In this document: one piece after another, positions 1 to 39,497 of the stretch | Layout: every line of letters begins with the position of its first letter | Position numbering within the stretch: the first letter of the stretch is position 1 | UHGV virus genome: UHGV-0087833 | Reading direction: 5' to 3' (one strand) | DNA length: 39,497 nucleotides | Source: a virus | The notes under the pieces: generated by a model | The model's input: only the letters and a program-made list of their open reading frames with translations | Databases searched by the model: none | What the model was told of the DNA's origin: nothing | Program-made: the position numbers and the translations under genes

Positions 1-37
1 GTAACAGAGGGTTTTGTTCATTCATAGTGCAGGGTCA

Positions 38-54
38 AATCATTCCCACTCAAT
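38..54. repeat. att core, left copy (AATCATTCCCACTCAAT)
   Basis: Exact 17-bp match to 39444-39460; flanking bases differ on both sides. Confidence 0.8.
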
Positions 55-141
55 TATTTACGACACACATAACCAATTGACTGATAACAACTTTCTGCAA
101 CCTGATTTTCGCCGTACCGTTTTATATACCGTCACCGGAAA

Positions 142-639
142 TCAGTGCCACGATTTTTGTTTCTTCAGTGAATCGTATTGCTGTTCGCAGGATTCTCCTG
201 CAATCCGATACTTTTCAGCCTCAGCTGCTGTTGCGTTGTAAACTCGGTTGCTTTCTTCAAGCATGTCGGCGAGCACACCGATGACCTTGCTGGCTGACGT
301 GCCAGTGGGGAAAGATCCGGTATAGTGTTCGGCGAGTCGCTTGGTTTTGTCAAGCTCGGCGCGCAGGCTGTCAGCAGCGGCATTAGCATGCTCAGCATCA
401 ACACGCGCCACATCGATACGGGATTGTGCTTCACGTTCAATTTGTGTTTTCTCCTGATCACGTTGTGACCTGGCCTTATCATCAGCCTGTTTCTGATCTT
501 CCTGTGCCTGTGCATACCCGGCGTCGTACTGACGACTACCGTGTGCATTCCAGGCTACAACTCCTGATATGACCAGAACAGCAAGCATCGCCATGATAAC
601 CAACTGTTTCCAGTATGCTTTTGCGAATGCCCAGATCAT
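142..639 (-). CDS. Rz-like i-spanin
   Basis: N-terminal TM segment then charged coiled-coil-like region; last gene of lysis cassette, overlaps endolysin end. Confidence 0.7.
165..398 (-). CDS. Rz1-like o-spanin lipoprotein embedded in Rz in another frame (start approximate)
   Basis: Frame inside Rz gene encodes [12 protein letters not shown] with lipobox LTAC followed by proline-rich sequence. Confidence 0.45.
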   Translation of the reverse strand: MLSMLMPLLTACAPSLTKPSDSPNTIPDLSPLARQPARSSVCSPTCLKKATEFTTQQQLRLKSIGLQENPANSNTIH

Positions 640-1265
640 ACCGCCAGCACCTTACTGGCAGTGATGTATCGCGCGCGCCGGTCATCAATGCCGTTCCGGC
701 CACCATTGATAAGCAGAGTTACACGTGCAATATCTCCGGTATACTTCATGCAGCCTTTGCTGGAGAAGAACCACGCCGCGCTACGAGCCGCGTATTCGTC
801 CTGCGCCAACAGTTCAGGATTCTCCAGCAGGTCCACTTTCAGGCCGTTTCCGCAATCACGATAGTTATTCAAACCGGTAATCTGGATAAGTCCGCGACCC
901 CGGTAATTCCAGCCATCGCCGGGGGCATTGTTCCCCATGCGTTTGCTGTACACCAAATTTGCGATCGCACGCTGGCGCTCGAGTGGTAATGGCGGTTCAC
1001 CAGCACGGCGACCCAGTGCGTTGGCCTGTCCCTGAGTGAGACGCCCAGCCCGAACAAAGTTAGCCAGTCCGCTGACGCTGTAGTTGAAATTTTCCTGCAA
1101 CCGGGTGAAACCTCCAGACTCATGCCCGACCTGAGCAATAAACATTGCCTGATCTTCTGGTTTGCTGATACCAAACTCTTTCATCGCAGAAGTTATATGC
1201 GAGAACCAGCGTGCGGCCAGCGCCTCGCTAATACCAGCAGCTCGCTGGAATTGTTTAATCTCCAT
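636..1265 (-). CDS. Endolysin, glycoside hydrolase family 19 (chitinase-like lysozyme)
   Basis: Motifs GHESGGF and [12 protein letters not shown]; start taken at MEIKQF (ATG 1265-1263) rather than the longer ORF-track start. Confidence 0.85.
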
Positions 1266-1563
1266 GTTTAGACCTCGATACTTTGAAAATTTGAACGACG
1301 TTACCGCGCGTTTTAATAACCGCAGCGAGCATGACAGCGTTGATAATGACCTCAGATAAATCCACAGCCATTGGCGTGCGGAACCAGATTGCATAGGCAA
1401 CACGAACCGGAATACTGGCCGCAGCAACAATCAGGAAATAAGCAAGCCACCCCCCCCATCTTCGATGTTGAGATCCGTTACGCCGGAATGTGACAACACG
1501 AATTGCTATGCCAGTACAAATAACTGCATTGGTGATAAGCAAAAAAAACTCATGCGTTACCAT
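1255..1563 (-). CDS. Holin
   Basis: 102-aa protein with hydrophobic TM segments directly upstream of, and overlapping, endolysin start. Confidence 0.7.
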
Positions 1564-1954
1564 CGTCTTTTCTCCCCGGAATTAACTCGCGTGGATTATC
1601 GGAACGGTGGTAGAGCCATATACCAATACGCACAGCAACAATTGCTGACACGAATGCGCCAGCAGAGAAAACAATCCCTTTTTCAAAAGAGTCCTGCGTG
1701 ATAGTAGGGATCAGGCTGGCTATGCCGATAAGAATTGATGCTGCTGGTTTATAAAAAAGAAGGCCGCAGAGAAAGCTAAGCATCGACAAGAGTACACGAC
1801 GACGAATGGGATACTCTACCGCAGAGGTAACAAAAATTACCGCTCCAGCCAAAGCCCCCAAAGCAACCTCAGGAGGAACTCCTGCTATCACCGCCGCCAG
1901 AGAACTCATGCTAAGCCACTGATTTAAAGTTTCACTGGTTAGTTGAGCTGACAT
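1550..1954 (-). CDS. Multi-TM membrane protein, holin/antiholin-like
   Basis: Several hydrophobic helices, overlaps holin start; ATG at 1954 preceded by GGTGGA. Confidence 0.5.
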   Translation of the reverse strand: MSAQLTSETLNQWLSMSSLAAVIAGVPPEVALGALAGAVIFVTSAVEYPIRRRVLLSMLSFLCGLLFYKPAASILIGIASLIPTITQDSFEKGIVFSAGAFVSAIVAVRIGIWLYHRSDNPRELIPGRKDDGNA

Positions 1955-2174
1955 GTTTTCCACCGTTTATATGCATAACTACCTCCTGAACAGTAAAGCA
2001 TTATGCATGATAAACCATTTATGGTTTTTTGTTACTTCAACATCGTCAATCCCCTGTTTTCATGCCGATAATAAGGCTCACCTTTTACATAACACTGAAG
2101 AAACAACAGTACAGAAATGATTCAAACTATGGAGATCGGGTTGAATACCGCGCCATTTGATGGCGCGGTAGCGG

Positions 2175-2459
2175 TCAAATAGAGAAATAAATACAAAAAC
2201 AAAAAATGACAGGAACAGCAAAATCCAACAGACTTCCCACATCCCACACGCGTGGATCAAAACCTCCCCACCATGGCATGTTGATACGTTTCCCTTTCCC
2301 AAACTTTTCTATCCAGCGATATTCTGCCTGGGTGTGTTCACGCGCAATGAAGAACGTACAACCGGCTATCGCACCGTAAGCCCAGTTTCCGGTAGAAAGG
2401 CCAACCAGTATCTGCGCAATAACCGCGCATACTGCATGTGTTATTGGTGTTGTATCCAT
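2175..2459 (-). CDS. Small membrane protein directly downstream of tailspike
   Basis: 94 aa from ATG 2459 with AGGA RBS; two hydrophobic segments. Confidence 0.5.
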   Translation of the reverse strand: MDTTPITHAVCAVIAQILVGLSTGNWAYGAIAGCTFFIAREHTQAEYRWIEKFGKGKRINMPWWGGFDPRVWDVGSLLDFAVPVIFCFCIYFSI

Positions 2460-2495
2460 ATTTTTATCCTTTTTTAATTTAGCAAATTGATACAA

Positions 2496-5270
2496 TTACA
2501 CTCCTGATACTTCAATAGATAGTTGAATCTTATTTGGCATCTTGTTGCTTAAATATATGGTTGCAAAGTCAAACGAAATATTTAAGTTATTTTCATCACC
2601 ATCATTATCTGAAAGAACTCCGGTTTTCAATACAACATTTTGCTTATTAATTTCTTTTAAAGGAGAAAAATCAATTGCCTCACCACGATGAATAAGAACA
2701 CCAACTGCAATTACCCCATGAATATCAAGTATGTCGTGCATATCAAGGCGAACACATGGGACATATCCACCAACAAGGATACTTGTAGATTTGTTGGCTT
2801 CAAGTGTTATTAGATATTTTCCGTCTGGTTGAACTATTGTTCCTGCTATTCCATCTGGCGTGTTGAACATACCGCAGTATCTGTATCCTGCTCCAACAGG
2901 AACAATTCTGTTACCGCCAAGATCATGGAAATTTCGAACAATTATTGCACCAGGAACTGATGAATAAACCATTACTGCCTCTGTTTGCCCTGATACAGAG
3001 TCTGATGTTTCTGGGTTCGCCATGCATAAATTACCACCAAAATAAATATTTTGGATTAGAGGGGTGAGGCCATCATTAACCTCAAAACGTAAAAAGCCCT
3101 TGAGAACAGTCCTTGCGGTATTATTCTTAATAACAACAGGAAGTTCTTTATAGTAAGAGTTTCTGTCTGTCTGTGCCAGAGTTGTTTCAATAAAAACAAA
3201 AGGTCTGTGATTACGTTGAGTTGCATTCACAGGTTTGTACCTCAAGTTGTATGGCAAAGACATCTCAGTAAAACCATCAATATAATTACAGTTCTGAATC
3301 GTGAACCCACCACCACTATATCTTACAAAAAAAGGAGCCGGTCCGCTAAATCCCCTGGCGTTCATTCCATCATACACTTCATTTAATCCGCGTATTACAC
3401 CAGCATAATACAAATTGACTGAATTGCCGCCTGTAAAAGTTGTTTCGTATGATGGGCCGTGTCCACCGCAACATGAATTTCTTGTATCGCCATCAGGGAA
3501 AAATTTAACTCCATCATATGCAGTTCCACCACCCATCATCGTTGGATTTATAATGTTATTATACAGTGATACCATTTGAGTCCCGCTTACATCAAGCCCC
3601 CTCCTGCAAGCAAATGCTATCATATCCACGACTGTGCAATAGCTGCTATTGTATATTTCAACACCATAACCAGTGCCGTTTGTTAAATCATATGCACGGT
3701 TTGAGTATTCAATATATGGCTCTATTATTTTCGTTCTGTAGCATGACTCAAGAAAAATTCCAGTTTCTGAAAAGCCGATTAGTTTTATTCCTTCTATATG
3801 CATATCAACAGCGCCATCTATCACAAGACCACGGAACCCCAAATCACCAGGAGATGCGTTCTGCGTGACAGGTCTTTCAAAATTGAAATCACCGACAATT
3901 CTGCCGTAGCATGGTTTTCTTTTATATATATTTGCCTTTCTTGTGATTTTAAACACGTCTCCAACAGATGGTTTAAACGGGAATGGTCCCTGAGCATATT
4001 CAAATTTTGCTGTTTTAGTGTCGTAATCCCAATGAGTTATGTATCTTGATATTCCGGCGTTAGCTCCGGTGACACCTGTTACTTTTACCTGATTGTATTG
4101 TTTTGTTAATGTTGCATCATTACCAAATGAGAATTCACCTCCGGATACAGATGCTGTTACGGTCGTTGAGTAATCATTGCTCGCAGAGTAGAAAAAATAA
4201 AATGCACCTGATATCTCCGCTTTTTTTGTTGCATTATCAAAAGCAGTAACAACATGCATTTCACCTTCACAAGCCTGTCCTCTATTATCTGTCTGAATTA
4301 AGCGATTGCCATGAATCATAATTATATCGCCTGCATCAACAGAATATGCTGAGTTAATTGATATTGATGTGTCACCAGGATTTATTGTTGAATTATAGTC
4401 AATTGGCGTGGCATCTCCACCTTCGAGTCTTATGAAATAATCATCAATCCAGTTTGGGCCAAGAGGCTCTTTTGCGGTTGACTTTAAGACAACCTTGCCA
4501 TCAGCTACCCAGTCATAGTTATAATTATCCCCGCCGCATTTTATGCGGCTAATCAAATACACACCAGAATCCCACTTCAGGCGTTTTCCGTTAGATGCGC
4601 AGTAAATGATGGCATTTGTTATTGCGTCTGTATCGTCAGTAATGCCATCCCCTTTTGCACCAAAATCGCGAACATTGACGATATCCCGCATTTTATCCTG
4701 GAACGTTCGGTACACAGCCCCAGAACCATACTGAATAAACCAACCAAAACCACCAACAACCCCGGCGATTGCAGCATCGACATAATTACGCATTGAGCGA
4801 TTATTTACAGCGTCCTGCTCAAGTGATGGATCTGCAAGGTTAGAAATTTTGTTTTGCTTTGCATCGTAATATTTTGCAAGCAAAGATGGTTTCATCAATG
4901 CACGTCTGAACCACCCAAAACATCGCTGGATCAGCATCGTCAGGTAGTCAAATGCATCTTCATGAACTTCGGGGAAAAATTTTCCCTGATTGCGAAGATC
5001 AGTCTCCTGCACCACATCAAGCACACGCTCTATCGTAATTCGCCAGCCAGCAGCAAGCGGCGACGGGAGAACCACTTCACCGCCACTATAAGTGCCCGCT
5101 CCAGTTACCTTATAACCGGTATCCAGAACCAATTCTGTTACGTTCCCGTTCAGGTCAGACACCTGAACAACCAGGTCGGTTTTTTTGAAAATACGGAAGG
5201 TATACGGAAATGATGTCGTAACGCCGTTACCGGTGTATTCGTTGTGGTCAACTTCGGTTGAGACCGTCAT
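2496..5270 (-). CDS. Tailspike / tail fiber protein
   Basis: 924 aa; N-terminal tail-attachment-like domain (YTGNGVTTSFPYTF), long beta-rich body; sits between ejection proteins and lysis genes. Confidence 0.85.
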   Translation of the reverse strand: MTVSTEVDHNEYTGNGVTTSFPYTFRIFKKTDLVVQVSDLNGNVTELVLDTGYKVTGAGTYSGGEVVLPSPLAAGWRITIERVLDVVQETDLRNQGKFFPEVHEDAFDYLTMLIQRCFGWFRRALMKPSLLAKYYDAKQNKISNLADPSLEQDAVNNRSMRNYVDAAIAGVVGGFGWFIQYGSGAVYRTFQDKMRDIVNVRDFGAKGDGITDDTDAITNAIIYCASNGKRLKWDSGVYLISRIKCGGDNYNYDWVADGKVVLKSTAKEPLGPNWIDDYFIRLEGGDATPIDYNSTINPGDTSISINSAYSVDAGDIIMIHGNRLIQTDNRGQACEGEMHVVTAFDNATKKAEISGAFYFFYSASNDYSTTVTASVSGGEFSFGNDATLTKQYNQVKVTGVTGANAGISRYITHWDYDTKTAKFEYAQGPFPFKPSVGDVFKITRKANIYKRKPCYGRIVGDFNFERPVTQNASPGDLGFRGLVIDGAVDMHIEGIKLIGFSETGIFLESCYRTKIIEPYIEYSNRAYDLTNGTGYGVEIYNSSYCTVVDMIAFACRRGLDVSGTQMVSLYNNIINPTMMGGGTAYDGVKFFPDGDTRNSCCGGHGPSYETTFTGGNSVNLYYAGVIRGLNEVYDGMNARGFSGPAPFFVRYSGGGFTIQNCNYIDGFTEMSLPYNLRYKPVNATQRNHRPFVFIETTLAQTDRNSYYKELPVVIKNNTARTVLKGFLRFEVNDGLTPLIQNIYFGGNLCMANPETSDSVSGQTEAVMVYSSVPGAIIVRNFHDLGGNRIVPVGAGYRYCGMFNTPDGIAGTIVQPDGKYLITLEANKSTSILVGGYVPCVRLDMHDILDIHGVIAVGVLIHRGEAIDFSPLKEINKQNVVLKTGVLSDNDGDENNLNISFDFATIYLSNKMPNKIQLSIEVSGV

Positions 5271-5374
5271 GTTAAATCTCCAGATAGTCGCAGCACCCGT
5301 TGCGCCGCATATCTGGTTATTCTATTACCTGAAAAACCACATATGGATAGAAAGACTGTAAATACGAATAGATA

Positions 5375-5389
5375 TTACCTTTCGGGTAA
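5375..5389. promoter_or_regulatory. Operator palindrome TTACC-tttcg-GGTAA (site 1)
   Basis: Perfect 5+5 inverted repeat with 5-bp spacer between divergent tailspike and ant-operon starts. Confidence 0.6.
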
Positions 5390-5426
5390 TTTGCAAAACG
5401 TGCTGGATAGCAAACAAATTATTTGA

Positions 5427-5446
5427 TACTGTATAAATATACAGTT
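5427..5446. promoter_or_regulatory. LexA (SOS) box TACTGTATAAATATACAGTT
   Basis: CTGT-N8-ACAG with AT-rich centre, about 20 bp upstream of the first antirepressor-like gene. Confidence 0.8.
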
Positions 5447-5465
5447 ATTGCATGGAGAAGATAAG

Positions 5466-5723
5466 ATGCAGCAGTATCACTATCCACTGGAAGACGGATT
5501 TACCGAAAGGATTCACACGCCGGGAGGCGTCAGGTCACTGGTGGAGGGATCGCACTTGATGAAATTACTCCGGGATCTCGATAAGGATGGATTTAATGTC
5601 GATGGCCCACTTGCCGAACTGACTGCACTGATTAACTACGTCACCAGCTCACAGATGTCTATGCGGGATCTGCAAACACATCTCGACTATTGTGCCGAAC
5701 AATTACGAAAACAAACCAGATAA
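5466..5723 (+). CDS. Antirepressor C-terminal-domain paralog (stand-alone)
   Basis: 85 aa; clearly similar to the C-terminal 50 aa of the downstream Ant (LMKLLRDLDKDGFNVDG...DLQTHLDYC vs LMNLLNQLQEDGHDVSG...DIQTHAEYI); GGAGAA RBS. Confidence 0.65.
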   Translation: MQQYHYPLEDGFTERIHTPGGVRSLVEGSHLMKLLRDLDKDGFNVDGPLAELTALINYVTSSQMSMRDLQTHLDYCAEQLRKQTR

Positions 5724-5754
5724 GGTTTGCAATTACCAAGTAGAGTGTTTATTA

Positions 5755-5769
5755 TTACCTTTTCGGTAA
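5755..5769. promoter_or_regulatory. Operator palindrome TTACC-ttttc-GGTAA (site 2)
   Basis: Perfect inverted repeat just downstream of the Ant-C paralog stop. Confidence 0.6.
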
Positions 5770-5855
5770 ATTTACATCGCACTCCTCTTGTGCCATAGTA
5801 ATCGGGCACTGGCAAAATCCAGTGCCGGGATTGGCGTCCCGGGTTACTACAGAGG

Positions 5856-5887
5856 CACATATGCCGCATAAGCGGTTTTTTTATGTG
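5856..5887 (+). terminator. Hairpin plus T7 run inside the ant leader (intrinsic terminator/attenuator candidate)
   Basis: CACATA...CCGC-ataa-GCGG-TTTTTTT-ATGTG; upstream hairpins at about 5803-5826 and 5827-5844. Confidence 0.45.
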
Positions 5888-6035
5888 TAAAGCGCACCTA
5901 TTCTATGGTGGGCTGTGTGGGGGCACCGAAAGGTGCGCCGGGTCCTTTGTAGCCGGTTACGCCAACCCTGCACAGTTCACCACCAACCGATTGGCGTCGG
6001 TAGTGGTGATTAACCTAACTACAAAGGTGATCACT

Positions 6036-6722
6036 ATGACTGCTAACGTAACCCCATCTGTTTTTCATTTTGAATCAGAAGCCACCATTCGAGCCATTGT
6101 TATTGATGGAAATCCTTGGTTTGTTGCCAAAGACGTTATTAAAGCTCTTCAACTGACAAACCCCACTATGTCAATAAAATCTCTTGATGATGATGAAAGG
6201 GCTAAATTTAACTTAGGCCGTCAAGGTGAAACCAATATTATCAACGAGTCAGGCCTCTACACACTGATCCTCCGCTGCCGCGACGCAGTGACACCAGGCA
6301 CTATCCCCTACCGCTTTCGTAAATGGGTTACAGGTGAGGTTCTTCCTCAGATCCGCCGCACCGGAAGTTACATTAAAAACTCGCTCCCGCAGGAAGAACG
6401 CATAAAGATAGTTGCCGACCAGGTAGCCAACGCCACAGCATCAGCAGTGATGCAGGCAATGAAGATAGAGAACAAAACCTACAGTGCCCCACTGAAGCCC
6501 GGCTACCGCAGCCTGATTCATTCTCCGTCTGGTGTTCTCGGCCTGACGGAGAACTCACTGCTGATGAATCTGCTGAACCAGTTACAGGAAGACGGGCACG
6601 ACGTATCGGGCGCGGCGGCGGAGCTGACCACCATGTTCTGCTACATTGTTGGTGTGAGCAAATGCCTGCGTGATATCCAGACCCACGCGGAGTACATCAA
6701 CGACAAGGCTGGGTTCTTCTGA
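6036..6722 (+). CDS. ant: Antirepressor Ant (Bro-N domain plus Ant C-terminal domain)
   Basis: Bro-N signature (GNPWFVAKDVIKAL...LDDDE...ESGLYTLIL...FRKWVTGEVLPQIRRTGSY); start at internal ATG 6036 with AAAGG RBS. Confidence 0.85.
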   Translation: MTANVTPSVFHFESEATIRAIVIDGNPWFVAKDVIKALQLTNPTMSIKSLDDDERAKFNLGRQGETNIINESGLYTLILRCRDAVTPGTIPYRFRKWVTGEVLPQIRRTGSYIKNSLPQEERIKIVADQVANATASAVMQAMKIENKTYSAPLKPGYRSLIHSPSGVLGLTENSLLMNLLNQLQEDGHDVSGAAAELTTMFCYIVGVSKCLRDIQTHAEYINDKAGFF

Positions 6723-6794
6723 CGGGCGGCGGCACAGGGATGTGCCTTTAAATAATTCTGTACAGATTGCAGACTGTGGGTGAATAGCGTACTA

Positions 6795-6809
6795 TTACCT
6801 TAAAGGTAA
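6795..6809. promoter_or_regulatory. Operator palindrome TTACC-ttaaa-GGTAA (site 3) overlapping a sigma70-like promoter
   Basis: TTGCAG (6768-6773), 16-bp spacer, TACTAT (6790-6795), then operator and AGGAGG RBS. Confidence 0.6.
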
Positions 6810-6821
6810 AGGAGGCGCGAT

Positions 6822-6989
6822 ATGACAGCGTTGAAAAATCGTACTCAGCACAATGAACAAGCCAAGCAATGCTGGGATGTCATTGGAAAAGTTATGCTTG
6901 GCCGCGCAAGCAAAGAGCGCGACAAGGATATGGTTTACCAGACAGGAACATCTTTCAGCGACTTCAAGGCGGCATTTCGCTCCAAATAG
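6822..6989 (+). CDS. Small hypothetical protein (55 aa), first gene of accessory cassette
   Basis: ATG 6822 eight nt after AGGAGG; in-frame TAG at 6987; below the ORF-track size cut-off. Confidence 0.5.
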   Translation: MTALKNRTQHNEQAKQCWDVIGKVMLGRASKERDKDMVYQTGTSFSDFKAAFRSK

Positions 6990-7009
6990 AAGCACATCAG
7001 GAGTTTTCC

Positions 7010-7450
7010 TTGAAGTTTAACATTAGAATATCTAATAGTTTTCTACATGGGGAAAGCAACACCCCTTTCGCTGTAGACGGACCTTTCCTTACTGATGATG
7101 AAATAAAAATCATACAAAGTTTTTTAGAGGATGTTGCCAATGGAAGGGCGCTTGTTGGAAAAAACAAGCCCTCGTGGGTTGATGATAACCATGATAAAAT
7201 TCCCGGCTCAGACAATTATGAGCAAGAGAATTATTGGCATTATCATTGTGGGCCAACATGGTATCCAAACACATTTAAGAATTATACCATTAACTTAAAT
7301 TTCAACCCTGGCGGAAGGCATTCTAATGAATGCATTCATTATGCAAAAAATGATAATGAAATTGTCATTGTTGGATTTTCAAGAGAACACATACCTTTCC
7401 TTTCATCAGATGGAAACAACAATCCGCTTTTTAATGATGAAGAAGAATAG
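7010..7450 (+). CDS. Hypothetical protein in low-GC island (146 aa, TTG start proposed)
   Basis: Only in-frame start not overlapping upstream ORF is TTG 7010 with AGGAG 6 nt upstream; region visibly AT-rich relative to the rest of the phage; followed by terminator. Confidence 0.5.
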   Translation: MKFNIRISNSFLHGESNTPFAVDGPFLTDDEIKIIQSFLEDVANGRALVGKNKPSWVDDNHDKIPGSDNYEQENYWHYHCGPTWYPNTFKNYTINLNFNPGGRHSNECIHYAKNDNEIVIVGFSREHIPFLSSDGNNNPLFNDEEE

Positions 7451-7471
7451 CCCGCGCTGCGGGCTTTTTTG
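7451..7471 (+). terminator. Rho-independent terminator
   Basis: CCCGC-gct-GCGGG followed by CTTTTTTG immediately after stop. Confidence 0.75.
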
Positions 7472-7542
7472 TGGGCGAAACAAAAGTCAGTGCTACACTC
7501 ATTGACGCCACATTGAGGTGGCTTATAGATGGAAATTTCACA

Positions 7543-7704
7543 ATGAAAAAAGCATTTGCTGCACTGTTCGTTTTGTTGTCTCTGGTAGCTTCAACTCAGG
7601 CCTTTGCCGGTCGTTGTCAGCACGACAGCGACACTGCTGCTGACGGCTCCCGCTGCGGTGGGCGTTCTGCGGATTCCCGCCCGGGTGGCGGTGGCATTCG
7701 TTAA
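7543..7704 (+). CDS. Small secreted peptide (53 aa precursor with signal peptide)
   Basis: MKKAFAALFVLLSLVASTQAFA-GR...: classic n/h/c signal peptide; mature part Gly-rich with 2 Cys. Confidence 0.45.
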   Translation: MKKAFAALFVLLSLVASTQAFAGRCQHDSDTAADGSRCGGRSADSRPGGGGIR

Positions 7705-7726
7705 AAACAAGGCCGCGAAAGCGGCC
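7703..7726 (-). terminator. Rho-independent terminator for the minus-strand lipoprotein transcript
   Basis: GGCCGC-gaaa-GCGGCC hairpin followed on the minus strand by TTGTTTTT. Confidence 0.55.
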
Positions 7727-7727
7727 T

Positions 7728-7739
7728 GTGACATGTCAC
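7728..7739. repeat. Perfect palindrome GTGACATGTCAC (copy 1 of 3)
   Basis: 12-bp perfect palindrome between lipoprotein stop and terminator hairpin. Confidence 0.8.
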
Positions 7740-7742
7740 GAC

Positions 7743-8156
7743 TTATAAAGATGACTGATATTTTACAACTCTGTTCATGGCATCTTTTTTCACCGAGCTG
7801 ATATCAGTTCTTATTTTGGCTTCGTCATTACTGCTTATCATGCTATTAATTTTTTGCACTGACATGCCGTTTCTTTCAGCCATTGCACATACAGCAGCAT
7901 CGTATGAAGAACTCGCTGCGATGGATATCACCTTGTTACACTCAAACACAGCACCTTCAGCAATATCAGATGCCGATGAGGCTGGCTTGGTATAAGTCTT
8001 GACGTAGTGATCAATACAACTATCCTTCGCCGTCTTGGCAAGAGAAAAATCCATTTTAACTTTGTCGCAATATGCCTTATCAACACCGTCATAAACATCA
8101 TAGGATGTCGAGCAAGCGGATATCAAAAATACCGATAACAGCAATAATTCCTTCAT
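7743..8156 (-). CDS. Lipoprotein (low-GC accessory gene)
   Basis: Signal peptide with lipobox LISAC; AAGGA RBS; AT-rich coding sequence. Confidence 0.7.
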   Translation of the reverse strand: MKELLLLSVFLISACSTSYDVYDGVDKAYCDKVKMDFSLAKTAKDSCIDHYVKTYTKPASSASDIAEGAVFECNKVISIAASSSYDAAVCAMAERNGMSVQKINSMISSNDEAKIRTDISSVKKDAMNRVVKYQSSL

Positions 8157-8165
8157 TGTTGTTCC

Positions 8166-10640
8166 TTATTGCGGAGTGACATCCTGAGGTCGCCACCAGT
8201 ATGTCTGGTTAAACTCTTTCTTCGAACGTTGCTCCATTTTACGCAAATAGCCTGGTGAAAAATACTCCTGCATCTGATTAAAGATCATGTGATCGAGAGC
8301 CGCCTTCAAGTACCAGAGATTCGCACCAGGCATCAAACCTTTCCCAAGCTTAACCAGATCACCACCAGTCTGCTCATTCTTCCCTTCCACAGCATTTAAC
8401 GGTATGCCCTGAGCAATCTTCACTACGTCATCAACCAGACCAGCTACCGGGCCAAGCATCGACGCTAGTGCGCCGCTCCCGTACCTGGTGTGGTCAGAGA
8501 AAAGAAAATCACCATACAACCCTGCCCCACCACCTTTTAAAAATGCATTTATCCAGAATTTAACCATGTTGTCACCGGTCATTTCTTTTGGATTTCTCCC
8601 ATTAATAAGATCAGTAATCTGCATGGAAAGAGCACCAAGCATGGTTGTGCTTGCTAAAAACGTTGCTATATATGCCGCACGCCCACCAGCAGACGGCATC
8701 CCCATAGCTCTATGCCAGTGACGCATAACTACCGAGATAGGGAACGATTTAAACAGGAAAACACTTCTCGTTAATTCACCTTTCCATGTTCCACGCTGAA
8801 GACCAGACCCTACGAACATCTGTTCACGTGCGCCCGGTGTAATAACAGCCATATCAACTTCTTCAGTTACGGCACCGAGCAGTTTACGCATTGCCTCAAA
8901 TTTCACGCGTTCAGGCTCACCAAGATGTTTAACTGCTGAATCAGGGATACGCATAATGCTTTCCGGTGTCAGCATCGTATTATTACCGTTCCCCCAGTCC
9001 TCCTGTTGCGCCAGCTTCCATACGCTCCAGTCTGTGTCAGTAATCCCTTTGCTTTTCAGGATACGAAAATCAGAGTCATCGAGGCTACGAAGGTCTGGTG
9101 TCCGTGACACTACTTCTCCCAGGCTTCCCATCATGGTTACGCCATAGGCGCGCTTGTGCGCATCTGACCATGCTGTAAGCCCACTGGCACGCATTACCGC
9201 CGTTGCCGCCCAACGAGACACAGACGGCCCCATATTATCCATCGCCCAGCGGTTAACGCTGCCAAGTAGAGATTCCATCGCCAGGCCAGCGCGGCGCGCC
9301 CGCGCAAGTTCTGTACGGTTCGTTGGGTCCATAGCTTCAAGCTGGTTGCGAAATAACTGGTTCATTGGAAGGTTGGTAACCTTCGCAGACAGATACATGG
9401 TTCCAAGATCAGAGAACGATGACAGCAACGCGGATCCGAGTCTGCTGGCAACCAGCCAGTTGCGGATATTGTCAGACCATCGCGCGATGTGCGGATTCGC
9501 TACAGGCTGTGTCTTTCCGGAAATAAAGTTGTACAGATTCTCTGTGTTGTTCGCCAGCCGCTCGACTTTACCGGTTTTACTCGGGTTAGCTGTTGCCGTT
9601 TCTGCCTTAACCTGATCAAGAAGGGAGCGGAAAACATGATCGGGGTTTGGACCATATGTTTCCACCAGAGCAATATCTTTACTGATACCTTCCAGGTGAC
9701 CGACCATGATTTCCCATAGAGAGCGATCGCCATAAAGTTGTTGATATTGGAGATAGGAATCTGCATCTTTGAAATGTATCTGTCGTGATGCATTACCACG
9801 GTTAGCACGTGCGCCGGAAATTCGCATTCCGGTATCAGTAAGCTTATTCAGCCCACCAGTAGCGATCGTGTTATAAGCCTCTCCAAGAAATGCAGACAAC
9901 TCGGCATCGTTCATCAGTTGTCCATCGGCTCGGGTATAATATTTGCGATCCAGCTTACCTATAACATCGCTAACCCATTTATCTTTTGATACCGCCCCAA
10001 CCTTTTCCATAGAATGATGTTGAGGGATCCCCCAGTTTTCGAGATAGCCAATGTCCCCACCAGCATCATTAAACCGGCGGCGCAGTAGATCTGTCACTTC
10101 TCTCCACGCCTTAGCACCTTTTCTTGCTTTAGCATTGCCAGTATTTTGCCCTCGCATTTCATATACCAGGTCACGCACGCCCGCTTCATCTTCAAACAGG
10201 CCAAAAAAGCGAGGATCAACTGCTTCAAATGCCTCCTGCAATTGACTCAATGCATAATCACGAGTGGCTTTTGTTCTGGATTCAACAGAGAGGAAATTCG
10301 ATTTACCGTCTGCATTAAAAGCAATAGTACGGTTAAGAGCGCCAAGTTTCCCATCAGCCCCTTGATAGCTATTGATAAATTTATCCAATCTCTGACGTGC
10401 GGCTATAGTGAGGGCCACACGACGTTTCTTTAATGCCGCTTCTCGCTGTAATTCTTCAGATGCCAATTGTGCTGCACGATACAACCGTTCTGATTCGGAA
10501 AGTTGTCGCCACGACATAGGGTCATCACGAGCAATGGAGCGCATATTTCGATAAATGCGGTCTTCAATGTTCTGTATTTCTCGCGCCGTTAACGTGCGCT
10601 GCGCCGCCTGCTGGACCGCTTGTATACATTCCTGTCTCAT
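8166..10640 (-). CDS. Internal virion / ejection protein (T7 gp16-like position)
   Basis: 824-aa ORF, last of the run of large proteins downstream of the tail tubular genes. Confidence 0.6.
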   Translation of the reverse strand: MRQECIQAVQQAAQRTLTAREIQNIEDRIYRNMRSIARDDPMSWRQLSESERLYRAAQLASEELQREAALKKRRVALTIAARQRLDKFINSYQGADGKLGALNRTIAFNADGKSNFLSVESRTKATRDYALSQLQEAFEAVDPRFFGLFEDEAGVRDLVYEMRGQNTGNAKARKGAKAWREVTDLLRRRFNDAGGDIGYLENWGIPQHHSMEKVGAVSKDKWVSDVIGKLDRKYYTRADGQLMNDAELSAFLGEAYNTIATGGLNKLTDTGMRISGARANRGNASRQIHFKDADSYLQYQQLYGDRSLWEIMVGHLEGISKDIALVETYGPNPDHVFRSLLDQVKAETATANPSKTGKVERLANNTENLYNFISGKTQPVANPHIARWSDNIRNWLVASRLGSALLSSFSDLGTMYLSAKVTNLPMNQLFRNQLEAMDPTNRTELARARRAGLAMESLLGSVNRWAMDNMGPSVSRWAATAVMRASGLTAWSDAHKRAYGVTMMGSLGEVVSRTPDLRSLDDSDFRILKSKGITDTDWSVWKLAQQEDWGNGNNTMLTPESIMRIPDSAVKHLGEPERVKFEAMRKLLGAVTEEVDMAVITPGAREQMFVGSGLQRGTWKGELTRSVFLFKSFPISVVMRHWHRAMGMPSAGGRAAYIATFLASTTMLGALSMQITDLINGRNPKEMTGDNMVKFWINAFLKGGGAGLYGDFLFSDHTRYGSGALASMLGPVAGLVDDVVKIAQGIPLNAVEGKNEQTGGDLVKLGKGLMPGANLWYLKAALDHMIFNQMQEYFSPGYLRKMEQRSKKEFNQTYWWRPQDVTPQ

Positions 10641-10645
10641 TTAAT

Positions 10646-12448
10646 TTAACCTCTCAAGAAACACGCCACAGCGACATCAAACAGGCTGGAATCCTGTATT
10701 GCCTGCTCACTTTCCCTGTTCGCTTCATCCAGCACTTCACGCGCGCTGCGCGATTGTGGATTACCATCATCATCCAGCACGGTGATTATCATGTCAGGTG
10801 ATTCAAGCAGCGAGTCTTCAGCTATGCGCAGATCAATATCTCCTGCCTGATCCGCCATCATTTTTTGTTCTGCATGTTGCAATATTTTATCAGACTCAAA
10901 AGGAGCTACTTCGTCTGGCGTCCTGACCTCTGCTGTTTTATAGAATGAAACAGCCTGAGCATTAAGTTCACTTTCTGCCTGCTGTCTCCGAGCCAGTTCT
11001 GCTCGAGCTTCAAAAAACTGACCGCCAGGCTCATGCGGTGCCAACGCGTTACGGGAAAATTCCAGGCGTTCTTGTGCCTGCCGGATTCGTTGTTCAATAT
11101 CGCGAATTCTGGCCTGTTTATCTGATCGAGCACGAGACAAAGCTTTACCGCTACCAGTTGGCTCTTCTGCAAGAATTTGTGCACGCTGTTCAGTGAGATT
11201 TTCAATAATTCGTTGGCTATTAGCGATTTCAGACTGGTAAACCTGTCTATCTCCACGCGGCAAAAGCTGCGCGGCCTGTTCTTCAAGCAACCGATTTTCT
11301 ATAGCGCGCGCCGTTACTCCATCATCTACAGATGACAGAGCCTCATTAACTGCCTGAGACAGCAGACTCTTGCGCCCAGGAATTTCACTGAAAGATGCAG
11401 ACTCAACAATGCTGGCAACGTCTACAGGTCTCCCCTGGCTAACATCAGACATAGCTTTTCGCAGAGCCTGAATGTGAGAATTGCGCGAAAGCACGTTGAT
11501 CGGCACGCCGGGCGCAATATCAATTTCAGCATGATGAGCGGCATTCGCCGCCAGTGCAGCATCAACATCAACTGGTGAAAAATTTGGTGCGCTTGTAGAC
11601 TCGCCGCGAGAGTTAATAAATCTGCCGACTCCACCAAAAGCCACCCCAAGAACAGCATCAATAGCAATTGCCTGTCGATCCAACACATCATACTGGTTAG
11701 CCATTTCGCTATAGCCACCATCACGAAGCGTTTTTGCAGTAAGCCCGCGCTGTGCCATACCGAACGCAATATTTGTACCTGCGGCATAGGCAATATCTGG
11801 CGTTGCACGTACTGCTGTTGCCGCGGCGCGTCGCACTGAACTTTCACCCGTCCGCGCAAGCTGAGCCGCCACACCTTCCGCCAGCGCACCACCAGCACGT
11901 AACCCGAGACTCATAGGGATCAGTGTTCCGGCACCAGCAGTAATACCCTGCACTAATCCCGCTTCCTGCGCCGTCCTGAAATCAACCCCCTGCGCTGTCA
12001 GTCGTTCAAACTCAGAAAAACCCTGTAGCGAAGTTACCGCCGCAGCACCTCCGACCGGACCACCGAGCGTTGTACCGACAACAGCCTGCCCGCCCATATC
12101 GAACAACCCATAAAGAACCTGCCCTGCGGTTCCGGTTGTCGCGGCATCAGGCGTCAGCCGCTTAACCTGCTGCTCTGCTAGTTTTCTCTGCTCGGCAATG
12201 TATGAAACTGAAGTGTCATTGAGCGAGGTGTTTTCGTTAACAAACTGAGCAATCGGGGATACGATTTTATCCATCCCTGCCCATAGCAACTGATCTGGCT
12301 TTGCCACCAGCCCGGAGTACAAACCAGACAATGCCGCTCCTACAGCATTGTCGAAAAAACCAACATCGCTGTTAAAGCCAACTGGATTTGATGCTGCTTC
12401 GTCAAGCTGCTGATTCTGGTTTACTGGATTAAGGCCAAAGTAACTCAT
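10646..12448 (-). CDS. Internal virion / ejection protein
   Basis: 600-aa Ala/Gly-rich ORF within the internal-core gene block. Confidence 0.6.
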   Translation of the reverse strand: MSYFGLNPVNQNQQLDEAASNPVGFNSDVGFFDNAVGAALSGLYSGLVAKPDQLLWAGMDKIVSPIAQFVNENTSLNDTSVSYIAEQRKLAEQQVKRLTPDAATTGTAGQVLYGLFDMGGQAVVGTTLGGPVGGAAAVTSLQGFSEFERLTAQGVDFRTAQEAGLVQGITAGAGTLIPMSLGLRAGGALAEGVAAQLARTGESSVRRAAATAVRATPDIAYAAGTNIAFGMAQRGLTAKTLRDGGYSEMANQYDVLDRQAIAIDAVLGVAFGGVGRFINSRGESTSAPNFSPVDVDAALAANAAHHAEIDIAPGVPINVLSRNSHIQALRKAMSDVSQGRPVDVASIVESASFSEIPGRKSLLSQAVNEALSSVDDGVTARAIENRLLEEQAAQLLPRGDRQVYQSEIANSQRIIENLTEQRAQILAEEPTGSGKALSRARSDKQARIRDIEQRIRQAQERLEFSRNALAPHEPGGQFFEARAELARRQQAESELNAQAVSFYKTAEVRTPDEVAPFESDKILQHAEQKMMADQAGDIDLRIAEDSLLESPDMIITVLDDDGNPQSRSAREVLDEANRESEQAIQDSSLFDVAVACFLRG

Positions 12449-14958
12449 TGCGGAATATCTCCGGAGAATCTCTGACGCTTCTGTGTCAGATCAAGAACAA
12501 CGGGAGAACCATCATCTTTTAGCAGATAACCAGTACCAAGTTTCACCAGGTACTGACTATCGCCGTAACTTTGCAAACCATACTGACCAGGCGGTGTTTT
12601 TATCCCTGTGCCAACAACTTGTTCATTCCAAGCCTGATTAACCTGCTTATCGAATTGCTCTGCAGACATTCCCCACGGCAAAAGAACATTCCCCATTCCG
12701 TTATAGTCATGCACGCCACCTGTAGCTACGTTAACAGCCTGTTTCCAGATATCATTGTCAATTTCGCCTGATACCACGCCTTTTTTCGCCATCACACCAG
12801 CGTAATAGTCCTTTGCGATCTCGTATGCCATTGATGCCCCCTGAGCATCACCAGCAAATGCATCCTTCACCATGTCAGAAAACTCAAGGCGAAGATCAGC
12901 ATCTTTAGGCATCGGAATACCTTTCGCGTCATCAGTACCTTTACGAGCCGCCGCGCCAGCAAGAATTGTCTGCGCAGCGGTTTCTGGAGACACGGAAACA
13001 TCCGGATTAAACCAGTTTTTTTCTGCCAAAATACCACCTGGCTTATCCATCAGTATCCCGGCAACGGCAGCAGATGGAGCGTTGGCACTGATCTGCTGTA
13101 GTGCTGACATATACACCTGCCCACCACCAGTGCTCTGCCTGATGGTATCGAGATATGCTGCCTGTTGGGAAACGGGCGCATCACGAAAGAAAACACCGAT
13201 CTGATTGGCCTCGTCTTTGGAAAAGAACGTCAGTGGAGTGCCATATGACTTAGCAAGGTCACTGACCTGAGCAGCACGCAAGGCAACGCTCTGTCCAAAG
13301 TTATCCTTATTGCTCATGTCGATAGGCTTTGCCTGTCCGGCGGCAAGAGAGAACTGCACAGGATCCGATTGCCGCTGCTTTATCACCTGATTTGCAGCCG
13401 AAACAACGTTGTCATAAAGAGCTGCGCGTGCCGCATACCCCTCCCCTGTCTCACCAGTATCCGGGCGTAATTGCTCAACATATGCTGTAATGCTGCTTGT
13501 CGGCATGTTGCGGAAAGAGACTATATACTGTCCGGCGATCTGCGTATTCTTAAACTCGGTATATCGCAGGTTTCCTTCTCTGACTCCATAAGCTGCAATA
13601 AAATCAGCCTCACCAGGTGGGTTAGGAAATTCAACTCCACGCATATACGCAGCTGTTGCATCTCGAACCTGGCTGTCAATCATCGTTTTATATTCAGCCT
13701 GCTGCTGCCGACGCAGTTGACCAGCCTGTCGCATAAAACTTGCCTGCGCCTCAGGAGATGCCGCATCGAATGCTGCATTACCGGTATAGCGTTTGGTGTT
13801 GGTTGGAATTGTTGATAAACCAAGTGCTGCACTGACACCAGCAGTTAACTGCTGATCACTGTATGGCTGGCTACCGTTCTCATGATGGATAATGGCTGCA
13901 CAAAGCGCCTTCAGGGTATCAGGATTTGATGCATCGAGAGGCTCATCAGCAGAAACGCCAAGTTGTTCGCACACCGCTTTGATATACGACATTGTGTCAT
14001 TTTTATCAGTGGGCGGTGCCCAGCGATTAATTATCTCGCTGACGGTATCAATACCCTGCCGCTGATACGACATCAGGTTCCGCCCTAATGCACGAATCCC
14101 GTGTTCAGGTGTTTCGAATTTAGCAAATCGACCATCATCACCGGTCTGGCCTACCCACGGATTAGTTTTGCTGTATTCGAGATTTCCTGGGTTATTGTTG
14201 CGTATGCCACGGGCACGCTCGGAAGAGTCACTATCTGCTACAGCACGGCGAGCTCCAGCAGCAGTATCACTTAACTCGCCATTACTTTGGATGAATGCGG
14301 TCGCATTGTTTGCCGACCACTGGGACAATGCAGCATCAGCAACCTTCTCTTTAAACTCGATTTTCTTGGCCTGGATTTGCTCGTCACTCCAGCCATGTGC
14401 AATGCCGTAATCCTCAATTTGCTGGAAAGTTTGCTTATTAGCCAATACGTATGCGGCGTTGTCGCCATACAATGCTGCGGCATTTTTACCATTGTTCAGC
14501 AGCGTAGCCTGAAACTGGCCTTCTTCGTAGGCATTTATTTGCCCTATCTCGTGCCGCCCTGCCTGCGTAGTGAACTGAATGCGCTGCTGCTGCGCCTGCT
14601 GCATGAAAGCATTACGAGCCTGTTCATCCGGCAGCGACATAGCCAGTTGTTCGACCTGAGCATCAAACTGCTGCGTATACTCATGGCCTTTTCCAATAGC
14701 ATTTTTCCCTTTCAGGTTAAGCAATCCTGTTTCAGGATTATTCAGCAGATCACTGCTTATCTGACTGAGGTTAAGAGATGCCTCCTGAGCCAGAGCGATA
14801 TTGGCACGCTGTTTTGCCTGACCAAAAACATCAATTGCCTCTGCCCCTGCCCGAACAAAAGCATCACCAATACCTGGCTGAGAAAACGTCTGCAAGCCTG
14901 CTGACTGAACTCCACGACTCTCAACCTGACGTCCGGATACTGTTGGTACGACTGGCAT
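12445..14958 (-). CDS. Internal virion / ejection protein (gp15-like position) with conserved NNPGN-containing central domain
   Basis: Start reassigned to ATG 14958 (AGGAGG RBS, TAATG overlap with upstream stop); 837 aa. Confidence 0.6.
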   Translation of the reverse strand: MPVVPTVSGRQVESRGVQSAGLQTFSQPGIGDAFVRAGAEAIDVFGQAKQRANIALAQEASLNLSQISSDLLNNPETGLLNLKGKNAIGKGHEYTQQFDAQVEQLAMSLPDEQARNAFMQQAQQQRIQFTTQAGRHEIGQINAYEEGQFQATLLNNGKNAAALYGDNAAYVLANKQTFQQIEDYGIAHGWSDEQIQAKKIEFKEKVADAALSQWSANNATAFIQSNGELSDTAAGARRAVADSDSSERARGIRNNNPGNLEYSKTNPWVGQTGDDGRFAKFETPEHGIRALGRNLMSYQRQGIDTVSEIINRWAPPTDKNDTMSYIKAVCEQLGVSADEPLDASNPDTLKALCAAIIHHENGSQPYSDQQLTAGVSAALGLSTIPTNTKRYTGNAAFDAASPEAQASFMRQAGQLRRQQQAEYKTMIDSQVRDATAAYMRGVEFPNPPGEADFIAAYGVREGNLRYTEFKNTQIAGQYIVSFRNMPTSSITAYVEQLRPDTGETGEGYAARAALYDNVVSAANQVIKQRQSDPVQFSLAAGQAKPIDMSNKDNFGQSVALRAAQVSDLAKSYGTPLTFFSKDEANQIGVFFRDAPVSQQAAYLDTIRQSTGGGQVYMSALQQISANAPSAAVAGILMDKPGGILAEKNWFNPDVSVSPETAAQTILAGAAARKGTDDAKGIPMPKDADLRLEFSDMVKDAFAGDAQGASMAYEIAKDYYAGVMAKKGVVSGEIDNDIWKQAVNVATGGVHDYNGMGNVLLPWGMSAEQFDKQVNQAWNEQVVGTGIKTPPGQYGLQSYGDSQYLVKLGTGYLLKDDGSPVVLDLTQKRQRFSGDIPQ

Positions 14959-15503
14959 TATAATCCTCCTGGCAATCTGGTTCCTGCTGCTGCCCCGATT
15001 GGCGCAGGAGTGCTTTGAGTAAACGGACTCCACGTCCCACCAAACATCTGGTACGCACCGTATGCCTTCAGAGGCGCAGTGAGCAATGTTGTTGCTGCTC
15101 CCACATTCCCCTGTTTACGGGCTGAACTGGCTTCTGCTTTATAGTTGGCAGCCTGAACCTGATAACCGTAAGCCTCGCGTTGCGCGTTATTCACCGTCGT
15201 CAGCGAATCAAGAGCGCCAAACTGGGCAGTGTCGCCAAATATATCCAGCGCGTTACCGGTAGATAAATCGGCGCCGGTCGCCCCCATTGTCGCCGCTTGT
15301 GTACCAAGCCGCTGTCGGGTCTCTCTGCGCCGTTGCTCAGCTTCAGCGTTACCTCTGTTTATTGCATCATTTGCCTGAGCTGTGGCTATATCTGCGTTCG
15401 CTTCTGCAACCTTCGAGGCATACTTTCCCTGTTGGTACTGGGTGTATGCCTGAATGCCACTCATGGCGAGCATTGCGCCACCAGCAATAACCGGATCGCA
15501 CAT
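14958..15503 (-). CDS. Internal virion protein (gp14-like position)
   Basis: 181 aa, Ala/Gln-rich; synteny. Confidence 0.5.
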   Translation of the reverse strand: MCDPVIAGGAMLAMSGIQAYTQYQQGKYASKVAEANADIATAQANDAINRGNAEAEQRRRETRQRLGTQAATMGATGADLSTGNALDIFGDTAQFGALDSLTTVNNAQREAYGYQVQAANYKAEASSARKQGNVGAATTLLTAPLKAYGAYQMFGGTWSPFTQSTPAPIGAAAGTRLPGGL

Positions 15504-15967
15504 TATTTTCTCTCCATGTGAAATCTGTGGAAATTAAGACCAAGAGCACCATAAGGCGCGGCTTCTTCAAGCCTGAATCCAAGCCAGTGCAGCCATGCTT
15601 TGGCAACATGGTTTCGCTCGTCGACATAGTTTTCCAGGCGCGGATAAACTGCCAGCATCTGCTGCAATACAGGGCGGCAGTGGCGAAGAAATGTCTTCTG
15701 ATATTTTTCGATACGGCTGGTTCCGACCAGCCAGGGCGTACCATTGCCACCGATCATTGACGCCGGAGATACGCCAAACATGGTTACCAGTTCTCCGTTC
15801 GCGAACCCTGACCAGGCCATAGTCGCAGTGCGAAGACCAACACGCAGCGCATCTTCGGTAGTCATCAGCGATACCGCATACAGTTCGTCAATATCAGCCT
15901 GACGAACATCCGGCAAAATCATCTGAAGATGCTCTTCGGTGGCGGGAATAATTCGAACATCGATCAT
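15503..15967 (-). CDS. Virion protein (gp13-like position)
   Basis: 154 aa; tight coupling with neighbours. Confidence 0.45.
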   Translation of the reverse strand: MIDVRIIPATEEHLQMILPDVRQADIDELYAVSLMTTEDALRVGLRTATMAWSGFANGELVTMFGVSPASMIGGNGTPWLVGTSRIEKYQKTFLRHCRPVLQQMLAVYPRLENYVDERNHVAKAWLHWLGFRLEEAAPYGALGLNFHRFHMERK

Positions 15968-18438
15968 CAGAATCCCCCAACAGTAAGGCGAGGAATAACG
16001 GCAAGAACAGACAGCGGCAACGGGTCAAGCTGACGGATTCTTACACGTCCGTTTTTGCCCCAGTTACTGTCCAGTTTCACTTCTACTTTTCCGGTAGCGT
16101 CATCAACAGGATCATCGTAGAACTCGAATTCACGCTGTGGATATTCGTACCATTTACCGCCGGGCGTAGTCGCCCAGATGCCGCGGCTGGCATTCACAAC
16201 CAGAGTAACGGATGGGATCACCTGTTTTTTGTCCAGCAGCGTTTCCTGTCCGTTAATGTTGATATCCAGTGTTTCGAATTCAGCAGTTATTGGCAGGCCG
16301 ATGTGCACAACAGCCCCCGGTGATTCCAGCGTGACGGCACCTCCGGAAACCACTTTCTGTGGTTCCACGTTCGCATCAGAGAGAATGTTTACGGTCTGGC
16401 CTTCAAGATGAGACAGGCCTCCAAATGTCCGGCGCGCCATCTGCCAGTTCGTGGTGGCCACATTCCTGAGGGATGGCGGGACGTTCCTGTTAGCACGAAC
16501 CACTACAGCGGTATTGCTGGTTACAGAAATAATGTCGCAACGTAATTCTTTTGACACTTCATCGCCAGTATCAGGAACAGTTCCGGTATAAGGGAACTGT
16601 AGTTGCGCACCGACATCACTACTGGTGAAGTACGCACCACCAGAAACACTGATTGTATATTCCGCGCGGTAATCCCATTCGCCAGAACCACCAGTGATTG
16701 TCATCGTTCTGTCAGACGTATTTCTTCCATCATAGCTAAGGCCAGAATCAACAAAGAAAGCGTCTTCATCGCTGGTAAATAAACGGCTGGACAGCCGTTC
16801 GATGTATCTCACTGTTTGCCCGTTAACGGTTCGGTTAACGACGAAATACACCGCATCTTCATTGCCTTCGCTGATACTGCATGTGCTTTCATATTTTCCG
16901 GTACTGGATTGTGGTGCCCATGCAAAAACCTGCTGATCACGCAAATAGGTCATCACCAGTAATTTACCGTCATCACGAATGCAGAAGGCGCTGGAGTAAG
17001 GGACAATCGAGAAGCACCAGTCAACAATGCTGTGCTTCTGAAAAAGATGATTGGCAAGGATGGTCAGGTCGTTCCCCTGATAGCCGTCAACATCGAATGA
17101 GTAGGCCAGATCACGGACAACACTGCCTTTCTCCTGGACGAACAGAGCAATATTCGCCACGGCAATTGGTGGGACATTGCTCGAGCCATTTGATCCCTGA
17201 GAGCTGAATGCAAATGATGATGGGGTAAGCACTTTGTTCTGGTCGCCAGTGATGACGTACTCACCTCCGGAAGTCAGCGCCACCAGCGAACCAACATCAA
17301 TCAGGTGACGGATCTCATTAACCTGACGCCCGGCATAGGTGTAGATAATTCTGTCGTCATCCTGCGTAGGATTGCTTTTGCCAAAATCCTTATAATCCCC
17401 GGTACGGCTGGCCCAGATAGTCTGAGGGAACGCAGTCGATGCGGCGAAGTAAAGGCGTTGTTGATAATAAACAACAGTGCCAGGATAACCGTTAATACTG
17501 TTCCAGGCATATTTAGCCCATTTATAGCTGGCATTATCCTCGCCAACTACCTGCGAAGGGATATAGGAAATCACCTCGGCAGTTGCAGTAGTTCCATTTG
17601 CAGCAGAGATACGGGCAATGCCAAAACCACTGTGCAGATACTCCCACTCAATGCCGGTATCATCATCACCGGATCCGCCCCAGCCATCCCATGATGTGCC
17701 TTCTGTATGCGAAGGGCGCAAAGTGCCTGTTTTGCCTGCTGTAACGGCGCGATAGTAGTTACTGTCTGCACGGCGAATATCGCCAATCGACGTACTCTTA
17801 CTGGTTTCCCATACCGGCACAGAATCCACTGCAGGCTGTTCCAGATAGAACAATTTGCCTACCTGCTCCGCGCCAAAAATTGAGGCGCTTGCCGTTAACG
17901 TAATTGTCCCGGTGCTGGCGCTGGCATAAACCGTCACTGACTCGTCAATATTGATATCTTCAAATGGCCCGTTCTTCGTTACCACATCAACCAGTTGCCA
18001 GTTGTCATGCGCATAGCGGCGCAACTCTTTCGGCGGGTATGCCGGATGAACCAGCGTAAGCACGTCTGCGCTTTGCGTGAATTTAATTCGGAACAGATCG
18101 GCTTCAGTATATGGCGTGGCAATTTCATAAATAACATTGCTGCTGTTCAGCACCAACGCACCATCTTTGATAACGCGCATGTACTGGTGTCCGAACTCCA
18201 GAGCATAAGTCTGAACCGTCGAGAACTGGAACGGGATCAGGCGGCATTTCCGATTTGGGTATTTGGCGGCACCGACAAAACGCGTACCAGGTCGATTCTC
18301 AACGCCGCCATACTGCCGCACGATAAAGTTATCGCACTTGCGCAATGCCACCTGGTACTTCGCCATGTCGATACGACCGTACAACGACGGTCCAATCTCA
18401 CCACCGGCAAAGCTGGGCTGGATCCAACTGATAGCCAT
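15967..18438 (-). CDS. Tail tubular protein B-like (nozzle)
   Basis: 823 aa; size and position match T7 gp12-type tail tube protein. Confidence 0.55.
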   Translation of the reverse strand: MAISWIQPSFAGGEIGPSLYGRIDMAKYQVALRKCDNFIVRQYGGVENRPGTRFVGAAKYPNRKCRLIPFQFSTVQTYALEFGHQYMRVIKDGALVLNSSNVIYEIATPYTEADLFRIKFTQSADVLTLVHPAYPPKELRRYAHDNWQLVDVVTKNGPFEDINIDESVTVYASASTGTITLTASASIFGAEQVGKLFYLEQPAVDSVPVWETSKSTSIGDIRRADSNYYRAVTAGKTGTLRPSHTEGTSWDGWGGSGDDDTGIEWEYLHSGFGIARISAANGTTATAEVISYIPSQVVGEDNASYKWAKYAWNSINGYPGTVVYYQQRLYFAASTAFPQTIWASRTGDYKDFGKSNPTQDDDRIIYTYAGRQVNEIRHLIDVGSLVALTSGGEYVITGDQNKVLTPSSFAFSSQGSNGSSNVPPIAVANIALFVQEKGSVVRDLAYSFDVDGYQGNDLTILANHLFQKHSIVDWCFSIVPYSSAFCIRDDGKLLVMTYLRDQQVFAWAPQSSTGKYESTCSISEGNEDAVYFVVNRTVNGQTVRYIERLSSRLFTSDEDAFFVDSGLSYDGRNTSDRTMTITGGSGEWDYRAEYTISVSGGAYFTSSDVGAQLQFPYTGTVPDTGDEVSKELRCDIISVTSNTAVVVRANRNVPPSLRNVATTNWQMARRTFGGLSHLEGQTVNILSDANVEPQKVVSGGAVTLESPGAVVHIGLPITAEFETLDININGQETLLDKKQVIPSVTLVVNASRGIWATTPGGKWYEYPQREFEFYDDPVDDATGKVEVKLDSNWGKNGRVRIRQLDPLPLSVLAVIPRLTVGGF

Positions 18439-19046
18439 CAGGACAACCTCGCAATGGTAAACTCGTCAACCGGTGGCTGTGGTTCCTGTGATTCATTCTG
18501 GCTATGCGAGCCAGCACTAAGAATCACGCGATTGTACATATTGAGGGCAAACGTACCGAGGTCTGCATTCCCAGTCAGCGCCATGTTAATAGCTGCCGCA
18601 AGACGCCAGGCCAACGCCTCCATAAAAATGGCATCAAACATGTTCACATCTGAAACGCGAGAGACATACTTGAGCCATGCCTGCGGCTGGTCTGTGTAGA
18701 TCAACTTTCCTGTTCCGTCGGTGTCTGCACCAACTTCGTACTGAACGCGCATTGCTGCTGTTGGATTGCGAACACCGGGAAGCATGATTTCAGTGATGCG
18801 CAGGCAATCAGACGGGTACTGATACGCATACGCCCAGTCAGGCGGTGGATTGCTCGTATCTGCAAGCGCCACGCGTTTGGTAGCAAAGTTCCAGTCAAAA
18901 TCAGAAAGCACAGCATCACGACAGGCATCGAAATGCAGGGAACACTCCCCCGCCTCTTTGCTGGCCTCAGTCAGGCTATTGATGCTGCGACTGTTGCCGA
19001 TATTCGACAGCGCGCGGTTGCAGATCTCGACAACAGAAGCCATCAC
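18438..19046 (-). CDS. Tail tubular protein A-like / adaptor
   Basis: 202 aa directly upstream of the 823-aa tube protein. Confidence 0.45.
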   Translation of the reverse strand: MMASVVEICNRALSNIGNSRSINSLTEASKEAGECSLHFDACRDAVLSDFDWNFATKRVALADTSNPPPDWAYAYQYPSDCLRITEIMLPGVRNPTAAMRVQYEVGADTDGTGKLIYTDQPQAWLKYVSRVSDVNMFDAIFMEALAWRLAAAINMALTGNADLGTFALNMYNRVILSAGSHSQNESQEPQPPVDEFTIARLS

Positions 19047-19372
19047 TCACCCCCGTTACCGTAAAGGGTTTCAGCAGCGGATTTATCCGGCTCGCCGGTT
19101 GCAGGTGCGATCGCCATGTCGGTGATCTGCAGGTCTGCGCTACGGTTAACGCCGTCATCAGTTTCGCGGGCAGACAGTCCGCGAATTACCGCCTTAGCAG
19201 TAATCATCACTTCGGTTCCTACACCCTGCGGTTGCGCCTTGAGCTTATTCAGCGTGTCATTGTTCAACGTGATGCAAAGCCCCCATGGATATTCGTCGCG
19301 GTTTTTGGTTTCTCCGCTCTCGTCCTGGTAGCTGTCGGTGCCGATTTTGAGGTTGACCAGTTCCATATACAC
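19043..19372 (-). CDS. Hypothetical virion protein
   Basis: 109-aa ORF in structural operon. Confidence 0.4.
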   Translation of the reverse strand: MYMELVNLKIGTDSYQDESGETKNRDEYPWGLCITLNNDTLNKLKAQPQGVGTEVMITAKAVIRGLSARETDDGVNRSADLQITDMAIAPATGEPDKSAAETLYGNGGE

Positions 19373-19416
19373 TCCTGCAATAAAGGGGCCGAAGCCCCTT
19401 GTCTGATACGCGAGGC

Positions 19417-19752
19417 TTACACGCCCAGTTCTTTGCGCTTATCTGCGATTTTCTCGCGAAGCGTTTCGGCTTTGGCGTTATGGTGCGGCTTCTCGTTAAA
19501 GAGCAGTTCATACTCTTCGCGGATCTTATCCAGATCGCCATCTTCGGCTGCATCGTTGATGGGTTTGGCACTGGTTACGGTTTCTGCTGCTTTACCTGTA
19601 ACCTTTGCTTTCGCCGCCTTCGCTGCATCGTTGATGGGCTCCAGTGCACTACCTGGCTCGCCGTCGTATTCAATTTCAGAGCCCTCCGGCCACAGGTTAT
19701 TGTGGATATGAGAGAGGCGCAGAACGCGGTACTTCGGTTTCTCACCTGACAT
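19417..19752 (-). CDS. Hypothetical head-associated protein
   Basis: 111-aa ORF between capsid-proximal genes. Confidence 0.4.
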   Translation of the reverse strand: MSGEKPKYRVLRLSHIHNNLWPEGSEIEYDGEPGSALEPINDAAKAAKAKVTGKAAETVTSAKPINDAAEDGDLDKIREEYELLFNEKPHHNAKAETLREKIADKRKELGV

Positions 19753-19762
19753 CGATATCCCC

Positions 19763-20200
19763 TTAGCCGGTTACTTTGGAGCGGATCGGATACGGCGTAT
19801 TTGCATCAACATCCAGGTTAATGCCGGAAGTGAATTTGCCGGCCGTTAGTGGGCCAGTTGCGACGGAGTAGTTAACACGCAGATATCGCTGAACACCGGC
19901 AGGCACCTTTGCAGAAACAACTCGTTTACCTGCTGTCAGGGTAGCCTTTGCCAGTGCGCCACTATCATAAATAGTGGACCATGAGCTGTTATTCTCACTC
20001 GTCTGCAACTGGATGTTTACAGTTGCCTCACCACTTGCCGTGGCGGCTTCGTTAACCAGCGCCCAAAACTCAAGCGGGTAACCCACGCCGATATCGCGAC
20101 GATTTCCATCAATTGGACCGAGATCGATTACGTCAGTAGAAGCCGCGGTATCAGTTACCGCCTGTGCTTCGGAGAACATCAACAGTTTGTCGGTGATCAT
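19763..20200 (-). CDS. Hypothetical capsid-associated protein (decoration-like)
   Basis: 145 aa immediately downstream of major capsid gene. Confidence 0.4.
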   Translation of the reverse strand: MITDKLLMFSEAQAVTDTAASTDVIDLGPIDGNRRDIGVGYPLEFWALVNEAATASGEATVNIQLQTSENNSSWSTIYDSGALAKATLTAGKRVVSAKVPAGVQRYLRVNYSVATGPLTAGKFTSGINLDVDANTPYPIRSKVTG

Positions 20201-20251
20201 CTTCTTTCTCCATTAGTGGGTCTGTTACGACCCACTGGTTAATAACAGGCG

Positions 20252-21244
20252 TTACACCACACGGGCTTCTGTTTCCAGAAGCGCATCAGTTTCACGGATT
20301 GGTACACCACGGAATGAAGTCCACCACTCGCCTTCTGTCTCTTTTACGCTGATCGCCAGAGATGTTTTCTCCAGAGATTGCAGATCAAGAGCCTGGCCTA
20401 CAGTGCGGTTCATGTAGAACACCGGGCGACCCATTCCACGGTTTGGAATGCGATGCAGTGCTTTAACCATCAACTTCGCAATATTTGCGGCAGAGGAAGG
20501 TTCTGAAAGATTGCTGACATCGATGTTTGCAATGCGAACAACATAACGCCAGTCACGCAGAGCAAGTCCGTTGTCCCATTTGTAATGGGTGCGATAGCCT
20601 TCGTACTTGCCGCCATTAGCATCTTCCAGTGTCACCTGGCCTTTATCTTCCATCTGGATGCCAGCCTTCTTCCCTTTCGGGAAGATGCCATGCACGGTGT
20701 TTTCGCCCCACACCACTAACCAGATTGAGGTGTTATCTGTACCCGTGCCACCAGCATCAATGATGTTCTGAGCATTACCCGCAGACAGGCTGGAATAGCG
20801 GGAGGACAGTCCCATAAACTGCTGAGGGTTAACGCTGGAATCACCATAAAACAGTGTCTGCGCCATCTGCTGATTCATCGCTTCAATAAATGCGCGGTCT
20901 TCAGACAGGCGGAATTCGGCGGTATTACCGTTCAGATCAGCCAGTGACTTATCGACTTCAGCATAGGTTTCCAGCATGCCCACGGAATCGGTTACCTGCA
21001 CTGTGGTTGATTTGCTTGGCTGTACGCCATAGTTCAGCAAACGCCAGGTAGCTGAAGGTAAACCAGAACGAATGGTGGTTCGGTGTCCGGTAGGAAGGTT
21101 CCCTTCGACAAAAGGCATATCCTGAAGGATCGGGTTAGTTTGACCGAGAAGCTCGATAATCTTATCGACTTTCCCGTTTGGATCGACGCGCTTACCCCAG
21201 TCAGCCAGCGTTAGCGCAGTTAAGCCTTTAACAGACATTGTCAT
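20252..21244 (-). CDS. Major capsid protein
   Basis: 330 aa following scaffold-like gene and portal. Confidence 0.7.
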   Translation of the reverse strand: MTMSVKGLTALTLADWGKRVDPNGKVDKIIELLGQTNPILQDMPFVEGNLPTGHRTTIRSGLPSATWRLLNYGVQPSKSTTVQVTDSVGMLETYAEVDKSLADLNGNTAEFRLSEDRAFIEAMNQQMAQTLFYGDSSVNPQQFMGLSSRYSSLSAGNAQNIIDAGGTGTDNTSIWLVVWGENTVHGIFPKGKKAGIQMEDKGQVTLEDANGGKYEGYRTHYKWDNGLALRDWRYVVRIANIDVSNLSEPSSAANIAKLMVKALHRIPNRGMGRPVFYMNRTVGQALDLQSLEKTSLAISVKETEGEWWTSFRGVPIRETDALLETEARVV

Positions 21245-21252
21245 TTCCTCTC

Positions 21253-21954
21253 TTATTTGCCATAGAGCACTTCGGCCGCACTACGCTGGCCTTCATTACC
21301 ACCGGTGACCATGCCATCTTCAGACATCGCCTTTCCGATTTTCACGAACGTTTTGACCAGATCAGGGTGATTACCCAGCCCGGTGGTGTTCAGATATTCT
21401 TTGAGTTCAGGTGTCCCGAACTGGTCAAGCGCACGCTGTGCGGCGCTAAGGTTAGAAATCAACTTGTCGCCACCGATTTCTTTGTCAGCTTTTACATCCG
21501 CAGCCCACTGCTCGGTTGTTTTCTGCCAGGCTTCTGCCTGGCGCTGCTGAACACCTGCCAGAATCTTCGGATAAGCATCAACCAGCTTTTGCGCTTGCTC
21601 GTTGGTCAGGTTTAGTTCTCGCGCCACCGGCTCGAATTCCTTCAACGCTTCTGTATCCAGCTCTACGCCTTCGGCAGCCTGAAACTCGTACTTCTCAGGC
21701 GCACCATCTGGTTTATCGCCGTCCTTTTTTTCATCCTGCTTATCGTTTTCAGGCTTTTTGTCATCAGCAGGTTTATCGCCATCAGCAACAGGTTGTGGCT
21801 TATCACCTTCCGGTTGTGATGGATCACCAACTGGAGCAGGGTTATCACCTGCAGGCGCTGACGGTTCTGACGCAGCCGGAGCTGCTCCACCATCGACTGG
21901 TTGCTCATTGCAAAGACGGCGATACAGCAAACGCTCAAATAAATTCATGATCAC
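21253..21954 (-). CDS. Scaffolding-like protein
   Basis: 233 aa, acidic, Pro/Asp/Lys low-complexity N-terminal half, helical C-terminus; between portal and capsid. Confidence 0.5.
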   Translation of the reverse strand: MIMNLFERLLYRRLCNEQPVDGGAAPAASEPSAPAGDNPAPVGDPSQPEGDKPQPVADGDKPADDKKPENDKQDEKKDGDKPDGAPEKYEFQAAEGVELDTEALKEFEPVARELNLTNEQAQKLVDAYPKILAGVQQRQAEAWQKTTEQWAADVKADKEIGGDKLISNLSAAQRALDQFGTPELKEYLNTTGLGNHPDLVKTFVKIGKAMSEDGMVTGGNEGQRSAAEVLYGK

Positions 21955-22247
21955 TCCTGTTCACTGGCCTCTTTGGCCATCTTCAAATACTGTTCAGGGC
22001 AATGCGCCATAACGCGCTGAAACAGTTCCAGCGCCAGATTGCGTTGCCCCTCATTAAATGCCATTGCCATAGCGTCCATCGGTGAGATAGCGGAAAACAC
22101 ACGGCCTTTCTCCAGCACCGACCAGACAACGCGACGCCCCTGTTCACTGCTCATGACAAAGCGAATGTCATCAATTTCACGCTGTGCCATGTCACGTTGC
22201 TTACGGGCGTTTTCTTCTTTCAGTTGATCATCTTCGTAATCTGTCAT
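21951..22247 (-). CDS. Hypothetical head morphogenesis protein
   Basis: 98 aa, overlaps portal stop and scaffold start. Confidence 0.4.
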   Translation of the reverse strand: MTDYEDDQLKEENARKQRDMAQREIDDIRFVMSSEQGRRVVWSVLEKGRVFSAISPMDAMAMAFNEGQRNLALELFQRVMAHCPEQYLKMAKEASEQE

Positions 22248-23923
22248 TGTGATTGCCCACCCTGACCACTAACTGCATTCGCCATAGCTGACAAAACACT
22301 CGGATCCGAAGTTTTAGCTTCGCTTAGCGTCTTGGCGCCCTGTGCCGCCGCCATTCCCATCGCCATCATTTGTTGCTGCTGTTGCTGCTGTGCCCGTTGC
22401 TGGCGAGCCTGCTCAACCTGTTCCTGCGGAACAATGACGGTTGGAGACACTCCGGACATATCAGCGAATGCATCGATCGCCTGATCAACATTGAGTTTGT
22501 CGAGAGCTTCTGGTTTCGCTTGCGCAAGTTGACCAATGAAGTTGACCGTAGACGCCAGACTGGACAGGCCGATAGACTTCTGCGCCTGAGCCATGACGGA
22601 AATGTATTCGACCTTCAGGGGCATACCTTCCATCGCGTCAGGCGGTGGCGGCAGCATGTTTTTACGCACCATCATCGAGAAAGCGCGGTCAATGAGAGGA
22701 TTAAGACATTCGTCGTTCAGACGCTCCAGAACCGGCCCCAACATCAGAAGTTTTTCTTCTTTCATTTCGATCACCGCTTCAACAGGCATCGAGCGGGTAT
22801 TGATGTTCTGCAACATCATGAACAGATCGACAAAGTAGGCGCTGTTAATGATTTGACGAGTGTCCTGAATGTCTGCCACCAAATCTGCTGTACTGGGGTT
22901 AACCAGATAAGCAGGCCTGAAGCCATCCTGACCAGTAATCTGATCGATATACGTGATGTCGCCAGGAAGAAGGGAGGCGCGCTGATTCTTGAGGGAAGTC
23001 GGAGCAACCATCGGCGGATTGGTGGCTTTATCAATCAACTGCGACTTGCGCTTCTGGAGAAGCTGCAATGCCTTAACAGGTCCAAGCGCCAGCATACCCG
23101 GGCATGATGATCCATAAACATCTTCGCCGTTAACTTCCCAGCGCGGAGCCATAATTGGAAACTCATCGAATCCGGACTCACGCAACAACTTGTCGTTATC
23201 TCCACCAACCTCGTAATAAACCGATTTGAATGGCTTGTTCTTGCTATCCAGCTTCGATGTATCGCGGTCAATGTTCGGGTAAACCGAATGCATCACTTCG
23301 ATCCACTTCTCGTAGGTGCCGCTTTCCCACATGCTTTTTACGGATTCGCTGACGTTATTTAGTCCGAATTCCTGAACAAGCTGACGAACAGTCATAGAGA
23401 ACTTGCGAAAACAGGTGTCCACACTGCCACGAGGTGAGTTAGCCAGGTAGTAACTGCCTATCGGGAATGGCATTGTGCGAATGATGTCCTCGTCATCCTC
23501 CAGCACTGCCATTGCACCAGTGCTGTATGTGCCGAGGCTTCCGTATAACTGCGGAAGAGACTGGTAGAGATTCGACTTATTGAACATATCGTTCATGCGG
23601 TTCTGAACTGCCTCAAGCCACAACTTAACAGGGCCATAATCCATCATTTCAGGATCTGGCGTAGCCAGGCGAAACCACGGACGCGCAGGGCTTGTGATGC
23701 CTGACATCATGCCGCTGGCGAGAGTGCGCGCCGCCATAGTCCCGGTCGAATCAATAATGCGTGTATTGCGTCGATCGTTACGGTTGACCTCAGAAGTCAG
23801 AAAGCGGGAACCACGCGGGTTGATGTAATCACTCAACTCGCGCCAGTGCGGCTCGAACGACTGACGCTCGCTTTCAAGTTGTGCGAACTGTTTGTTCAAT
23901 CGCTCTTTAGTTGTTTCCGCCAT
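22244..23923 (-). CDS. Portal protein
   Basis: 559 aa following large terminase; poly-Gln tract near C-terminus. Confidence 0.8.
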   Translation of the reverse strand: MAETTKERLNKQFAQLESERQSFEPHWRELSDYINPRGSRFLTSEVNRNDRRNTRIIDSTGTMAARTLASGMMSGITSPARPWFRLATPDPEMMDYGPVKLWLEAVQNRMNDMFNKSNLYQSLPQLYGSLGTYSTGAMAVLEDDEDIIRTMPFPIGSYYLANSPRGSVDTCFRKFSMTVRQLVQEFGLNNVSESVKSMWESGTYEKWIEVMHSVYPNIDRDTSKLDSKNKPFKSVYYEVGGDNDKLLRESGFDEFPIMAPRWEVNGEDVYGSSCPGMLALGPVKALQLLQKRKSQLIDKATNPPMVAPTSLKNQRASLLPGDITYIDQITGQDGFRPAYLVNPSTADLVADIQDTRQIINSAYFVDLFMMLQNINTRSMPVEAVIEMKEEKLLMLGPVLERLNDECLNPLIDRAFSMMVRKNMLPPPPDAMEGMPLKVEYISVMAQAQKSIGLSSLASTVNFIGQLAQAKPEALDKLNVDQAIDAFADMSGVSPTVIVPQEQVEQARQQRAQQQQQQQMMAMGMAAAQGAKTLSEAKTSDPSVLSAMANAVSGQGGQSQ

Positions 23924-23937
23924 TTCAATGACTCCGG

Positions 23938-24144
23938 TTACTGACCAAGCAGCGTTTTACCGCTGGTATTAGCGGTTGATGTGTCGCCCTGAGAACCGGT
24001 AAGCAGCGTAGAACTACGACCAGCAGCAGCGCGACGGCGACGTGTTTCTTCGTCGCGGGCATCAACAACGGCGGCATCCTGCTCCTGTGGTGCTGCCTGA
24101 ACTTCTGGTGTTGCAGGCACTGATGGTGAGCTACCCATGCACAT
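23938..24144 (-). CDS. Small hypothetical protein upstream of portal
   Basis: 68 aa, low-complexity, GC-rich; GGAG RBS; could be non-coding. Confidence 0.3.
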   Translation of the reverse strand: MCMGSSPSVPATPEVQAAPQEQDAAVVDARDEETRRRRAAAGRSSTLLTGSQGDTSTANTSGKTLLGQ

Positions 24145-24234
24145 ATCAATGACTCCGTACGCAATTAAATCATTACCAATTTAACCACATATGATTTATT
24201 TATCGTAGAATGTTGACATTTAACGCGTGAATTA

Positions 24235-24249
24235 TTACCTTTCAGGTAA
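24235..24249. promoter_or_regulatory. Operator palindrome TTACC-tttca-GGTAA (site 4) next to TTGACA
   Basis: Perfect inverted repeat; TTGACA at 24213-24218. Confidence 0.55.
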
Positions 24250-24571
24250 CTAAAGAGCTCATTCTGGTTACTAACCTGACTGGCTTGTCGTTAAATTAAA
24301 CAGGTGGAGTGAGCTTTTATTTTGAGCAGTACGGCGTATGGCACATGCGCCGATAGCGGTCTGGATACGTTTAAGGGGCACCCTCCCTTGCTCGGGCAAA
24401 CGAACCAGGTAGCCGGAATGTGCAAGTCGAGCGGTTTTATTCCGCGCACGGGGATTCACCATCCCGGCGATTCGGTGTGACGCCTCGGAAGAGACGAGGG
24501 TACAACGATGAGAGCATTTATGGAGCCGCGACAAAGTGTGGCGCCTTAACAGGCTAAGTGCTCTCAGCGTT

Positions 24572-24648
24572 GTGGCATTAGCTCAGTCGGACAGAGCAAC
24601 CGCCTTCTAAGCGGTTGGTCGCAGGTTCGAATCCTGCATGCCACGCCA
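24572..24648 (+). tRNA. tRNA-Arg (anticodon UCU, reads AGA)
   Basis: 7-bp acceptor stem GTGGCAT/ATGCCAC, T-loop GGTTCGAATCC, anticodon loop CTTCTAA, encoded CCA. Confidence 0.9.
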
Positions 24649-24846
24649 GAATCACGCCTAAGGACCGTGATGCCAGAAGTTCCAGGGGCTTGGCGGTGAT
24701 GGTTTCCCTTGAAGGACTATCACCGCCCTTTTTACAGCAGGACGCCATTGCGATGACTTCATGCTGTAAACCCGTACAGCCACGGAAGGCATAACTCATT
24801 GCTTCCAGTTCGCCCGGTTCGCCGGGCATTTTTTTAAGGTGAGATT

Positions 24847-25218
24847 ATGAACGACAAGCAAATCGAAAAAGAAATCGTTGAGAAAGGCAAAACGGCACCG
24901 CGCGTTACGCCAGACCATATCGAAGGCATTATTGCTCAGGAGGCATATTTCACAGCAGAAGATGGTGCCTTTGGCAAAGCCATAAAAGCGAAACATACTG
25001 GCGGAGAGGTAAACTACCAGCCGCACGAATCACTTTCTCTGCTGACGTTCTGCGTCCTGGTGCTGCGCAACGGCTTCACCGTCACCGGAGAGAGCGCCTG
25101 TGCAAGCCCGGAAAACTTTGATGCAGAAATTGGTCGGAAGATTGCCCGGCAGAATGCTGTAAACAAAATCTGGATGCTCGAAGGTTACTTGCTGAAGCAG
25201 AAGCTAAGCGAGCAATAA
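24847..25218 (+). CDS. Phage protein, Gp49-like
   Basis: 123 aa with AAGGTGAG RBS; family assignment from memory. Confidence 0.5.
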   Translation: MNDKQIEKEIVEKGKTAPRVTPDHIEGIIAQEAYFTAEDGAFGKAIKAKHTGGEVNYQPHESLSLLTFCVLVLRNGFTVTGESACASPENFDAEIGRKIARQNAVNKIWMLEGYLLKQKLSEQ

Positions 25219-25222
25219 CACC

Positions 25223-25234
25223 GTGACATGTCAC
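25223..25234. repeat. Perfect palindrome GTGACATGTCAC (copy 2 of 3)
   Basis: Sits 4 bp after the Gp49-like stop and 4 bp before terminator hairpin. Confidence 0.8.
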
Positions 25235-25238
25235 AAAC

Positions 25239-25265
25239 AGCCAGCCGATGAGCTGGCTTTGTTTT
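25239..25265 (+). terminator. Rho-independent terminator of the tRNA / Gp49-like unit
   Basis: AGCCAGC-cgatga-GCTGGCT followed by TTGTTTT. Confidence 0.7.
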
Positions 25266-25308
25266 ATCCTCATCAGAGGATATCAACGACATTATCCCCA
25301 CCAGCGGA

Positions 25309-26784
25309 TTAAGCATAGGGATCGTAATCTGTGATGGCCTTGCCTTGCTGGTTCTGCTGCCCGGGAATTCGCAGACGCTTCGACACAGGGAACGCAAACG
25401 TCAGCAGTAGCGCATCGCCTTTACCAGGCGAACGCCCAAGCCGCTCCTTGATATCTTCCTTCGGTTCGATAACGATTTTACCGTCCACTCGAACTTTGTA
25501 CTCTGCCGCCGACAGATCGTCCGCTGTTTCCTGGTCATCCAGCATCCCGCCCAGCCTCAGCCATGTCTTGCATGAGTTGAACATCTCCCCACGCTTGTTG
25601 AGCATCTGCTGGTCAGTAGACGCGCCACCGAACGGAACAAGTTGCCATGTACGACCCCAGCCGTCACCGATTGACTTCAAACCGGTTCCGTAACCGAAGT
25701 CGATGAACACCGCGTCAGCCTGATACTGGTCTTCAAAGTCAGCGATACGCTTCGCCATAATCAGATCGTCGGTAGTCTTGTTGCCAGTCCACAGCACCTT
25801 ACTGTGTAGCCCCTGCCGCAGGTATATCACAGCGTCATCAACGCCGGAGTATGCCGGGTCAACGCCGATTATCACCGGAGCATGTGCAACCTGCGCAGCG
25901 GTGACCACCCGTTTCATTGCCTCGTCAGTAAGTCCGGTAGGGATAAACTGCAATTCAGATGCATCCGGGAATATGCCGCGCACACGGATTTTAACGAAGT
26001 CGCTGTCTTCCCCGTAGTCATCAACCCATTTCTGCAACTGCTGTTTGTTAGTGCCTTCCACCGTCCGGCTGTCAATCTGCGCAGTTTTCCAGCGGTGTTT
26101 ATATTTGCGGAAACATTCGCGGAAACGCCCGGTGTTACGTGTAGGGTTTCCGAACGCCACCCAGATAATCTCAGTGTCTTCGTCCGTAAGCGCACCCTCA
26201 GCAACTTCCCACACCAGATCCGCAATGTTCGACGCTTCATCGAATACCACGATGATGCGTTTGCGCTCGTTGTGTAGTCCGGCGAATGCCTCAGTGTTGT
26301 GCTCAGACCAGGGGATTGCGTCAGCTCGCCACCGCTTGTCGTGCCCAGGATCATTGCTGTACATCGCGGTAGCGGTACAGGTAAACCAGTCTTTCGTGAT
26401 AGCAAGGTTCGACCACTTGATAATTTCCGGCCAGGTCTTCGTTCGTAGCTGGTTGTCGGTGTTGGCGGTCACCACGACCTTACAATCCTCGCAAGTGGAC
26501 ATGCCCCAGTTGATCAGCATTGAGATGAATGCGGATTTACCAATACCGTGACCAGAAGCGCGTGCCAGCATAAGCGGCTGATAGCGCGTCGCTGGATTCT
26601 GCAGGTGATCACGTATCTCTCGGAACGCATCAGCCTGCCACTGACGTGGGCCGGTAGCATGTGCCAGTTCAGTCCCTTCTTCCCCCCACGGGAACGCATA
26701 GAGGGCATAGCCAAGCGGATCGTGAGTGAACCCTGCAATATCCTCGATCAACTGCTCTTCAGGAGATAACGCTGTATCTGTCAC
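25309..26784 (-). CDS. Terminase large subunit
   Basis: 491 aa; Walker A-like ASGHGIGKS; acidic nuclease-type C-terminal half. Confidence 0.9.
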   Translation of the reverse strand: MTDTALSPEEQLIEDIAGFTHDPLGYALYAFPWGEEGTELAHATGPRQWQADAFREIRDHLQNPATRYQPLMLARASGHGIGKSAFISMLINWGMSTCEDCKVVVTANTDNQLRTKTWPEIIKWSNLAITKDWFTCTATAMYSNDPGHDKRWRADAIPWSEHNTEAFAGLHNERKRIIVVFDEASNIADLVWEVAEGALTDEDTEIIWVAFGNPTRNTGRFRECFRKYKHRWKTAQIDSRTVEGTNKQQLQKWVDDYGEDSDFVKIRVRGIFPDASELQFIPTGLTDEAMKRVVTAAQVAHAPVIIGVDPAYSGVDDAVIYLRQGLHSKVLWTGNKTTDDLIMAKRIADFEDQYQADAVFIDFGYGTGLKSIGDGWGRTWQLVPFGGASTDQQMLNKRGEMFNSCKTWLRLGGMLDDQETADDLSAAEYKVRVDGKIVIEPKEDIKERLGRSPGKGDALLLTFAFPVSKRLRIPGQQNQQGKAITDYDPYA

Positions 26785-27377
26785 TGATTGCCATCCTGAC
26801 GTTCTTTCAGTCTCTTCCTGGCTGCCGCTATGCGATCAGCAATTGTCACATTCACATTAACATCCAGGCGTTCTTTGAACGCGTTGACATCAACATGCTT
26901 ACCAATCAGCTCAAGGTTCTTCACCTTGTCAGGCCATTTAATTTTTTTGAGGATTGTCTCTATCGAATCCTCGTTCATGTTCATGATGGTCGATGACAGA
27001 TCAAAGCCGCTAAGCGTAGTGCGCCAGATTTTCGGCCACTCACGGATTGGTTTAAGGCTCCCATCGTCGTTGAGGATGTCGATCACGTCCATCTGGTCGA
27101 TCTCCACCAGGCGCATGAGAACGTAATCAGCACTGACGCGCATTCGTTTGTTGCGCTCCTCCATCAACTCGGCAATCCGTTTTTGAATGCGTTCATCGCG
27201 CATCATGACACTAGCTTTAACTGCCGCTGTATTTGGAGAGAATCCTGCGTTAATCGCTGCCTGAGTCTGATTTTCAGGCGTTTTGATGTATGACTGGCAA
27301 TAAGCCTCCTGCATTGCTGTTAGTGGCTTAAATTGCGTTGATTTGCGTTTATAGGTTTTAGGTTCAGCAGGCATCAT
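26781..27377 (-). CDS. Terminase small subunit
   Basis: N-terminal LTAMQEAYCQSYIKTPENQTQAAINAGFSP motif; start at ATG 27377 (GGTGG RBS). Confidence 0.8.
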   Translation of the reverse strand: MMPAEPKTYKRKSTQFKPLTAMQEAYCQSYIKTPENQTQAAINAGFSPNTAAVKASVMMRDERIQKRIAELMEERNKRMRVSADYVLMRLVEIDQMDVIDILNDDGSLKPIREWPKIWRTTLSGFDLSSTIMNMNEDSIETILKKIKWPDKVKNLELIGKHVDVNAFKERLDVNVNVTIADRIAAARKRLKERQDGNQ

Positions 27378-27384
27378 AACCACC

Positions 27385-27416
27385 GTGGTAATAGTTACCG
27401 TTGTGGTAATAGTACC
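27385..27416. repeat. Tandem repeat GTGGTAATAGT(T)ACC x2 just upstream of terS
   Basis: Two near-identical 14-15-bp copies, each an internal GGTAA-tag-TTACC palindrome. Confidence 0.6.
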
Positions 27417-27420
27417 ATGC

Positions 27421-27446
27421 AAAATAAAGCCGCCATAGTTGGCGGC
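27421..27446 (-). terminator. Rho-independent terminator upstream of terS on the late-operon strand
   Basis: GCCGCCA-acta-TGGCGGC followed on the minus strand by TTTATTTT. Confidence 0.6.
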
Positions 27447-27487
27447 AGTATTCAAAACCCATCAAATTCATCATGCATAATCTACTC

Positions 27488-27499
27488 GTGACATGTCAC
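27488..27499. repeat. Perfect palindrome GTGACATGTCAC (copy 3 of 3)
   Basis: Overlaps stop codon of the 113-aa gene, about 40 bp before the terminator. Confidence 0.8.
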
Positions 27500-27837
27500 A
27501 CTATTAATTTCGTTTCATGCCAGCCTTTAGTCACCCAGCATTGTGAGTCACCATTACACGGACATGAATTAACTGGAACTCTCTCGCCGCACTTACCGCA
27601 ACGTTTTCTGCTGATCGATTTTATACGCCCGCGCACGCGTGCATCATCCTGGCGGATCAGTAACGCTATATACTCACCAAATTCGTAAGGCGCACGCCCG
27701 GGGCGACGCGTGGCACAGTTACGCTCCAGCATTTCAATTTCCTGAGCATCAAGCACAATTTCCAGCTTACGCACACCAGATGCAGCTTGTCTGGCTCTCT
27801 GAGCGGCTTTGCGCTCTGCTGCTGATTTAGCCATCAA
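27496..27837 (-). CDS. Cys-rich putative regulator in the Q-equivalent position
   Basis: 113 aa; basic N-terminus, C-terminal CGKCGERVPVNSCPCNGDSQCW cluster; last early gene before the late-operon terminator. Confidence 0.4.
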   Translation of the reverse strand: MMAKSAAERKAAQRARQAASGVRKLEIVLDAQEIEMLERNCATRRPGRAPYEFGEYIALLIRQDDARVRGRIKSISRKRCGKCGERVPVNSCPCNGDSQCWVTKGWHETKLIV

Positions 27838-28129
27838 TATTTACCTTTATCGCGAACACATTTACCGGTTTATCGCCGAAGTGCGGATGTGTGATTGTCT
27901 TGATTTCATACCCTTCATACGGGGCGTCTATTCTACGACTGGAATCGTCGCGCTTCGGATATCCCTTTGTGATAATCAGGCGGTCATACTTACGGTTAAC
28001 GAGGCGCTTATTCCAGTAGTCATTACACAAGCGATACTCTTCCGTTTTCTCTCCGCGAATCATGGCATCGAAGTATTCACCTTTGACTGCAAGTTGCAGG
28101 TTAGCCATTACCGCACCTCCAGTCTCCAT
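27827..28129 (-). CDS. Hypothetical protein (possible ASCH-like fold)
   Basis: 100 aa; small beta-rich protein; assignment is weak. Confidence 0.35.
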   Translation of the reverse strand: METGGAVMANLQLAVKGEYFDAMIRGEKTEEYRLCNDYWNKRLVNRKYDRLIITKGYPKRDDSSRRIDAPYEGYEIKTITHPHFGDKPVNVFAIKVNIDG

Positions 28130-28368
28130 ACCGCCTGACCAATCCGGCTGGCATAGGTATCTTTGGATACTGCTCCGTCTTTAGCCAGCTCCATAAGAAT
28201 TTTGCGCAAATCTGCCGAACGCCATTCTTCATCAGGAAATTCCTTCTCCATTGCCAACCGCAAATTCCAGGTTGCCATCCTGAATGGATATTCCCCGCCG
28301 AGAGCTTTATCTTGCAGGGCTGCCCGGGAACGCATCACCTGCAAAACCTTCTCTTTTACATCCATCAT
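28108..28368 (-). CDS. Hypothetical protein
   Basis: 86-aa ORF in early operon, overlapping neighbours. Confidence 0.4.
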   Translation of the reverse strand: MMDVKEKVLQVMRSRAALQDKALGGEYPFRMATWNLRLAMEKEFPDEEWRSADLRKILMELAKDGAVSKDTYASRIGQAVWRLEVR

Positions 28369-29177
28369 TTCGCCTCCTGCGGCGGCTCTGGTAGCGGCAT
28401 CCAGTGAGTTACGTCATCCAAGATATTTCCTGATAAATACGTGAAAGCTCTATATTTTTTGTAATCAATTGGATTTACAACCCAGTTCCAATATGCTGCC
28501 ACGATTTCACCTTGACTAAATGCCAGTAACATTTTGGTGTCTTCCGGCATTAGATCACTACAGCTTATCCAACCATCCGGAGTTACCGGATAGTTGCCAT
28601 TTACATCGAAGTTTGGCTCTGCGTCCTGAACCAGGAGGATGTAACCATTCTTGGCCGTATCAAGTTCTAACGCCTCAGTGACGGTGCCGAAATAGCGATT
28701 ACCTAAATCAGCATCACAAGTGCTTACATCAATGGAAACTTCCATGCCTTCGATTAATTCTGCCAAGTTGTAAGCTTGGCTTACAGGTTCGGCTTCCAGT
28801 TCTGCTATGCGCTTATTTGCTGCTTCCAGCTCAACACGCAGCTTCCCTACCGTTAGCGCAATTTCCTCGTTCTCCTGGTCGCGGCGTTTGATGTATTGCT
28901 GGTTTCTTTCCCGTTCATCCAGAAGCGCCAGCACAGTAGCCGGATTGGCTGCGGCGATGAATTCAGCATTGGCCTGCTGTTCAGTTTGGAAATCTTCATC
29001 GAAACCGCTTTCAGGATGCGCTCCTTCAATTCTGCAAATGGGAATATATCCAGCAACTTCACGATGAATTAGCGCATCATCACCATCAAATCGGCCCTTT
29101 CCATATTCGAGCGACCACTCACCACACGTTGCTTTTTCTGCCTTAGCACGCAGTACCTGATAGTCAATCTTGCTCAT
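28365..29177 (-). CDS. Ead/Ea22-like protein with DUF551-like C-terminus
   Basis: 270 aa; coiled-coil middle; C-terminal ...THWMPLPEPP. Confidence 0.5.
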   Translation of the reverse strand: MSKIDYQVLRAKAEKATCGEWSLEYGKGRFDGDDALIHREVAGYIPICRIEGAHPESGFDEDFQTEQQANAEFIAAANPATVLALLDERERNQQYIKRRDQENEEIALTVGKLRVELEAANKRIAELEAEPVSQAYNLAELIEGMEVSIDVSTCDADLGNRYFGTVTEALELDTAKNGYILLVQDAEPNFDVNGNYPVTPDGWISCSDLMPEDTKMLLAFSQGEIVAAYWNWVVNPIDYKKYRAFTYLSGNILDDVTHWMPLPEPPQEAK

Positions 29178-29178
29178 G

Positions 29179-29478
29179 TCACATCACCCTGAATCCATTG
29201 CATTTACGTAAAAAATCGCAGATATAGCCCTTCATTTTTTCGTGCCAATCTCGATCATTCCCATTGCACCAACCATCAGGTGGAGTCCAGTTTTCTATCA
29301 GAGCAGCCATTTTCTTTGCTTTCGCCGGAGTAGCTGTTGCGGTATCGCAGTAATGACGAGTGTCAACCAACGTATCCATACCATCGATATCAAGTACGCA
29401 AAACCATGTGTGATTCGGCATTTCAACAGATGGTATTTGTTGCCCACGTCGACGTTTATCAATAAGACATACAGTCAT
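29179..29478 (-). CDS. Hypothetical protein
   Basis: 99-aa ORF, tightly packed. Confidence 0.4.
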   Translation of the reverse strand: MTVCLIDKRRRGQQIPSVEMPNHTWFCVLDIDGMDTLVDTRHYCDTATATPAKAKKMAALIENWTPPDGWCNGNDRDWHEKMKGYICDFLRKCNGFRVM

Positions 29479-30020
29479 GGTTCCACCTTCTCTATTTGCT
29501 TAAGACCGTCTCTCACTGCATTAAGTACGCGTTCCAGATACTGGTATTTCGGGTTTGGTACCGTTGGCCAGTCGGCATACCACGGATCATCACCAAAGAG
29601 ATTCAGCAGTTTGTTACCGACGCCGAAACAACAGCAGCTTTCTTTTACGTCATCGGCGTTTTCCGCCTCGTCCCACATTTCACGAGCCAGTACGGCGTCG
29701 ATTTCTCTCTCTCTTCGTAACTTTATGATTTCTGACTTCACGAAAAGCAGATCTGCATCGTTGTCATCGTCGACCGTGCTTCGCAGTTGAGGGTCGAAAT
29801 AGCCGATTAGATACTCGTTGCTGACCCGCTTAATGAACGTCTGCACATCATCACCGCCCATAGCAAACCAAGCCGCAGTCCACGCTTTTCCGTAGCAGGT
29901 GATGGTGATTCTTCCCTTACCAGGTTCGTAGTTTTCAATAATCACTCGAACCGGATCTAGTCGCTCTGCACCGGTTATAACGAATGACAACACATCAATC
30001 TTTTCAACCGTTACACTCAC
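29475..30020 (-). CDS. Hypothetical protein
   Basis: 181-aa ORF, overlapping stops and starts. Confidence 0.4.
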   Translation of the reverse strand: MSVTVEKIDVLSFVITGAERLDPVRVIIENYEPGKGRITITCYGKAWTAAWFAMGGDDVQTFIKRVSNEYLIGYFDPQLRSTVDDDNDADLLFVKSEIIKLRREREIDAVLAREMWDEAENADDVKESCCCFGVGNKLLNLFGDDPWYADWPTVPNPKYQYLERVLNAVRDGLKQIEKVEP

Positions 30021-30637
30021 TGGTTGCCTCCTTTGCGAAGCTGGGCAGCAAAGTCAACTAACCACTCAGTCATTTCAACCTTCCCTACCAGGTCTGAACC
30101 AGGGTGCATACAGCAATCACTCTGCGCCGCTTTGAAATCCTTATACTCATATTCTTGGGCCACCAGATTTTTTGCAGCTTCTATAGCAGCATCTACCCCC
30201 TGCGCACGCACTTCAGCCAGGAAAGCGTCGGTGGCTGGGGTTTCAACACGGATGCTGTCGCGCAAGATGAAAAATGCATTGAGCATTCCTGTCTCTGGCA
30301 CTTCATCCTGATGCTTCTCATACGCATCAAGAGCCTTCATCATCTCAGCTCCGAATGGTTGAGGGTGCACAGACTTCAGCTCCGCATTCTCCGCCGCAAG
30401 CGCTGAAAACTTCTCGTGTGCCAACTTAACAGCTGCATCAGCCTGCTTAATTGACTCAATCGCTTTCTGCTGGTCTTCGGCCAGCGCATTAGCACGCACC
30501 AGTTGCACTTCCAGTTGCGTTGCCAAATCGCTGATCAGCTTTGCCACACTGCGCATATCAACGGCACCACATTCTGCTTTCAGTTCCGAAGCCATCTCAT
30601 GCCCGGCGGCAACTAACCCTTTGATATTACTTTCCAT
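30017..30637 (-). CDS. Hypothetical coiled-coil protein (Ea22-like)
   Basis: 206 aa, Ala/Glu-rich helical. Confidence 0.4.
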   Translation of the reverse strand: MESNIKGLVAAGHEMASELKAECGAVDMRSVAKLISDLATQLEVQLVRANALAEDQQKAIESIKQADAAVKLAHEKFSALAAENAELKSVHPQPFGAEMMKALDAYEKHQDEVPETGMLNAFFILRDSIRVETPATDAFLAEVRAQGVDAAIEAAKNLVAQEYEYKDFKAAQSDCCMHPGSDLVGKVEMTEWLVDFAAQLRKGGNQ

Positions 30638-30698
30638 CTTTACCCTCGCTTATCCACATAACTTATTGATTACATTGATAACTAAAAAGATCGTCGAT

Positions 30699-31043
30699 TC
30701 AGAACTCTTCGATTTTCCAGCCACCACCTGCTTTCTTTGGCTTAACCGTTACCCCGATGATTCGGAACGGATACTGATCTGCGGCGACTTTGGTTTTCAC
30801 CCTGGCGTCGTCGGTCCAGAAACCTTTCACTTCGTGCAGTTCCATCTCGCCGGTGGCGAGCATCACAGCGAAATCTGGCGTATAGAACGTGTTGTCAGCT
30901 AACCGCAGCTTGATACCCTCGAATCGATACCAGGCTATTTCCCCTGCACGTTTACGCTGCTCAAGGTGCTGGCAATACGCAGATTCTGTTTTGTTCATCT
31001 GGCCTGTTTTGAGTCGACCAAGAGCCTGTATCTGTTTTCTCAT
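30699..31043 (-). CDS. DUF1064-like putative nuclease
   Basis: 114 aa downstream of replication genes; family from memory. Confidence 0.45.
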   Translation of the reverse strand: MRKQIQALGRLKTGQMNKTESAYCQHLEQRKRAGEIAWYRFEGIKLRLADNTFYTPDFAVMLATGEMELHEVKGFWTDDARVKTKVAADQYPFRIIGVTVKPKKAGGGWKIEEF

Positions 31044-31046
31044 GAT

Positions 31047-31061
31047 TTACCTCTGAGGTAA
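31047..31061. promoter_or_regulatory. Operator palindrome TTACC-tctga-GGTAA (site 5), 3 bp from the start codon
   Basis: On the coding strand reads TTACCTCAGAGGTAAATCATG; right half coincides with the SD-like GAGGT. Confidence 0.55.
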
Positions 31062-31108
31062 TTAAAAACCACATAAGACACGAAATCAATAGAGTTTAGA
31101 ATATTTTA

Positions 31109-31123
31109 TTACCTAACAGGTAA
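31109..31123. promoter_or_regulatory. Operator palindrome TTACC-taaca-GGTAA (site 6)
   Basis: Perfect inverted repeat in the 117-bp gap between P-like and DUF1064-like genes. Confidence 0.55.
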
Positions 31124-31160
31124 TTATTGAGGCGTAAAAAAATGCGCTATCGCGCTGGTA

Positions 31161-31961
31161 TTACTTGATAAATCCTGCCGCCTTTCCCCGCCTGTATTCC
31201 TCCATCAGCCACTGCGCCGGTGTTATTCCCCCAAGGGTGGCGGCGTTAGGCATGCACCCGAAACTTCGCCCTGGTGGATGGTAAACGTCTCTCCCTGTGT
31301 CCGGAGGTGTACTCATGGGCTCTGGCTTTGCCTGTATGCTGATCACCGGATCGGGTATCTGCTGTCCGGAAGCCACCTTTTTCGCCCAATCATCGAGCAG
31401 CCTGCGTGCGTGTTTCTCAACCTCAATCTCGCTAAGCTGGCGCTGATACATTGCACGGCGGGTATCACATACGACCCAGTACATAACCGGATGCCGCCAC
31501 GGGAATCTTTCGGGACCACCAGGATATAAACTTTTTTCCTTGCTGTACCGGTGAAACTCCGCCATCACATCGTCAATGGTGACGCCAAGAACCATCTTGC
31601 TGTCTTTGCACCACTTGATAAATTGCCCTGGAGACGGCCAGAACGGAGATTCACTGGCGCGGGCGTGGCGCATACCAGCAGAAACCTGTTCACGGGTTCG
31701 GATCCCACCTTCGGCAAACGCAGCAATCCACTGCTGTTTTGCAGCGACTTCCTGCTCTGGCGTCTTCAGGTTGGTTACCACTGCCGCCGGAAACAGTTGT
31801 TTCAGCTGTTTGAAAAGGGCATCAACAAGCCTCTCTGCTGACATGTTCACCACGTTGTCATTGTTGGTGTACTGATGCTCATAACCTGACATGCGAGAAA
31901 GGGCTTCTCCGTCACGGTTTTGTATCGCGGTAAAAACGTTGTTCACAAGAAATCCTCCCAT
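31161..31961 (-). CDS. Replication protein P-like (helicase loader)
   Basis: Matches lambda P as recalled (NAGMRVAR / FLPSPGQFVAWC vs SAGMRHAR / FWPSPGQFIKWC). Confidence 0.75.
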   Translation of the reverse strand: MGGFLVNNVFTAIQNRDGEALSRMSGYEHQYTNNDNVVNMSAERLVDALFKQLKQLFPAAVVTNLKTPEQEVAAKQQWIAAFAEGGIRTREQVSAGMRHARASESPFWPSPGQFIKWCKDSKMVLGVTIDDVMAEFHRYSKEKSLYPGGPERFPWRHPVMYWVVCDTRRAMYQRQLSEIEVEKHARRLLDDWAKKVASGQQIPDPVISIQAKPEPMSTPPDTGRDVYHPPGRSFGCMPNAATLGGITPAQWLMEEYRRGKAAGFIK

Positions 31962-32758
31962 GCTTCAGGGCTGTTCCAGTGCGGAACGTTGTTATCAGGT
32001 AATGTTGATTGCTTCTGTCTGCTAATCTGCAGCCGCCTTGCCAGCTTCTGCTCCCACTGTGCCTGATGGTATGCCTTACCCTCAGCCATCCAGTAAATTC
32101 TGAACTCTGCAAGTTCCTGTGCCGTTGGCAGACTGTCCAGGTAGATCCCCTGCAATGAGCTTTTCCGAAGAAAGTCATCTGATGGCTGCCATTGTTCATG
32201 CATGACAAATTTGCCTAATTGCCCTGGCCCACCAGGAGGAACAAAGTTATTCATCACGGCGTTGTTTGCGCTGGGGTCATGATGCACAGAATCCCCGTTT
32301 TTTGTCCTGCTCTCCCTCTCTTGGTTAAATGACTGGTTATATGACTGGTTCTGGATCCCGTTTTTGGGATCATTCAACATCCCGTTTTTGGGATCATTCA
32401 ACATCCCGTTTTTGGGTATATTCCCGTTTTCGGTAACATTACCGTTTTCGGGTTCATTGCCCCCCTCCCGGTTGCCTTTAATGTTCCCGTTTTTGGTTAT
32501 ATTAAGAGAGAAAACCCGCACTCTTTTCGTCGCTCCCTTTCTCTCTCCGGTATCTGAAATAAGCCCCATTTTCATGAGCGATATAAGCCCGGCCTGTACG
32601 GTTTTTTTATTCAGGCAAGTGTCTTTAACGAGGCGTTCTATGCTGGGATAGCAGAGGTTATATTCATCGGCTCTGTCAGCCATCGAAAGCAGTATGAGCT
32701 TTAATGACGAGCTACCTGGATCTGTCTCCCAGGCCCAATCTGTTGCATGTCTGCTCAT
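31943..32758 (-). CDS. Replication initiator, O-like (N-terminal winged-helix, internal iteron-encoded repeats)
   Basis: Repetitive peptide (NGN.. / KNGMLNDP x2) encoded by DNA iterons; upstream of P-like gene. Confidence 0.7.
   Translation of the reverse strand: MSRHATDWAWETDPGSSSLKLILLSMADRADEYNLCYPSIERLVKDTCLNKKTVQAGLISLMKMGLISDTGERKGATKRVRVFSLNITKNGNIKGNREGGNEPENGNVTENGNIPKNGMLNDPKNGMLNDPKNGIQNQSYNQSFNQERESRTKNGDSVHHDPSANNAVMNNFVPPGGPGQLGKFVMHEQWQPSDDFLRKSSLQGIYLDSLPTAQELAEFRIYWMAEGKAYHQAQWEQKLARRLQISRQKQSTLPDNNVPHWNSPEAWEDFL
32355..32503. repeat. Replication origin iterons (about 6-7 copies of ATCCCGTTTTTGGGATCATTCAAC-like unit)
   Basis: Two perfect 24-bp copies then degenerate copies; GATCCC-N6-GGGATC internal symmetry; inside O-like gene. 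Confidence 0.7.
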
Positions 32759-32773
32759 GATTAATCTCCGCTA

Positions 32774-32974
32774 TCAGCTTGAATGTTGTGGGGAGGAATT
32801 AATCATGATCTGCTTAATCTCTGCCCTGATGCGACGGTTTGATTCCATGGTGCACTCAACGCAGTGTCCGTTGTAAACCCAGCGTTCACTGTCATGTCCG
32901 TGCTTACATGGTTTTCCGGTGTAGTAGCGTTTAAGTCCGCGCTTTGCGGCATCAATACGTGTAATGATTTCCAT
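32774..32974 (-). CDS. Small Cys/His protein (putative zinc-binding), start uncertain
   Basis: YTGKPCKHGHDSERWVYNGHCVECT motif; ATG 32974 has AGGG RBS; ORF could extend to 33037. Confidence 0.45.
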   Translation of the reverse strand: MEIITRIDAAKRGLKRYYTGKPCKHGHDSERWVYNGHCVECTMESNRRIRAEIKQIMINSSPQHSS

Positions 32975-33054
32975 GGTAAGCCCTGTTATTAGTATTGGGA
33001 TTACGGTCATTTTGTGCTGACACAAAAAAAAGATCAACCAGATTTGGTTTTTTA

Positions 33055-33069
33055 TTACCTTTGAGGTGC
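33055..33069. promoter_or_regulatory. Imperfect operator TTACC-tttga-GGTGC (site 7)
   Basis: One half-site degenerate; between Cro-like gene and next early gene. Confidence 0.4.
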
Positions 33070-33083
33070 GAATAGATATGAAA

Positions 33084-33103
33084 AGACCGCCGGATGGCGG
33101 TCT
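33084..33103 (-). terminator. Hairpin after the Cro-like gene (tR1-like candidate, weak T tract)
   Basis: AGACCGCC-ggat-GGCGGTCT; on the minus strand followed only by TTTCAT. Confidence 0.35.
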
Positions 33104-33124
33104 ACAGAGGGTTGCGGCTGGATA

Positions 33125-33355
33125 TCATGAGTAGAAGAAGTATGCCAGTTCTGCTTTTGAGCGCAGCCATTGTCTTGATTTACAGGCTTTAAAAAGCCCA
33201 TTCATCAATACCTTACCTGGCATTTTGCGCTTACCTGTTAAGTGAGTCTGGATATAGTGACTCGTCGTTCCGGCTTCCTGTGCGAAGGCTTCACGCTCAT
33301 CCGGAGTAAGTGCAAGCCAGTGCTTTTTGAAATCGAAATGTCCGTTATCGCTCAT
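33125..33355 (-). CDS. Cro-like HTH protein, first gene of rightward lytic operon
   Basis: 76 aa; HTH-like AFAQEAGTTSHYIQTHL; divergent from repressor across the operator cluster. Confidence 0.55.
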   Translation of the reverse strand: MSDNGHFDFKKHWLALTPDEREAFAQEAGTTSHYIQTHLTGKRKMPGKVLMNGLFKACKSRQWLRSKAELAYFFYS

Positions 33356-33391
33356 AGCTATTGCCTGATATTTATTTCAGATAATAAATAT

Positions 33392-33406
33392 TCACCTATA
33401 AGGTAA
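33392..33406. promoter_or_regulatory. Operator TCACC-tataa-GGTAA (site 8, OR-like cluster)
   Basis: Near-perfect palindrome in the divergent intergenic region. Confidence 0.55.
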
Positions 33407-33422
33407 CAAAAATCAAGGATAG

Positions 33423-33437
33423 TTACCCATGAGGTGC
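33423..33437. promoter_or_regulatory. Operator TTACC-catga-GGTGC (site 9, OR-like cluster)
   Basis: Imperfect palindrome 17 bp from site 10. Confidence 0.5.
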
Positions 33438-33439
33438 AT

Positions 33440-33454
33440 TTACCTGTTGGGTAA
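33440..33454. promoter_or_regulatory. Operator TTACC-tgttg-GGTAA (site 10, OR-like cluster)
   Basis: Perfect palindrome about 55 bp upstream of the repressor start. Confidence 0.6.
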
Positions 33455-33509
33455 TATTGCTTTAAATTGAATCATCTTCTGATTCAGATATGAGGCGATT
33501 TTCCAGAAA

Positions 33510-34094
33510 ATGAAAAGTATCCAGGACGTCCGCAGGCAAAATCTCAACGACTTGATCGACCGTGAATTCAATGGTGTTCAGACGCGGATGGCTGAAAAAC
33601 TTGGAACTCAGGCAAATCTGGTAAACCGCTGGGCTCTTGGCAAGAAGGTTATCGGCGACCAGGTTGCGCGAAAAATTGAAGCTGCCGCCAATAAACCCCG
33701 TAACTGGCTTGATATCGATCGCTCGCTTTCTCAGGAAGGTTTTCAGCCTGTCGGACCAAGCGACATTGGTCAACTGGCGGCTCACAACCTGGAACGCTGG
33801 ATGAGCGAAAGCCGCGACCTTTCAACGCAGGGAAAACTTCACCGCGCATCCGGCGTCGCCCAGGTAACAATCAGCCGCCTGTTAAACAATGAGGTCAGCG
33901 TTTCCATTTCCACCCTGGAGAATGTTGCATCCGCATTTGGGCGTCACGGATATGAATTACTGATTCACCCGCACGACCCCGCGACTATCAACTATGACCG
34001 CTCGCGCTACGCATTGTTACCTGAAACAGAGAAGGCAAAGATCGAAAGTTACATTGAATTTGTCATCAACCAGAACGAAAAAAATAAACAATAA
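33510..34094 (+). CDS. Prophage repressor candidate, tandem HTH_XRE domains, no S24 peptidase domain
   Basis: Two HTH-like segments (QTRMAEKLGTQANLVNRW and HRASGVAQVTISRLL); no Ser/Lys autocleavage module; position equals lambda cI. Confidence 0.6.
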   Translation: MKSIQDVRRQNLNDLIDREFNGVQTRMAEKLGTQANLVNRWALGKKVIGDQVARKIEAAANKPRNWLDIDRSLSQEGFQPVGPSDIGQLAAHNLERWMSESRDLSTQGKLHRASGVAQVTISRLLNNEVSVSISTLENVASAFGRHGYELLIHPHDPATINYDRSRYALLPETEKAKIESYIEFVINQNEKNKQ

Positions 34095-34116
34095 AATCAT
34101 ATTTTTCAGTAAGTAA

Positions 34117-34138
34117 GCCGCCTTCTGGCGGCTTTTTT
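34117..34138 (+). terminator. Rho-independent terminator after the repressor gene
   Basis: GCCGCC-ttct-GGCGGC followed by TTTTTT. Confidence 0.8.
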
Positions 34139-34151
34139 ATTGCTTATTTGA

Positions 34152-34166
34152 TTACCTAACGGGTAA
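34152..34166. promoter_or_regulatory. Operator TTACC-taacg-GGTAA (site 11, OL-like)
   Basis: Perfect palindrome upstream of TTGACA at 34186-34191. Confidence 0.6.
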
Positions 34167-34213
34167 TTTTTTTAACTCATATCTATTGACATCAAACCAA
34201 ATACGCATAATCA

Positions 34214-34228
34214 TTACCTCAACGGTAA
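34214..34228. promoter_or_regulatory. Operator TTACC-tcaac-GGTAA (site 12, OL-like) at the leftward-operon promoter
   Basis: Perfect palindrome downstream of TTGACA; extra GGTAA half-site at 34237. Confidence 0.6.
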
Positions 34229-34247
34229 CAGACCGAGGTAACAAGTT

Positions 34248-34400
34248 ATGCAGTGGAAAATCATCAACGGTTGGTACTGCGTTACTGCATGCGGATTCAT
34301 GAGCTGGAAGTTCCGCACCTTACAGGAAGGCATCAAGTGGGCTTTCGTCAGCAAAGAAGCTCGCGATGTGGCCAACGATAACGAGATATGGGAGGGCTGA
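34248..34400 (+). CDS. Small hypothetical protein, first ORF of the leftward-type operon
   Basis: 50 aa; GAGGT 8 nt before ATG; below ORF-track cut-off. Confidence 0.3.
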   Translation: MQWKIINGWYCVTACGFMSWKFRTLQEGIKWAFVSKEARDVANDNEIWEG

Positions 34401-34402
34401 TA

Positions 34403-34702
34403 ATGAACGTTAATCAGCAGAAAAATCTTCAAAAAATCATGCTGGCATTCGACAAGGACTACCGCCTGTCAGAACAGCTATATGACCGACAAGTTGAACT
34501 GATTGAGAGCATCCGACTTCATCAACTGTCCTCAACTTTCGACGTTGTAACAGGCAAAGGCGTTCGTCAGGAAGTACTGGAGGCTGCTAAAGACAGCCCT
34601 GAGTTCGAAGAACTGATGGATGCCTATCGGCGAGAGGCAATGGCAATTATCGCCCGCTGGGATCTGGCGGATCAGCTTGATGGACAGAGGGACGCGGCAT
34701 GA
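34403..34702 (+). CDS. Hypothetical protein upstream of exonuclease
   Basis: 99 aa from ATG 34403 (GGAGGG RBS); stop overlaps exonuclease start (ATGA). Confidence 0.5.
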   Translation: MNVNQQKNLQKIMLAFDKDYRLSEQLYDRQVELIESIRLHQLSSTFDVVTGKGVRQEVLEAAKDSPEFEELMDAYRREAMAIIARWDLADQLDGQRDAA

Positions 34703-35520
34703 AACCGGGAATTTATTTCGACATCAGCAACGAAGACTACCACGCCGGTGACGGCGTGAGTAAGTCGCAACTGGACATGGTTGCCAAGAATCCGGCGCTT
34801 CTTAAATGGGTTCAGGCAGCACCAGAAGACGAAGAGAAAAAGTCTGCACTGGATATGGGAACCGCATTGCACTGTCTGCTTCTGGAGCCTGGAGAGTTCG
34901 ACAAACGCTTCATTGTTTCACCGAAATTCGATCGTCGGACGAAACAAGGTAAAGCTGACGAAGAGGCATTTCTTCGTGATGTGGCGGATATGGGGATTAC
35001 GGTACTTGATGCCGAGCAGTGGCGGAAACTGGAGCTGATGCGTGATAGCGCAATGGCTCATCCGGCGGCACGCTGGATGTTGGAAGCACCTGGTTACTGC
35101 GAAGCATCAATGTACTGGAACGATGAAGAGACGGGTGAGTTGTGCCGAATTCGTCCAGACAAATGGCTGAACGAGCACAACGTGATCGTCGACGTGAAAA
35201 AGGTTGCAGATATGGACCGTTTTGCACGCCACATCGAGGAATTCCGCTACCACGTGCAGGACGCAATGTACCGCGAAGGCGCAATGAGGGTTACTGGTCA
35301 GCCGCATGGTTTTTTCTTTCTTGCCGTGAGCGAAAGCATTGATTGTGGTCGCTATCCGGTACGCGTGTTCGAGCTGGATGCGCAGGATGTCGATGCCGGG
35401 CACGCTCTGTTCCGCCGGGATCTGAATACCTATCACGAATGCCGCATCAATGATGAATGGGGCGGTGTGGAAATCATTAAACGCCATGAGTGGGCACGCA
35501 AACAGGATATGTACATATGA
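34699..35520 (+). CDS. PD-(D/E)XK-type recombination exonuclease (partner of RecT)
   Basis: 273 aa, translationally coupled to RecT-like gene; family from motif recall. Confidence 0.65.
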   Translation: MKPGIYFDISNEDYHAGDGVSKSQLDMVAKNPALLKWVQAAPEDEEKKSALDMGTALHCLLLEPGEFDKRFIVSPKFDRRTKQGKADEEAFLRDVADMGITVLDAEQWRKLELMRDSAMAHPAARWMLEAPGYCEASMYWNDEETGELCRIRPDKWLNEHNVIVDVKKVADMDRFARHIEEFRYHVQDAMYREGAMRVTGQPHGFFFLAVSESIDCGRYPVRVFELDAQDVDAGHALFRRDLNTYHECRINDEWGGVEIIKRHEWARKQDMYI

Positions 35521-36458
35521 GCAACGACATCGTAAACATCAACGCACCAGTAGACACAGCAATCGCTGGAACTGCTGCAACTATTTTCAGCCCAGACGGC
35601 TTGAACCAACTGATGAAATTCGCCGAGGTAATGGCGCAAAGCCGCGTAACGGTACCGGCGCACCTCGCCGGGAAACCAGCTGATTGCATGGCCGTGGCAA
35701 TGCAGGCTGCGCAGTGGGGAATGAACCCGTTTGCCGTGGCTCAGAAAACCCATGTTGTGAACGGCACGCTAGGTTATGAAGCCCAATTAGTAAACGCAGT
35801 TATCTCAACGATGTCGCCAACAAAAGATCGCATCAACTACGAGTGGTTCGGGCCGTGGGAACGCGTGATCGGTAAGTTTGTTGAGAAAACATCCAAAAAC
35901 GGCAATCCATATATCGCACCAGGCTGGACTCTAAAAGACGAAGAAGGCTGCGGTGTTCGCGTATGGGCAACCATGAAGGGCGAGGATCAACCTCGAGTGC
36001 TTGAGTTAATGCTGTCTCAAGCACAGGTAAGAAACTCCACACTTTGGGCCAGTGATCCGAAACAACAACTCGCATACCTTGCGACAAAACGCTGGTCTCG
36101 CTTGCACTGTCCTGACGTAATCATGGGCGTCTACACACCAGACGAATTACAGGAAACGGCACCGCGCGTTGAGCGAGACATTACTCCGCAAACGACCACT
36201 GCTGCGGGAATGAACAGTCTGATCAACGCTAAACCAGTGAAAAAGCCTGATGAGCAAACGCGTAAAGCGGATAGCCGTGATCCAGAAGAAATGCTGATGG
36301 CCTTTACCAGCGCAGCGATGAATTACAGCACTGTCTCCGAACTGGATAAGGCTTACAAATACATTGCACAAAAACTTTCAGATGATGACGAACTGCTGGC
36401 AAAAGCCACCGACGTTTACAGCGTTCGTCGGGAAGAATTAAACGAAACATCTATGTAA
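35517..36458 (+). CDS. recT: RecT-family single-strand annealing protein
   Basis: 313 aa from ATG 35517 (ATGA overlap with exonuclease stop). Confidence 0.7.
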   Translation: MSNDIVNINAPVDTAIAGTAATIFSPDGLNQLMKFAEVMAQSRVTVPAHLAGKPADCMAVAMQAAQWGMNPFAVAQKTHVVNGTLGYEAQLVNAVISTMSPTKDRINYEWFGPWERVIGKFVEKTSKNGNPYIAPGWTLKDEEGCGVRVWATMKGEDQPRVLELMLSQAQVRNSTLWASDPKQQLAYLATKRWSRLHCPDVIMGVYTPDELQETAPRVERDITPQTTTAAGMNSLINAKPVKKPDEQTRKADSRDPEEMLMAFTSAAMNYSTVSELDKAYKYIAQKLSDDDELLAKATDVYSVRREELNETSM

Positions 36459-36507
36459 CCACCACCGCGGCGCCACGCGCGCCGCACTGCAACCAAGAGA
36501 GGTATTT

Positions 36508-36756
36508 ATGAAAGGTGCATTAGGTAAGAAGGAACTCCTGGCGGTGGTGCCACTGTCATGGAGCACTATCGACCGTATGGAGCGCGCAGGGGAATTTCCT
36601 AAACGCTGGTATATCACCGATAAACGCTGCGCATGGAACCGTGATGAAGTTGAGCGTTGGCTTGATGAACGTCAGGCAGCAAGCCCGGCAGAGTTCCAGG
36701 GTAAAAAACCTCCTGTTCAGCAACGTGTATATCGTCCTGTGAGCAACGCTGCATGA
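36508..36756 (+). CDS. AlpA-family HTH protein, excisionase candidate
   Basis: STIDRMERAGEFPKRWYITDKRCAWNRDEVERWL matches AlpA/Xis-type HTH; GAGAGG RBS. Confidence 0.6.
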   Translation: MKGALGKKELLAVVPLSWSTIDRMERAGEFPKRWYITDKRCAWNRDEVERWLDERQAASPAEFQGKKPPVQQRVYRPVSNAA

Positions 36757-36865
36757 GTGCGCTGCTAAGGCACTGGAGCAAATGGTCAGGATGGTACTTA
36801 TTCCTGGCCTCTGTTTCAGCATGGCTTTATCTGCTGGCATTAATTTTCAGATAGGGTTGGATTAA

Positions 36866-37165
36866 GTGAGAAAGTTAAGCCGACTTGAAAAATATCACAT
36901 GAACAAGGTTTCAATGCGCAGCCCTTCAAAGGTTGTTGCCGTTACTCCTGCGGCGATAGAGATCGAAAAACGCGCGATTGAAAGAGAGAAAAAAGGGCAG
37001 TTCCGCATTGCCGCCCACCTTTGGCTTCAGTGTATGGATGTTGCTTCTGGTGATGTTGAGCGTGCAAGGATCGCGGTTCGCAGGGACCAATGTATCACAA
37101 AAGGTAACGGCCTTCGCCGTGGCGACTATAGCGGCATAGGATGTTGTGGGGTGGTTTATGACTAA
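36866..37165 (+). CDS. Hypothetical protein
   Basis: 99-aa ORF overlapping methyltransferase start; start codon uncertain. Confidence 0.3.
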   Translation: MRKLSRLEKYHMNKVSMRSPSKVVAVTPAAIEIEKRAIEREKKGQFRIAAHLWLQCMDVASGDVERARIAVRRDQCITKGNGLRRGDYSGIGCCGVVYD

Positions 37166-37808
37166 GAAATACACACTAATCTATGCAGATCCACCCTGGG
37201 TATACCGGGACAAAGCCGCAGATGGTAATCGCGGTGCCGGTTTTAAATATCCGGTTATGAGTGTGCTGGATATCTGCCGCCTTCCTGTGTGGGATTTGGC
37301 CGATGAAAACTGTCTGTTGGCCATGTGGTGGGTGCCAACACAACCACTCGAAGCACTAAAAGTTGTTGAAGCCTGGGGATTCCGTCTGATGACCATGAAG
37401 GGCTTCACGTGGATAAAATGTGGTAGTCGACAACCAGATAAACTGGTTATGGGTATGGGACACATGACTCGCGCCAATAGTGAAGATTGCCTGTTTGCAG
37501 TAAAGGGAAAACTACCTACGCGCATTAATGCAGGGATCGTTCAGTCATTTACCGCACCGCGGCTTGAGCATTCAAGAAAACCAGATATTGTTCGTGAAAA
37601 ACTTGTGCAATTGTTAGGCGATGTTTCTCGCATTGAACTGTTCGCCCGCCAGACGTCTCATGGCTTCGATGTTTGGGGTAATCAGTGCGAAGACCCGGCA
37701 GTGCAACTACACCCTGGATACGCGTTGGATATTGCCGGATTAACAAATGCATTCAGCAATGCTCCGCTGTCACCAACAGACAACCAGGGGCGGGAGCGTG
37801 CAGCATGA
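37158..37808 (+). CDS. MT-A70-family N6-adenine DNA methyltransferase (orphan)
   Basis: DPPW motif (LIYADPPWVY); no adjacent restriction gene. Confidence 0.75.
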   Translation: MTKKYTLIYADPPWVYRDKAADGNRGAGFKYPVMSVLDICRLPVWDLADENCLLAMWWVPTQPLEALKVVEAWGFRLMTMKGFTWIKCGSRQPDKLVMGMGHMTRANSEDCLFAVKGKLPTRINAGIVQSFTAPRLEHSRKPDIVREKLVQLLGDVSRIELFARQTSHGFDVWGNQCEDPAVQLHPGYALDIAGLTNAFSNAPLSPTDNQGRERAA

Positions 37809-37999
37809 ACAGGGCATCGCCAGCAGATTTAAGGAAATGCCTTGAAACTGCAAACATGCTTGCACACAGCGGGATCAGGTTTGTTCCAATTCCCGCTGTC
37901 ACTGATGCTGAATTTGCAACGCTGTCAGCAATATTCGCAGACAAAATTGAATCACTGGCAGCAGAAGCCGAGATGGAAGAAAATCAGCAGAACTATTAA
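37805..37999 (+). CDS. Small hypothetical protein
   Basis: 64 aa; ATGA overlap with methyltransferase stop; convergent with int. Confidence 0.4.
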   Translation: MNRASPADLRKCLETANMLAHSGIRFVPIPAVTDAEFATLSAIFADKIESLAAEAEMEENQQNY

Positions 38000-38002
38000 A
38001 CG

Positions 38003-39253
38003 TTATTCTCCCGCCATCCACTTCTCAAACTTCGACGGGGAGAACGGAATCAGATCCGTATGCTCCCCGTCAATCCAGGAATCAATCATATCGGCCCACT
38101 GCTGCAACATGTAGGCGCGCTGTCTGGCGTATTCCGCTTTGTTATATACGGCGCGCACACCTTTCTGCTCATGTGCCAGAGCCTTTTCAATCCAGTCTGA
38201 AGGATAACCAGCCTCATGCAACAACGTACTGGCTGTACGGCGCATATCATGTACGGTGAAGTCCTGAATATGCTCACCATCTTCATTTATTATTTTCACC
38301 GTTCTGTCGATCAGAGAGTTCAGCGCGGCATTAGATAATGGCTTCCGGAAATTGTAACGACCAGGAACCAGATATTCACTTCCACCAGCGCACATCTGCA
38401 ACCCAACCAATATATCCTGTGCCTGTTTAGGCAGGTAAATAACGTGCGCCCGGCTTCCCTTCATGCGGTCTGAAGGAATTGTCCATGTCCATTTTTTAAA
38501 ATCTATTTCATCCCACGTTGCATTGGTGAATTCGCCTTTACGAACCATAGTGATAAGCACCAGCTTTAAAGCCATTTTCATAGTGCCCATAGCACCAATG
38601 GCATCCAGCGTGCGGAAGAACAGGCCAATTTCTTCTGGTGTCAGTGTTCGCTCTCGTGGTTTAAATATGGCGATAGACGAAGGTTTAATGTCAGCCGCAG
38701 GATTAAACAAACCATGACCACGGTCATTGGCGTGACGGTATACGCTGCTGATGATCTCCCTGGCCTGTACTGCTGTTGCCCGACCACCGCGTTCGACAAT
38801 CCGGTCACACAAATCACGAACCATCGATGTGGTAATTTCAGCCATCATTTTGTTGCCAAGAACCGGAAGTATGTCACGGTCGATCACCGCCTGCTTCATT
38901 GCGCGGGTACTGTCAGCCAGGATGACGTGTTTCATATAACTGTCGGTATGTACCGCAAACGTCTCGGCACCACGAATCTTTTTGATACCGTCACGTTTAG
39001 CCGCAGCCGGTGACTGGCCTGCTTTAAGCAGCTTCTTTGCAGCAATCAGTTCTTCTCGCGCTTCTGCCAGGCTGATACCGTCACGCCCATACTGCCCGAT
39101 TACCAGTGTTTCGCGGCGACCGTTGATACGGTAGTCATAGCGAAACGAGACCGTGCCTGACGTAAGCACAGCTACATACAGCCCGTCACGATCGGAGACC
39201 TTGTACAGTTTGTCCTGCGGCTTGAGGTTTTTTAATTTTGTATCGGTAAGCAC
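38003..39253 (-). CDS. int: Tyrosine integrase
   Basis: 416 aa; C-terminal catalytic region (HDMRRTASTLLHEAGY...); GTG start with upstream in-frame stop; next to att core. Confidence 0.9.
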   Translation of the reverse strand: MLTDTKLKNLKPQDKLYKVSDRDGLYVAVLTSGTVSFRYDYRINGRRETLVIGQYGRDGISLAEAREELIAAKKLLKAGQSPAAAKRDGIKKIRGAETFAVHTDSYMKHVILADSTRAMKQAVIDRDILPVLGNKMMAEITTSMVRDLCDRIVERGGRATAVQAREIISSVYRHANDRGHGLFNPAADIKPSSIAIFKPRERTLTPEEIGLFFRTLDAIGAMGTMKMALKLVLITMVRKGEFTNATWDEIDFKKWTWTIPSDRMKGSRAHVIYLPKQAQDILVGLQMCAGGSEYLVPGRYNFRKPLSNAALNSLIDRTVKIINEDGEHIQDFTVHDMRRTASTLLHEAGYPSDWIEKALAHEQKGVRAVYNKAEYARQRAYMLQQWADMIDSWIDGEHTDLIPFSPSKFEKWMAGE

Positions 39254-39295
39254 AATTCACCCATATAGAAACCATTTTCATGACGGTATGAGAGT

Positions 39296-39310
39296 ATACC
39301 TTTAAGGTAA
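39296..39310. promoter_or_regulatory. Operator-like ATACC-tttaa-GGTAA (site 13) upstream of int, nested in a larger palindrome
   Basis: About 45 bp upstream of int start; flanked by GACGGTAT (39282-39289) and ATACCGTC (39310-39317). Confidence 0.45.
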
Positions 39311-39366
39311 TACCGTCACCTGTACCGCCGAAAAATATGGTGTAGAGTGAATAGAAATGAATACAT

Positions 39367-39397
39367 AAAAACAAAAACCCTCTGCAAAAACAGAGGG
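39367..39397 (-). terminator. Phage-supplied rho-independent terminator for host guaA
   Basis: CCCTCTG-caaaaa-CAGAGGG followed on the minus strand by TTTTTGTTTT; lies downstream of guaA stop and upstream of int. Confidence 0.7.
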
Positions 39398-39443
39398 TTG
39401 AGTTGGCATCTGAATAGGAATGATTTGCTATGAGTTAGCTGTT

Positions 39444-39460
39444 AATCATTCCCACTCAAT
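39444..39460. repeat. att core, right copy (AATCATTCCCACTCAAT), overlaps guaA stop codon
   Basis: Exact 17-bp match to 38-54; lies next to integrase gene. Confidence 0.8.
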
Positions 39461-39497
39461 AGTCGCTGGTGGCTTGCCGCTGATGTCATACACCACG
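39446..39497 (-). CDS. guaA: GMP synthase 3' end (partial, host gene)
   Basis: Reverse-complement translation gives ...VVYDISGKPPATIEWE-stop, matching the GuaA C-terminus as I recall it; stop TGA at 39446-39448. Confidence 0.75.
   Translation of the reverse strand, partial: VVYDISGKPPATIEWE

Follow-up and report, generated by a model that had tools for sequence, protein, structure and literature searches.

The window, by which we mean the whole stretch of viral DNA analysed here (UHGV virus genome UHGV-0087833, 39,497 nucleotides), carries two antirepressor genes on the same strand, a small one encoding 85 amino acids and a larger one encoding a Bro-N protein. The gap between them measures 312 bp and contains promoter-like hexamers, a Rep palindrome, a small RNA that ends in an intrinsic terminator, and the gene for an antisense RNA. 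The features of the region, in window coordinates, are as follows.

5375-5389, no strand assigned: putative Rep palindrome TTACCTTTCGGGTAA, between the divergent tailspike gene and ant
5427-5446, plus strand: LexA box TACTGTATAAATATACAGTT (consensus scan)
5466-5723, plus strand: small antirepressor gene ant, 85 aa (open reading frame; SPC32H Ant ortholog)
5727-5799, plus strand: tandem promoter-like hexamers around palindrome O2 (promoter scan)
5727-5755, plus strand: TTGCAA-N17-TATTAT, its -10 abutting palindrome TTACCTTTTCGGTAA (5755-5769)
5771-5799, plus strand: putative isrK promoter TTTACA-N17-TGcCATAGT (a consensus match, not a mapped start)
5806-5882, plus strand: isrK-family small RNA (Rfam RF01394, 74.7 bits; gathering score 50)
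5831-5837, plus strand: candidate decoy site b1, TTGGCGT, inside isrK
5847-5855, plus strand: candidate decoy site a1, CTACAGAGG, inside isrK
5863-5876, plus strand: stem of the isrK intrinsic terminator, followed by seven T (terminator scan)
5901-5987, plus strand: C4-family antisense RNA (Rfam RF01695, 79.5 bits over the full model; gathering score 45)
5944-5952, plus strand: C4 loop a', CCTTTGTAG
5959-5965, plus strand: C4 single-stranded b', ACGCCAA
5991-6030, plus strand: C4 target sites in the Bro-N ant leader (exact complementarity)
5991-5997, plus strand: C4 target b2, TTGGCGT
6019-6027, plus strand: C4 target a2, CTACAAAGG, overlapping the Shine-Dalgarno AAGGTGA, 9 nt before the ATG
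6036-6722, plus strand: large antirepressor, 228 aa, Bro-N plus SPC32H-Ant-like C-terminal domain (Pfam, PDB)
6767-6809, plus strand: third promoter-like site TTGCAG-N17-TACTAT, its -10 abutting the putative Rep palindrome TTACCTTAAAGGTAA (6795-6809)
6822-6989, plus strand: 55-aa open reading frame after the third promoter-like site
Ending at 7450 (start uncertain), plus strand: larger open reading frame after the 55-aa one

When the whole 39.5-kb window was scanned with a 20-mer LexA consensus, allowing up to three mismatches, TACTGTATAAATATACAGTT was the sole match, with two mismatches, and 100 shuffles of the sequence returned none. The ATG at 5466 begins 19 nt past the end of this box, in agreement with the preliminary description, which had placed a near-consensus LexA box about 20 bp ahead of an 85-aa gene. 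The CTGT-N8-ACAG core is invariant across eight aligned phages in which the spacer varies, a canonical box is found in five of six further genera, and its position before ant is common to SPC32H, epsilon15 and others. A second CTGT-N8-ACAG at 24762 was treated as a chance occurrence because its spacer is GC-rich and its flanks are poor. Upstream of the small gene, a promoter consensus scan returned no site scoring at least 9/12; two hand placements of the ant promoter, TTGCAA-N17-ACAAAT and a recA-like TTGATA overlapping the LexA box, are both weak and poorly conserved, and neither locates the ant hexamers with confidence.

The product of the small gene matches chain E, 'Anti-repressor protein', of PDB entry 5D50 over residues 2-84 (E 1.4e-46), that entry being the solved SPC32H Ant:Rep complex in which chain E is Ant and chain A is Rep. 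It is approximately 87% identical to the annotated SPC32H ant product and is assigned to phrog_450; Pfam and NCBIfam gave no useful match, and the protein was identified by the PDB and PHROG searches only. The other half of the same crystal entry is represented far downstream, where two divergent genes lie side by side.

33125-33355, minus strand: divergent Cro-like gene adjoining rep
33510-34094, plus strand: prophage repressor gene rep, 194 aa (Pfam and PDB matches)

Rep matches chain A, 'Repressor', of 5D50 along its full length (residues 1-190, E 4e-42), its C-terminal domain also matches 5D4Z, and it is approximately 42% identical to SPC32H Rep and 100% identical to ORF21 of phage ZX5. 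Pfam returns only helix-turn-helix families for this protein, HTH_3 at residues 106-147 and a weaker Cro/YdaS-like match at 21-61, with no Peptidase_S24 match at E values up to 0.01, which upholds the earlier view of this candidate as two HTH domains with no S24 module.

The window contains ten exact TTACC-N5-GGTAA palindromes where 0.04 would be expected, and SPC32H also has ten. They flank rep (33440, 34152 and 34214, besides a copy with one mismatch at 33392) as well as several early-gene, replication-gene and packaging-side regions, and the three in the ant region sit at promoter-like sites. The first of these, TTACCTTTCGGGTAA, lies directly upstream of the -35-like hexamer TTGCAA (5391-5396) of small ant, and an equivalent site upstream of the small ant of epsilon15 is annotated in its GenBank record as 'protein_bind: repressor'. 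Its distance to the LexA box is 52 bp in all eight aligned phages and in five of six further genera, and 54 bp in Superficieibacter; relatives belonging to some ten genera keep both elements in place. At both the ant and the isrK promoters the putative Rep palindrome abuts the -35-like hexamer and is centred near -44, from where Rep might either repress or activate transcription in the lysogen; if it repressed ant strongly, LexA cleavage alone would be insufficient. All Rep types that we examined share the TTACC/GGTAA half-sites, and a comparison of repressors with antirepressors for co-evolution gave an inconsistent pattern in three or four lineages only.

The large antirepressor has a Bro-N domain at residues 18-104 (Pfam, E 5e-20), so that a Bro-N protein does follow the small gene as first described, only not adjacently, being 312 bp away. 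Its residues 147-224 are 41% identical to the small Ant (E 2e-16) and match 5D50 chain E (E 1.1e-13), which substantiates the claim that the small gene is a stand-alone paralog of the Bro-N protein's C-terminal domain. From residue ~70 onward it differs from ZX5 ORF4 at one position, and the large ant gene of phiV10 carries a frameshift, so that the gene appears dispensable. The open reading frames that follow the third promoter-like site belong to phrog_8607 and phrog_5954, families with no assigned function; a YafO-type toxin, as annotated in TL-2011b, was considered and dropped because Pfam and NCBIfam searches with the reading frames at 6822-7450 gave no match.

The O2 palindrome and TTGTGCCATAGT are invariant in six phages, the putative isrK -10 ends 7 nt before the 5' end of the Rfam isrK match, as it does in Gifsy-1, and the hexamers and palindrome are conserved in TL-2011b and Kp4865-1 despite different upstream DNA. 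At 5793-5845 the Rfam c4-a1b1 model (RF03163) reaches 44.1 bits and narrowly misses its gathering score of 46.7, which the copies in Stx phage PA28 and Gifsy-1 pass. The C4 RNA has a fold energy of -45.2 kcal/mol, and its a' and b' elements are exactly complementary to sites at constant positions, one pair inside isrK (a1, b1) and one in the leader of the Bro-N gene (a2, b2). Across ten loci there are seven variants of a' and four of b', each of which is paired by its own a2/a1 or b2/b1, the exceptions with mismatches being Gifsy-1 a1 and SfV b2. Pairing was scored by a loop-restricted complementarity count, by which the complementary run of a' averages 9.2 nt for cognate against 6.5 nt for non-cognate combinations in the ten loci, and further loci beyond these ten also show covariation. 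Whole-region duplex energies between C4 and the downstream target ranked the cognate pair first in only five of ten cases, a measure that is too noisy because GC-rich stems dominate it. As for coupled reading frames, the only one that starts inside C4, which we considered as an icd-like gene, has 15 codons and ends in the a' loop, and an orf45-like frame has the ATGA at 6036-6039 but four earlier stops.

The preliminary description had singled out the small gene as the unusual element of the locus. Our survey reverses this: all relatives examined have small ant, and it is the Bro-N cassette that varies, found in some and absent from others. The tandem of small ant, palindrome, isrK, C4 and Bro-N::Ant occurs in Escherichia, Enterobacter, Citrobacter, Erwinia, Superficieibacter and Scandinavium with the same spacing in all six genera, and the module is carried by about 5% of complete E. 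coli genomes (289/5,426). The LexA-controlled small gene stands alone, with no cassette, in epsilon15, where an annotated terminator follows it, in SPC32H and PAS61, and in two other genera. Conversely, Stx phages, Gifsy-1, SfV, APSE and a Yersinia phage carry the isrK-C4 cassette ahead of unrelated ant genes. In RefSeq the small Ant is labelled 'hypothetical protein', and both small RNAs are missing from the features listed under the match.

We propose, with a probability of about three in four, that the locus is the anti-immunity region of an epsilon15/phiV10-type (Uetakevirus) prophage and operates as a two-tier SOS/RNA switch. In the first tier, Rep, having no autocleavage domain, would silence the prophage through TTACC-N5-GGTAA palindromes scattered genome-wide, and host LexA would occupy the box upstream of small ant. 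Because DNA damage leads to LexA cleavage, the 85-aa Ant would then be made, bind Rep and break its DNA-binding tetramer, with induction as the outcome. This tier is established for SPC32H and is assigned to the window by orthology; LexA binding, the resistance of Rep to cleavage and the Ant-Rep interaction are predicted from a homolog whose Rep is approximately 42% identical. The earlier proposal that SOS induction runs through a LexA-derepressed antirepressor is probably right, given direct homologs of SPC32H Ant and Rep (5D50), matching synteny and the response of the close relative ZX5, which is induced 100-fold by mitomycin C (PMC9782041). Overexpression of ZX5 ORF21, the counterpart of Rep, lowered transcription of phage lysis genes by more than 99.9% (PMC9782041).

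In the second tier of the proposed switch, the Bro-N::Ant gene would belong to an isrK-C4-ant cassette served by a separate, Rep-linked promoter. C4 RNA would base-pair at the gene's ribosome-binding site and keep it untranslated, and isrK, bearing both target sequences, could soak up C4; large Ant would therefore depend on, and be produced only upon a change in, the isrK/C4 balance or Rep occupancy. The basis for this arrangement is the sequence, the covariation of the sites and the example of Gifsy-1 and P1. Most likely the large Ant reinforces or commits the switch after the first tier, or else acts during infection; that it acts on Rep is predicted from its Ant-like domain, approximately 41% identical to the small Ant. 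As a tentative and rather unlikely extension, the tandem of small ant, isrK-C4 and Bro-N::Ant could form a two-stage feed-forward switch. Since no terminator was predicted between small ant and isrK, SOS transcripts would stop at the isrK terminator, with the a1/b1 decoys at their 3' ends, such that one LexA cleavage event would yield both small Ant and a flood of decoy RNA. The decoy RNA would soak up C4 and unlock translation of the Bro-N-fused Ant paralog, and loss of Rep from the cassette palindrome would amplify the effect until induction became irreversible.

Other arrangements of the same parts were weighed. That Rep might be inactivated directly by RecA-stimulated cleavage, the LexA box serving a gene unrelated to induction, has the general lambda precedent only in its favor, and we find it extremely improbable given the missing S24 peptidase match, the full-length match of Rep to SPC32H Rep and the match of the small protein to the 'Anti-repressor protein' of the same crystal entry. 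More serious is the co-expression that the preliminary description had supposed, in which one LexA-controlled promoter would drive an operon of both genes and small and Bro-N Ant would be co-made on SOS. The shared strand fits an operon, and with no predicted terminator from the small ant stop at 5723 to isrK (terminator scan), transcripts begun at the LexA promoter would be expected to run at least into the cassette; in Gifsy-1, moreover, there is partial transcriptional read-through of the isrK terminator (PMC4825925). These transcripts would nonetheless meet the intrinsic terminator between the genes (stem 5863-5876 and seven T), ahead of a Shine-Dalgarno region complementary to C4, and the cassette has promoter-like hexamers and a palindrome of its own that are kept behind foreign upstream DNA. 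The homologous Gifsy-1 gene is transcribed but not translated at baseline (PMC4825925), and in epsilon15, SPC32H, PAS61 and two other genera the small gene stands alone. Simple co-expression of the pair is not supported, and we consider the operon distinctly improbable.

The large Bro-N Ant might instead lie outside SOS induction, as an anti-immunity weapon used at infection in the manner of P22 or P1 Ant, with the small Ant alone inducing; this is possible, though we doubt it. Made from an incoming genome before C4 and Rep accumulate, large Ant would inactivate the Rep-type repressors of related resident prophages or bias the phage towards lysis. C4 belongs to Rfam RF01695, the regulator family of P1/P7 immI, and the modularity of the cassette before unrelated ant genes is in keeping with such a role. 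So are the phages of the same genus that have the small gene only, SPC32H being the characterised case, and the apparent dispensability of the frameshifted phiV10 gene; the half-sites common to all Rep types examined make cross-talk between Reps plausible. The constant tandem spacing in six genera suggests, on the other hand, that small ant and the cassette are functionally linked, and overexpression of ZX5 ORF4, the counterpart of large Ant, as a GST fusion reduced lysogens approximately 1000-fold (PMC9782041), an effect on ZX5's own lysogeny. A role at infection is in any case compatible with the two-tier switch and does not exclude it.

An SOS antirepressor switch is already established in this phage genus, through SPC32H, and its recognition here supplies an induction mechanism that can be tested in these common O-antigen-converting prophages. 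Added to it, in at least six genera, is a putatively RNA-gated second antirepressor in which the Ant domain is used again; we found no description of its joining to a small-ant switch in the literature searched, where the SPC32H Ant/Rep, P1 c4 and Gifsy-1 IsrK lines of work, linked here, are unconnected. The biology extends known mechanisms and introduces no new principle.

Among known systems the nearest is the Ant/Rep/LexA lytic switch of SPC32H, reportedly worked out by Kim and Ryu in 2013 and by Kim et al. in 2016. There, LexA is said to repress small ant, and Ant to disable the non-cleavable Rep by breaking its DNA-binding tetramer. A secondary description of this switch is given in PMC9638917. 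SPC32H belongs to the same genus, its record annotates both ant and rep, and it shares with the window the position of ant, divergent from the tailspike gene, the LexA box, the TTACC-N5-GGTAA palindromes, the placement of rep in the early region beside a divergent Cro-like gene, a full-length homologous Rep with no peptidase domain, and the close match of Ant. It differs in its Rep, only ~42% identical to that of the window, and in having no isrK-C4-Bro-N cassette, ant being its last gene before one of convergent orientation, so that SPC32H has no counterpart of the second Ant-domain protein of the window.

For the second tier, the P1/P7 immI operon, which comprises the c4 antisense RNA, icd and ant, offers the same logic of an antisense RNA encoded in its target's own transcript and controlling antirepressor synthesis, with a'/b' elements that match a1/b1 upstream and a2/b2 downstream and with specificity that shifts through covariation of short elements. 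In the window, by contrast, a coupled gene resembling icd is absent, the Bro-N fusion serves as antirepressor, the main repressor bears no relation to P1 C1, and the a1/b1 element is a separately terminated small RNA.

This last trait is shared with the isrK-orf45-anrP locus of Gifsy-1 (Hershko-Shalev et al. 2016, PMC4825925), where isrK with its own terminator is followed some 20 nt later by a C4-like RNA (STnc1160) and then by an antirepressor gene. There, anrP is transcribed and stays untranslated unless IsrK is supplied in trans, and the compensatory mutations reported for it, G28/G31 with C162/C159 (PMC4825925), map by our comparison of coordinates onto the b1:b' pairing. The locus described here suggests that the Gifsy-1 'orf45' region is a C4-type antisense RNA against the antirepressor ribosome-binding site. 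The two loci differ in that AnrP has neither a Bro-N match nor an SPC32H-Ant-like domain, and a 45-codon reading frame spans the Gifsy-1 RNA and is translationally coupled to anrP, whereas the frame in the window closes after 15 codons and a2 sits directly on the ant Shine-Dalgarno. Upstream of the Gifsy-1 locus we saw no LexA-controlled small ant, the gene there being that for antiterminator Q.

The LexA-controlled antirepressors of the Gifsy prophages (Lemire et al. 2011, PMC3121763) and coliphage 186 Tum, to which the locus had initially been likened, do follow the same logic, LexA repressing a small antirepressor that inactivates a non-cleavable repressor. The likeness stops at the logic: neither a Tum nor a Gifsy antirepressor family came up when the small Ant was searched against PDB, Pfam, NCBIfam and PHROG. 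Judged by sequence they are analogs of the small Ant and not its relatives, and its true homolog is the Ant of SPC32H.

The locus lies between the divergent tailspike gene and the tail structural genes of the window, and a sequence search matched the region to phiV10, TL-2011b, ZX5 and other Escherichia phages at 92-97% identity; its relatives are, as judged by sequence, the epsilon15-like podoviruses of the genus Uetakevirus. The principal genes and the control site are as follows.

2496-5270, minus strand: tailspike gene, divergent
5427-5446: LexA box TACTGTATAAATATACAGTT, a match to the 20-mer consensus
5466-5723: small ant gene, 85 aa, its ATG beginning 19 nt past the end of the LexA box
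6036-6722: large ant gene, 228 aa, Bro-N domain (Pfam E 5e-20)
33510-34094: rep, HTH_3 at residues 106-147 and a weaker Cro/YdaS-like HTH at 21-61

A preliminary description of this DNA had placed a LexA box close upstream of the 85-aa gene, and this holds: TACTGTATAAATATACAGTT is the sole match in the window to the LexA 20-mer consensus at three or fewer mismatches, and none of 100 shuffles yielded one. Its core, CTGT-N8-ACAG, is fixed in all eight aligned phages (window, phiV10, TL-2011b, ZX5, PAS61, Tyrion, epsilon15 and SPNIS2) while the spacer drifts, and the same core is found in five of six added loci, which come from Citrobacter (two species), Erwinia, Superficieibacter, Pseudocitrobacter and Scandinavium. 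A variant box whose left arm reads ATGT rather than CTGT (TATATGTATAT..ATACAGT) occurs in two independent lineages, Klebsiella phage Kp4865-1 (about 935-957 of the extracted stretch) and Superficieibacter electus (about 2455-2476), and could be either a weakened site or a tolerated variant; if weakened, it would parallel the lytic variant SPC32N, whose LexA box reportedly bears a point mutation. Elsewhere in the window, a second CTGT-N8-ACAG (TGCTGTAAACCCGTACAGCC, 24762-24781) has a GC-rich spacer and flanks that depart from the consensus, and is probably a chance match.

The same description proposed that SOS induction proceeds through a LexA-derepressed antirepressor acting on a non-cleavable repressor, and on this main point it was right, by homology and conservation. 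The rep product carries the two anticipated HTH domains, and a search of it for an S24 peptidase domain found none. In a PDB sequence search, the 85-aa protein matched 5D50 chain E, 'Anti-repressor protein' (86 aa, E 1.4e-46), and the repressor matched 5D50 chain A, 'Repressor', over its full length (199 aa, E 4e-42) and additionally 5D4Z. We take chains E and A to be Ant and Rep of Salmonella phage SPC32H, the structure of whose complex is said to have been solved by Kim et al. in 2016. Kim & Ryu, in 2013, reportedly found that Rep is uncleaved in the SOS response and is inactivated by the small Ant, and that the ant promoter overlaps a LexA site at which a point mutation gives a lytic phage. 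In the SPC32H GenBank record the annotated ant (86 aa) diverges from the tailspike gene, the relative placement of ant and rep matches that in the window, and a LexA box precedes ant in the SPC32H sequence. According to a passage in a citing paper, tetrameric Ant binds two Rep dimers, breaking the DNA-binding tetramer of Rep (PMC9638917). These gene positions, the SPC32H LexA box and this mechanism support our reading of the two chains as SPC32H Ant and Rep. The locus appears to be an SPC32H-type switch, in which homology and conservation indicate that LexA controls the small Ant and that Ant inactivates a non-cleavable Rep; this core mechanism is already established in the same genus, in SPC32H.

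The window Rep does not differ from the phiV10 and ZX5 repressors (100% identity). In ZX5, free phage rose from 1e7 to 1e9 PFU/mL under mitomycin C, overexpressed Rep abolished free phage and took transcription of the endolysin and holin genes down by more than 99.9%, and overexpression of the Bro-N antirepressor reduced lysogens from 1e9 to 1e6 (PMC9782041); a text search of that study found neither LexA nor any discussion of a small ant gene or sRNA. SPC32H and the window share the half-sites TTACC/GGTAA although their Reps are only about 42% identical, compared with about 87% for Ant; the feature of Rep that Ant recognises may therefore be a conserved one, and related prophages could be cross-induced by Ant.

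These half-sites form the palindrome TTACC-N5-GGTAA, present in ten copies in the window against 0.04 expected.

5375, 5755 and 6795: ant region
24235, 27395, 31047 and 31109: adjoining replication-gene and packaging-side intergenic regions
33440, 34152 and 34214: exact copies flanking rep, with a one-mismatch site at 33392

SPC32H also has ten copies, adjoining its tRNA, terminase, rep and replication genes, and the epsilon15 record annotates the site equivalent to the palindrome upstream of small ant as a repressor binding site. The window's palindromes are prophage-wide, with copies beside the tRNA gene, in the replication region and toward the packaging genes, and in this they resemble the scattered C1 operators of P1. 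A -10-like hexamer abuts the palindrome as TATTAT-TACC at 5750, TACTAT-TACC at 6790 and AATCAT-TACC at 34209, a geometry predicted to be repressing. At small ant and at the isrK sRNA gene, the palindrome lies just upstream of a -35-like hexamer with its centre near -44, a position from which, as far as the sequence shows, Rep could either repress or activate. The distance from the small ant palindrome down to the LexA box is 52 bp in the eight aligned phages and five of the six added loci, and 54 bp in Superficieibacter. Between the two lies TGCTGGATAG (5400-5410), which does not vary among the eight aligned phages and hardly does in other genera; matching no clear -10 or -35 hexamer, it may be the actual -10 region (seen as GATAGT or GATAAT in some relatives) or the binding site of another factor. 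At 6767-7450 a third promoter-like site with an overlapping Rep palindrome precedes two ORFs, one of 55 aa (phrog_8607) and one of about 145-190 aa (phrog_5954), both PHROGs of unknown function. In TL-2011b the matching slot contains a small ORF and a YafO-family toxin, so in the window it may be a place for a two-gene moron or a toxin-antitoxin pair under Rep control.

Over its residues 147-224 the large Ant is 41% identical to the small protein (E 2e-16), which, with its Bro-N domain, bears out the earlier view of a Bro-N antirepressor carrying a C-terminal paralog of the 85-aa gene. That the two form a co-expressed pair, as stated, is not supported: isrK, with its own terminator, and a C4 antisense RNA lie between them, and the Bro-N Shine-Dalgarno is complementary to C4.

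5793-5845: 'a1, b1 targets of C4' model (44.1 bits in permissive mode, just below the gathering score of 46.7)
5806-5882: isrK sRNA (Rfam 74.7 bits, gathering score 50)
5831-5837: b1, TTGGCGT, upstream decoy in isrK
5847-5855: a1, CTACAGAGG, decoy in isrK, with one G-U pair to a'
5901-5987: C4 antisense RNA (Rfam 79.5 bits, gathering score 45)
5944-5952: a' loop of C4, CCTTTGTAG, complementary to a2 and a1
5959-5965: b' of C4, ACGCCAA, complementary to b2 and b1
5991-5997: b2, TTGGCGT, downstream target in the ant leader
6019-6027: a2, CTACAAAGG, in the ant leader, overlapping the Shine-Dalgarno AAGGTGA, 9 nt before the ATG

Upstream of isrK stands TTTACA-N17-TGcCATAGT, its -10 ending 7 nt short of the RNA 5' end, the same spacing as in Gifsy-1, and the gene finishes in an intrinsic terminator (stem 5863-5876, then seven T). 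Across ten loci (Uetakeviruses, Stx phage, Gifsy-1, SfV, Yersinia phage, PhiR49_2 and APSE-7) there are seven a' loop and four b' variants, each matched at constant positions by its own a2/a1 and b2/b1, with mismatches in Gifsy-1 a1 and SfV b2 as the exceptions. The complementary run between a' and a2 averages 9.2 nt for cognate and 6.5 nt for non-cognate pairs in these loci, and four more loci supply further covarying variants. In the ZX5 GenBank record an 'ash family protein' CDS (2121-2234) mostly overlaps the C4 RNA (2107-2192) and probably reflects a protein wrongly called on an RNA gene.

The Ant-like C-terminal domain also occurs in Bro-N proteins of ZX5, TL-2011b, Tyrion, Kp4865-1 and four chromosomal loci from other genera, and matches nearly the whole Ant chain of 5D50_E (E 1.1e-13). 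Small Ants (60-87% identity among themselves) and fused domains (54-78%) fall into two distinct groups about 40% identical to each other. The same isrK-C4 cassette is also found in other phages ahead of antirepressors whose C-termini are unrelated, Gifsy-1 AnrP and that of Stx phage PA28 among them, and is therefore modular; in this lineage it would drive an effector that shares a domain with the genus's own SOS antirepressor. A frameshift within this domain splits the phiV10 Bro-N gene (3737-4416 of the extracted stretch) into what is annotated as a 194-aa protein and a 29-aa ORF, and this well-studied phage therefore probably has no working large Ant. TL-2011b carries a 1.1-kb insertion (1946-3034) between small ant and the cassette, and in its gp42 (4943-5359, opposite strand), annotated 'anti-repressor Ant', it has one more protein, the third, whose C-terminal domain is Ant-like.

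The tandem of small ant and cassette is found at constant spacing in six genera, and of 5,426 complete E. coli genomes 289 contain at least 80% of the 1.43-kb module. RefSeq features under the E. coli matches comprise only a 'hypothetical protein' (small Ant) and a BRO-N protein, with no sRNA. The small gene stands without the cassette in epsilon15, SPC32H, SPNIS2, PAS61 and two chromosomal loci. We found no description of this conserved association with an RNA-gated second Ant in the literature searched. In the mechanism we propose, C4 would keep the large Ant untranslated until a rise in isrK-type decoy RNA, or departure of Rep from the cassette palindrome, released it to reinforce the switch or to act during infection. 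Since a terminator scan predicted none in the interval from the stop codon of small ant to isrK, transcripts induced by SOS are expected to run on to the isrK terminator and to include the decoy sites, which would couple LexA control of the small Ant to release of the large one, a coupling we regard as rather unlikely.

The paired a1/b1, a'/b' and a2/b2 elements follow the same logic as immI of P1/P7, and the arrangement of isrK, C4 and ant matches the isrK-orf45-anrP locus of Gifsy-1, where anrP is transcribed yet untranslated unless IsrK is given in trans (PMC4825925). The Gifsy-1 'orf45'/STnc1160 region (2597-2680 of the extracted stretch) scores as a C4 antisense RNA (69 bits), STnc1160, a processed RNA of about 80 nt in that study, corresponds to the C4 element, and the a' loop is complementary to the anrP Shine-Dalgarno region. 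When the study's numbering is applied to the Gifsy-1 sequence, the compensatory mutations tested there (G28/G31 with C162/C159; PMC4825925) fall on the b1:b' duplex. That study likens the region to P4 CI RNA, and phage P1 did not come up in a text search of it; it may thus have missed a direct antisense block at the anrP ribosome-binding site. In the window, in contrast to Gifsy-1, the frame that runs through C4 ends after 15 codons, and C4 should therefore act directly on the large ant ribosome-binding site.

Follow-up and report, generated by a model that had tools for sequence, protein, structure and literature searches.

An IsrK-like RNA and a C4 antisense RNA in tandem before the antirepressor gene of a phiV10-like phage probably form an immI-type translational switch

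The stretch of viral DNA analysed here (UHGV-0087833, 39,497 nt; hereafter the window) is a temperate E. coli podophage of the phiV10/epsilon15-like group (Uetakevirus); for most of its length it shares 96% identity with HEMP4, phiv142-3 and phiV10. Positions 5724-6035 form a spacer of about 310-312 bp, with an 85-codon open reading frame (5466-5723) on its left and the antirepressor gene ant (6036-6722) on its right, and the module as a whole is flanked on one side by a tail-fibre gene (2496-5270, minus strand) and on the other by the virion genes. BLAST recovers the spacer from 235 phage records; of 5426 complete E. coli genomes, 941 contain it. The coordinates of its features are collected in Table 1.

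Table 1. Features of the spacer and of the ant gene (window coordinates).
Feature	Position	Strand	Remarks
Promoter-like TTGCAA-17-TATTAT	5727..5755	+	consensus scan, 9/12; putative function
Operator-like palindrome TTACC-N5-GGTAA	5755..5769	.	one of 14 dispersed copies
Promoter-like TTTACA-17-(TG)CATAGT	5771..5799	+	predicted to start the IsrK-like RNA at G5806
IsrK-family small RNA	5806..5882	+	hairpins 1 and 2 and terminator as given in the text; Rfam, covariation
a1 UUGGCGU	5831..5837	+	loop of IsrK hairpin 2; can pair with a' of C4
b1 CUACAGAGG	5847..5855	+	inside IsrK; pairs with b', 9/9 including one G-U
C4 antisense RNA family member	5901..5987	+	Rfam RF01695; mature form predicted at about 5907-5984 by P1 analogy
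b' CCUUUGUAG	5944..5952	+	C4 hairpin 2, within its 11-nt loop
a' ACGCCAA	5959..5965	+	single-stranded 8-nt junction after C4 hairpin 2
a2 UUGGCGU	5991..5997	+	target of a' in the ant leader
ant leader hairpin	6003..6037 (6003-6012/6028-6037)	+	b2 in loop, ant AUG paired; z -3.3 for 5988-6045
b2 CUACAAAGG	6019..6027	+	perfect 9-nt complement of b'; overlaps ant Shine-Dalgarno AAAGGUG (6023-6029)
ant, Bro-N antirepressor, 228 aa	6036..6722	+	Pfam Bro-N 5.4e-20; PHROG anti-repressor Ant 1e-55; PGAP start

An initial annotation, made from the letters of the DNA, had described this spacer as GC-rich and structured, with an operator palindrome, two adjacent hairpins, a hairpin followed by a T7 run and a GAAA-tetraloop hairpin. 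All of these features are present, displaced by about 3 nt at most, and as a set they are beyond chance. The GC content is 0.54-0.57 across 5825-6049 against 0.39-0.47 in the flanks, and the entire spacer folds at -134.5 kcal/mol, compared with -101.8 for shuffles (z -5.9). When individual hairpins are judged against dinucleotide shuffles, the pair placed at about 5803-5826 and 5827-5844 resolves into 5806-5825 (-13.6 kcal/mol, z -4.6) and 5826-5841 (-8.6 kcal/mol, z -1.6 alone, kept in all homologues). The hairpin and T7 run of 5856-5887 are an intrinsic terminator at 5863-5882, also found by consensus scan, in which a 5-bp GC-rich hairpin (5863-5876) is followed by U7 (5876-5882; z -3.4), and the tetraloop hairpin placed at about 5924-5938 lies at 5923-5936 (z -4.1). 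What the annotation had left out is a 17-bp stem (5906-5922/5966-5982), a further hairpin (5937-5957) and a set of complementarities between loops and targets.

The left part of the spacer holds two promoter-like sites and the palindrome. TTACC-N5-GGTAA occurs 14 times in the window, in 10 cases perfectly, against 0.62 copies expected, and none of 100 shuffles reaches 14. Nearly all copies are intergenic, in regions that bear promoters, and the gene for a 194-aa, two-HTH repressor without a peptidase domain (33510-34094) has such copies on both sides. The first base of the copy in the spacer is also the last base of the -10 in the first promoter-like site, and the copy abuts the -35 of the second; this geometry of a -10 followed by an operator is repeated at 34214. 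In relatives the arms of the palindrome are conserved, and its N5 spacer is inverted in phiV10. The number and placement of the copies thus support the operator that had been proposed at this position, and the palindrome is a probable binding site of the prophage repressor. As to the promoters, the consensus scan returned 4 sites against 2.8 expected, which is chance density, with 9/12 consensus positions for the candidate IsrK promoter; the promoter calls therefore rest on alignment with Gifsy-1 and P1. The predicted spacing between -10 and +1 equals that in Gifsy-1 isrK, where position 1 of the Rfam isrK model follows TATATT, and the promoter of Gifsy-1 isrK has been shown to be active (PMC4825925). 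On the minus strand, the consensus scan gave no terminator or promoter match within 5724-6035.

The two adjacent hairpins and the terminator together are an RNA of the IsrK family, since the Rfam isrK model (RF01394) matches 5806-5882 on the plus strand over its full length (74.7 bits, GA 50; model positions 1-77 of 77). The c4-a1b1 model (RF03163) reaches 44.1 bits at 5793-5845, and because this is slightly under its threshold (GA 46.7) the match is kept as supporting evidence and not as a hit. Judged by its sequence, the IsrK-family RNA is the equivalent here of an a1b1 element joined to an intrinsic terminator; as the element ends in this way, it can exist as a separate small RNA. Across homologues 92.2% of the cells of its structure are paired and both sides have changed in 7 of the 18 pairs, with double changes at 5 of the 7 pairs of hairpin 1; the 19-nt hairpin 2, with its z of -1.6 alone, was accepted for its conservation and not for its energy. 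The minus-strand fold of the element is weaker than that of the plus strand (z -2.1 against -2.5). The layout of the isrK family is also found here, in that an antirepressor gene follows, and the orf45 reading frame itself is not conserved. Hfq binding and the in-trans activation of translation of a read-through mRNA are known only for Gifsy-1 IsrK (PMC4825925).

The GAAA-tetraloop hairpin, in turn, is part of a C4-family RNA, as it lies inside a full-length match to the Rfam C4 antisense RNA (RF01695) on the plus strand (79.5 bits, GA 45; model positions 1-87 of 87). In the scan of the window, no other Rfam family, P22 sar included, matched at E<=1 on either strand. The 17-bp stem closes the element around the tetraloop hairpin and hairpin 2 (17 + 5 + 5 bp), and hairpin 2, with its stem at 5937-5941/5953-5957, presents an 11-nt loop. 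Among 11 diverse sequences 98.3% of the cells are paired and 11 of the 27 pairs have changed on both sides; none of 500 shuffles is as high, and structures slid by 1-3 columns pair at 36-50%, about 40%. Compensatory changes are thus present in the stems of both RNAs. A tRNA-like element was considered as well, and ARAGORN gives only a tRNA-Arg at 24572.

Which strand carries C4 is fixed by two properties. Its stems hold conserved G-U pairs, which would be C-A if read on the opposite strand, and folding of the minus strand does not surpass that of shuffles (-32.5 kcal/mol, z -0.7, against -45.2 kcal/mol, z -3.6, for the plus strand); the RNA is therefore assigned to the plus strand. Signatures resembling those of processing are seen in the sequence as U/GGU at 5906/5907 and an ACCA-like tail at 5982-5985. 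By analogy, C4 is probably cut from a longer precursor by RNase P to an RNA of about 77-78 nt, the mature ends being predicted by comparison with P1 c4 (48343-48419) and from the GGW site, at which c4 is processed by RNase P (PMC5320573). In P1, c4 is a processed RNA of about 77 nt, and Ant synthesis is repressed via a2/b2 pairing (PMC8546580; PMC12197685).

The ant product is 82% identical to the ORF4 anti-repressor of phage ZX5, the overexpression of which lowers lysogeny about 1000-fold (PMC9782041). The Shine-Dalgarno sequence of ant ends 6 nt before the AUG at 6036, and the gap between b2 and the AUG is 8 nt. A GGUGGUGA-like sequence lies downstream of C4 in every enterobacterial homologue examined, with a diverged counterpart in P1. 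On paper, the region also holds open reading frames at 5883-6722 and 5915-6013 and, on the minus strand, at 5687-5869 and 5881-5973. The protein starting at 5883 had already been doubted in the initial annotation, and with good reason: RefSeq PGAP starts the BRO-N coding sequence at window position 6036, so the start at 5883 is not real, and 5883-6035 is RNA-coding by covariation. From a conserved AUG at 5905, a frame of 15 codons runs to the UAG at 5950-5952 in the b' loop and stops 84 nt before the ant AUG. As the lengths of homologous frames vary widely (3, 8, 14, 15, 33, 35, 45 or 64 codons, or fused into the downstream gene), it is not a conserved protein. In the ZX5 record, an 'ash family protein' is placed across C4, and this peptide matches no Pfam or PHROG family; a Pfam Ash family may correspond to the C4 RNA itself.

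Central to the interpretation is the three-way complementarity that joins the two RNAs and the ant leader. Segment a' of C4 matches a1 and a2 at 7/7 positions each, and b' has its counterparts in b1 and b2. The composite motif UUGGCGU-N(5-30)-CUACARAGG occurs 3 times in the 39.5-kb window against 0.01 expected; the three sites are a1b1, a2b2 and, as the reverse complement, a'b', all inside the spacer region, and no further C4 targets were found elsewhere in the phage. Further, 5977-5983 in the 3' strand of the C4 stem is complementary to GUGGUGA (6003-6009) in the 5' arm of the leader hairpin. By RNAcofold, C4 and the ant leader gain nothing net from co-folding (ddG -1.1 kcal/mol), and C4 and IsrK gain almost nothing; this result is not weighed against the model, because nested co-folding cannot represent loop-loop contacts.

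Moreover, changes in the C4 loop go along with changes in both of its targets, as seen in 14 phages and in 64 unique homologues from viral contigs. The 64 unique C4 elements, from a scan of IMG/VR, comprise 39 distinct variants of the b' loop and 18 of the a' segment. The match of b' to its cognate b2 has a median of 9 (36/39 at 7 or more) and that to its cognate b1 a median of 8.5 (30/39 at 7 or more), compared with a non-cognate median of 5.5 in both cases; for the 18 a' variants the cognate match with a2 is never below 7, against a non-cognate mean of 4.5. In nearly all of the 39 representatives, b2 lies over or just 5' of the Shine-Dalgarno sequence (GGAGG/GAGG) of the downstream gene. The window shares the b'/b2 type CCUUUGUAG/CUACAAAGG with Phi05_1387B, and phiV10, ZX5 and TL-2011b share CCUUUUAG/CUAAAAGG. 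In phiv142-3 both b (CCACUUAG/CUAAGUGG) and a (AGACCAA/UUGGUCU) have changed, and Stx phages, a Yersinia phage, APSE-8, Gifsy-1 and P1 each have matched a/b sets of their own. Among close relatives, the differences at the loop and at both targets match one another.

Taken together, we consider the spacer to encode, on the strand of ant, a translational switch that consists of two RNAs and is of the immI type known from P1/P7, with a probability of roughly 0.8. Family membership, structure, covariation and the three-way complementarity are read from the sequences themselves, and the transcript ends, the processing, the direction of regulation and the decoy role of IsrK are predicted from homologues. 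A small regulatory RNA locus controlling ant had been suspected here, and the full-length Rfam matches together with the co-variation of loop and targets support it. Transcription would most likely start at about G5806, from TTTACA-17-TGnCATAGT, and extra transcription may enter from the operator-covered promoter at 5727-5755 and from an upstream LexA-controlled gene. The weak terminator at 5863-5882 is predicted to stop most transcripts, leaving a 77-nt IsrK-like RNA that displays a1 and b1, and the transcripts that read through would carry the C4 element and the ant message. C4 would then probably be released by RNase P at U5906/G5907 and by 3' trimming, as in P1, to an RNA of about 78 nt. 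Pairing of b' and a' of the mature C4 with b2 and a2 in the ant leader would cover the Shine-Dalgarno sequence, such that Ant would be kept untranslated and the prophage repressor protected. From P1 and from the co-variation we infer that C4 acts in trans to repress synthesis of the antirepressor and that it gives the immunity its specificity. The IsrK-like RNA, through a1 and b1, could bind C4, either free or within the long transcript, and thereby relieve the block, as the Gifsy-1 precedent suggests.

Published work on Gifsy-1 can be set against this switch. The Gifsy-1 authors explain activation through translation of orf45 coupled to anrP, and not through relief of a C4 block; moreover, when a1-a' is broken in cis in Gifsy-1, translation goes up and not down, an outcome that a simple decoy would not lead one to expect (PMC4825925). 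It is possible to take the Gifsy-1 type of activation as the only mechanism at the present locus as well, with IsrK and C4 locked in cis, the short IsrK opening the lock, the reading frame from AUG 5905 coupled to ant, and C4 being no trans repressor. The genetics in Gifsy-1 (PMC4825925) and the conserved AUG at 5905 speak for this account, but we think it unlikely: the frame in the window, with its 15 codons, ends too far upstream of ant and has no conserved length, which excludes coupling, and the co-variation of b2 and b' over the Shine-Dalgarno sequence, seen in 36/39 specificity types, would be left unexplained.

The initial annotation had also likened the spacer to an attenuator, and of this the internal terminator with its read-through step is genuine, but there is no sign of alternative terminator/antiterminator folding. 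A transcription attenuator, in which alternative hairpins exert control only through the rate of read-through at 5863-5882, is in our view less likely again than the Gifsy-1 type of activation. It could appeal to the intrinsic terminator within the leader, to the pairing of 5855-5861 with 5882-5888 around the terminator in the read-through fold, and to the Gifsy-1 authors having considered that STnc1160 modulates termination (PMC4825925). However, no conserved competitor of the terminator stem is seen, the contacts that co-vary are those of the loop with the ribosome-binding site and with the decoy, and in Gifsy-1 IsrK in trans raises anrP translation about 140-fold (139-fold) and transcription 8-fold, the larger effect being that on translation (PMC4825925). 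Since termination sets the IsrK:C4 ratio, it is probably one component of the mechanism and not the whole of it. Finally, a cis-antisense RNA of the minus strand (the logic of sar) or a coding stretch (either Ant extended back to 5883 or a small Ash/orf45 protein) is hardly credible despite the reading frames on paper and the ZX5 'ash family' annotation, as the Rfam matches on the plus strand only, the poor minus-strand fold of C4, its strand-specific G-U pairs and the lack of a minus-strand terminator tell against the former, and the ZX5 peptide without a family, the varying frame length and the PGAP start of ant against the latter.

Within the immI-type switch, a more far-reaching reading is possible, though doubtful. 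The IsrK-like RNA would be a dedicated C4 decoy, with the leaky terminator setting the IsrK:C4 ratio, in an RNA-only toggle at the ant ribosome-binding site that needs no leader peptide; the orf45/STnc1160 of Gifsy-1 would itself be C4 RNA, and the a/b variants would be a heteroimmunity code. If this were true, the published Gifsy-1 orf45/STnc1160 model would need reinterpretation, and the dozens of a/b variants would insulate the antirepressors of co-resident prophages from each other. In the literature searched, we found no explicit identification of Gifsy-1 STnc1160/orf45 as C4 RNA.

It should be stressed that both RNAs of the spacer belong to curated families, and the kind of system is already known and not new: the tandem is on record ahead of a Bro-N gene in the annotation of APSE phages (PMC7313666) and has been dissected in Gifsy-1 (PMC4825925). 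By Rfam, isrK followed on the same strand by C4, 18-26 nt apart and before an antirepressor-type gene, occurs in 11 other phages and in Gifsy-1. A description of the isrK/C4 module for Uetakevirus was not found in the searchable literature, and the ZX5 paper (PMC9782041) mentions no sRNA. RefSeq lists only the BRO-N protein at the module, and some phage records translate C4 as an 'ash family' or hypothetical protein. The main value of these findings is thus annotation, and the module could explain the silence of the antirepressor in phiV10/epsilon15-like and Stx prophages. They also join three literatures that are rarely connected, those on P1 c4, on Gifsy-1 IsrK and on the APSE annotations, and the natural specificity variants are at hand for testing RNA-based heteroimmunity.

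Among known systems, the immI region of P22, the secondary immunity region by the tail gene of a temperate podovirus, holds the small RNA sar, which limits antirepressor synthesis. It is transcribed from the opposite strand across the start of ant, to which it is fully complementary. The spacer had initially been compared with sar in its logic, and in function, as small-RNA control of an antirepressor beside a tail gene, the two loci are probably analogous; as to mechanism this analogy is wrong, because the regulator in the window is co-directional and structured and would pair through two short loop segments. IsrK and C4 both lie on the ant strand, and sar finds no match at E<=1. The CI RNA of P4, with seqA/seqC, resembles the present system in being processed from the leader of its own operon and in having target copies upstream and downstream, and in the Gifsy-1 study seqA is named as homologous in structure to IsrK (PMC4825925); however, CI acts by terminating transcription of the replication genes and not at the ribosome-binding site of an antirepressor. 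In the APSE phages of Hamiltonella, isrK and C4 are annotated in GenBank with putative a'/b' before a Bro-N gene (PMC7313666), and APSE and Stx phages, like the window, have no intervening reading frame between the RNAs and the antirepressor gene. In APSE a and b both differ (AUGCGAA, CCUGUUUAG), and the system is known there from sequence annotation alone.

The isrK-orf45(STnc1160)-anrP locus of Gifsy-1 shares with the window the Rfam tandem of isrK and C4, identical a1, a' and a2 (UUGGCGU/ACGCCAA), and a Bro-N-type antirepressor downstream with b2 over its Shine-Dalgarno sequence. It differs in its b specificity (CGGUGAU against CCUUUGUAG), in a 45-codon frame that ends on the anrP start codon, where the window has only the 15-codon remnant, and in its position after Q in a lambdoid phage, the window locus lying beside the tail-fibre gene. 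The isrK promoter of Gifsy-1 drives an isrK-orf45-anrP read-through transcript that is translationally silent, and the compensatory mutants G28/C162 and G31/C159 prove an IsrK pairing termed 'helix b-I' (PMC4825925). When these mutants are placed by position count along the homologue sequences, G28 and G31 of IsrK fall in a1 and C162 and C159 in a'; helix b-I is therefore the a1-a' pairing. Direct genetic evidence on the a1-a' helix and on the activating effect of the short RNA comes from no homologue other than Gifsy-1. The orf45/STnc1160 region of Gifsy-1 coincides with the Rfam C4 match, whereas STnc1160 does not figure as a C4 RNA in the published model. Lysogens express IsrK and also STnc1160, which lies where the C4 match is, at high levels in every condition tested (PMC7067206).

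The immI region of P1/P7 (a1 b1 - c4 - a2 b2 - icd - ant1/ant2) has the same Rfam antisense family and the same one-strand order of elements. The P1 GenBank record annotates a1, b1, c4, a2 and b2 in the order of the window and at nearly the same spacings, the a1-b1 gap being 9 nt in the window and 7 nt in P1, and the a2-b2 gap 21 and 22 nt, respectively. Further likenesses are b2 at the ribosome-binding site, the GGU motif for 5' processing, the CC(A) tail at the 3' end, and an operator at the upstream one of two tandem promoters (Oc4/P2c4/P1c4 in P1, with Oc4 the C1 operator). On the other hand, icd, the translation of which ant expression requires, stands between b2 and ant in P1, whereas the window has no icd-like frame, nor any other between C4 and ant, and b2 covers the Shine-Dalgarno sequence of ant itself; the Rho-dependent polarity step of P1 may therefore not apply here. 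The a1b1 element of the window ends in an intrinsic terminator, and in P1, where Rfam finds c4-a1b1 followed by C4, the isrK model has no match at threshold. Likewise, the Ant of the window is a Bro-N protein and not of the P1 Ant1/2 type, and its phage is an integrated epsilon15/phiV10-like podovirus, whereas P1 is a plasmid prophage. Read by analogy, the locus works like immI without copying its gene order.

The candidate prophage repressor encoded in the window has no S24 peptidase domain, which fits an induction of the prophage driven by antirepressors rather than by RecA-mediated self-cleavage. The repressor gene itself is flanked by paired copies of an (A)TTACC-N5-GGTAA(T) palindrome that recurs throughout the window, with 10 perfect and 4 one-mismatch copies vs 0.62 expected, and TTGACA-type promoters adjoin most of them. 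Taken as a set, these dispersed palindromes look like a genome-wide operator regulon. The copy at 24235 lies ~340 bp upstream of a tRNA-Arg(TCT) gene. In phiV10 the operator upstream of the isrK RNA gene reads TTACC GCAAA GGTAA vs TTACC TTTGC GGTAA in its relatives (cf. window 5755-5769); the arms are identical and the 5-nt spacer is the reverse complement of theirs, a difference that a short inversion spanning the palindrome may explain.

A perfect LexA box, CTGTATAAATATACAG, is found at 5429-5444, and an 85-aa ORF (5466-5723) starts shortly downstream. At 41% identity, this ORF matches residues 147-224 of the Bro-N antirepressor Ant, its C-terminal domain; both fall in phrog_450, and the ORF is probably a mini-antirepressor under SOS control. 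No terminator lies between the 85-aa ORF and the module of isrK and C4 antisense RNAs that precedes ant. In phage TL-2011b (65-1153), the sequence upstream of the operator is wholly unlike that of other Uetakeviruses, and a rearrangement may have deleted the LexA-controlled small gene; a feature annotated as 'similar to hypothetical protein' spans the RNA module on the opposite strand of that record.

The C4 RNA element has been translated in the deposited records of three other phages, under the product names 'ash family protein', 'putative protein' and 'ORF57'. Since the reading frame across the element differs from phage to phage, these entries probably mistake an RNA gene for a coding sequence. 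In some IMG/VR contigs, C4-like elements are present in two or three copies on one strand, ~655 bp apart, which suggests tandemly repeated C4-regulated cassettes.

Coordinates of putative operator copies, candidate repressor, tRNA and C4 elements
Feature	Genome	Position	Strand	Remark
(A)TTACC-N5-GGTAA(T) copies, first 7 of 14	window	1816, 5375, 5755, 6795, 24235, 27377, 27395
(A)TTACC-N5-GGTAA(T) copies, last 7 of 14	window	31047, 31109, 33392, 33440, 34152, 34214, 39296
Candidate prophage repressor	window	33510-34094	+	194 aa, two HTH regions
tRNA-Arg(TCT) gene	window	24572-24648
C4 RNA element translated in deposited record	ZX5	2697-2810
C4 RNA element translated in deposited record	Stx P27	2606-2749
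C4 RNA element translated in deposited record	Nil2	963-1136
Repeated C4-like elements	L048 (IMG/VR contig)	9712-11105	single
Repeated C4-like elements	L094 (IMG/VR contig)	7844-8578	single

Shortly 3' of a2, the C4 target in the ant leader, lies GGUGGUGA (6003-6009), which is conserved at the matching position in homologues. It is complementary to the 3' arm of the stem that closes C4 (5977-5983), so the two segments could pair as an alternative helix; before the transcript is processed, this helix would compete with the folding of C4. Structures A and B, the alternative folds described for the Salmonella prophage Gifsy-1, may be the counterpart of such a helix. The dispersed palindromes are reminiscent of the C1 operators of phage P1, and the putative SOS-controlled mini-antirepressor would resemble 186 Tum or the Gifsy Gfo proteins in style.

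Follow-up and report, generated by a model that had tools for sequence, protein, structure and literature searches.

A probable mobile toxin–antitoxin-type module with a predicted RelE fold in a variable cargo slot of Uetakevirus prophages

Introduction

Two short genes, encoding proteins of 55 and 146 amino acids, lie side by side in a phage genome of 39,497 nucleotides (UHGV virus genome UHGV-0087833; this whole stretch of DNA is called the window below), and they raise the question of what such a pair does and under whose control it does it. The initial annotation, made from the DNA letters alone, saw an accessory cassette with its own operator and suggested, with reserve, a toxin–antitoxin or abortive-infection module. 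The window phage is a Uetakevirus (epsilon15/phiV10-like), a temperate phage of E. coli, and Escherichia phage phiv142-3 matches the 801 bases around the cassette at 99.6% identity, and phage HEMP4 at 97.4%. The reading we favour, and hold to be probable, is that the cassette is a mobile, RelE-fold type II toxin–antitoxin-type module of a new family, carried in a variable cargo slot of Uetakevirus. It would provide a structural and mechanistic identity for two PHROG families of unknown function, with relatives in Klebsiella, Serratia, Erwinia, Haemophilus, Neisseriaceae prophages and cryptic small plasmids.

The cassette and its signals

The cassette stands where it had been placed between tailspike and ejection genes, with the tailspike gene on one side and the virion structural gene of PHROG 684 on the other (Table 1). 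Its two genes are co-oriented and separated by a gap of 20 nt, with a single promoter-like site upstream and a single terminator downstream, the latter as clean as had been described, a G-C-rich hairpin followed by a T-run. The strong AGGAGG ribosome-binding site claimed for the 55-aa frame is likewise in place. The 146-aa frame exists and has the end assigned to it, but its start is the TTG at 7010 rather than position 7011, preceded by a weaker Shine-Dalgarno sequence; TTG or GTG starts are also found in many enterobacterial homologues. The remark that this protein has no Met after its start is true and uninformative. Its gene has indeed a low GC content, 0.356 against a window mean of 0.489, which puts it within the lowest 0.28% of 441-nt windows; the GC content of the 55-aa gene is 0.47.

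Table 1. Features of the cassette, its surroundings and the immunity region, in window coordinates.
Feature	Position	Strand	Remarks
Tailspike gene	2496-5270	−	PHROG 14558
91-aa gene	5448-5723
Operator upstream of Bro-N anti-repressor gene	5755-5769		follows TTGCAA-17-TATTAT (promoter 5727-5755)
Bro-N anti-repressor gene	5883-6722
Putative sigma-70 promoter	6767-6795	+	TTGCAG 6767-6772, 17-nt spacer, TACTAT 6790-6795; called from sequence and operator register
Operator palindrome TTACCTTAAAGGTAA	6795-6809		TTACC-N5-GGTAA pattern
Shine-Dalgarno AGGAGG of 55-aa gene	6810-6815	+	6 nt before ATG 6822
55-aa gene, putative antitoxin	6822-6989	+	PHROG 8607, function unknown
Weaker Shine-Dalgarno GGAG of 146-aa gene	7000-7003	+	6 nt before TTG 7010
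146-aa gene, putative RelE-fold toxin	7010-7450	+	TTG start; PHROG 5954, function unknown
'orf10' (QGF19616.1), 52 aa	7140-7298	+	out of frame inside the 146-aa gene; misannotation, not a real gene
Intrinsic terminator AGCCCGCGCTGCGGGCT and T-run	7449-7471	+	7-bp stem, 6 G-C pairs
53-aa signal-peptide protein gene	7543-7704
137-aa lipoprotein gene	7743-8156	−
824-aa virion structural protein gene	8166-10640	−	PHROG 684
cro-like gene, 76 aa	33128-33355	−
OR-like cluster of three operators	33392-33454		at 33392, 33423 and 33440; between cro-like and HTH repressor genes
HTH repressor gene, 194 aa	33510-34094	+
OL-like operator pair	34152-34228		at 34152 and 34214; 3' of repressor gene, the second after TTGACA-17-AATCAT
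Promoter TTGACA-17-AATCAT	34186-34214		precedes operator 34214

The promoter is a more delicate case. Both hexamers of the initial annotation, TTGCAG and TACTAT, are present, but the spacer between them is 17 nt and not 16, and the match is weak, covering 7 of the 12 consensus positions, which apart from the operator register is not above chance; the site is also missing from the matches of a consensus promoter scan. What supports the call is that the final T of the −10 hexamer is at the same time the first base of the operator palindrome at 6795, and that this register of −10 hexamer and operator recurs at operators 5755 and 34214.

An exchangeable cargo slot

Comparison with related phages supports the description of the cassette as a discrete accessory unit, since other gene pairs occupy the same slot in TL-2011b and EC.W1-9. 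With a few single-base substitutions, TL-2011b and the window share a stretch that begins where the anti-repressor gene ends, takes in the promoter and operator and reaches about 6811; the TL-2011b operator keeps both arms and carries two substitutions, both central. Identity is lost at about 6812, around the AGGAGG, and regained at about 7446, from where it covers the stop codon and the terminator and runs through the 53-aa gene. Between these borders lie, in TL-2011b, two genes of 59 and 181 aa (gp45/gp44), and the product of the latter is a YafO-family type II toxin in RefSeq and exceeds the threshold of Pfam PF13957 with 26.3 bits. EC.W1-9 has a third, unrelated pair, a 108-aa protein and a DUF2335 membrane protein. 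As these unrelated pairs stand between shared flanks, the promoter, operator and terminator belong to the phage backbone and it is the coding content that is swapped. The slot is an instance of unrelated toxin-type cassettes that replace one another, with exact borders, between a promoter predicted to be under repressor control and a common terminator.

Predicted control by the phage immunity switch

The palindrome over the cassette promoter is one of many. At no more than one mismatch the window contains 14 copies of TTACC-N5-GGTAA, ten of them perfect, where 0.62 are expected, and none of 100 shuffles reached 14. Besides the OR-like cluster, the OL-like pair and the copy in front of the anti-repressor gene (Table 1), another lies at 5375, upstream of the 91-aa gene. 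Operators, repressor gene and cro-like gene are arranged here as in a lambdoid immunity region. Because the motif occurs 14 times in the window, including the intergenic region between the repressor and cro-like genes, the copy at the cassette is predicted to be an operator of the immunity repressor, and probably of Cro as well, within a phage-wide regulon, rather than a site of cassette autoregulation. The operator palindrome overlapping the promoter is therefore real, but the control specific to the cassette that had been read from it is not borne out. We reject autoregulation through an operator of its own, since the promoter and operator are backbone common to the differing TL-2011b cassette and the motif is found genome-wide. 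A second candidate operator near the −35 hexamer, TCTGTACAGA (6757-6766), was discarded, as it is found once and no more often than by chance. PhiV10, phiv142-3 and vB_EcoP_ZX5 have one and the same repressor protein, and its overexpression in ZX5 shut off lytic transcription (PMC9782041).

Predicted fold and conserved residues of the 146-aa protein

The 146-aa protein has no match in Pfam, NCBIfam, the anti-phage defence models of PADLOC 2.0 or PDB sequences, and PDB searches with its sequence or profile returned chance matches only. A word-indexed search found 34 relatives, and a full profile search, run against 1.84 billion representatives, yielded 119; 92 family representatives were compared with the Pfam toxin families, among them RelE, YoeB, HigB, YafQ, YafO, YhaV, MqsR, BrnT, gp49 and ParE, and none matches any of them at E <= 0.01. 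Structure prediction, which the initial annotation had proposed as a check, gave a confident model (AlphaFold2, 28-sequence alignment, pLDDT 92, pTM 0.87) with a fold of the RelE/ParE superfamily. Of the 19 top Foldseek matches, 18 come from families of this superfamily, at non-significant E-values of about 0.2, and its RNase members (RelE, YafQ, YoeB, HigB) outscore ParE in structure comparison; no significant match to the fold came from the viral structure library BFVD. We predict with high confidence that the 146-aa protein has the RelE-type alpha/beta fold of the RelE/ParE (BECR) superfamily.

Conservation in the family is concentrated at a few positions. Across the 92 representatives, which share 22-54% identity with the window protein, H77, H79 and H127 never vary, and conservation reaches at least 90% at G50, N52, K53, S55, Y78, Y111 and F130. 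In the model, the first core strand is formed by W-H-Y-H and the two final ones by C-I-H-Y-A-K and E-I-V-I-V-G-F-S, with H127 coming afterwards; by strand number, the His-x-His is on strand 2 and H127 follows strand 4. These are presumably the places where RelE-type toxins have their catalytic residues, a correspondence drawn from the order of secondary structure. The C-terminal pattern in which a loose RelE/ParE likeness had been noticed, ECIHYAK...IVIVGFSREH, turns out to be the last two strands of the model and contains the invariant H127. It is also exactly the stretch covered by the best, though non-significant, local hhalign alignment of the 146-aa profile with E. coli RelE. None of the hhalign comparisons with E. 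coli RelE and YafQ and with a YafO-like alignment is significant, and we therefore do not place the 146-aa protein in any named family. The window protein is acidic (pI 4.9, net charge −11), within a family whose pI ranges from 4.8 to 10.7 with a median of 6.9.

A co-evolving partner

The 55-aa protein is basic (pI 9.8) and helical, has no relatives in Pfam, NCBIfam, PADLOC or the PDB and no recognisable DNA-binding domain, and sequence searches with it return close relatives only. Its AlphaFold2 model consists of a long and a short helix (pLDDT 74, pTM 0.35), is non-globular and shows no DNA-binding fold. The partner is better traced through its neighbour. In all 101 loci retrieved via the toxin homologue (19 genomes, 76 viral contigs and others), an ORF on the same strand lies upstream, and its end falls in the interval from 35 nt inside the toxin gene to 31 nt ahead of its start. 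An iterated HMM of the 55-aa family finds this ORF in 91 of them, and the remaining ten share its tail pattern by eye. By context, the loci are prophages of podovirus, lambdoid and P2-like phages and a chromosomal islet. The length of the partner is 55-65, 92-121 or 159-211 aa, and its conservation is confined to the last ~40 residues, which comprise a helix, an Arg that never varies (R28 in the window protein), a linker that does, a short hydrophobic segment and a helix of the S-F-x-D-F-x-x-A type. Moreover, toxin and partner identities co-vary (Mantel r = 0.94), a value that 0 of 2000 permutations reached. The order of a small upstream and a larger downstream gene, on which the initial suggestion of a toxin–antitoxin module was based, is kept at every one of the 101 loci and on the three small plasmids inspected.

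A classical feature of type II modules is absent here. The cassette does not encode a DNA-binding antitoxin that autoregulates the operon; as the 55-aa partner is devoid of a DNA-binding domain, the classical autoregulation loop is missing. The charges of the putative toxin and its partner are the reverse of those in RelE/RelB, where the toxin is basic and the antitoxin acidic. The combination of an acidic toxin and a basic partner speaks against the protein simply docking into the A site of the ribosome as RelE does.

Distribution of the pair

The pair in the Uetakevirus slot is present in 77 of 5426 complete E. coli genomes, always on the chromosome. Elsewhere its settings are diverse: the nin region in lambdoid Klebsiella prophages, the equivalent anti-repressor locus in a Serratia prophage, and a position between tape-measure and baseplate genes in a P2-like Haemophilus prophage. 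In Erwinia the two genes form an islet between accA and an IF-2B-family gene, with no phage genes nearby and no informative promoter or palindrome upstream. The toxin homologue is also carried by 37 plasmids, which are 2.7-4.6 kb in size among those listed; in the three that were inspected, the homologue is preceded, at a distance of 11-14 nt, by a 62-aa ORF that shares a YK..ADEVLLSR motif, and the inspected plasmids of 2.7-3.0 kb have little other annotated cargo beside the pair. A structural role, which the Haemophilus tail operon might bring to mind, is rejected on account of the occurrence of the same pair on these tiny plasmids and in the chromosomal islet. Altogether the family spreads over Enterobacterales, Pasteurellaceae, Neisseriaceae, Aeromonas and cryptic plasmids. 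The pairing is thus conserved and moves as a unit across unrelated contexts, as type II modules do, and this is how an autonomous toxin–antitoxin module should be distributed.

The published 'orf10' knockout re-read

The 146-aa gene has a published phenotype under another name. Li et al. (2020) studied 'orf10' of phiv142-3 (PMC7724020), and their lambda-Red arms map to 7080-7139 and 7299-7358 of the window. From these positions it follows that the mutant has lost codons 44-97 of the 146-aa gene, and with them the GKNKPSW and WHYHCG motifs, and retains an intact 55-aa gene. The annotated orf10 frame can be ruled out as a gene, because it has internal stop codons in relatives with toxin identity of 77% or less, in which the 146-aa frame stays open. 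Hence, the larger gene of the cassette is the actual target of the serum-resistance knockout published for a poultry pathogen. A virulence and serum-resistance determinant of avian pathogenic E. coli (APEC) is thereby re-assigned to a RelE-fold gene in another frame, which alters how the experiments are to be read and repeated.

The orf10 mutant grew normally in LB and more poorly in chicken serum, its survival in 50% serum was ~60% of the wild-type value, its kps capsule transcripts were ~2-fold lower, and its loads in blood and heart were 7-8% of those of the wild type (PMC7724020). The normal growth in LB fits the loss of a toxin and not the loss of an antidote. When the lysogen was exposed to serum, the orf10-region transcript rose 2^4.12-fold, the two other strongest responders being orf41 (2^4.56) and orf40 (2^3.68), and the anti-repressor gene rose 2^1.31-fold (PMC7724020). 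Since orf41 and orf40 are the first genes after the cro-like gene, in the PR operon, this pattern is consistent with a common derepression of operator-controlled promoters. The 55-aa gene (orf9) is absent from the published list of serum-induced genes, on which the 146-aa region does appear (PMC7724020); this counts against the reading favoured here.

Proposed mechanism and its alternatives

We propose the following model. A weak promoter, whose −10/+1 region would lie under one copy of the immunity-repressor operator to judge by the architecture of the site, is expected for that reason to keep the cassette low in a quiet lysogen and to turn it on at the same time as the early operons and the anti-repressor gene. 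One bicistronic mRNA would run to the terminator, with the 55-aa protein well translated from AGGAGG/ATG and the 146-aa protein poorly initiated from GGAG/TTG, and the translation signals may in this way bias output toward the small protein. The conserved C-terminal module of the 55-aa protein (helix, Arg28, linker, short strand and SFxDFxxA helix) may bind and neutralise the 146-aa protein, as their co-conservation suggests. When free, the latter would be a RelE/BECR-fold endoribonuclease, with a chemistry possibly based on His77, His79 and His127 together with N52, K53 and Y111, and it would cut mRNA and slow translation. The pair might then stabilise its carriers, tiny plasmids and prophages, and/or change the stress physiology of the host; in the APEC phiv142-3 lysogen, it was disruption of the 146-aa gene that reduced serum survival and colonisation. 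A promoter silenced by the repressor fits poorly with the constant expression of an addiction module in the lysogen.

One may argue that the pair is rather an early-function RNase of the phage with a regulatory or chaperone partner, serving neither addiction nor defence, which degrades host or competitor RNA at infection or induction while the small protein times or targets its activity. Such a role would suit a promoter that bears an immunity operator and is expected to be silent in the quiet lysogen, the place of the lambdoid prophage pair in the delayed-early nin region, and a transcript that increases together with the early genes. We consider it unlikely nonetheless, given that the pair also resides on the inspected 2.7-3.0 kb plasmids and in a phage-free chromosomal islet, that the Haemophilus pair is part of a late tail operon, and that an RNase which needs an adjacent, co-evolving partner everywhere is a toxin–antitoxin system by definition. 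The 146-aa protein could also be a ParE-like poison of gyrase instead of an RNase, still within a toxin–antitoxin module, but we give this little credence: the four RNase toxins score above ParE, and the strand-2 His-x-His and the His after the last strand fall at positions of the type of K52/K54 and R81/Y87 in RelE, as judged from the order of secondary structure.

The knockout itself invites two further readings. The 146-aa protein might be a non-toxic regulator, with a RelE-like fold devoid of nuclease activity, that raises K1 capsule expression and serum resistance, the role that Li et al. gave to 'orf10'. The reduced kps transcripts, serum survival and blood and heart loads of the knockout agree with this, as does the acidity of the window member, but the invariance of three histidines and the conservation of an N/K pair in 92 divergent members suggest catalysis, the module occurs in taxa and on cryptic plasmids for which K1 capsule genes have no relevance, and the phenotypes are modest and could be secondary to a low-level mRNA interferase; we therefore regard a purely regulatory protein as quite improbable. 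That the 52-aa orf10 should be the real gene and the 146-aa frame spurious is hardly credible. GenBank MN187550 annotates that ORF only, and complementation in the published work was done with 'orf10 and its putative promoter region' (PMC7724020); against this, the 146-aa frame is open and conserved at all loci and its fold is predicted at a pLDDT of 92, and it is the orf10 frame that is broken by stops in the more distant relatives.

Within the favoured reading of a mobile toxin–antitoxin-type module, a more specific proposal can be put forward tentatively. The pair may represent a fourteenth, uncatalogued RelE/BECR-fold toxin–antitoxin family, in which the antitoxin has no DNA-binding domain, transcription is, in this phage, placed under the immunity repressor, and the toxin is released only upon partial or full derepression of the prophage and serves as a factor of lysogenic conversion, remodelling the mRNA of the host in serum stress. 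If true, this would explain the 'orf10' virulence phenotype through the mis-assigned gene, and the cassette would be a testable case of a toxin–antitoxin pair regulated by a prophage switch.

Comparison with known systems

Thirteen Pfam families of BECR-fold toxins in type II modules have been catalogued (Gerdes 2025, PMC11980606), and the 146-aa protein matches none of them. The closest known kind are the antitoxin-first modules of the RelE/ParE superfamily, such as RelBE, DinJ-YafQ and YefM-YoeB. Compared with RelE-type toxins of ~90 aa, the present protein is longer (146 aa, with large loop insertions) and acidic, and has a His-x-His ... His set; compared with their antitoxins, the 55-aa partner is without an RHH, Phd/YefM or HTH domain.

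The YafO pair of TL-2011b is similar in occupying the identical slot, in having a small upstream partner (59 aa) without a known domain, and in its acidic toxin. Both toxins contain a His-x-His, and hhalign sets the two motifs opposite each other, although the profile comparison as a whole is non-significant (hhalign probability 3%) and the 146-aa protein has no PF13957 match. The partners also differ, that of TL-2011b belonging to PHROG 6685 and the 55-aa protein to PHROG 8607.

The surroundings of the cassette resemble the immI-type accessory region of P22-like phages, in which ant is controlled by a repressor and has morons beside it; in common are an operator over the anti-repressor promoter, an adjoining tailspike gene and then variable cargo. 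In the window, however, this operator has the same motif as the OR-like and OL-like sites and there is no separate Mnt/Arc system: neither an Arc nor a Mnt gene is found among the window ORFs at 5.3-8.2 kb. TL-2011b carries an Arc-like gene.

PaaA2-ParE2, with its separate regulator PaaR2, is a prophage module of E. coli O157. It shares with the present pair a short, mostly disordered or helical antitoxin without a DNA-binding domain, a separate repressor and carriage by a prophage. In contrast, the presumed regulator here is the phage immunity repressor acting through a genome-wide operator and not a dedicated third gene, and the putative 146-aa toxin is RNase-like rather than ParE. The general idea is thus familiar; what is new is the family itself, an antitoxin module with presumably outsourced regulation, and the virulence gene that is re-read through it.

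Predicted operator sites and control of induction

The TTACC-N5-GGTAA palindrome, which we read as the operator of the immunity repressor, occurs 14 times across the whole window against 0.62 expected, frequently in the longer form ATTACC...GGTAAT. Several of these sites lie upstream of genes beyond the immunity region, for instance between the lambda-P-like replication gene and a DUF1064 gene and close to the tRNA region, which suggests that the phage has internal repressor-controlled promoters.

Within the repressor itself, residues 106-147 match HTH_3, residues 21-61 give a weak, sub-threshold YdaS-like match, and the S24 peptidase domain is absent. Prophage induction probably proceeds via an anti-repressor rather than by repressor self-cleavage. 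However, the promoter of the anti-repressor gene bears the same operator as the immunity region. The neighboring 91-aa protein, whose gene has its own upstream operator copy (5375), is similar to the C-terminal part of the Bro-N anti-repressor, and both match PHROG 450 and PHROG 15539; the small protein appears to be an anti-repressor C-terminal domain that has become detached or been duplicated.

Features of the window and of the compared phages
Feature	Position	Strand	Remarks
TTACC-N5-GGTAA sites	1816, 5375, 5755, 6795, 24235, 27377, 27395, 31047, 31109, 33392, 33440, 34152, 34214, 39296
91-aa protein gene	5448-5723	+	adjoins Bro-N anti-repressor gene
Bro-N anti-repressor gene	5883-6722	+
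'Orf10' (QGF19616.1) of phiv142-3	window 7140-7298; GenBank MN187550.1 6498-6656		out-of-frame inside 146-aa gene
53-aa protein gene	7543-7704	+	PHROG 14503, 'membrane associated protein'
137-aa predicted lipoprotein gene	7743-8156	-	LISAC lipobox; PHROG 8691, function unknown
Immunity repressor gene	33510-34094	+	two HTH-type regions
Two-gene cargo of EC.W1-9, same slot	L111 1700-2501

Annotation and variants of the cassette genes

In the GenBank record of the close relative phiv142-3 (MN187550.1), the 146-aa putative toxin gene is wholly unannotated. Elsewhere, the upstream partner is 159-211 aa long in Pasteurellaceae (L013, L019-L025, L075, L083-L106) and Neisseriaceae (L027, L028). There its N-terminal segment is hydrophobic, its middle region, whose function is unknown, is helical, and both precede the conserved toxin-proximal module; no Pfam domain was found in these long partners. 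The toxin homologues of Canicola haemoglobinophilus and viral contigs (L017, L071, L074) have an open frame from about residue 47 and lack a start codon upstream of the GKNK motif, and may be N-terminally truncated or decaying copies.

Right-hand boundary and alternative cargo

The terminator stems (7449-7465) are identical between the window and phage TL-2011b (L011), whereas the loop is inverted (GCGCTGC versus GCAGCGC); it looks as if the hairpin top has been flipped exactly at the right-hand cassette boundary. Beyond it, the gene for the 53-aa protein is kept beside each of the three alternative cassettes, those of the window, TL-2011b and EC.W1-9. Its product carries a signal peptide and has a tail rich in Gly, Arg and Cys, and a bidirectional hairpin of its own lies downstream of the gene (~7710-7727). 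The 137-aa predicted lipoprotein gene, with a GC content of 0.39, is a further low-GC accessory gene, and its product is possibly a surface or superinfection-exclusion factor. In EC.W1-9, two genes overlapping by 29 nt encode a 108-aa protein (PHROG 10654) and a DUF2335 membrane protein of 167 aa (PHROG 3996, 'moron'); this pair is a third type of two-gene cargo for the slot, of unknown function.

Follow-up and report, generated by a model that had tools for sequence, protein, structure and literature searches.

The DNA analyzed here, the 39,497-nucleotide virus genome UHGV-0087833 (the window), is an E. coli prophage of the phiV10/epsilon15 type (Uetakevirus). In the region described, the minus-strand operon that appears to encode the ejection or internal-core proteins ends in an 824-aa gene followed by a gene for a 137-aa lipoprotein, on which a plus-strand gene for a 53-aa secreted peptide converges (Table 1). 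The ejection/core assignment draws on a T7_gp14 match within the operon (E 2.5e-7), the annotation of the phiV10 counterpart as a "virion structural protein" and the PHROG assignment phrog_684. The stem-loop shared by the two gene ends lies 6 nt past the peptide stop codon and has no T-run on the plus strand. The lysis cassette is complete and lies elsewhere, with two holins, an endolysin, a DUF2514 i-spanin and an embedded Rz1-like o-spanin (lipobox LLTAC), the last being a proline-rich ORF inside the DUF2514 gene at the left end of the window.

Table 1. Features of the locus and types of cassette found in the slot
Feature	Position	Strand	Remarks
Intrinsic terminator	7449..7471	+	closes the antirepressor / 55-aa / 146-aa unit upstream of the peptide gene
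Putative extended -10 element TGcTACACT	7491..7499	+	probable; TAnnnT invariant in 12/12 Enterobacterales loci
Five-bp hairpin GCCAC-N6-GTGGC	7507..7522	+	in the peptide 5' leader
Peptide gene, 53 aa	7543..7704	+	signal peptide 7543-7608; mature part 7609-7701, 31 aa; phrog_14503
Hairpin terminator	7700..7727	-	stem-loop 7710-7727, minus-strand T-run; terminates the late operon downstream of the lipoprotein gene
Perfect palindrome GTGACATGTCAC	7728..7739	.	right-hand boundary of every cassette type
Exchangeable cassette	7741..8161	-	gene-sized; blastn of the window against L025, L046 and L059
Lipoprotein gene, 137 aa	7743..8156	-	signal peptide residues 1-14, lipobox ISAC, Cys15, Ser at +2; phrog_8691
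Last gene of the putative ejection/internal-core operon, 824 aa	8166..10640	-	phiV10 gp20 homologue, phrog_684
Cassette type: 137-aa lipoprotein			
Cassette type: 57-aa 2-TM protein and 98-aa multi-TM protein			
Cassette type: 46-aa 2-TM protein			
Cassette type: 41-aa TM protein and unrelated 126-aa lipoprotein			

The first-pass annotation had described a 137-aa lipoprotein with a lipobox and five further cysteines. The length and the lipobox with Cys15 stand, but the cysteine count does not, there being four further cysteines and five in total (residues 15, 30, 47, 73 and 90). Its description as AT-rich holds, moderately, since the gene has a GC content of 39.4%, compared with 48.9% in the window as a whole and 48.6% in the neighboring 824-aa gene, and its description as appended to the operon is correct because the ATG lies 9 nt past the stop codon of the 824-aa gene and is served by a Shine-Dalgarno sequence, AAGGA. 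Bacterial lipoproteins (Lgt/LspA substrates) have a signal peptide with a basic n-region that ends in the lipobox [LVI][ASTVI][GAS]C, its Cys lying within about residues 15-35; in agreement with this, the window protein has ISAC at residues 12-15, K2 and a hydrophobic core, LLLLSVFLI. This signal peptide is the sole hydrophobic segment of the protein. In E. coli, lipoproteins are sorted to the outer membrane when residue +2 is not Asp. Because residue +2 here is Ser, the protein would be expected at the inner face of the outer membrane, following export by Sec and lipidation at Cys15.

The AlphaFold2 model of the lipoprotein (pLDDT 85.5) has an all-alpha fold in which the positions of both Cys pairs sum to 120 along two antiparallel helices, 24-55 and 74-96. 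We picture a bundle of helices, with helix 1 stapled to helix 3 by two disulfides whose likely pairs are 30-90 and 47-73. No structural match was found for the predicted all-helical fold, and profile searches against PDB sequences returned nothing for either the lipoprotein or the peptide. We also considered and rejected an Rz1-like o-spanin, a short proline-rich lipoprotein encoded in or beside the i-spanin gene, as the protein is helical, lies 7 kb from the spanin genes and is missing in most relatives, and the embedded LLTAC ORF already fills that role. A search of the lipoprotein strand for sigma-70-like promoters found none within 2.5 kb upstream. The lipoprotein is therefore probably a late gene, which, as the final cistron of the late operon, would be transcribed and translated with it, and expression from the prophage, needed by classical exclusion, is unsupported.

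Comparison of the window by blastn with three loci carrying other cassettes shows homology stopping at 8162-8166 and starting again at 7740, and the stretch from 7741 to 8161 is the only one that differs. On the left, this cassette is bounded by the 824-aa gene's stop codon and the GGA next to it. The palindrome on the right has two further exact copies in the window, at 25223 and 27488. Among 77 related proviruses (IMG/VR loci), the same slot holds four unrelated cassette types, each beginning 8-9 nt past the ejection-gene stop codon and all encoding membrane proteins or lipoproteins; 19 of the 77 have the lipoprotein cassette, and a Pantoea relative (L110) has no cassette at all. In relatives with an ejection protein of only 24-27% identity, exported or membrane proteins are again found in the slot, and the lipoprotein family itself recurs there, namely in Cedecea (55% identical), in a metagenomic phage (P0080) and in Klebsiella. 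All lipoprotein loci carry a 98-100% C-terminal allele of the ejection protein, and four loci with that allele have other cassettes; co-variation of cassette type and allele thus exists, but it is inseparable from physical linkage, which could explain it alone. We propose that a dedicated cargo slot lies directly after the last ejection/core gene of Uetakevirus-like prophages, bounded by the ejection-gene stop codon and Shine-Dalgarno sequence on one side and by GTGACATGTCAC and the terminator on the other, with the lipoprotein as its payload here, and that unrelated cassettes, each encoding a cell-envelope protein, may be swapped in and out of it.

Slot proteins might instead serve the late program of the phage itself, in lysis timing, antiholin or spanin modulation, or preparation of the envelope for release. 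Every cassette is joined to the late operon by the 8-9-nt gap and has no promoter of its own, and all of the products are membrane or periplasmic proteins, like lysis regulators such as T4 RI, a small periplasmic protein. Nevertheless, we consider this explanation unlikely, given that a complete lysis cassette is present elsewhere, that the cassettes are mutually unrelated and dispensable (Pantoea L110 does without one), and that a homologue occurs outside phages in defense islands.

The lipoprotein belongs to a very small family, with 7 matches among 1.8 billion representative proteins. Its only PHROG is phrog_8691 (E 1.6e-91), of unknown function, and no match was obtained in Pfam, NCBIfam or PADLOC. 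When 50,697 sequenced phage isolate genomes were searched with tblastn, the lipoprotein found no match; the Klebsiella family member found none among phage isolates either, and the Rap1a-like protein encoded beside that member matched only Cronobacter phage ENT47670, weakly. Like the rest of this four-Cys family, the window protein falls within 134-142 aa, is predicted to be exported, has Cys spacings of x16 and x16 in two helices and is encoded 3' of the last ejection gene. A lipobox or a signal peptide is found in every member, and the four cysteines (30, 47, 73 and 90 in the window protein) are invariant; the lipobox Cys is kept in all lipidated homologues, and lipobox and four cysteines persist together down to 26% identity. 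Values of pN/pS range from 0.07 to 0.35, and the GC content of the family is 28-41% versus 40-52% for the surrounding loci. A distant homologue (P0077) lies outside phages, in integrase/AlpA/DUF3987 islands, where it adjoins Druantia-like, Gabija-like and restriction-modification genes. Within E. coli, the lipoprotein was found in 22 of 5426 genomes and the peptide in 445 of 5426, making the peptide 20 times commoner.

The Klebsiella member, which lacks a lipobox and was linked to the family by hhalign (97.4%, E 1e-11), raises another explanation. Next to it in the slot is a true member of the Rap1a family (48.2 bits versus a cutoff of 27.7), the periplasmic immunity protein for a T6SS amidase effector, and the lipoprotein could likewise be an orphan immunity protein, a periplasmic inhibitor of competitors' envelope toxins (T6SS peptidoglycan hydrolases, colicin- or pesticin-like enzymes) that benefits the lysogen. 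Immunity proteins of the Rap1a/Tai4 type are disulfide-bonded. Being small, exported and helical, the window protein resembles them, its predicted disulfide-bonded, periplasmic or outer-membrane-anchored design fits what is generally known of such proteins, and its low GC and patchy distribution fit cargo. However, it has no match to Rap1a (PF18602) or any other Pfam immunity family and none to solved immunity structures, and hhalign against the Rap1a-like Klebsiella neighbor gave a probability of only 0.08%. No effector gene is nearby, and because the gene has no promoter of its own, the protein would not be made in the lysogen, which is where immunity is needed. We regard this explanation, too, as improbable.

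Even less probable, in our estimation, is that the lipoprotein is host-interaction or virulence cargo like lambda Bor, conferring serum resistance, adhesion or envelope stress tolerance on the lysogen. It is a prophage-borne, low-GC lipoprotein of predicted outer-membrane type that occurs in animal and human isolates, as such cargo would, but it shows no similarity to Bor/Iss or to any other Pfam family, it has no promoter of its own, and a host-interaction gene would not be expected to keep so strictly to its place by the ejection operon in deeply diverged relatives.

Turning to the plus strand, a 53-aa precursor with a textbook signal peptide had been reported, and the ORF from the ATG at 7543 to the stop codon at 7704 bears this out, with a basic n-region, a hydrophobic core and an AFA/G cleavage motif at the junction of MKKAFAALFVLLSLVASTQAFA and GRCQHDSDTAADGSRCGGRSADSRPGGGGIR. 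The mature peptide had likewise been called Gly-rich with two cysteines in 31 residues, and 8 Gly and 2 Cys were counted. It contains a Cys25-Cys38 loop and an invariant DGSRCG.R...RPGG core. The match to phrog_14503 is strong (E 2.3e-40), and the NCBI name is "transmembrane anchored protein." Like other members of its family, the window peptide has a precursor of ~48-55 aa, a signal peptide and the C-terminal pattern C-x4-D-x-A-x-DGS-x-CG-x-R-x4-R-P-GG, which was matched in 58 of 58 loci. The peptide is under strong purifying selection: across 15 loci of Enterobacterales plus one of Tolumonas, pS in the core is 0.71, pN is 0.105 and pN/pS is 0.15, with all 25 third codon positions varying and synonymous sites saturated.

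The family is large, with at least 673 clusters in many phyla, Proteobacteria and Cyanobacteria among them, and it occurs in non-phage contexts in Rhizobiales, Methylobacterium, cyanobacteria and others; no conserved neighbor gene was found for it. The peptide is present in 39 of the 77 related proviruses. AlphaFold2 gave a confident helix for the signal peptide only, the mature part having no confident fold (pLDDT 50-63). Pfam scans of 21 diverse family members at E values up to 10 produced only scattered noise, no RNA family was detected by Rfam in the peptide region, and literature searches for the motif, or for the NCBI name with "prophage," retrieved no papers.

The peptide gene is probably a separate transcription unit, because an intrinsic terminator closes the unit upstream. 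A consensus scan found no two-hexamer promoter at the gene. TTGACG (7502) paired with TATAGA, the promoter implied by the first-pass annotation, breaks the -7 T rule and shows no conservation; conservation is seen instead in the TAnnnT motif upstream of it. In the hairpin of the 5' leader, 3 of the 5 pairs show compensatory changes among 11 loci. The morons of HK97 and lambda are extra genes equipped with a promoter and a terminator of their own, and the peptide gene may be of this kind: it is present or absent among close relatives and mobile between phage types, and it has an upstream terminator, a conserved putative -10 element and a downstream hairpin, but its GC content of 57% is higher than that of the phage, not lower. 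The lipoprotein gene is moron-like in its patchy distribution and deviant GC; unlike a moron, it has no promoter and joins the late operon at a junction fixed at 9 nt. The peptide gene may be a self-contained add-on that brings a -10 element, a 5' hairpin and a terminator along with its ORF. Its product would be a periplasmic disulfide-loop peptide of ~31 aa from an ancient family widespread among bacteria with two membranes. This peptide probably binds some conserved part of the envelope and, for phages, would be cargo separate from the function of the lipoprotein.

The distribution of the two convergent genes gives no support to the idea that they act as one unit. The peptide accompanies 11 of the 19 lipoprotein cassettes versus 28 of the 58 remaining loci (77 loci, Fisher p = 0.60), i.e., co-occurrence is at chance level, and the convergent pairing is coincidental. 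A functional pair could consist of a peptide ligand and its lipoprotein partner, or of genes in mutual antisense across a shared terminator. The layout is suggestive in that both genes converge on one hairpin, 38 nt apart, and, as the hairpin has no T-run on the plus strand, transcription of the peptide gene could continue into the lipoprotein gene and yield antisense RNA. Against this, besides the chance-level co-occurrence, the lipoprotein occurs without the peptide at Citrobacter, Enterobacter and Cedecea loci, and the peptide accompanies all of the cassette types and also turns up in phages of other types and outside phages. Distribution thus largely refutes a functional pair, to which we assign a very low probability, and two independent accessory genes lying tail to tail at a bidirectional hairpin would be the better description.

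Known exclusion systems offer several points of comparison for the lipoprotein. SieA, which only some P22-like phages carry, prevents injection by way of the ejection proteins (PMC10883804). When the P22 map is set against the gene order of the window, the two share an optional envelope-protein gene placed between the final ejection gene and the antirepressor/tailspike genes. The proteins themselves differ, SieA being a multi-pass inner-membrane protein and the window protein a predicted outer-membrane-type lipoprotein, and so do the genes, as sieA has its own promoter and is convergent to gene 16, whereas the lipoprotein gene runs in the direction of the operon and has no promoter of its own. 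The SieA family motif FxRYPxEAxxFNK (PMC10883804) is absent from the lipoprotein, and the best blastp match to SieA spans 20 residues (E 0.11).

A second precedent comes from the mEpimmI coliphages, whose structural cluster encodes lipoproteins of alternative types that were shown to exclude the very phages carrying them (PMC11893012). T5 Llp, phi80/N15 Cor and mEpimmI Lpp are, similar to the window protein, small phage lipoproteins encoded in or beside virion gene clusters; they come in alternative sequence types and were shown to exclude phages that depend on a given outer-membrane receptor (PMC11893012; Llp/FhuA abstract). The window lipoprotein differs from these proteins in having no sequence relationship with them (tblastn of 50,697 phage genomes; no Pfam family and no functional PHROG), and no homology to the known exclusion or virulence lipoproteins Cor, Llp, Bor/Iss and mEpimmI Lpp was found. 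With 123 mature residues it is also larger than Llp and Cor. Apart from O-antigen, no receptor is known for Uetakeviruses.

An exclusion role at the envelope had been suggested for both proteins. For the lipoprotein the suggestion survives, with a slot that holds only envelope proteins, a sieA-like neighborhood, the mEpimmI precedent and a distant homologue beside defense genes on its side. For the peptide it is weak: the family is spread through non-phage contexts, so phage exclusion cannot be its general role, and superinfection exclusion by the peptide is unlikely. The analogy to P22 sieA and to the mEpimmI lipoproteins makes superinfection exclusion by the lipoprotein plausible, and an envelope-level role in exclusion of, or protection against, phage is our best-supported guess for what it does. 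Acting from the periplasmic side, it might hinder the outer-membrane receptor step or the ejection-protein channel of an incoming phage, which would protect the producer cell late in infection or spare progeny from cell debris, as T5 Llp does. Inhibition of the phage's own SLT domain was a further candidate, now weakened: such a domain is present in the Cedecea and Klebsiella relatives, but none was detected in the 862-aa protein of the window phage, which removes one obvious periplasmic target. The reading as a whole, a cargo-slot lipoprotein with an envelope-level anti-phage role next to an independent add-on peptide, is tentative, and we put it at about 40%. A bolder version strikes us as a long shot. 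In it, the slot would be a dedicated palindrome-bounded exchange site for ejection-channel factors, the lipoprotein would be the first outer-membrane-anchored protein to block or guide a T7-gp14-type channel from the periplasmic side, made late and not from the prophage, and the peptide would be a phage-captured ligand of a conserved envelope component.

The peptide is of interest in its own right, as 8% of complete E. coli genomes carry it, its core of ~25 residues hardly changes between E. coli prophages, rhizobia and cyanobacteria, and neither a Pfam family nor a structure or paper was found for it. The slot can be read from sequence alone, from the ejection-gene stop codon on one side to GTGACATGTCAC and the terminator on the other, allowing a simple harvest of prophage candidates, and its cassettes form a natural set of swaps between otherwise isogenic phages. 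The candidate families so far are two lipoproteins and three tiny membrane proteins, all missed by PADLOC and Pfam. If slot proteins do act on incoming phage, several unrelated small families would join the envelope-level exclusion factors, and their coupling to the late operon would point to exclusion set up in lytic growth, which is less studied than exclusion in lysogeny.

The window is an E. coli prophage of the phiV10/epsilon15-like type (Uetakevirus). Phages phiv142-3 and HEMP4 match nucleotides 6800-8400 with 99% identity over 74% of the length, similarity to phiV10 is limited to the ends of this stretch, and the part encoding the lipoprotein and the peptide is 100% identical to a prophage adjoining pdeF/yfgGHI in E. 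coli ECCNB12-2. On the minus strand, a T7_gp14-family protein (E 2.5e-7) is followed by three large proteins (862, 600, and 824 aa), of which the 824-aa one is a homologue of phiV10 gp20, annotated in phiV10 as "virion structural protein". Because of the gp14 homology and synteny, we interpret these three as putative ejection proteins. The 824-aa gene is followed by the 137-aa lipoprotein ORF and a terminator. Convergent to these is a plus-strand island consisting of a Bro-N antirepressor gene, two small ORFs, and the peptide gene, beyond which lie the tailspike and lysis genes. The ORF coordinates confirm both the lipoprotein and the peptide where the first-pass annotation had placed them.

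Features of the window discussed in the text
Feature	Coordinates	Strand	Remark
DUF2514 gene	142-639
Rz1-like o-spanin ORF	about 165-400	-	out of frame in DUF2514 gene; LLTAC, proline-rich tail
C4 antisense RNA, IsrK, c4 a1/b1 target	5793-5987	+	Rfam
Antirepressor, longest ORF	start 5883	+	RefSeq start 6036
55-aa ORF	6822-6989	+	phrog_8607
146-aa ORF	7010-7450	+	phrog_5954; GC about 37-39%
Terminator of gene upstream of peptide	7449-7465
Peptide leader	7491-7542	+
TAnnnT, preceded by TG	7494-7499	+	invariant in 12 loci
5-bp hairpin	7507-7522	+	compensatory changes in 3/5 pairs
CTAYACA motif, then Shine-Dalgarno	peptide leader	+	shared in 12 loci
Peptide gene	7543-7704	+	53 aa
Operon-ending hairpin	7710-7727	-	T-run on minus strand
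Palindrome, perfect	7728-7739		exact copy
Lipoprotein cassette	7741-8161
Lipoprotein gene	7743-8156	-	137 aa
Palindrome	22184-22195		one mismatch
Palindrome	25223-25234		exact copy
Palindrome	27488-27499		exact copy

The description of the lipoprotein gene as AT-rich and appended to the ejection-protein operon is borne out, its GC content being 39.4% against 48.9% for the window and its ATG being separated by 9 nt from the 824-aa gene's stop, which an AAGGA overlaps. Its product has the lipobox ISAC with Cys15 and a serine at +2. Five further cysteines had been counted, but there are five in total (15, 30, 47, 73, and 90) and hence four further ones. The protein matches phrog_8691 (function unknown) end to end; no matches were found in Pfam, NCBIfam, or PADLOC, nor with tblastn against 50,697 phage genomes. 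In a collection of 5.8 billion proteins, the family comprises only 17 clusters (E. coli, Enterobacter, Citrobacter, and Cedecea), and a profile run against 1.8 billion representatives matched 7 of them. This is a real gene of a very small family, with pN/pS of 0.07-0.35 and with every member 8-21 GC points under its surroundings. Distant members (26-44% identity) all keep the lipobox and the four cysteines; in a Klebsiella member (hhalign 97.4%, E 1e-11; phrog_8691 E 2.9e-5), an ordinary signal peptide replaces the lipobox. The AlphaFold model is confident and all-helical (pLDDT 85.5), with Cys30 and Cys47 in helix 24-55 and Cys73 and Cys90 at or in helix 74-96. Because 30 + 90 = 47 + 73, two disulfides probably staple these helices in antiparallel orientation.

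The site directly after the 824-aa gene, here called the slot, was compared among 80 IMG/VR proviruses encoding proteins closely related to the 824-aa protein in its C-terminal part. Downstream sequence sufficed in 78 loci; in every one of these, a gap of 8-9 nt separates the homologue's stop from the next gene, and the slot holds one of four unrelated cassettes. Among the 77 fully classifiable loci, 19 carry the 137-aa lipoprotein (type A), 34 a 57-aa two-TM protein with a 98-aa multi-TM protein (phrog_3075; type B), 18 the 46-aa two-TM protein of phiV10 (gp21, phrog_7892; type C), and 6 a 41-aa TM protein with an unrelated 126-aa lipoprotein, LLVGC (phrog_3716; type D). The type D lipoprotein, found at 5255-5635 of the related locus L059 and in L072, L078, L087, L096, and L097, has no Pfam family; it sits behind the 41-aa protein and has its stop codon within the palindrome described below. 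Since homology between loci with different cassettes ends at the stop codon plus GGA (8162-8166) and returns at 7740, the lipoprotein cassette is essentially the ORF alone.

The right flank of the slot starts with the palindrome GTGACATGTCAC, which adjoins every cassette type (86 loci) and marks the right edge of the cassette. The chance expectation for this 12-nt sequence (exact or with one mismatch) is 0.06 matches, and the window has three exact copies, all intergenic and at gene ends, two of them abutting hairpin terminators. Possible roles are those of operator, RNA element, or recombination boundary. The copy at 25223 follows a 123-aa gene on the plus strand, an insertion into the late region, and here too the flanking genes converge.

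In distant relatives (ejection protein identity 24-27%), exported or membrane proteins again fill the slot: the lipoprotein (55% identity) in Cedecea, a 191-aa secreted protein with the family member P0080 in a metagenomic phage, a Rap1a-family protein with the non-lipidated four-Cys member in Klebsiella, and a 91-aa two-TM protein in Buttiauxella. The lipoprotein is far better conserved than the neighbouring ejection protein (55% vs 24%), so the cassette passes between diverged phages yet stays at the same site. The Rap1a-family gene (T6SS amidase immunity family; 6711-7094 of the Klebsiella pneumoniae prophage L101) encodes a signal peptide, scores 48.2 bits (cutoff 27.7), and begins 2 nt past the end of the last ejection-protein gene, the four-Cys member following it. 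This neighbour supports an alternative that we retain, in which the lipoprotein would act in the periplasm as an immunity protein to toxins from competitors.

The most likely reading, to which we give a probability of about 0.4, is that the lipoprotein is a putative envelope-level exclusion or protection factor acting during lytic growth. The slot's contents are solely envelope proteins. In P22, the comparable stretch from gene 16 to the mnt-arc-ant-gene 9 region is where sieA resides; not all relatives have this gene, and SieA stops injection via C-terminal parts of the ejection proteins (PMC10883804). In mEpimmI coliphages, alternative lipoprotein types in the structural cluster exclude their own phages (PMC11893012). 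The distant homologue P0077 occurs outside phages, in integrase/AlpA/DUF3987 islands beside Druantia-like, Gabija-like, and restriction-modification genes. Given these four indirect lines, the exclusion proposed for both genes is reasonable for the lipoprotein; for the peptide, it is weak. Against the lipoprotein reading count the lack of detectable homology to known exclusion proteins and of a promoter for expression from the prophage. In three loci (L015-L017, 8001-8420), P0077 stands alone in integrase/AlpA/DUF3987/YfjJ islands, between core genes and defence cargo that includes a 2140-aa DEAD/helicase/MZB protein, OLD-TOPRIM with UvrD, SIR2, and type I and other restriction-modification systems.

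No sigma-70-like site was detected between 8100 and 10700 on the minus strand, the single nearby match lying inside the ORF; because of this and the 9-nt junction, the lipoprotein gene would be the final cistron of the late operon. This coupling is why action in lytic growth is favoured: the lipoprotein could block superinfection late in infection or, alternatively, spare progeny from cell debris, like T5 Llp. A role in lysis or release of the phage itself stays among the alternatives, as does a Bor-like host-fitness role. An o-spanin function is excluded: the DUF2514 gene already contains an Rz1-like ORF, one absent from the RefSeq annotation of the identical prophage.

The two genes do not form a pair, although they had been treated as a unit. 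Of the 77 proviruses, 19 have the lipoprotein, and the peptide is present in 11 of these vs 28 of the other 58 (Fisher p=0.60). Citrobacter, Enterobacter, and Cedecea loci have the lipoprotein without the peptide, which is present in other prophage types too. Across 5426 complete E. coli genomes, the lipoprotein occurs in 22 and the peptide in 445.

The signal peptide of the 53-aa precursor ends in AFA|G, which leaves a 31-aa mature part with 8 Gly and 2 Cys. The peptide matches phrog_14503 (NCBI name "transmembrane anchored protein"). In Enterobacterales, the mature core CQHDSDTAADGSRCGGRSADSRPGG is almost fixed and the signal peptide variable. A genome-wide scan placed the core in 57 species genomes, including Rhizobiales, Methylobacterium, Devosia, Vibrio, Bacteriovorax, and cyanobacteria, in precursors nearly always of about 48-55 aa, some cyanobacterial copies having a lipobox; a profile search gave at least 673 clusters. 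Searches found no Pfam family, PDB relative, conserved neighbour gene, or paper containing the motif, and AlphaFold gave no defined fold for the mature part. With pS 0.71 vs pN 0.105, variation at all third codon positions, and identical peptides written in very different codons, selection clearly acts on the protein. Phage exclusion cannot be its general function; the peptide may be a periplasmic disulfide-loop ligand of an envelope component common to double-membraned bacteria.

Upstream elements of the peptide gene (table) are common to 12 Enterobacterales loci of differing genomic context; because of these and the preceding gene's own terminator, the gene looks like an autonomous unit. The leader has no Rfam entry, and its TG-n-TAnnnT, hairpin, and CTAYACA are kept across genera (L102-L115). 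A TTGACG/TATAGA pair at the start of the first-pass region, considered as a promoter, is not conserved and fails the scan rule.

The 55-aa and 146-aa ORFs are cargo between the antirepressor and peptide genes, an interval where other strains have a YafO-family toxin or DUF4760 protein annotated. Directly upstream of the antirepressor gene are Rfam matches to C4 antisense RNA (79.5 bits) and IsrK (74.7 bits) and, just under the gathering score, to the c4 a1/b1 target element, which points to immI control of the P1/P7 type for the antirepressor of a podovirus prophage; the antirepressor's longest ORF overlaps these RNAs.

Accessory envelope genes at the post-ejection position are of an already known kind. 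What is new is a precise, palindrome-bounded slot whose cargo is exclusively envelope proteins, a tiny four-Cys lipoprotein family tied to it, and the breadth of an unstudied peptide family.

Follow-up and report, generated by a model that had tools for sequence, protein, structure and literature searches.

The 39,497-nt stretch of DNA analysed here (the window) comes from a phiV10-like Uetakevirus and shows 95.5% identity to phiV10. According to the phiV10 annotation, the gene for the portal, or head-to-tail joining protein (22244–23923), and the large terminase gene terL (25309–26784) are both placed on the minus strand, and between them lies a repressor-controlled plus-strand unit composed, in this order, of a TTGACA promoter/operator, a leader of about 320 nt, a tRNA-Arg(UCU), a pair of terminator-like hairpins, the Gp49/Sf6-gp66 gene and, at its end, a further terminator. 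All the parts of this opposite-strand unit, which the original prediction had endowed with its own TTGACA/operator region and its own terminator, were found in place. The promoter-like site, recognised by inspection of the plus strand (24213–24241), consists of a -35 box TTGACA (24213–24218), a 17-nt spacer and a weak -10-like TACCTT (24236–24241); it was not called by a consensus scan, and the same arrangement is kept in other Uetakevirus-type loci. An operator palindrome, TTACCTTTCAGGTAA (24235–24249), overlaps the -10, and its pattern TTACCT-N3-AGGTAA is repeated at 11 sites in the window (0.05 expected). In the equivalent spacer, the epsilon15 annotation places a repressor site together with an IHF site.

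The first part of the leader (24250–24331, plus strand) is lineage-specific, being conserved among Uetakevirus loci only, and family-wide similarity begins at about position 24331. The leader is followed by the tRNA-Arg with anticodon UCU (TCT in the DNA; 24572–24648, plus strand), identified by ARAGORN and by the Rfam model RF00005 (73.3 bits). AGA is used 6.8 times per 1000 codons in the window ORFs, where it represents 11% of the Arg codons, a usage higher than that of E. coli K-12. Downstream of the tRNA, two plus-strand terminator-like hairpins with T runs could be seen: T1 (24692–24735, hairpin 24692–24727), with a 14-pair stem and a homologue retained in epsilon15 and other Uetakevirus loci, and T2 (24812–24836, hairpin 24812–24827), located by a hairpin scan, whose region ends 10 nt upstream of the start codon of the Gp49-like gene. 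This plus-strand gene (24847–25218) encodes a 123-aa protein of the Gp49/Sf6 gene 66 family (PF13876 Phage_gp49_66, 119.5 bits for a cut-off of 27), and the annotation of its phiV10 counterpart, p03, points out a similarity to Sf6 gene 66. The same hairpin scan located a further terminator-like hairpin with a T run between the converging plus-strand unit and terL (25239–25265, hairpin 25239–25258), where phiV10 carries an annotated rho-independent terminator on the opposite strand.

The leader contains ORFs of 87 aa on the minus strand and of 52 aa and 45 aa on the plus strand, none of which is conserved across homologues. Any anchored frame is open in at most 10 of 31 family members, and the lengths of the structured segment described below (the core) are mixed modulo 3, not multiples of three. 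On these grounds a protein-coding leader was ruled out, and the earlier assertion that 24250–24571 holds no convincing ORF is borne out. A leader peptide sensing AGA was rejected as well, since the AUG-AGA mini-ORF at 24508–24549 is missing from many variants of the helix that precedes the tRNA (Module A, see below).

The combined use of an alignment, pair counts, a covariance model and a covariation scan revealed a pseudoknotted structured RNA of about 165 nt within the leader (the core; 24332–24499, plus strand), in which five helices are supported by covariation and long stretches are both unpaired and invariant. It starts with the P1 hairpin (24332–24352), followed by P2 (24360–24363 with 24406–24409), which is closed around variable hairpins, by the invariant 19-mer GGUAGCCGGAAUGUGCAAG (24408–24426) and by a further variable hairpin (24427–24449). 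The 3′ half is formed by P4 (24451–24454 with 24462–24465), the pseudoknot (24457–24460 with 24474–24477) and P5 (24483–24487 with 24495–24499), with the loop GAAGAGA. In this fold 94.3% of the pair cells are paired, as compared with 29–54% after sliding of the partners; both sides have changed in 11 pairs, and the observed scores were reached by none of 500 shuffles. An independent blind covariation scan of 95 distinct sequences recovered P1, P2, P4, P5 and the pseudoknot, the G-U pairs are compatible with the plus strand only, and covariance model R1 finds a single copy in the window, with 149.5 bits. A long-range GCACAU:AUGUGC helix proposed by RNAalifold was discarded; it competes with P1 and both of its sides are invariant, whereas the local P1 hairpin has covariation. 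The invariant unpaired stretches comprise AGCGGUC, GGUAGCCGGAAUGUGCAAG, GGCG, GGUGUGAC and the P5 loop, about 50 positions which, together with the pseudoknot, argue for a specific molecular partner.

No known RNA family accounts for the core. A scan of 24100–24900 with Rfam 15 matched the tRNA alone, even at E ≤ 10; the whole window at gathering score gave C4, isrK and tRNA only; and the element in the related loci L005, L015 and L109 had no match. No paper containing the invariant 13- and 15-mers searched was found, nothing relevant was found in the literature on P1/ban and Stx2c phages, and the ZX5 paper, within the Uetakevirus literature, does not mention the leader region. The core is missing from Rfam and from every annotation examined. 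The original prediction had allowed that Rfam and conservation might reveal no structured element; the first half of this proved right, Rfam being silent, but conservation and covariation clearly do reveal such an element, and an unrecognised non-coding RNA, which had also been raised, agrees with the data.

A second structured piece, Module A (24503–24572, plus strand), is a long helix formed by CAACGAUGAGAGCAUU with AGUGCUCUCAGCGUUG around a variable distal insert and showing compensatory changes. In the window this helix has about 18 bp with one mismatch, and its last pair joins C24503 to G24572, which is nucleotide 1 of the tRNA. Changes on both sides were seen at 15 of 20 pairs, in sequences that had been pre-selected for complementarity. 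In locus L011, an independent Module A-like helix likewise abuts a sequence resembling the 5′ end of a tRNA. A conserved junction links the core to Module A in nearly all cases and, because of this, the two may work as one unit within the nascent transcript. Altogether the comparative analysis shows that 24332–24572 encodes a non-coding RNA of two conserved structured modules, which would be transcribed from the promoter bearing the operator of the phage repressor. Some Module A inserts contain T-arm-like sequences, although no tRNA was called in them by either ARAGORN or Rfam. Module A belongs to a wider set of unannotated RNA modules noticed in early phage leaders, which also includes the tail made of GUUGUGGUGAAU and a hairpin, a motif X resembling a pseudoknot, and a "module B".

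In this lineage only, the leader runs from a promoter to a true tRNA of the same strand and thus physically forms the 5′ end of a tRNA precursor, as had also been suggested. The adjacent tRNA is absent in about 70 of 133 loci, and the element is specific neither to this unit nor to the tRNA, to which it is tightly linked only in this lineage. In lambdoid phages the core is found just after cI/PL, and in about 63 of the 133 loci an S24/HTH repressor gene ends upstream on the same strand, at a median distance of 125–160 nt. In P1-like phages it adjoins trnI (tRNA-Ile) upstream of ban and, in some contigs, is placed inside tRNA arrays; in Uetakeviruses it stands ahead of tRNA-Arg, and in the Lastavirus SopranoGao it follows the lysis genes. 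A 250-nt query spanning the core and Module A matched 1840 of 5426 complete E. coli genomes, in all cases unannotated, and all the copies confirmed by covariance model and having a credible host belong to Enterobacterales or their phages. The RNA is located in some of the best-studied phages, namely P1, Stx-converting and other lambdoid prophages and phiV10.

The core is oriented in the sense direction in nearly all contexts and is almost always found near an early promoter or inside an early RNA/tRNA operon. Early control is indicated by the operator in the window, by PL with its operators in phage cdtI and by the C1-controlled ban operon in P1. In L011 and L021 the P1 hairpin lies some 8 nt downstream of a -10. 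After P5, at least five different 3′ continuations could be distinguished. The core can also occur by itself, a terminator-like hairpin standing straight after P5 in L094, L038 and L051. The same slot is occupied by other RNA pieces, tRNAs and a 16S-like fragment among them. The core has sharp boundaries and moves by recombination among unrelated enterobacterial phages.

The core also appears to be optional, a conclusion drawn from phage LLS and from metagenomic viral contigs that may or may not be viable. Of the 63 loci in which the conserved tail downstream of Module A was recognised, only 27 possess the core; in L339-type contigs the promoter is followed directly by the tail, the downstream sequence being the same as in the core-bearing L023-type contigs; and in the Uetakevirus-type locus L368, as in phage LLS, Module A is present but the core is not. 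Neither the window nor the complete genome of cdtI contains a second, putR-like copy of the core.

The reading tentatively preferred here, held with slightly less than even confidence, is that the core is a portable, early-expressed RNA that would be cut from its transcript and act on a conserved host component. On derepression or infection, the RNA encoded by 24332–24572 would be among the first products. In this phage, general tRNA biology suggests that an RNase P cut at 24571/24572 would release a discrete leader of about 325 nt, although a stable helix ending at -1 could hinder this release. Elsewhere the ends of the RNA may be defined by transcription starting right at P1, by a neighbouring tRNA, by Module A, or by a terminator that comes immediately downstream of P5. 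The folded RNA would then use its invariant unpaired stretches to contact the conserved host component, possibly as a host-takeover or counter-defence decoy travelling with phage tRNAs. The operon in which the core is embedded can probably be controlled without it. The position of the core behind early promoters, with terminators downstream, fits a cis-acting element at least as well.

Such an element could resemble the put RNAs of phage HK022, so that the nascent core, alone or with Module A, would bind its own RNA polymerase in cis and let it pass terminators, the chief alternative, which we regard as possible but rather unlikely. The promoter-proximal sense placement in nearly all contexts agrees with it, and so does the count of terminator-like hairpins downstream of the cores, made with same-strand and opposite-strand control regions: the 500 nt downstream of the core contain strong hairpins at a density of 1.69 per kb, compared with 0.23–0.74 per kb in the same-strand and 0.50–1.04 per kb in the opposite-strand controls, and they are present after the core in 46 of 71 contexts. 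The order promoter, element, T1, T2 and first gene is the same in the window and in phage cdtI. No N-like protein is annotated in cdtI or was recognised among the downstream gene clusters, and specialists in lambdoid phages stated in 2025 that antitermination in such N-less phages is an open question for which an RNA mechanism is suspected (PMC12315714). Moreover, the variable distance and the intervening tRNA exclude a local riboswitch-type mechanism while leaving room for a processive one. The P1 hairpin and the invariant stem I of the put family both carry ACGGCG...CAUGCG(U/C)CG, but no statistical similarity to put was detected by covariance model, nhmmer or shuffled local alignments. Also against this explanation, a PL-type leader with terminator-like hairpins persists in phage LLS and in sampled contigs although they have no core, which therefore seems not to be required for read-through there, and epsilon15 has kept a terminator and the gene in the absence of both core and Module A. 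The unit in the window is short and converges on terL, so that processive read-through would yield transcripts antisense to terL; the core of P1 is found in the middle of an operon; and in L094 it is followed at once by a bidirectional terminator and an opposite-strand gene.

If action on RNA polymerase were nevertheless true, the core, or Module A with its tail motif, would explain early-left expression in many N-less lambdoid phages and would bear on how these phages antiterminate, whereas action in trans would make the RNA an early phage effector of a new type. One can envisage, as an outcome with a minor share of our confidence, that the core (alone or with Module A) represents a second, structurally unrelated and much larger class than put of protein-independent elements reprogramming E. 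coli RNA polymerase, or else a counter-defence decoy made of RNA alone, the first to be carried by temperate phages, P1 included, in their immediate-early leader.

A role as a processing or stability scaffold, in which core and Module A would shape the 5′ end of the precursor, guiding RNase P, RNase III or RNase E or shielding leader and tRNA from decay or Rho, seems improbable. In its favour, the end of Module A in the window coincides exactly with tRNA nucleotide 1, the similar helix of L011 abuts its tRNA-5′-end-like sequence, the helix of about 18 bp resembles rRNA processing stems, the annotators of epsilon15 put an RNase III site on the P1 region and the element always lies within untranslated stretches. 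However, the adjacent tRNA is missing from more than half of the loci (see above), the core is dispensed with in sampled contigs and in LLS, and a mere processing signal needs neither some 50 invariant unpaired nucleotides nor a pseudoknot. Less probable still is a selfish or mobile RNA element (a ribozyme, an intron-like insertion or the relic of an IS end) spreading in phage leaders with little benefit for the phage. Its patchy presence in related phages as a discrete unit, the GUUGU found at both ends of core plus Module A in L005- and P1-type copies and the tandem copies in L032 would suit such an element, but the left flanks differ between lineages and hence give no consistent target duplication, on which account a transposon-like insertion was rejected; in addition, the element is not accompanied by any transposase, reverse transcriptase or homing endonuclease, the Rfam ribozyme, intron and IS-associated RNA families have no match, and its orientation is always sense to the early promoter. 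Finally, a ligand-sensing leader gating the early operon, for instance via Rho, would fit the riboswitch-like succession of promoter, conserved pseudoknotted fold, terminator and genes, but is very hard to reconcile with terminators placed 110–260 nt or more downstream of the core, with swappable modules and even a whole tRNA in between, with an optional core and with loci that share no downstream gene, there being neither an aptamer directly coupled to an expression platform nor a consistent class of downstream gene.

Among known systems, the put RNAs of HK022 and HK639 share with the core a position just downstream of a repressor-controlled early-left promoter in lambdoid phages without a recognised N, and both are structured sense-strand RNAs with invariant unpaired nucleotides and terminators downstream. 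The core thus has the placement of a put-type element, with an early promoter upstream. The put RNAs, protein-independent processive antiterminators whose action in cis depends on the zinc-binding domain of the RNA polymerase beta′ subunit, have two stems in about 65–70 nt, in contrast to the five helices and pseudoknot in about 165 nt of the core, which is moreover single-copy, optional in sampled contigs with the same kind of leader and present also outside lambdoid phages. Covariance model R1 has no match in HK639 (putL) or in the 24–31 kb segment of HK022 (PL region), a put HMM has none in 88 cores, and Smith-Waterman alignments of core and put give z-scores against shuffles of about 0; homology to put was rejected on this statistical basis. 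The P1 hairpin contains the put stem I motif CGGCG...CAUGCGUCG, a likeness of only 15 nt that was chosen after being seen, and a collection scan with the shared 6+9-nt gapped motif returned mostly chance matches, the pattern being common in large collections.

The nut sites of lambda and the rrn leader (boxA/boxB/boxC) occupy the same position in early leaders. The 3′ strand of Module A is often the boxA-like UGCUCUUU, followed in many phages by the GU-rich GUUGUGGUGAAU and a small hairpin GCGCA-GGCUGA-UGCGC, and in L094 an exact rrn boxA, UGCUCUUUAACAA, stands after the hairpin directly following the core, with close variants in L038 and L051. In the window, however, the boxA-like UGCUCUCA is paired in Module A and the tRNA takes the place of the hairpin; across the family the boxA-like bases are paired and variable, which rules out this strand as a boxA, and the core itself has no nut features. 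A lambda-type nut would bring together a single-stranded boxA, a boxB hairpin and a cognate N protein, a combination not seen here, in line with the lack of annotated or recognised N-like genes in cdtI and among the neighbouring gene clusters. Module A also recalls the processing stems of rRNA operons, in that a long helix, here next to a tRNA, is formed between the two flanks of a variable RNA insert; it differs in having only some 18 bp, with the mismatch mentioned above, and no known RNase III cleavage. GOLLD and ROOL are large phage-associated structured non-coding RNAs of unassigned function, often found beside tRNA genes. Like them, the core is a (pro)phage-borne structured RNA that frequently lies next to tRNAs, but it matches neither these nor other Rfam families, is much smaller and is placed close to the promoter in early operons.

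The leader preceding tRNA-Arg(UCU) contains a genuine, sharply bounded RNA domain that is non-coding, lies on the plus strand and includes a pseudoknot (the core, about 165 nt, 24332–24499, +). The model tested, drawn manually for 31 diverse copies aligned with MAFFT, comprises four plus-strand helices, P1 (24332–24352), P2 (24360–24363 with 24406–24409), P4 (24451–24454 with 24462–24465) and P5 (24483–24487 with 24495–24499), and a pseudoknot on the same strand between the P4 loop (24457–24460) and a downstream GGUG (24474–24477). In this alignment 94.3% of the pair cells are paired, against 29–54% with slid partners, both-sided changes occur at 11 pairs, and none of 500 shuffles matched the observed pairing values. 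A blind all-against-all covariation scan of 95 distinct sequences recovered the same pairs, pseudoknot included (a pseudoknot pair is C-G in 74 sequences and A-U in 17), and the G-U pairs are consistent with the plus strand only. The hairpins vary in sequence and length and are separated by invariant blocks. The exact 19-mer GGTAGCCGGAATGTGCAAG is present in at least 120 viral contigs, an invariance that is partly by construction since members were recruited mostly through it; it is also intact in 13 BLAST-derived copies, and it differs at two positions in one copy found by the covariance model of the core (R1) only. The window holds a single copy (149.5 bits with R1). The original suggestion of an unrecognised non-coding RNA is upheld by this conserved, covarying structure, with no conserved reading frame in the leader; of the two places where a structured element might have shown itself, conservation (with covariation) revealed it, and an Rfam 15 scan over the element returned no family, even at E ≤ 10. 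No database entry or paper describing the core was found in the databases and the accessible part of the literature.

The unit carrying this leader belongs to a phiV10/epsilon15-like Uetakevirus (95.5% identity to phiV10 over 1.2 kb around it) and is, as had been proposed, a separate plus-strand island between the minus-strand portal (22244–23923) and terL (25309–26784) genes. It comprises a promoter-like site read from the sequence (TTGACA at 24213, a 17-nt spacer and a weak −10-like TACCTT, +), the tRNA gene (24572–24648, +), two terminator-like hairpins (24692–24727 and 24812–24827, +), a gene with a family match to PF13876 (Gp49/Sf6 gp66; 24847–25218, +) and a last terminator-like hairpin (25239–25258). 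The operator claimed for it corresponds to a palindrome (TTACCTTTCAGGTAA) overlying the −10 region, whose pattern, TTACCT-N3-AGGTAA, occurs 11 times in the window against 0.05 expected (5375, 5755, 6795, 24235, 31047, 31109, 33392, 33440, 34152, 34214 and 39296) and therefore represents a genuine operator family. Presumably the 11 palindromes are the operator set of the repressor and mark all repressor-controlled promoters of this phage. The copies at 5375, 5755 and 6795 lie near an isrK Hfq-binding RNA (74.7 bits) immediately followed by a C4 antisense RNA (79.5 bits; together 5806–5987, +), a P1/P7-type immI-like module whose isrK-C4 pair is also found in the lambdoid phage cdtI (contig L005, 277–465). 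Across the window ORFs 11% of the Arg codons are AGA, the one read by the tRNA, a share that makes a supplementary tRNA plausible; the AGA codons cluster in a few large minus-strand ORFs (2496–5270, 8166–10640 and 10646–12448), the likely clients of this tRNA, and make up 15 of the 42 Arg codons of the 924-aa ORF.

Sensitive BLAST with 24200–24575 gave matches beyond the Uetakeviruses at about 70–83% identity; these fall between genes in lambdoid phages (mEp460, cdtI, Stx2c- and Stx2a-converting), in P1/P7/D6/SJ46/RCS47, in Klebsiella and Enterobacter phages and in one phage listed for Stenotrophomonas. The segment 24326–24575 is matched in 1840 of 5426 complete E. coli genomes, on chromosomes and P1-like plasmids, with no annotation at these sites besides the tRNA. 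Among one-genome-per-species contigs R1 confirmed 23 matches, all in Enterobacterales except for a single contig of 1.7 kb assigned to a Bacillota bin; the remaining 17-mer matches are due to chance.

The core is placed behind early promoters. At about 63 of 133 loci an HTH/S24 repressor gene on the same strand ends a median of 125–160 nt upstream; about 30 are of Uetakevirus type, with tRNA-Arg beginning 164 nt after the 19-mer start, and about 18 of P1 type, where tRNA-Ile(CAU) immediately precedes the core and in some contigs forms part of a larger tRNA array. Phage cdtI shows, in succession, the cI stop, a terminator, a near-consensus PL with operators, the core, a second module (Module A), two terminator-like hairpins and the opening gene of an early-left operon of yfdP/yfdQ type, for which no N gene is annotated; in P1, trnI and ban flank the core within the C1-controlled ban operon. 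Upstream of the core, promoter-like sites are enriched (0.99 vs 0.04 per kb), and in two contigs (L011 and L021) the −10 ends about 8 nt 5′ of P1. Strong terminator-like hairpins on the same strand reach 1.69 per kb in the 500 nt 3′ of the core (46 of 71 contexts), with controls at 0.23–0.74 per kb on the same strand and 0.50–1.04 on the opposite one. Repressor control is supported by the operators of the window, of cdtI PL and of P1 C1, and is assumed at other loci.

Directly 3′ of P5 lies Module A (24503–24572, +), a long helix formed between CAACGAUGAGAGCAUU and AGUGCUCUCAGCGUUG, which enclose a distal insert whose length varies. The helix is maintained via many compensatory changes (both-sided at 15 of 20 pairs, in sequences pre-selected for complementarity) and its closing pair, C24503-G24572, engages the first tRNA nucleotide. 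A mini-ORF within it (AUG AGA GCA UUU AUG ... UAA; 24508–24549, +) is preceded by GAGG at a distance of 8 nt, and its second codon is the rare AGA, with the AGA-reading tRNA just downstream; it is probably a coincidence, because the AUG is absent from many Module A variants. In many phages Module A is followed by a tail, GUUGUGGUGAAU plus the hairpin GCGCA-GGCUGA-UGCGC, which is widespread in its own right. Module A helix and tail form a widespread separate leader motif, with or without the core (phage LLS, L307 11900–12300, minus; L339, L371, L380, L407 and many of L308–L407). This motif lies at times right at the PL transcription start and at times in arrays after terminators, and it has no Rfam match where scanned (L005, L015 and L109). 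At eight loci (L013, L009, L041, L042, L070, L080, L103 and L139) the stretch 3′ of the core carries an alternative conserved module, module B (AUAUCAGCCAUUCACG.UAAGCAUC...GGUGCUUAGCGGGACUGGAAGAGUUACCACUUGGAGACGGUCC...), in place of Module A or ahead of it; module B is probably a further structured RNA that lacks annotation. Motif X, (A/C)CCAC(C/U)G(A/C)GCCUGAUGUGGU(G/U)AAAAG(A)CAGGC, is compatible with a small pseudoknot fold (ACCAC:GUGGU plus GCCUG:CAGGC); it lies 5′ of the core in some phages and in LLS without it (L094 3120–3160, L183, L038, L032 ~4165–4200 and L307 ~12230–12270). In a Uetakevirus-type leader with two Module A units, a 47-nt match to the Rfam small-subunit rRNA model (L109 3971–4017, E = 1e-7; also L396) stands just 3′ of the tail hairpin, resembling by eye the region around positions 240–290 of E. 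coli 16S rRNA.

The core itself behaves like a shuffled cassette travelling with tRNAs, and it appears dispensable in the sampled metagenomic viral contigs and in LLS, which retain leader and terminators of like kind. It is present at 27 of the 63 tail sites with enough upstream sequence. Four contigs (L339, L371, L380 and L407) have a TTGACA-17-TACATT promoter and the tail within about 10 nt, without core or Module A, and share their downstream sequence with core-bearing contigs; a Uetakevirus-type contig (L368) has Module A and tail without core. In epsilon15 (L006/L003; VB_ST_E15) one deletion (~24367–24697, window numbering) has taken out the greater part of the core together with Module A and the tRNA, leaving the terminators, the Gp49-like gene and the P1 hairpin, labelled an RNase III site by its annotators. 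At least five continuations are seen 3′ of P5 (Module A, module B, ban leader, immediate terminator and ribosome-binding site), and other RNA pieces gather in the slot where the core sits, namely tRNAs, the 16S-like fragment and inserts resembling a tRNA T-arm, called tRNA by no tool. One early-left leader (L032) has two core copies in series (3994–4158 and 4801–4963, minus), the second with an altered 19-mer (GGAAGCUGGAAUGUGCAAG). Downstream of each copy lies an antisense gene encoding a ~160-aa membrane protein, possibly a superinfection-exclusion moron.

From this anatomy and context, on which every functional statement here rests, the core RNA would be made first on derepression, and in the window phage an RNase P cut at 24571/24572 would release the leader RNA. 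We tentatively favor an accessory portable RNA whose invariant loops would act on a conserved component of the host, in host take-over or counter-defence; it is placed first because the core appears dispensable and cassette-like, travelling with tRNAs. A put-like antiterminator acting in cis is the next reading and a rather unlikely one. The core occupies the position of putL in HK022 and HK639, its P1 hairpin and the invariant put stem I both carry ACGGCG...CAUGCG(U/C)CG, and a put-like mechanism is the guess of the authors of phage LLS, which has no N homologue (PMC12315714); the core is absent from LLS, where the PL leader has Module A, the pseudoknot-like motif X and terminators. In a comparison with annotated HK639 putL, located HK022 putL and five aligned put sequences, R1 found no match in HK639 or in the HK022 region, a put profile found none in 88 cores, and local alignments scored no better than shuffles. 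Membership of the put family is thereby ruled out, leaving the shared P1/stem I motif as no more than a lead. A local terminator/antiterminator switch of any kind is disfavored by the variable spacing and by the tRNA that intervenes. A scaffold for processing or stability is improbable, a selfish RNA element more so, and a ligand sensor the least credible of all.

With respect to the nut/boxA elements, the UGCUCU(U/C) on the Module A 3′-strand was ruled out as a boxA, its bases being paired and unconserved. In three contigs a hairpin and then a boxA-like sequence follow right 3′ of the core, matching the rrn boxA consensus exactly in one of them (UGCUCUUUAACAA; L094 3346–3382) and closely in the others (L038 and L051); the hairpin of L094 is at the same time the bidirectional terminator of a membrane-protein gene on the opposite strand. 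Should these leaders involve antitermination, Module A plus tail, the more universal motif, would be the better candidate site: it resembles a nut site, and N-less lambdoid phages may use it for early antitermination.

Follow-up and report, generated by a model that had tools for sequence, protein, structure and literature searches.

What purpose could be served by a 12-bp perfect palindrome that lies in three exact copies on one phage genome, each time between the end of a gene and a transcription terminator? The question is raised by the virus genome UHGV-0087833, a stretch of 39,497 nucleotides referred to here as the window, in which GTGACATGTCAC occurs at three places only (copies A, B, and C; Table 1). 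Sequence comparison places the window among the epsilon15/phiV10-like temperate podophages of the genus Uetakevirus, with its late genes on the minus strand and about 81% identity to epsilon15 in the region considered. We know of no description of how phages of this type switch on their late genes. The evidence gathered below indicates that the 12-mer is very likely the operator of an uncharacterised phage regulator, predicted to join a ribbon-helix-helix (RHH) fold to a zinc knuckle, and that site and regulator travel together as a cassette.

The three copies mark the ends of the early operon, the terminase genes, and the portal-to-tail structural block. At copy C, this last block converges with a plus-strand unit carrying isrK, C4, and an antirepressor. 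A search of the window with Rfam covariance models at the gathering score returned only tRNA, isrK, and C4, none of them near the palindromes.

Table 1. Positions in the window of the palindrome copies, the adjoining terminators, and the neighbouring genes
Feature	Position	Strand	Remarks
Regulator gene, 112 aa	27496-27834 (ORF 27496-27837)	-	epsilon15 gp49 / phiV10 p55 / N15 gp46 family, PHROG 536; TGA stop at 27496-27498, part of copy A
Palindrome copy A	27488..27499	.	overlaps TGA stop of regulator gene; 41 nt upstream of terminator before small terminase gene
Terminator A, early operon / small terminase	27421..27446	-	GCCGCC AACTAT GGCGGC TTTATTTTG; hairpin 27446-27429(-), then TTTATTTT; 41 nt beyond copy A
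End of early operon (early-right)	27488 (copy A)	-	followed by terminator, then small and large terminase genes
Large terminase gene	stop 25309	-	copy B in its 3' gap
Terminator B, 4 nt after copy B	25239..25265	+	AGCCAGC CGATGA GCTGGCT TTGTTTT; hairpin 25239-25258(+), then TTGTTTT
Palindrome copy B	25223..25234	.	between large terminase gene and convergent cargo gene (stop of 24847-25218(+))
Cargo gene, convergent (N4 gp49 / Sf6 gp66 family)	24847-25218	+	plus-strand cargo unit consists of tRNA-Arg and cargo gene
1-mismatch copy GTGCCATGTCAC	22184..22195	.	within coding region; sole 1-mismatch copy in window
Last gene of portal-to-tail structural block	7743-8156	-	copy C after its stop
Palindrome copy C	7728..7739	.	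after stop of 7743-8156(-); 0-1 nt before structural-block terminator
Terminator C, structural block	7703..7727	-	AGGCCGC TTTC GCGGCCT TGTTTTT; hairpin 7727-7710(-), then TGTTTTT

The sequence-only reading had taken three exact copies as too many for chance, and this stands. Because that reading was free to choose any palindrome, the shuffling test counted every 12-bp perfect palindrome; among 5000 mononucleotide shuffles of the window, two copies arose in 65 and three copies in none. For the degenerate core GTGACNNGTCAC, the window holds 3 matches against 0.05 expected, a number reached in 0 of 100 dinucleotide shuffles. The same reading had described a fixed order of gene stop, palindrome, hairpin, and T-run along the transcribed strand, with conservation limited to the 12-mer itself. 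Both descriptions were borne out, as the order is the same at all three sites and their flanks are unrelated, and epsilon15 holds the same 12-mer within diverged flanks. The 12-mer is a real, non-random, and conserved DNA element that resembles a protein-binding site.

All three adjoining hairpins qualify as intrinsic terminators in a consensus scan, each being G+C-rich and followed by a T-run on the transcribed strand. Local RNA folds at these positions range from -15.5 to -24.5 kcal/mol. An A-rich stretch upstream of terminator B makes it partly bidirectional.

Close relatives answer the question of whether the 12-mer is absent from, or randomly placed in, related phages, the outcome that would have spoken against its importance. 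The identical 12-mer lies at the three equivalent junctions of epsilon15 (2142, 19517, and 39612), where the flanks are unrelated to those of the window and the hairpin sequences are different. Copy A corresponds to epsilon15 39612 and is exact in 76 of 80 close IMG/VR relatives. The orthologues of copy B lie at epsilon15 2142, phiV10 2262, and Kp4865-1 15252, and those of copy C at epsilon15 19517, where the palindrome overlaps the gp18 stop, and phiV10 19493. The gene that precedes copy C is not the same in the window, epsilon15, and phiV10, yet the 12-mer is kept. In phiV10 two copies are exact (2262 and 19493), and the third is a 1-mismatch form, GTGA/CATGTTAC, split at the slash, where the linear GenBank record begins and ends.

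The surroundings of copy B separate the palindrome from its neighbour on the plus strand. Among the 80 IMG/VR relatives, copy B is kept wherever the backbone terminator is present, even where the cargo gene has been replaced by an unrelated one, and where the cargo genes differ, homology between relatives stops exactly at the palindrome. Within the genus, the intergenic region is nearly invariant throughout. When the cargo gene itself appears at 99% identity in other phages, ones that lack the regulator, the sequence after it is quite different and contains no palindrome, which rejects the idea that the palindrome is part of the cargo gene. A matched control used 80 phage loci carrying this cargo gene, split by the presence of the regulator family, PHROG 536. 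With the regulator gene present (38 loci, 683 kb), 71 sites were found against about 0.7 expected; with the gene absent (42 loci, 756 kb), 2 sites were found against about 0.7 expected, and one of those 2 lies in a locus that is cut just before the place where the gene would lie. The palindrome tracks the regulator gene and not the cargo gene, and therefore belongs to the backbone of regulator-bearing phages.

The regulator gene, whose stop codon is part of copy A, encodes a 112-aa protein labelled hypothetical in every source except for its sole PHROG match, PHROG 536, annotated as 'transcriptional regulator'. Searches against Pfam, NCBIfam, and the PDB with phmmer and hmmsearch gave no sequence match even at E = 10, and assignment to a curated RHH family at the sequence level was rejected on these grounds. 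PADLOC likewise returned nothing for the protein. Structure prediction was more informative. An AF2 model built from a deeper alignment was used, as the shallow-alignment model was poor (pLDDT 63.7), and it shows an N-terminal beta-strand followed by two helices, similar to known RHH proteins. Together with four cysteines conserved throughout the family, the protein is predicted to consist of an N-terminal RHH domain and a C-terminal Cys4 zinc knuckle. A short DNA site with two-fold symmetry is just what an oligomer of this predicted kind would be expected to recognise. The family comprises about 210 clusters at 50% identity and is spread over podo-, myo-, and siphoviruses, telomere phages, and P2-like phages of Enterobacterales and Vibrio. 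Neighbouring genes vary among phages and show no PADLOC match, so a conserved downstream partner gene and a link to defence or toxin-antitoxin functions were set aside. A literature search, with the epsilon15 genome paper outside its scope, found no paper with the 12-mer or on the PHROG 536 family.

Gene and motif recur together well beyond the genus. The Pectobacterium myovirus ZF40 has three copies of TGTGACATGTCACA, one of them immediately 3' of the gp22 stop. N15 has three copies of the form GTGAC(TG/CA)GTCAC, of which GTGACTGGTCAC overlaps the gp46 stop, and a set of 49 N15-like and two Vibrio-phage loci contains 110 sites against 0.87 expected. The Vibrio siphophage K303, whose homologue is 31% identical, likewise has three copies, GTGAC(GC/AC)GTCAC. 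A single copy is found in the lambda-like phage Chlobot, where it directly follows the homologue, with the next start codon 11 nt further on; a P2-like Yersinia phage carries one exact copy and, a few tens of bases upstream, the variant GTGACATGGCAC. Prophage loci from 34 species, ranging from Citrobacter to Proteus and Xenorhabdus, contain 49 sites where 0.62 would be expected, and the motif is present in 32 of the 34. Genomes typically carry about three copies, often with one at the stop codon of the gene itself. We infer that the gene and its adjacent site form a cassette that moves among otherwise unrelated temperate phages.

Conservation at the nucleotide level points to recognition in DNA. 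In the repA gene of N15-like phages, 22 consecutive nucleotides are invariant, third-codon positions included, while neighbouring third positions vary. The YdaT-family genes at the cII position in Proteus, Providencia, Xenorhabdus, Morganella, and ZF40 contain an invariant 12-mer (codons R/C-D-M-S) within flanks that change. At 19 diverse sites beside the regulator stop, conservation beyond the 12-mer is limited to a T at position -1, and other positions do not exceed about 60% identity. Other clades keep the GTGAC and GTCAC arms and vary the 2-nt centre. Conservation of just two 5-bp arms is the pattern expected of a dimeric DNA binder.

Association with terminators is real but partial. A palindrome followed by a hairpin and a T-run within about 60 nt appears in 34 of 161 non-redundant contexts, mostly at 0-4 nt; the reverse order, with the hairpin before the palindrome, appears in 17 of 161, and 8 of these 17 involve the same, bidirectional hairpins. 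The hairpin sequences differ by lineage (Uetakevirus B- and C-type, Xenorhabdus L152, Pantoea L145 and L150, Citrobacter murliniae L148, and others), so the arrangement of palindrome and terminator arose, or was kept, more than once. N15-like phages place a site in the gap between gene 33 and an annotated terminator at 28413-28435, and in one of them (L094) a hairpin follows 33 nt after the site. Adjacency is not universal, as a large number of sites fall inside genes or 11-21 nt upstream of a start codon. In other PHROG 536 phages, the motif is found within coding regions (the YdaT-family gene and N15 repA), and in some it directly precedes ribosome-binding sites with no terminator nearby. 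The earlier proposal of a terminator-associated element thus holds in one part, since the palindrome lies upstream of a terminator at all three sites and does so again in other lineages, and fails in another, since the motif is tied to the PHROG 536 gene and not to terminators as such.

Current evidence supports a reading, to which we give a probability of roughly 0.6, in which each of the three palindromes, placed at transcription-unit junctions, is a cognate operator for the RHH/zinc-knuckle protein that the phage itself encodes. A symmetric oligomer would bind the palindrome, with one RHH dimer, or half a dimer, on each GTGAC arm. There would be one site for each boundary in the late direction, that is, from the early operon to the terminase genes, from these to the portal-to-tail block, and from there to the next block. 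As the last product of the early operon, the regulator would act on RNA polymerase traffic at these unit boundaries. The site may load the protein onto a passing polymerase, or let the protein touch it, and so lead to read-through of the junction terminators. From sequence comparison we infer physical binding, its stoichiometry, and an effect on transcription.

Several observations sit uneasily with this operator reading. The gap between palindrome and hairpin is variable, from 0 to 44 nt. Some homologues lack a site beside their own gene, and some prophages carry point-mutated palindromes. The late blocks also have upstream motifs of their own, ATTACC-N5-GGTAAT and TATGTGGTT, which could mark independent late promoters.

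Among the possible outcomes of binding, control of terminator read-through is the one we prefer, tentatively, as a functional analogue of lambda Q acting at qut/tR'. The likeness to lambda lies in the gene order: a regulator that is last in the early operon is followed by its site, an intrinsic terminator, and late genes. This order is found in the window, epsilon15, phiV10, and Vibrio K303, where the late genes after the terminator are the small terminase gene here and lysis genes in K303. In both systems, the regulator carries a zinc-binding element (a predicted one in the phage protein), and the adjacency of gene and site would favour action in cis. Uetakeviruses and Vibrio K303 thus hold the regulator in the lambda Q position, which, joined with a site at every late-direction junction, favours read-through. 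So does the promoter scan: a simple search detected no sigma-70-like promoter in the stretch from terminator A to the small terminase gene or 5' of the portal block. Long antisense untranslated cargo regions also lie in the path of late-direction transcription, and crossing such regions normally needs a modified polymerase. Sites that precede or lie within essential late genes would do no harm under read-through, and this again speaks in its favour.

There are also differences from the lambda system. The phage protein has no homology to the Q family (no Pfam or PHROG Q match), and additional sites occur at other unit ends and within genes. Copy A has one weak promoter-like match, but across relatives no promoter or pause element was seen to be conserved at a fixed distance from the site. 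The module is also present in phages that already have a Q-like protein. ZF40, N15, and Chlobot are such phages, and for some of the sites in them no terminator lies close by; late antitermination, or a late switch, can therefore not be the one role of the module in all phages. At copy B, the hairpin precedes the palindrome in the late direction, which counts against read-through. To our knowledge, nearly all known RHH regulators are repressors, and we know of no RHH protein that acts as an antiterminator, which weighs in the same direction. A bolder version, which we regard as doubtful, would make the PHROG 536 protein a new class of DNA-site-loaded elongation factor unrelated to lambda Q. 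Polymerase would pick up the protein at GTGAC-N2-GTCAC and cross intrinsic, and probably also Rho-dependent, terminators, providing the early-to-late switch in Uetakeviruses and some Vibrio phages.

The same protein-site pair may instead work as a roadblock or insulator, an unlikely alternative, though the most probable of the rivals. Bound protein would hinder elongating polymerase at unit ends and reinforce one-directional terminators at convergent junctions; with similarly low probability, it would shut off early operons late, as negative feedback, at the intragenic sites. The repressor habit of characterised RHH regulators agrees with a roadblock, given a fold assigned by prediction, and so does the location of sites away from promoters. 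Proteus-, Xenorhabdus-, and ZF40-type prophages have promoter-proximal sites in both early operons and a distal regulator gene, an arrangement that fits delayed shut-off, and the N15 site within repA could limit transcription of the replication gene. A roadblock would, however, be redundant directly upstream of an efficient terminator, as at copies A and C. It would also choke essential late genes where a site lies just before the small terminase gene (Vibrio K303) or within a structural gene (Klebsiella-type Uetakeviruses), and copy B would be harmful in the same manner if a single transcript covers the terminase and portal genes.

Less likely again is an architectural role of the MatP/matS kind, in which the protein bridges about three sites and folds or marks phage DNA, with a secondary effect on transcription or none. 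The recurrence of some three sites per genome among unrelated phages, away from promoters and even within coding sequence, would suit such a role, and the known hosts (Enterobacterales, Vibrio, and Aeromonas) belong to taxa that have MatP. MatP is itself an RHH protein that reads an inverted repeat with the same 5-bp arms, it has dispersed sites away from promoters, and it appears among the fold matches of the 112-aa phage protein. E. coli matS, with the 13-bp consensus GTGAC[AG]N[TC]GTCAC, has exactly the same GTGAC and GTCAC arms (PMC3603311); true matS is reported to be avoided by prophages (PMC3603311). The phage site differs in being 12 bp long with a 2-nt spacer, against 13 bp and a 3-nt spacer (RNY) in matS, and none of its copies matches the 13-bp definition. 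Profile comparison found no homology of the phage protein to MatP (hhalign probability 0.3%), and the likeness is confined to the level of the RHH fold. A Cys4 knuckle takes the place of MatP's four-helix bundle and coiled coil, which the phage protein lacks. The binder would, moreover, come from the phage itself, and its sites would number about 3 in 40 kb, one of them at the stop codon of its own gene. An architectural role leaves the placement beside terminators and at the gene's own stop codon unexplained, and Chlobot has only one site. As a side possibility, the phage site may have evolved as a matS look-alike, one base shorter, that escapes host MatP.

It is improbable that the palindrome serves as a core promoter element (GTGACA as a -35, or a spacer before a -10) or as a classical promoter operator through which the protein activates or represses initiation. 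Single phages are suggestive. The scan at copy A gave one weak promoter-like match (-35 GTGACA, an 18-nt spacer, and -10 CATGAT), -10-like hexamers follow the palindrome by 2-5 nt in ZF40 (TATAAA) and in the Pantoea prophage L145 (TATAAT), and Chlobot has an extended -10 just upstream. Across 19 palindrome-anchored sites, however, no -10 or -35 lies at a fixed offset and no flank is conserved, and both GTGACA as a -35 and a -10 at a fixed distance were rejected. Copies B and C lie 0-4 nt from a terminator hairpin with no gene start nearby, and many other sites are in coding sequence.

Two readings that detach the motif from the phage protein, or from DNA, fare worst. A site for a host factor such as MatP, or a mere recombination linker at module boundaries with only incidental linkage to the phage gene, could explain why homology ends exactly at the palindrome when the cargo gene differs and why the arms equal those of matS; it is made highly improbable by the 2-nt spacer in place of 3, by the background frequency of sites in the 42 related loci without the gene, and by the presence of the motif alongside the gene in lambda-like, N15-like, P2-like, myovirus, and Vibrio phages, where the neighbours differ. 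The least probable reading is the RNA processing signal offered by the sequence-only reading, or a stability or termination-helper signal in RNA just 5' of terminator hairpins: every copy in the window is transcribed just before a terminator, and RNase III sites are annotated in other intergenic regions of the epsilon15 record, but the 12-mer folds at -1.2 kcal/mol, no better than shuffled sequence and too weak for a hairpin, its 5+5 arms with a variable 2-nt centre cannot make a 5-bp stem with a 2-nt loop, and two-fold DNA symmetry with strict linkage to an RHH gene, like the arms-only conservation elsewhere, points to recognition of double-stranded DNA by a dimeric binder.

The proposed operator system can also be set beside better-known regulators. 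RHH repressors such as P22 Arc, Mnt, CopG, omega, AmrZ, and the toxin-antitoxin antitoxins share with the phage protein the predicted fold and a short symmetric target. Half-site centres in the phage site are 7 bp apart, a spacing similar to that of the omega heptads. The operators of these repressors overlap promoters, usually their own, whereas the phage sites lie at 3' ends, beside terminators, and within genes. Searches around the phage gene turned up no partner toxin and no conserved partner gene. P1 ParB-parS, F SopB-sopC, and the dispersed SopB sites of N15 offer another parallel, with a site just downstream of the binder gene and more copies dispersed. These partition systems differ from the phage module in that no ParA- or ParM-type partner lies beside the phage gene, most PHROG 536 phages integrate into the host chromosome, and each locus has one 12-bp site instead of a repeat array. 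What sets this case apart is the pairing of a predicted RHH protein with a very probable symmetric, matS-like operator that lies at 3' ends, by terminators, and within genes.

The operator reading assigns a testable DNA target to a widespread and uncharacterised family. With the gene at the lambda Q position and sites at every unit junction, protein and site together are the obvious candidate for the late-gene switch in epsilon15/phiV10-type phages, and the pair gives an experimental handle both on late-gene control in these phages and on the orphan family PHROG 536. Action on elongating polymerase would make the protein a second, independent solution to DNA-site-dependent antitermination; if its role is architectural, it would be a phage counterpart of MatP/matS. 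As a compact orthogonal operator, the 12-mer may also be of use in engineering.

Variation in the motif is seen in several places. The natural variants include GTGAAATGTCAC and GTGACATGTTAC. Whether the coding-region copy at 22184 belongs to the system is uncertain; its variant GTGCCATGTCAC also occurs in phiV10 at 5306 and is absent from epsilon15. In an Aeromonas phage with a homologue of about 30% identity, the first 12 kb contain only the degenerate form TGACATGGCAC, at a stop/start junction. Three matches to GTGACNNGTCAC may serve as an annotation marker that predicts a PHROG 536 gene. In the reverse test, 80 IMG/VR chunks were picked by the 14-mer TGTGACATGTCACA alone, and 20 of them contain a gene of the family. 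At least one large cluster among the seemingly negative chunks has the gene too, at a distance of about 8.5 kb that puts it beyond the ends of most of them.

Three copies of the GTGAC-N2-GTCAC palindrome, the proposed binding site of the PHROG 536 regulator, lie beside terminators in the window, as palindromes A, B, and C. Klebsiella-type Uetakeviruses lack copy C and carry an exact GTGACATGTCAC within a structural gene, approximately 9.5 kb downstream of copy B. Copy C is thus replaced by a site elsewhere, so that three sites per genome are maintained while their position is not. The surroundings of palindrome A vary as well. The terminator 3' of this copy is swapped for a promoter-like region in relatives from Klebsiella, Citrobacter, and Kluyvera; the replacement regions in L138, L140, and L147 hold a perfect LexA box (CTGT-N8-ACAG), along with a small additional gene ahead of the small terminase gene. 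The phiV10 palindrome A is a one-mismatch variant. It is not visible in the linear GenBank record (L001, NC_007804.2) because that record was opened mid-palindrome, with …GTGA at positions 39101-39104 and CATGTTAC… at positions 1-8.

Palindrome B borders a cargo hotspot, a slot flanked by the large terminase gene on one side and the portal block on the other. Across different relatives (loci L003-L082 and L294-L373), no fewer than nine convergent genes, unrelated to one another, have their ends within a few bases of this copy. The corresponding gene in the window (24847-25218, plus strand) belongs to the N4 gp49/Sf6 gp66 family, and 99% identical copies occur in phages of other types. The same slot contains a tRNA-Arg gene oriented opposite to the late genes and followed by two plus-strand terminator-like hairpins (24692-24727 and 24812-24827). 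The minus-strand ORF that overlaps this tRNA (24578-24829), annotated as p04 in phiV10, is probably not a gene.

The most distant homologue of the regulator examined, encoded by Aeromonas phage 13AhydR10PP (L374), is about 30% identical. Its gene end reads …AAATGACATGGCAC… (about 2957-2970), where TGA is the stop codon of the homologue and the inner ATG starts the following gene. This stop/start overlap equals the palindrome core, TGACATG, and may hint at how the palindrome originated.

A separate inverted repeat, ATTACC-N5-GGTAAT, occurs 12 times in the window with up to two mismatches allowed, against 1.2 copies expected. The epsilon15 record annotates such sequences as "repressor" sites. 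Copies bracket the immunity region of the window and also precede the portal block and the antirepressor unit, as well as the genes for the small terminase and the tailspike. Because several copies are directly followed by a start codon, the repeats might conceivably also act at the RNA level, as 6-bp hairpins at ribosome-binding sites. An ATTACC-type site also lies upstream of every copy of the 9-mer TATGTGGTT, which is present three times (0.29 expected), each time 25-65 nt ahead of the gene that opens the tailspike, portal, or DUF1064 block of the minus strand. This 9-mer could be a promoter or leader element common to the three blocks.

In the antirepressor unit, isrK and C4 antisense RNA matches lie directly upstream of a Bro-N antirepressor-like gene and overlap its start. 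Together they look like a P1/P7-style c4-ant immunity module within a podophage. The LexA-box-like sequence CTGTATATTTATACAG nearby suggests that the antirepressor may be under SOS control.

Positions of possible regulatory features and RNA features in the window and in related loci
Feature	Genome or locus	Position	Strand	Remark
tRNA-Arg	window	24572-24648	plus	anticodon tct
GTGACATGTCAC	L138; L326; L329	24674; 527; 1066		Klebsiella-type Uetakeviruses
Promoter-like replacement region	L138; L140; L147	12697-12790; 10336-10420; 1108-1190
ATTACC-N5-GGTAAT	window	5374, 5754, 6794, 24234, 27376, 27394, 31046, 31108, 33439, 34151, 34213, 39295		inverted repeat
TATGTGGTT	window	5335-5343, 24183-24191, 31067-31075	minus
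isrK and C4 antisense RNA	window	5806-5882 and 5901-5987	plus	Rfam match
Bro-N antirepressor-like gene	window	5883-6722	plus
CTGTATATTTATACAG, LexA-box-like	window	about 5429-5444		divergent region between tailspike gene and isrK/C4/antirepressor unit
GCGACC..GGTCGC	N15 (L084)	33481, 35932, 41126, 45563

Four copies of another inverted repeat, GCGACC..GGTCGC, are dispersed in N15; this repeat is unrelated to GTGAC-N2-GTCAC. It may match the known partition sites that are scattered across the N15 genome.
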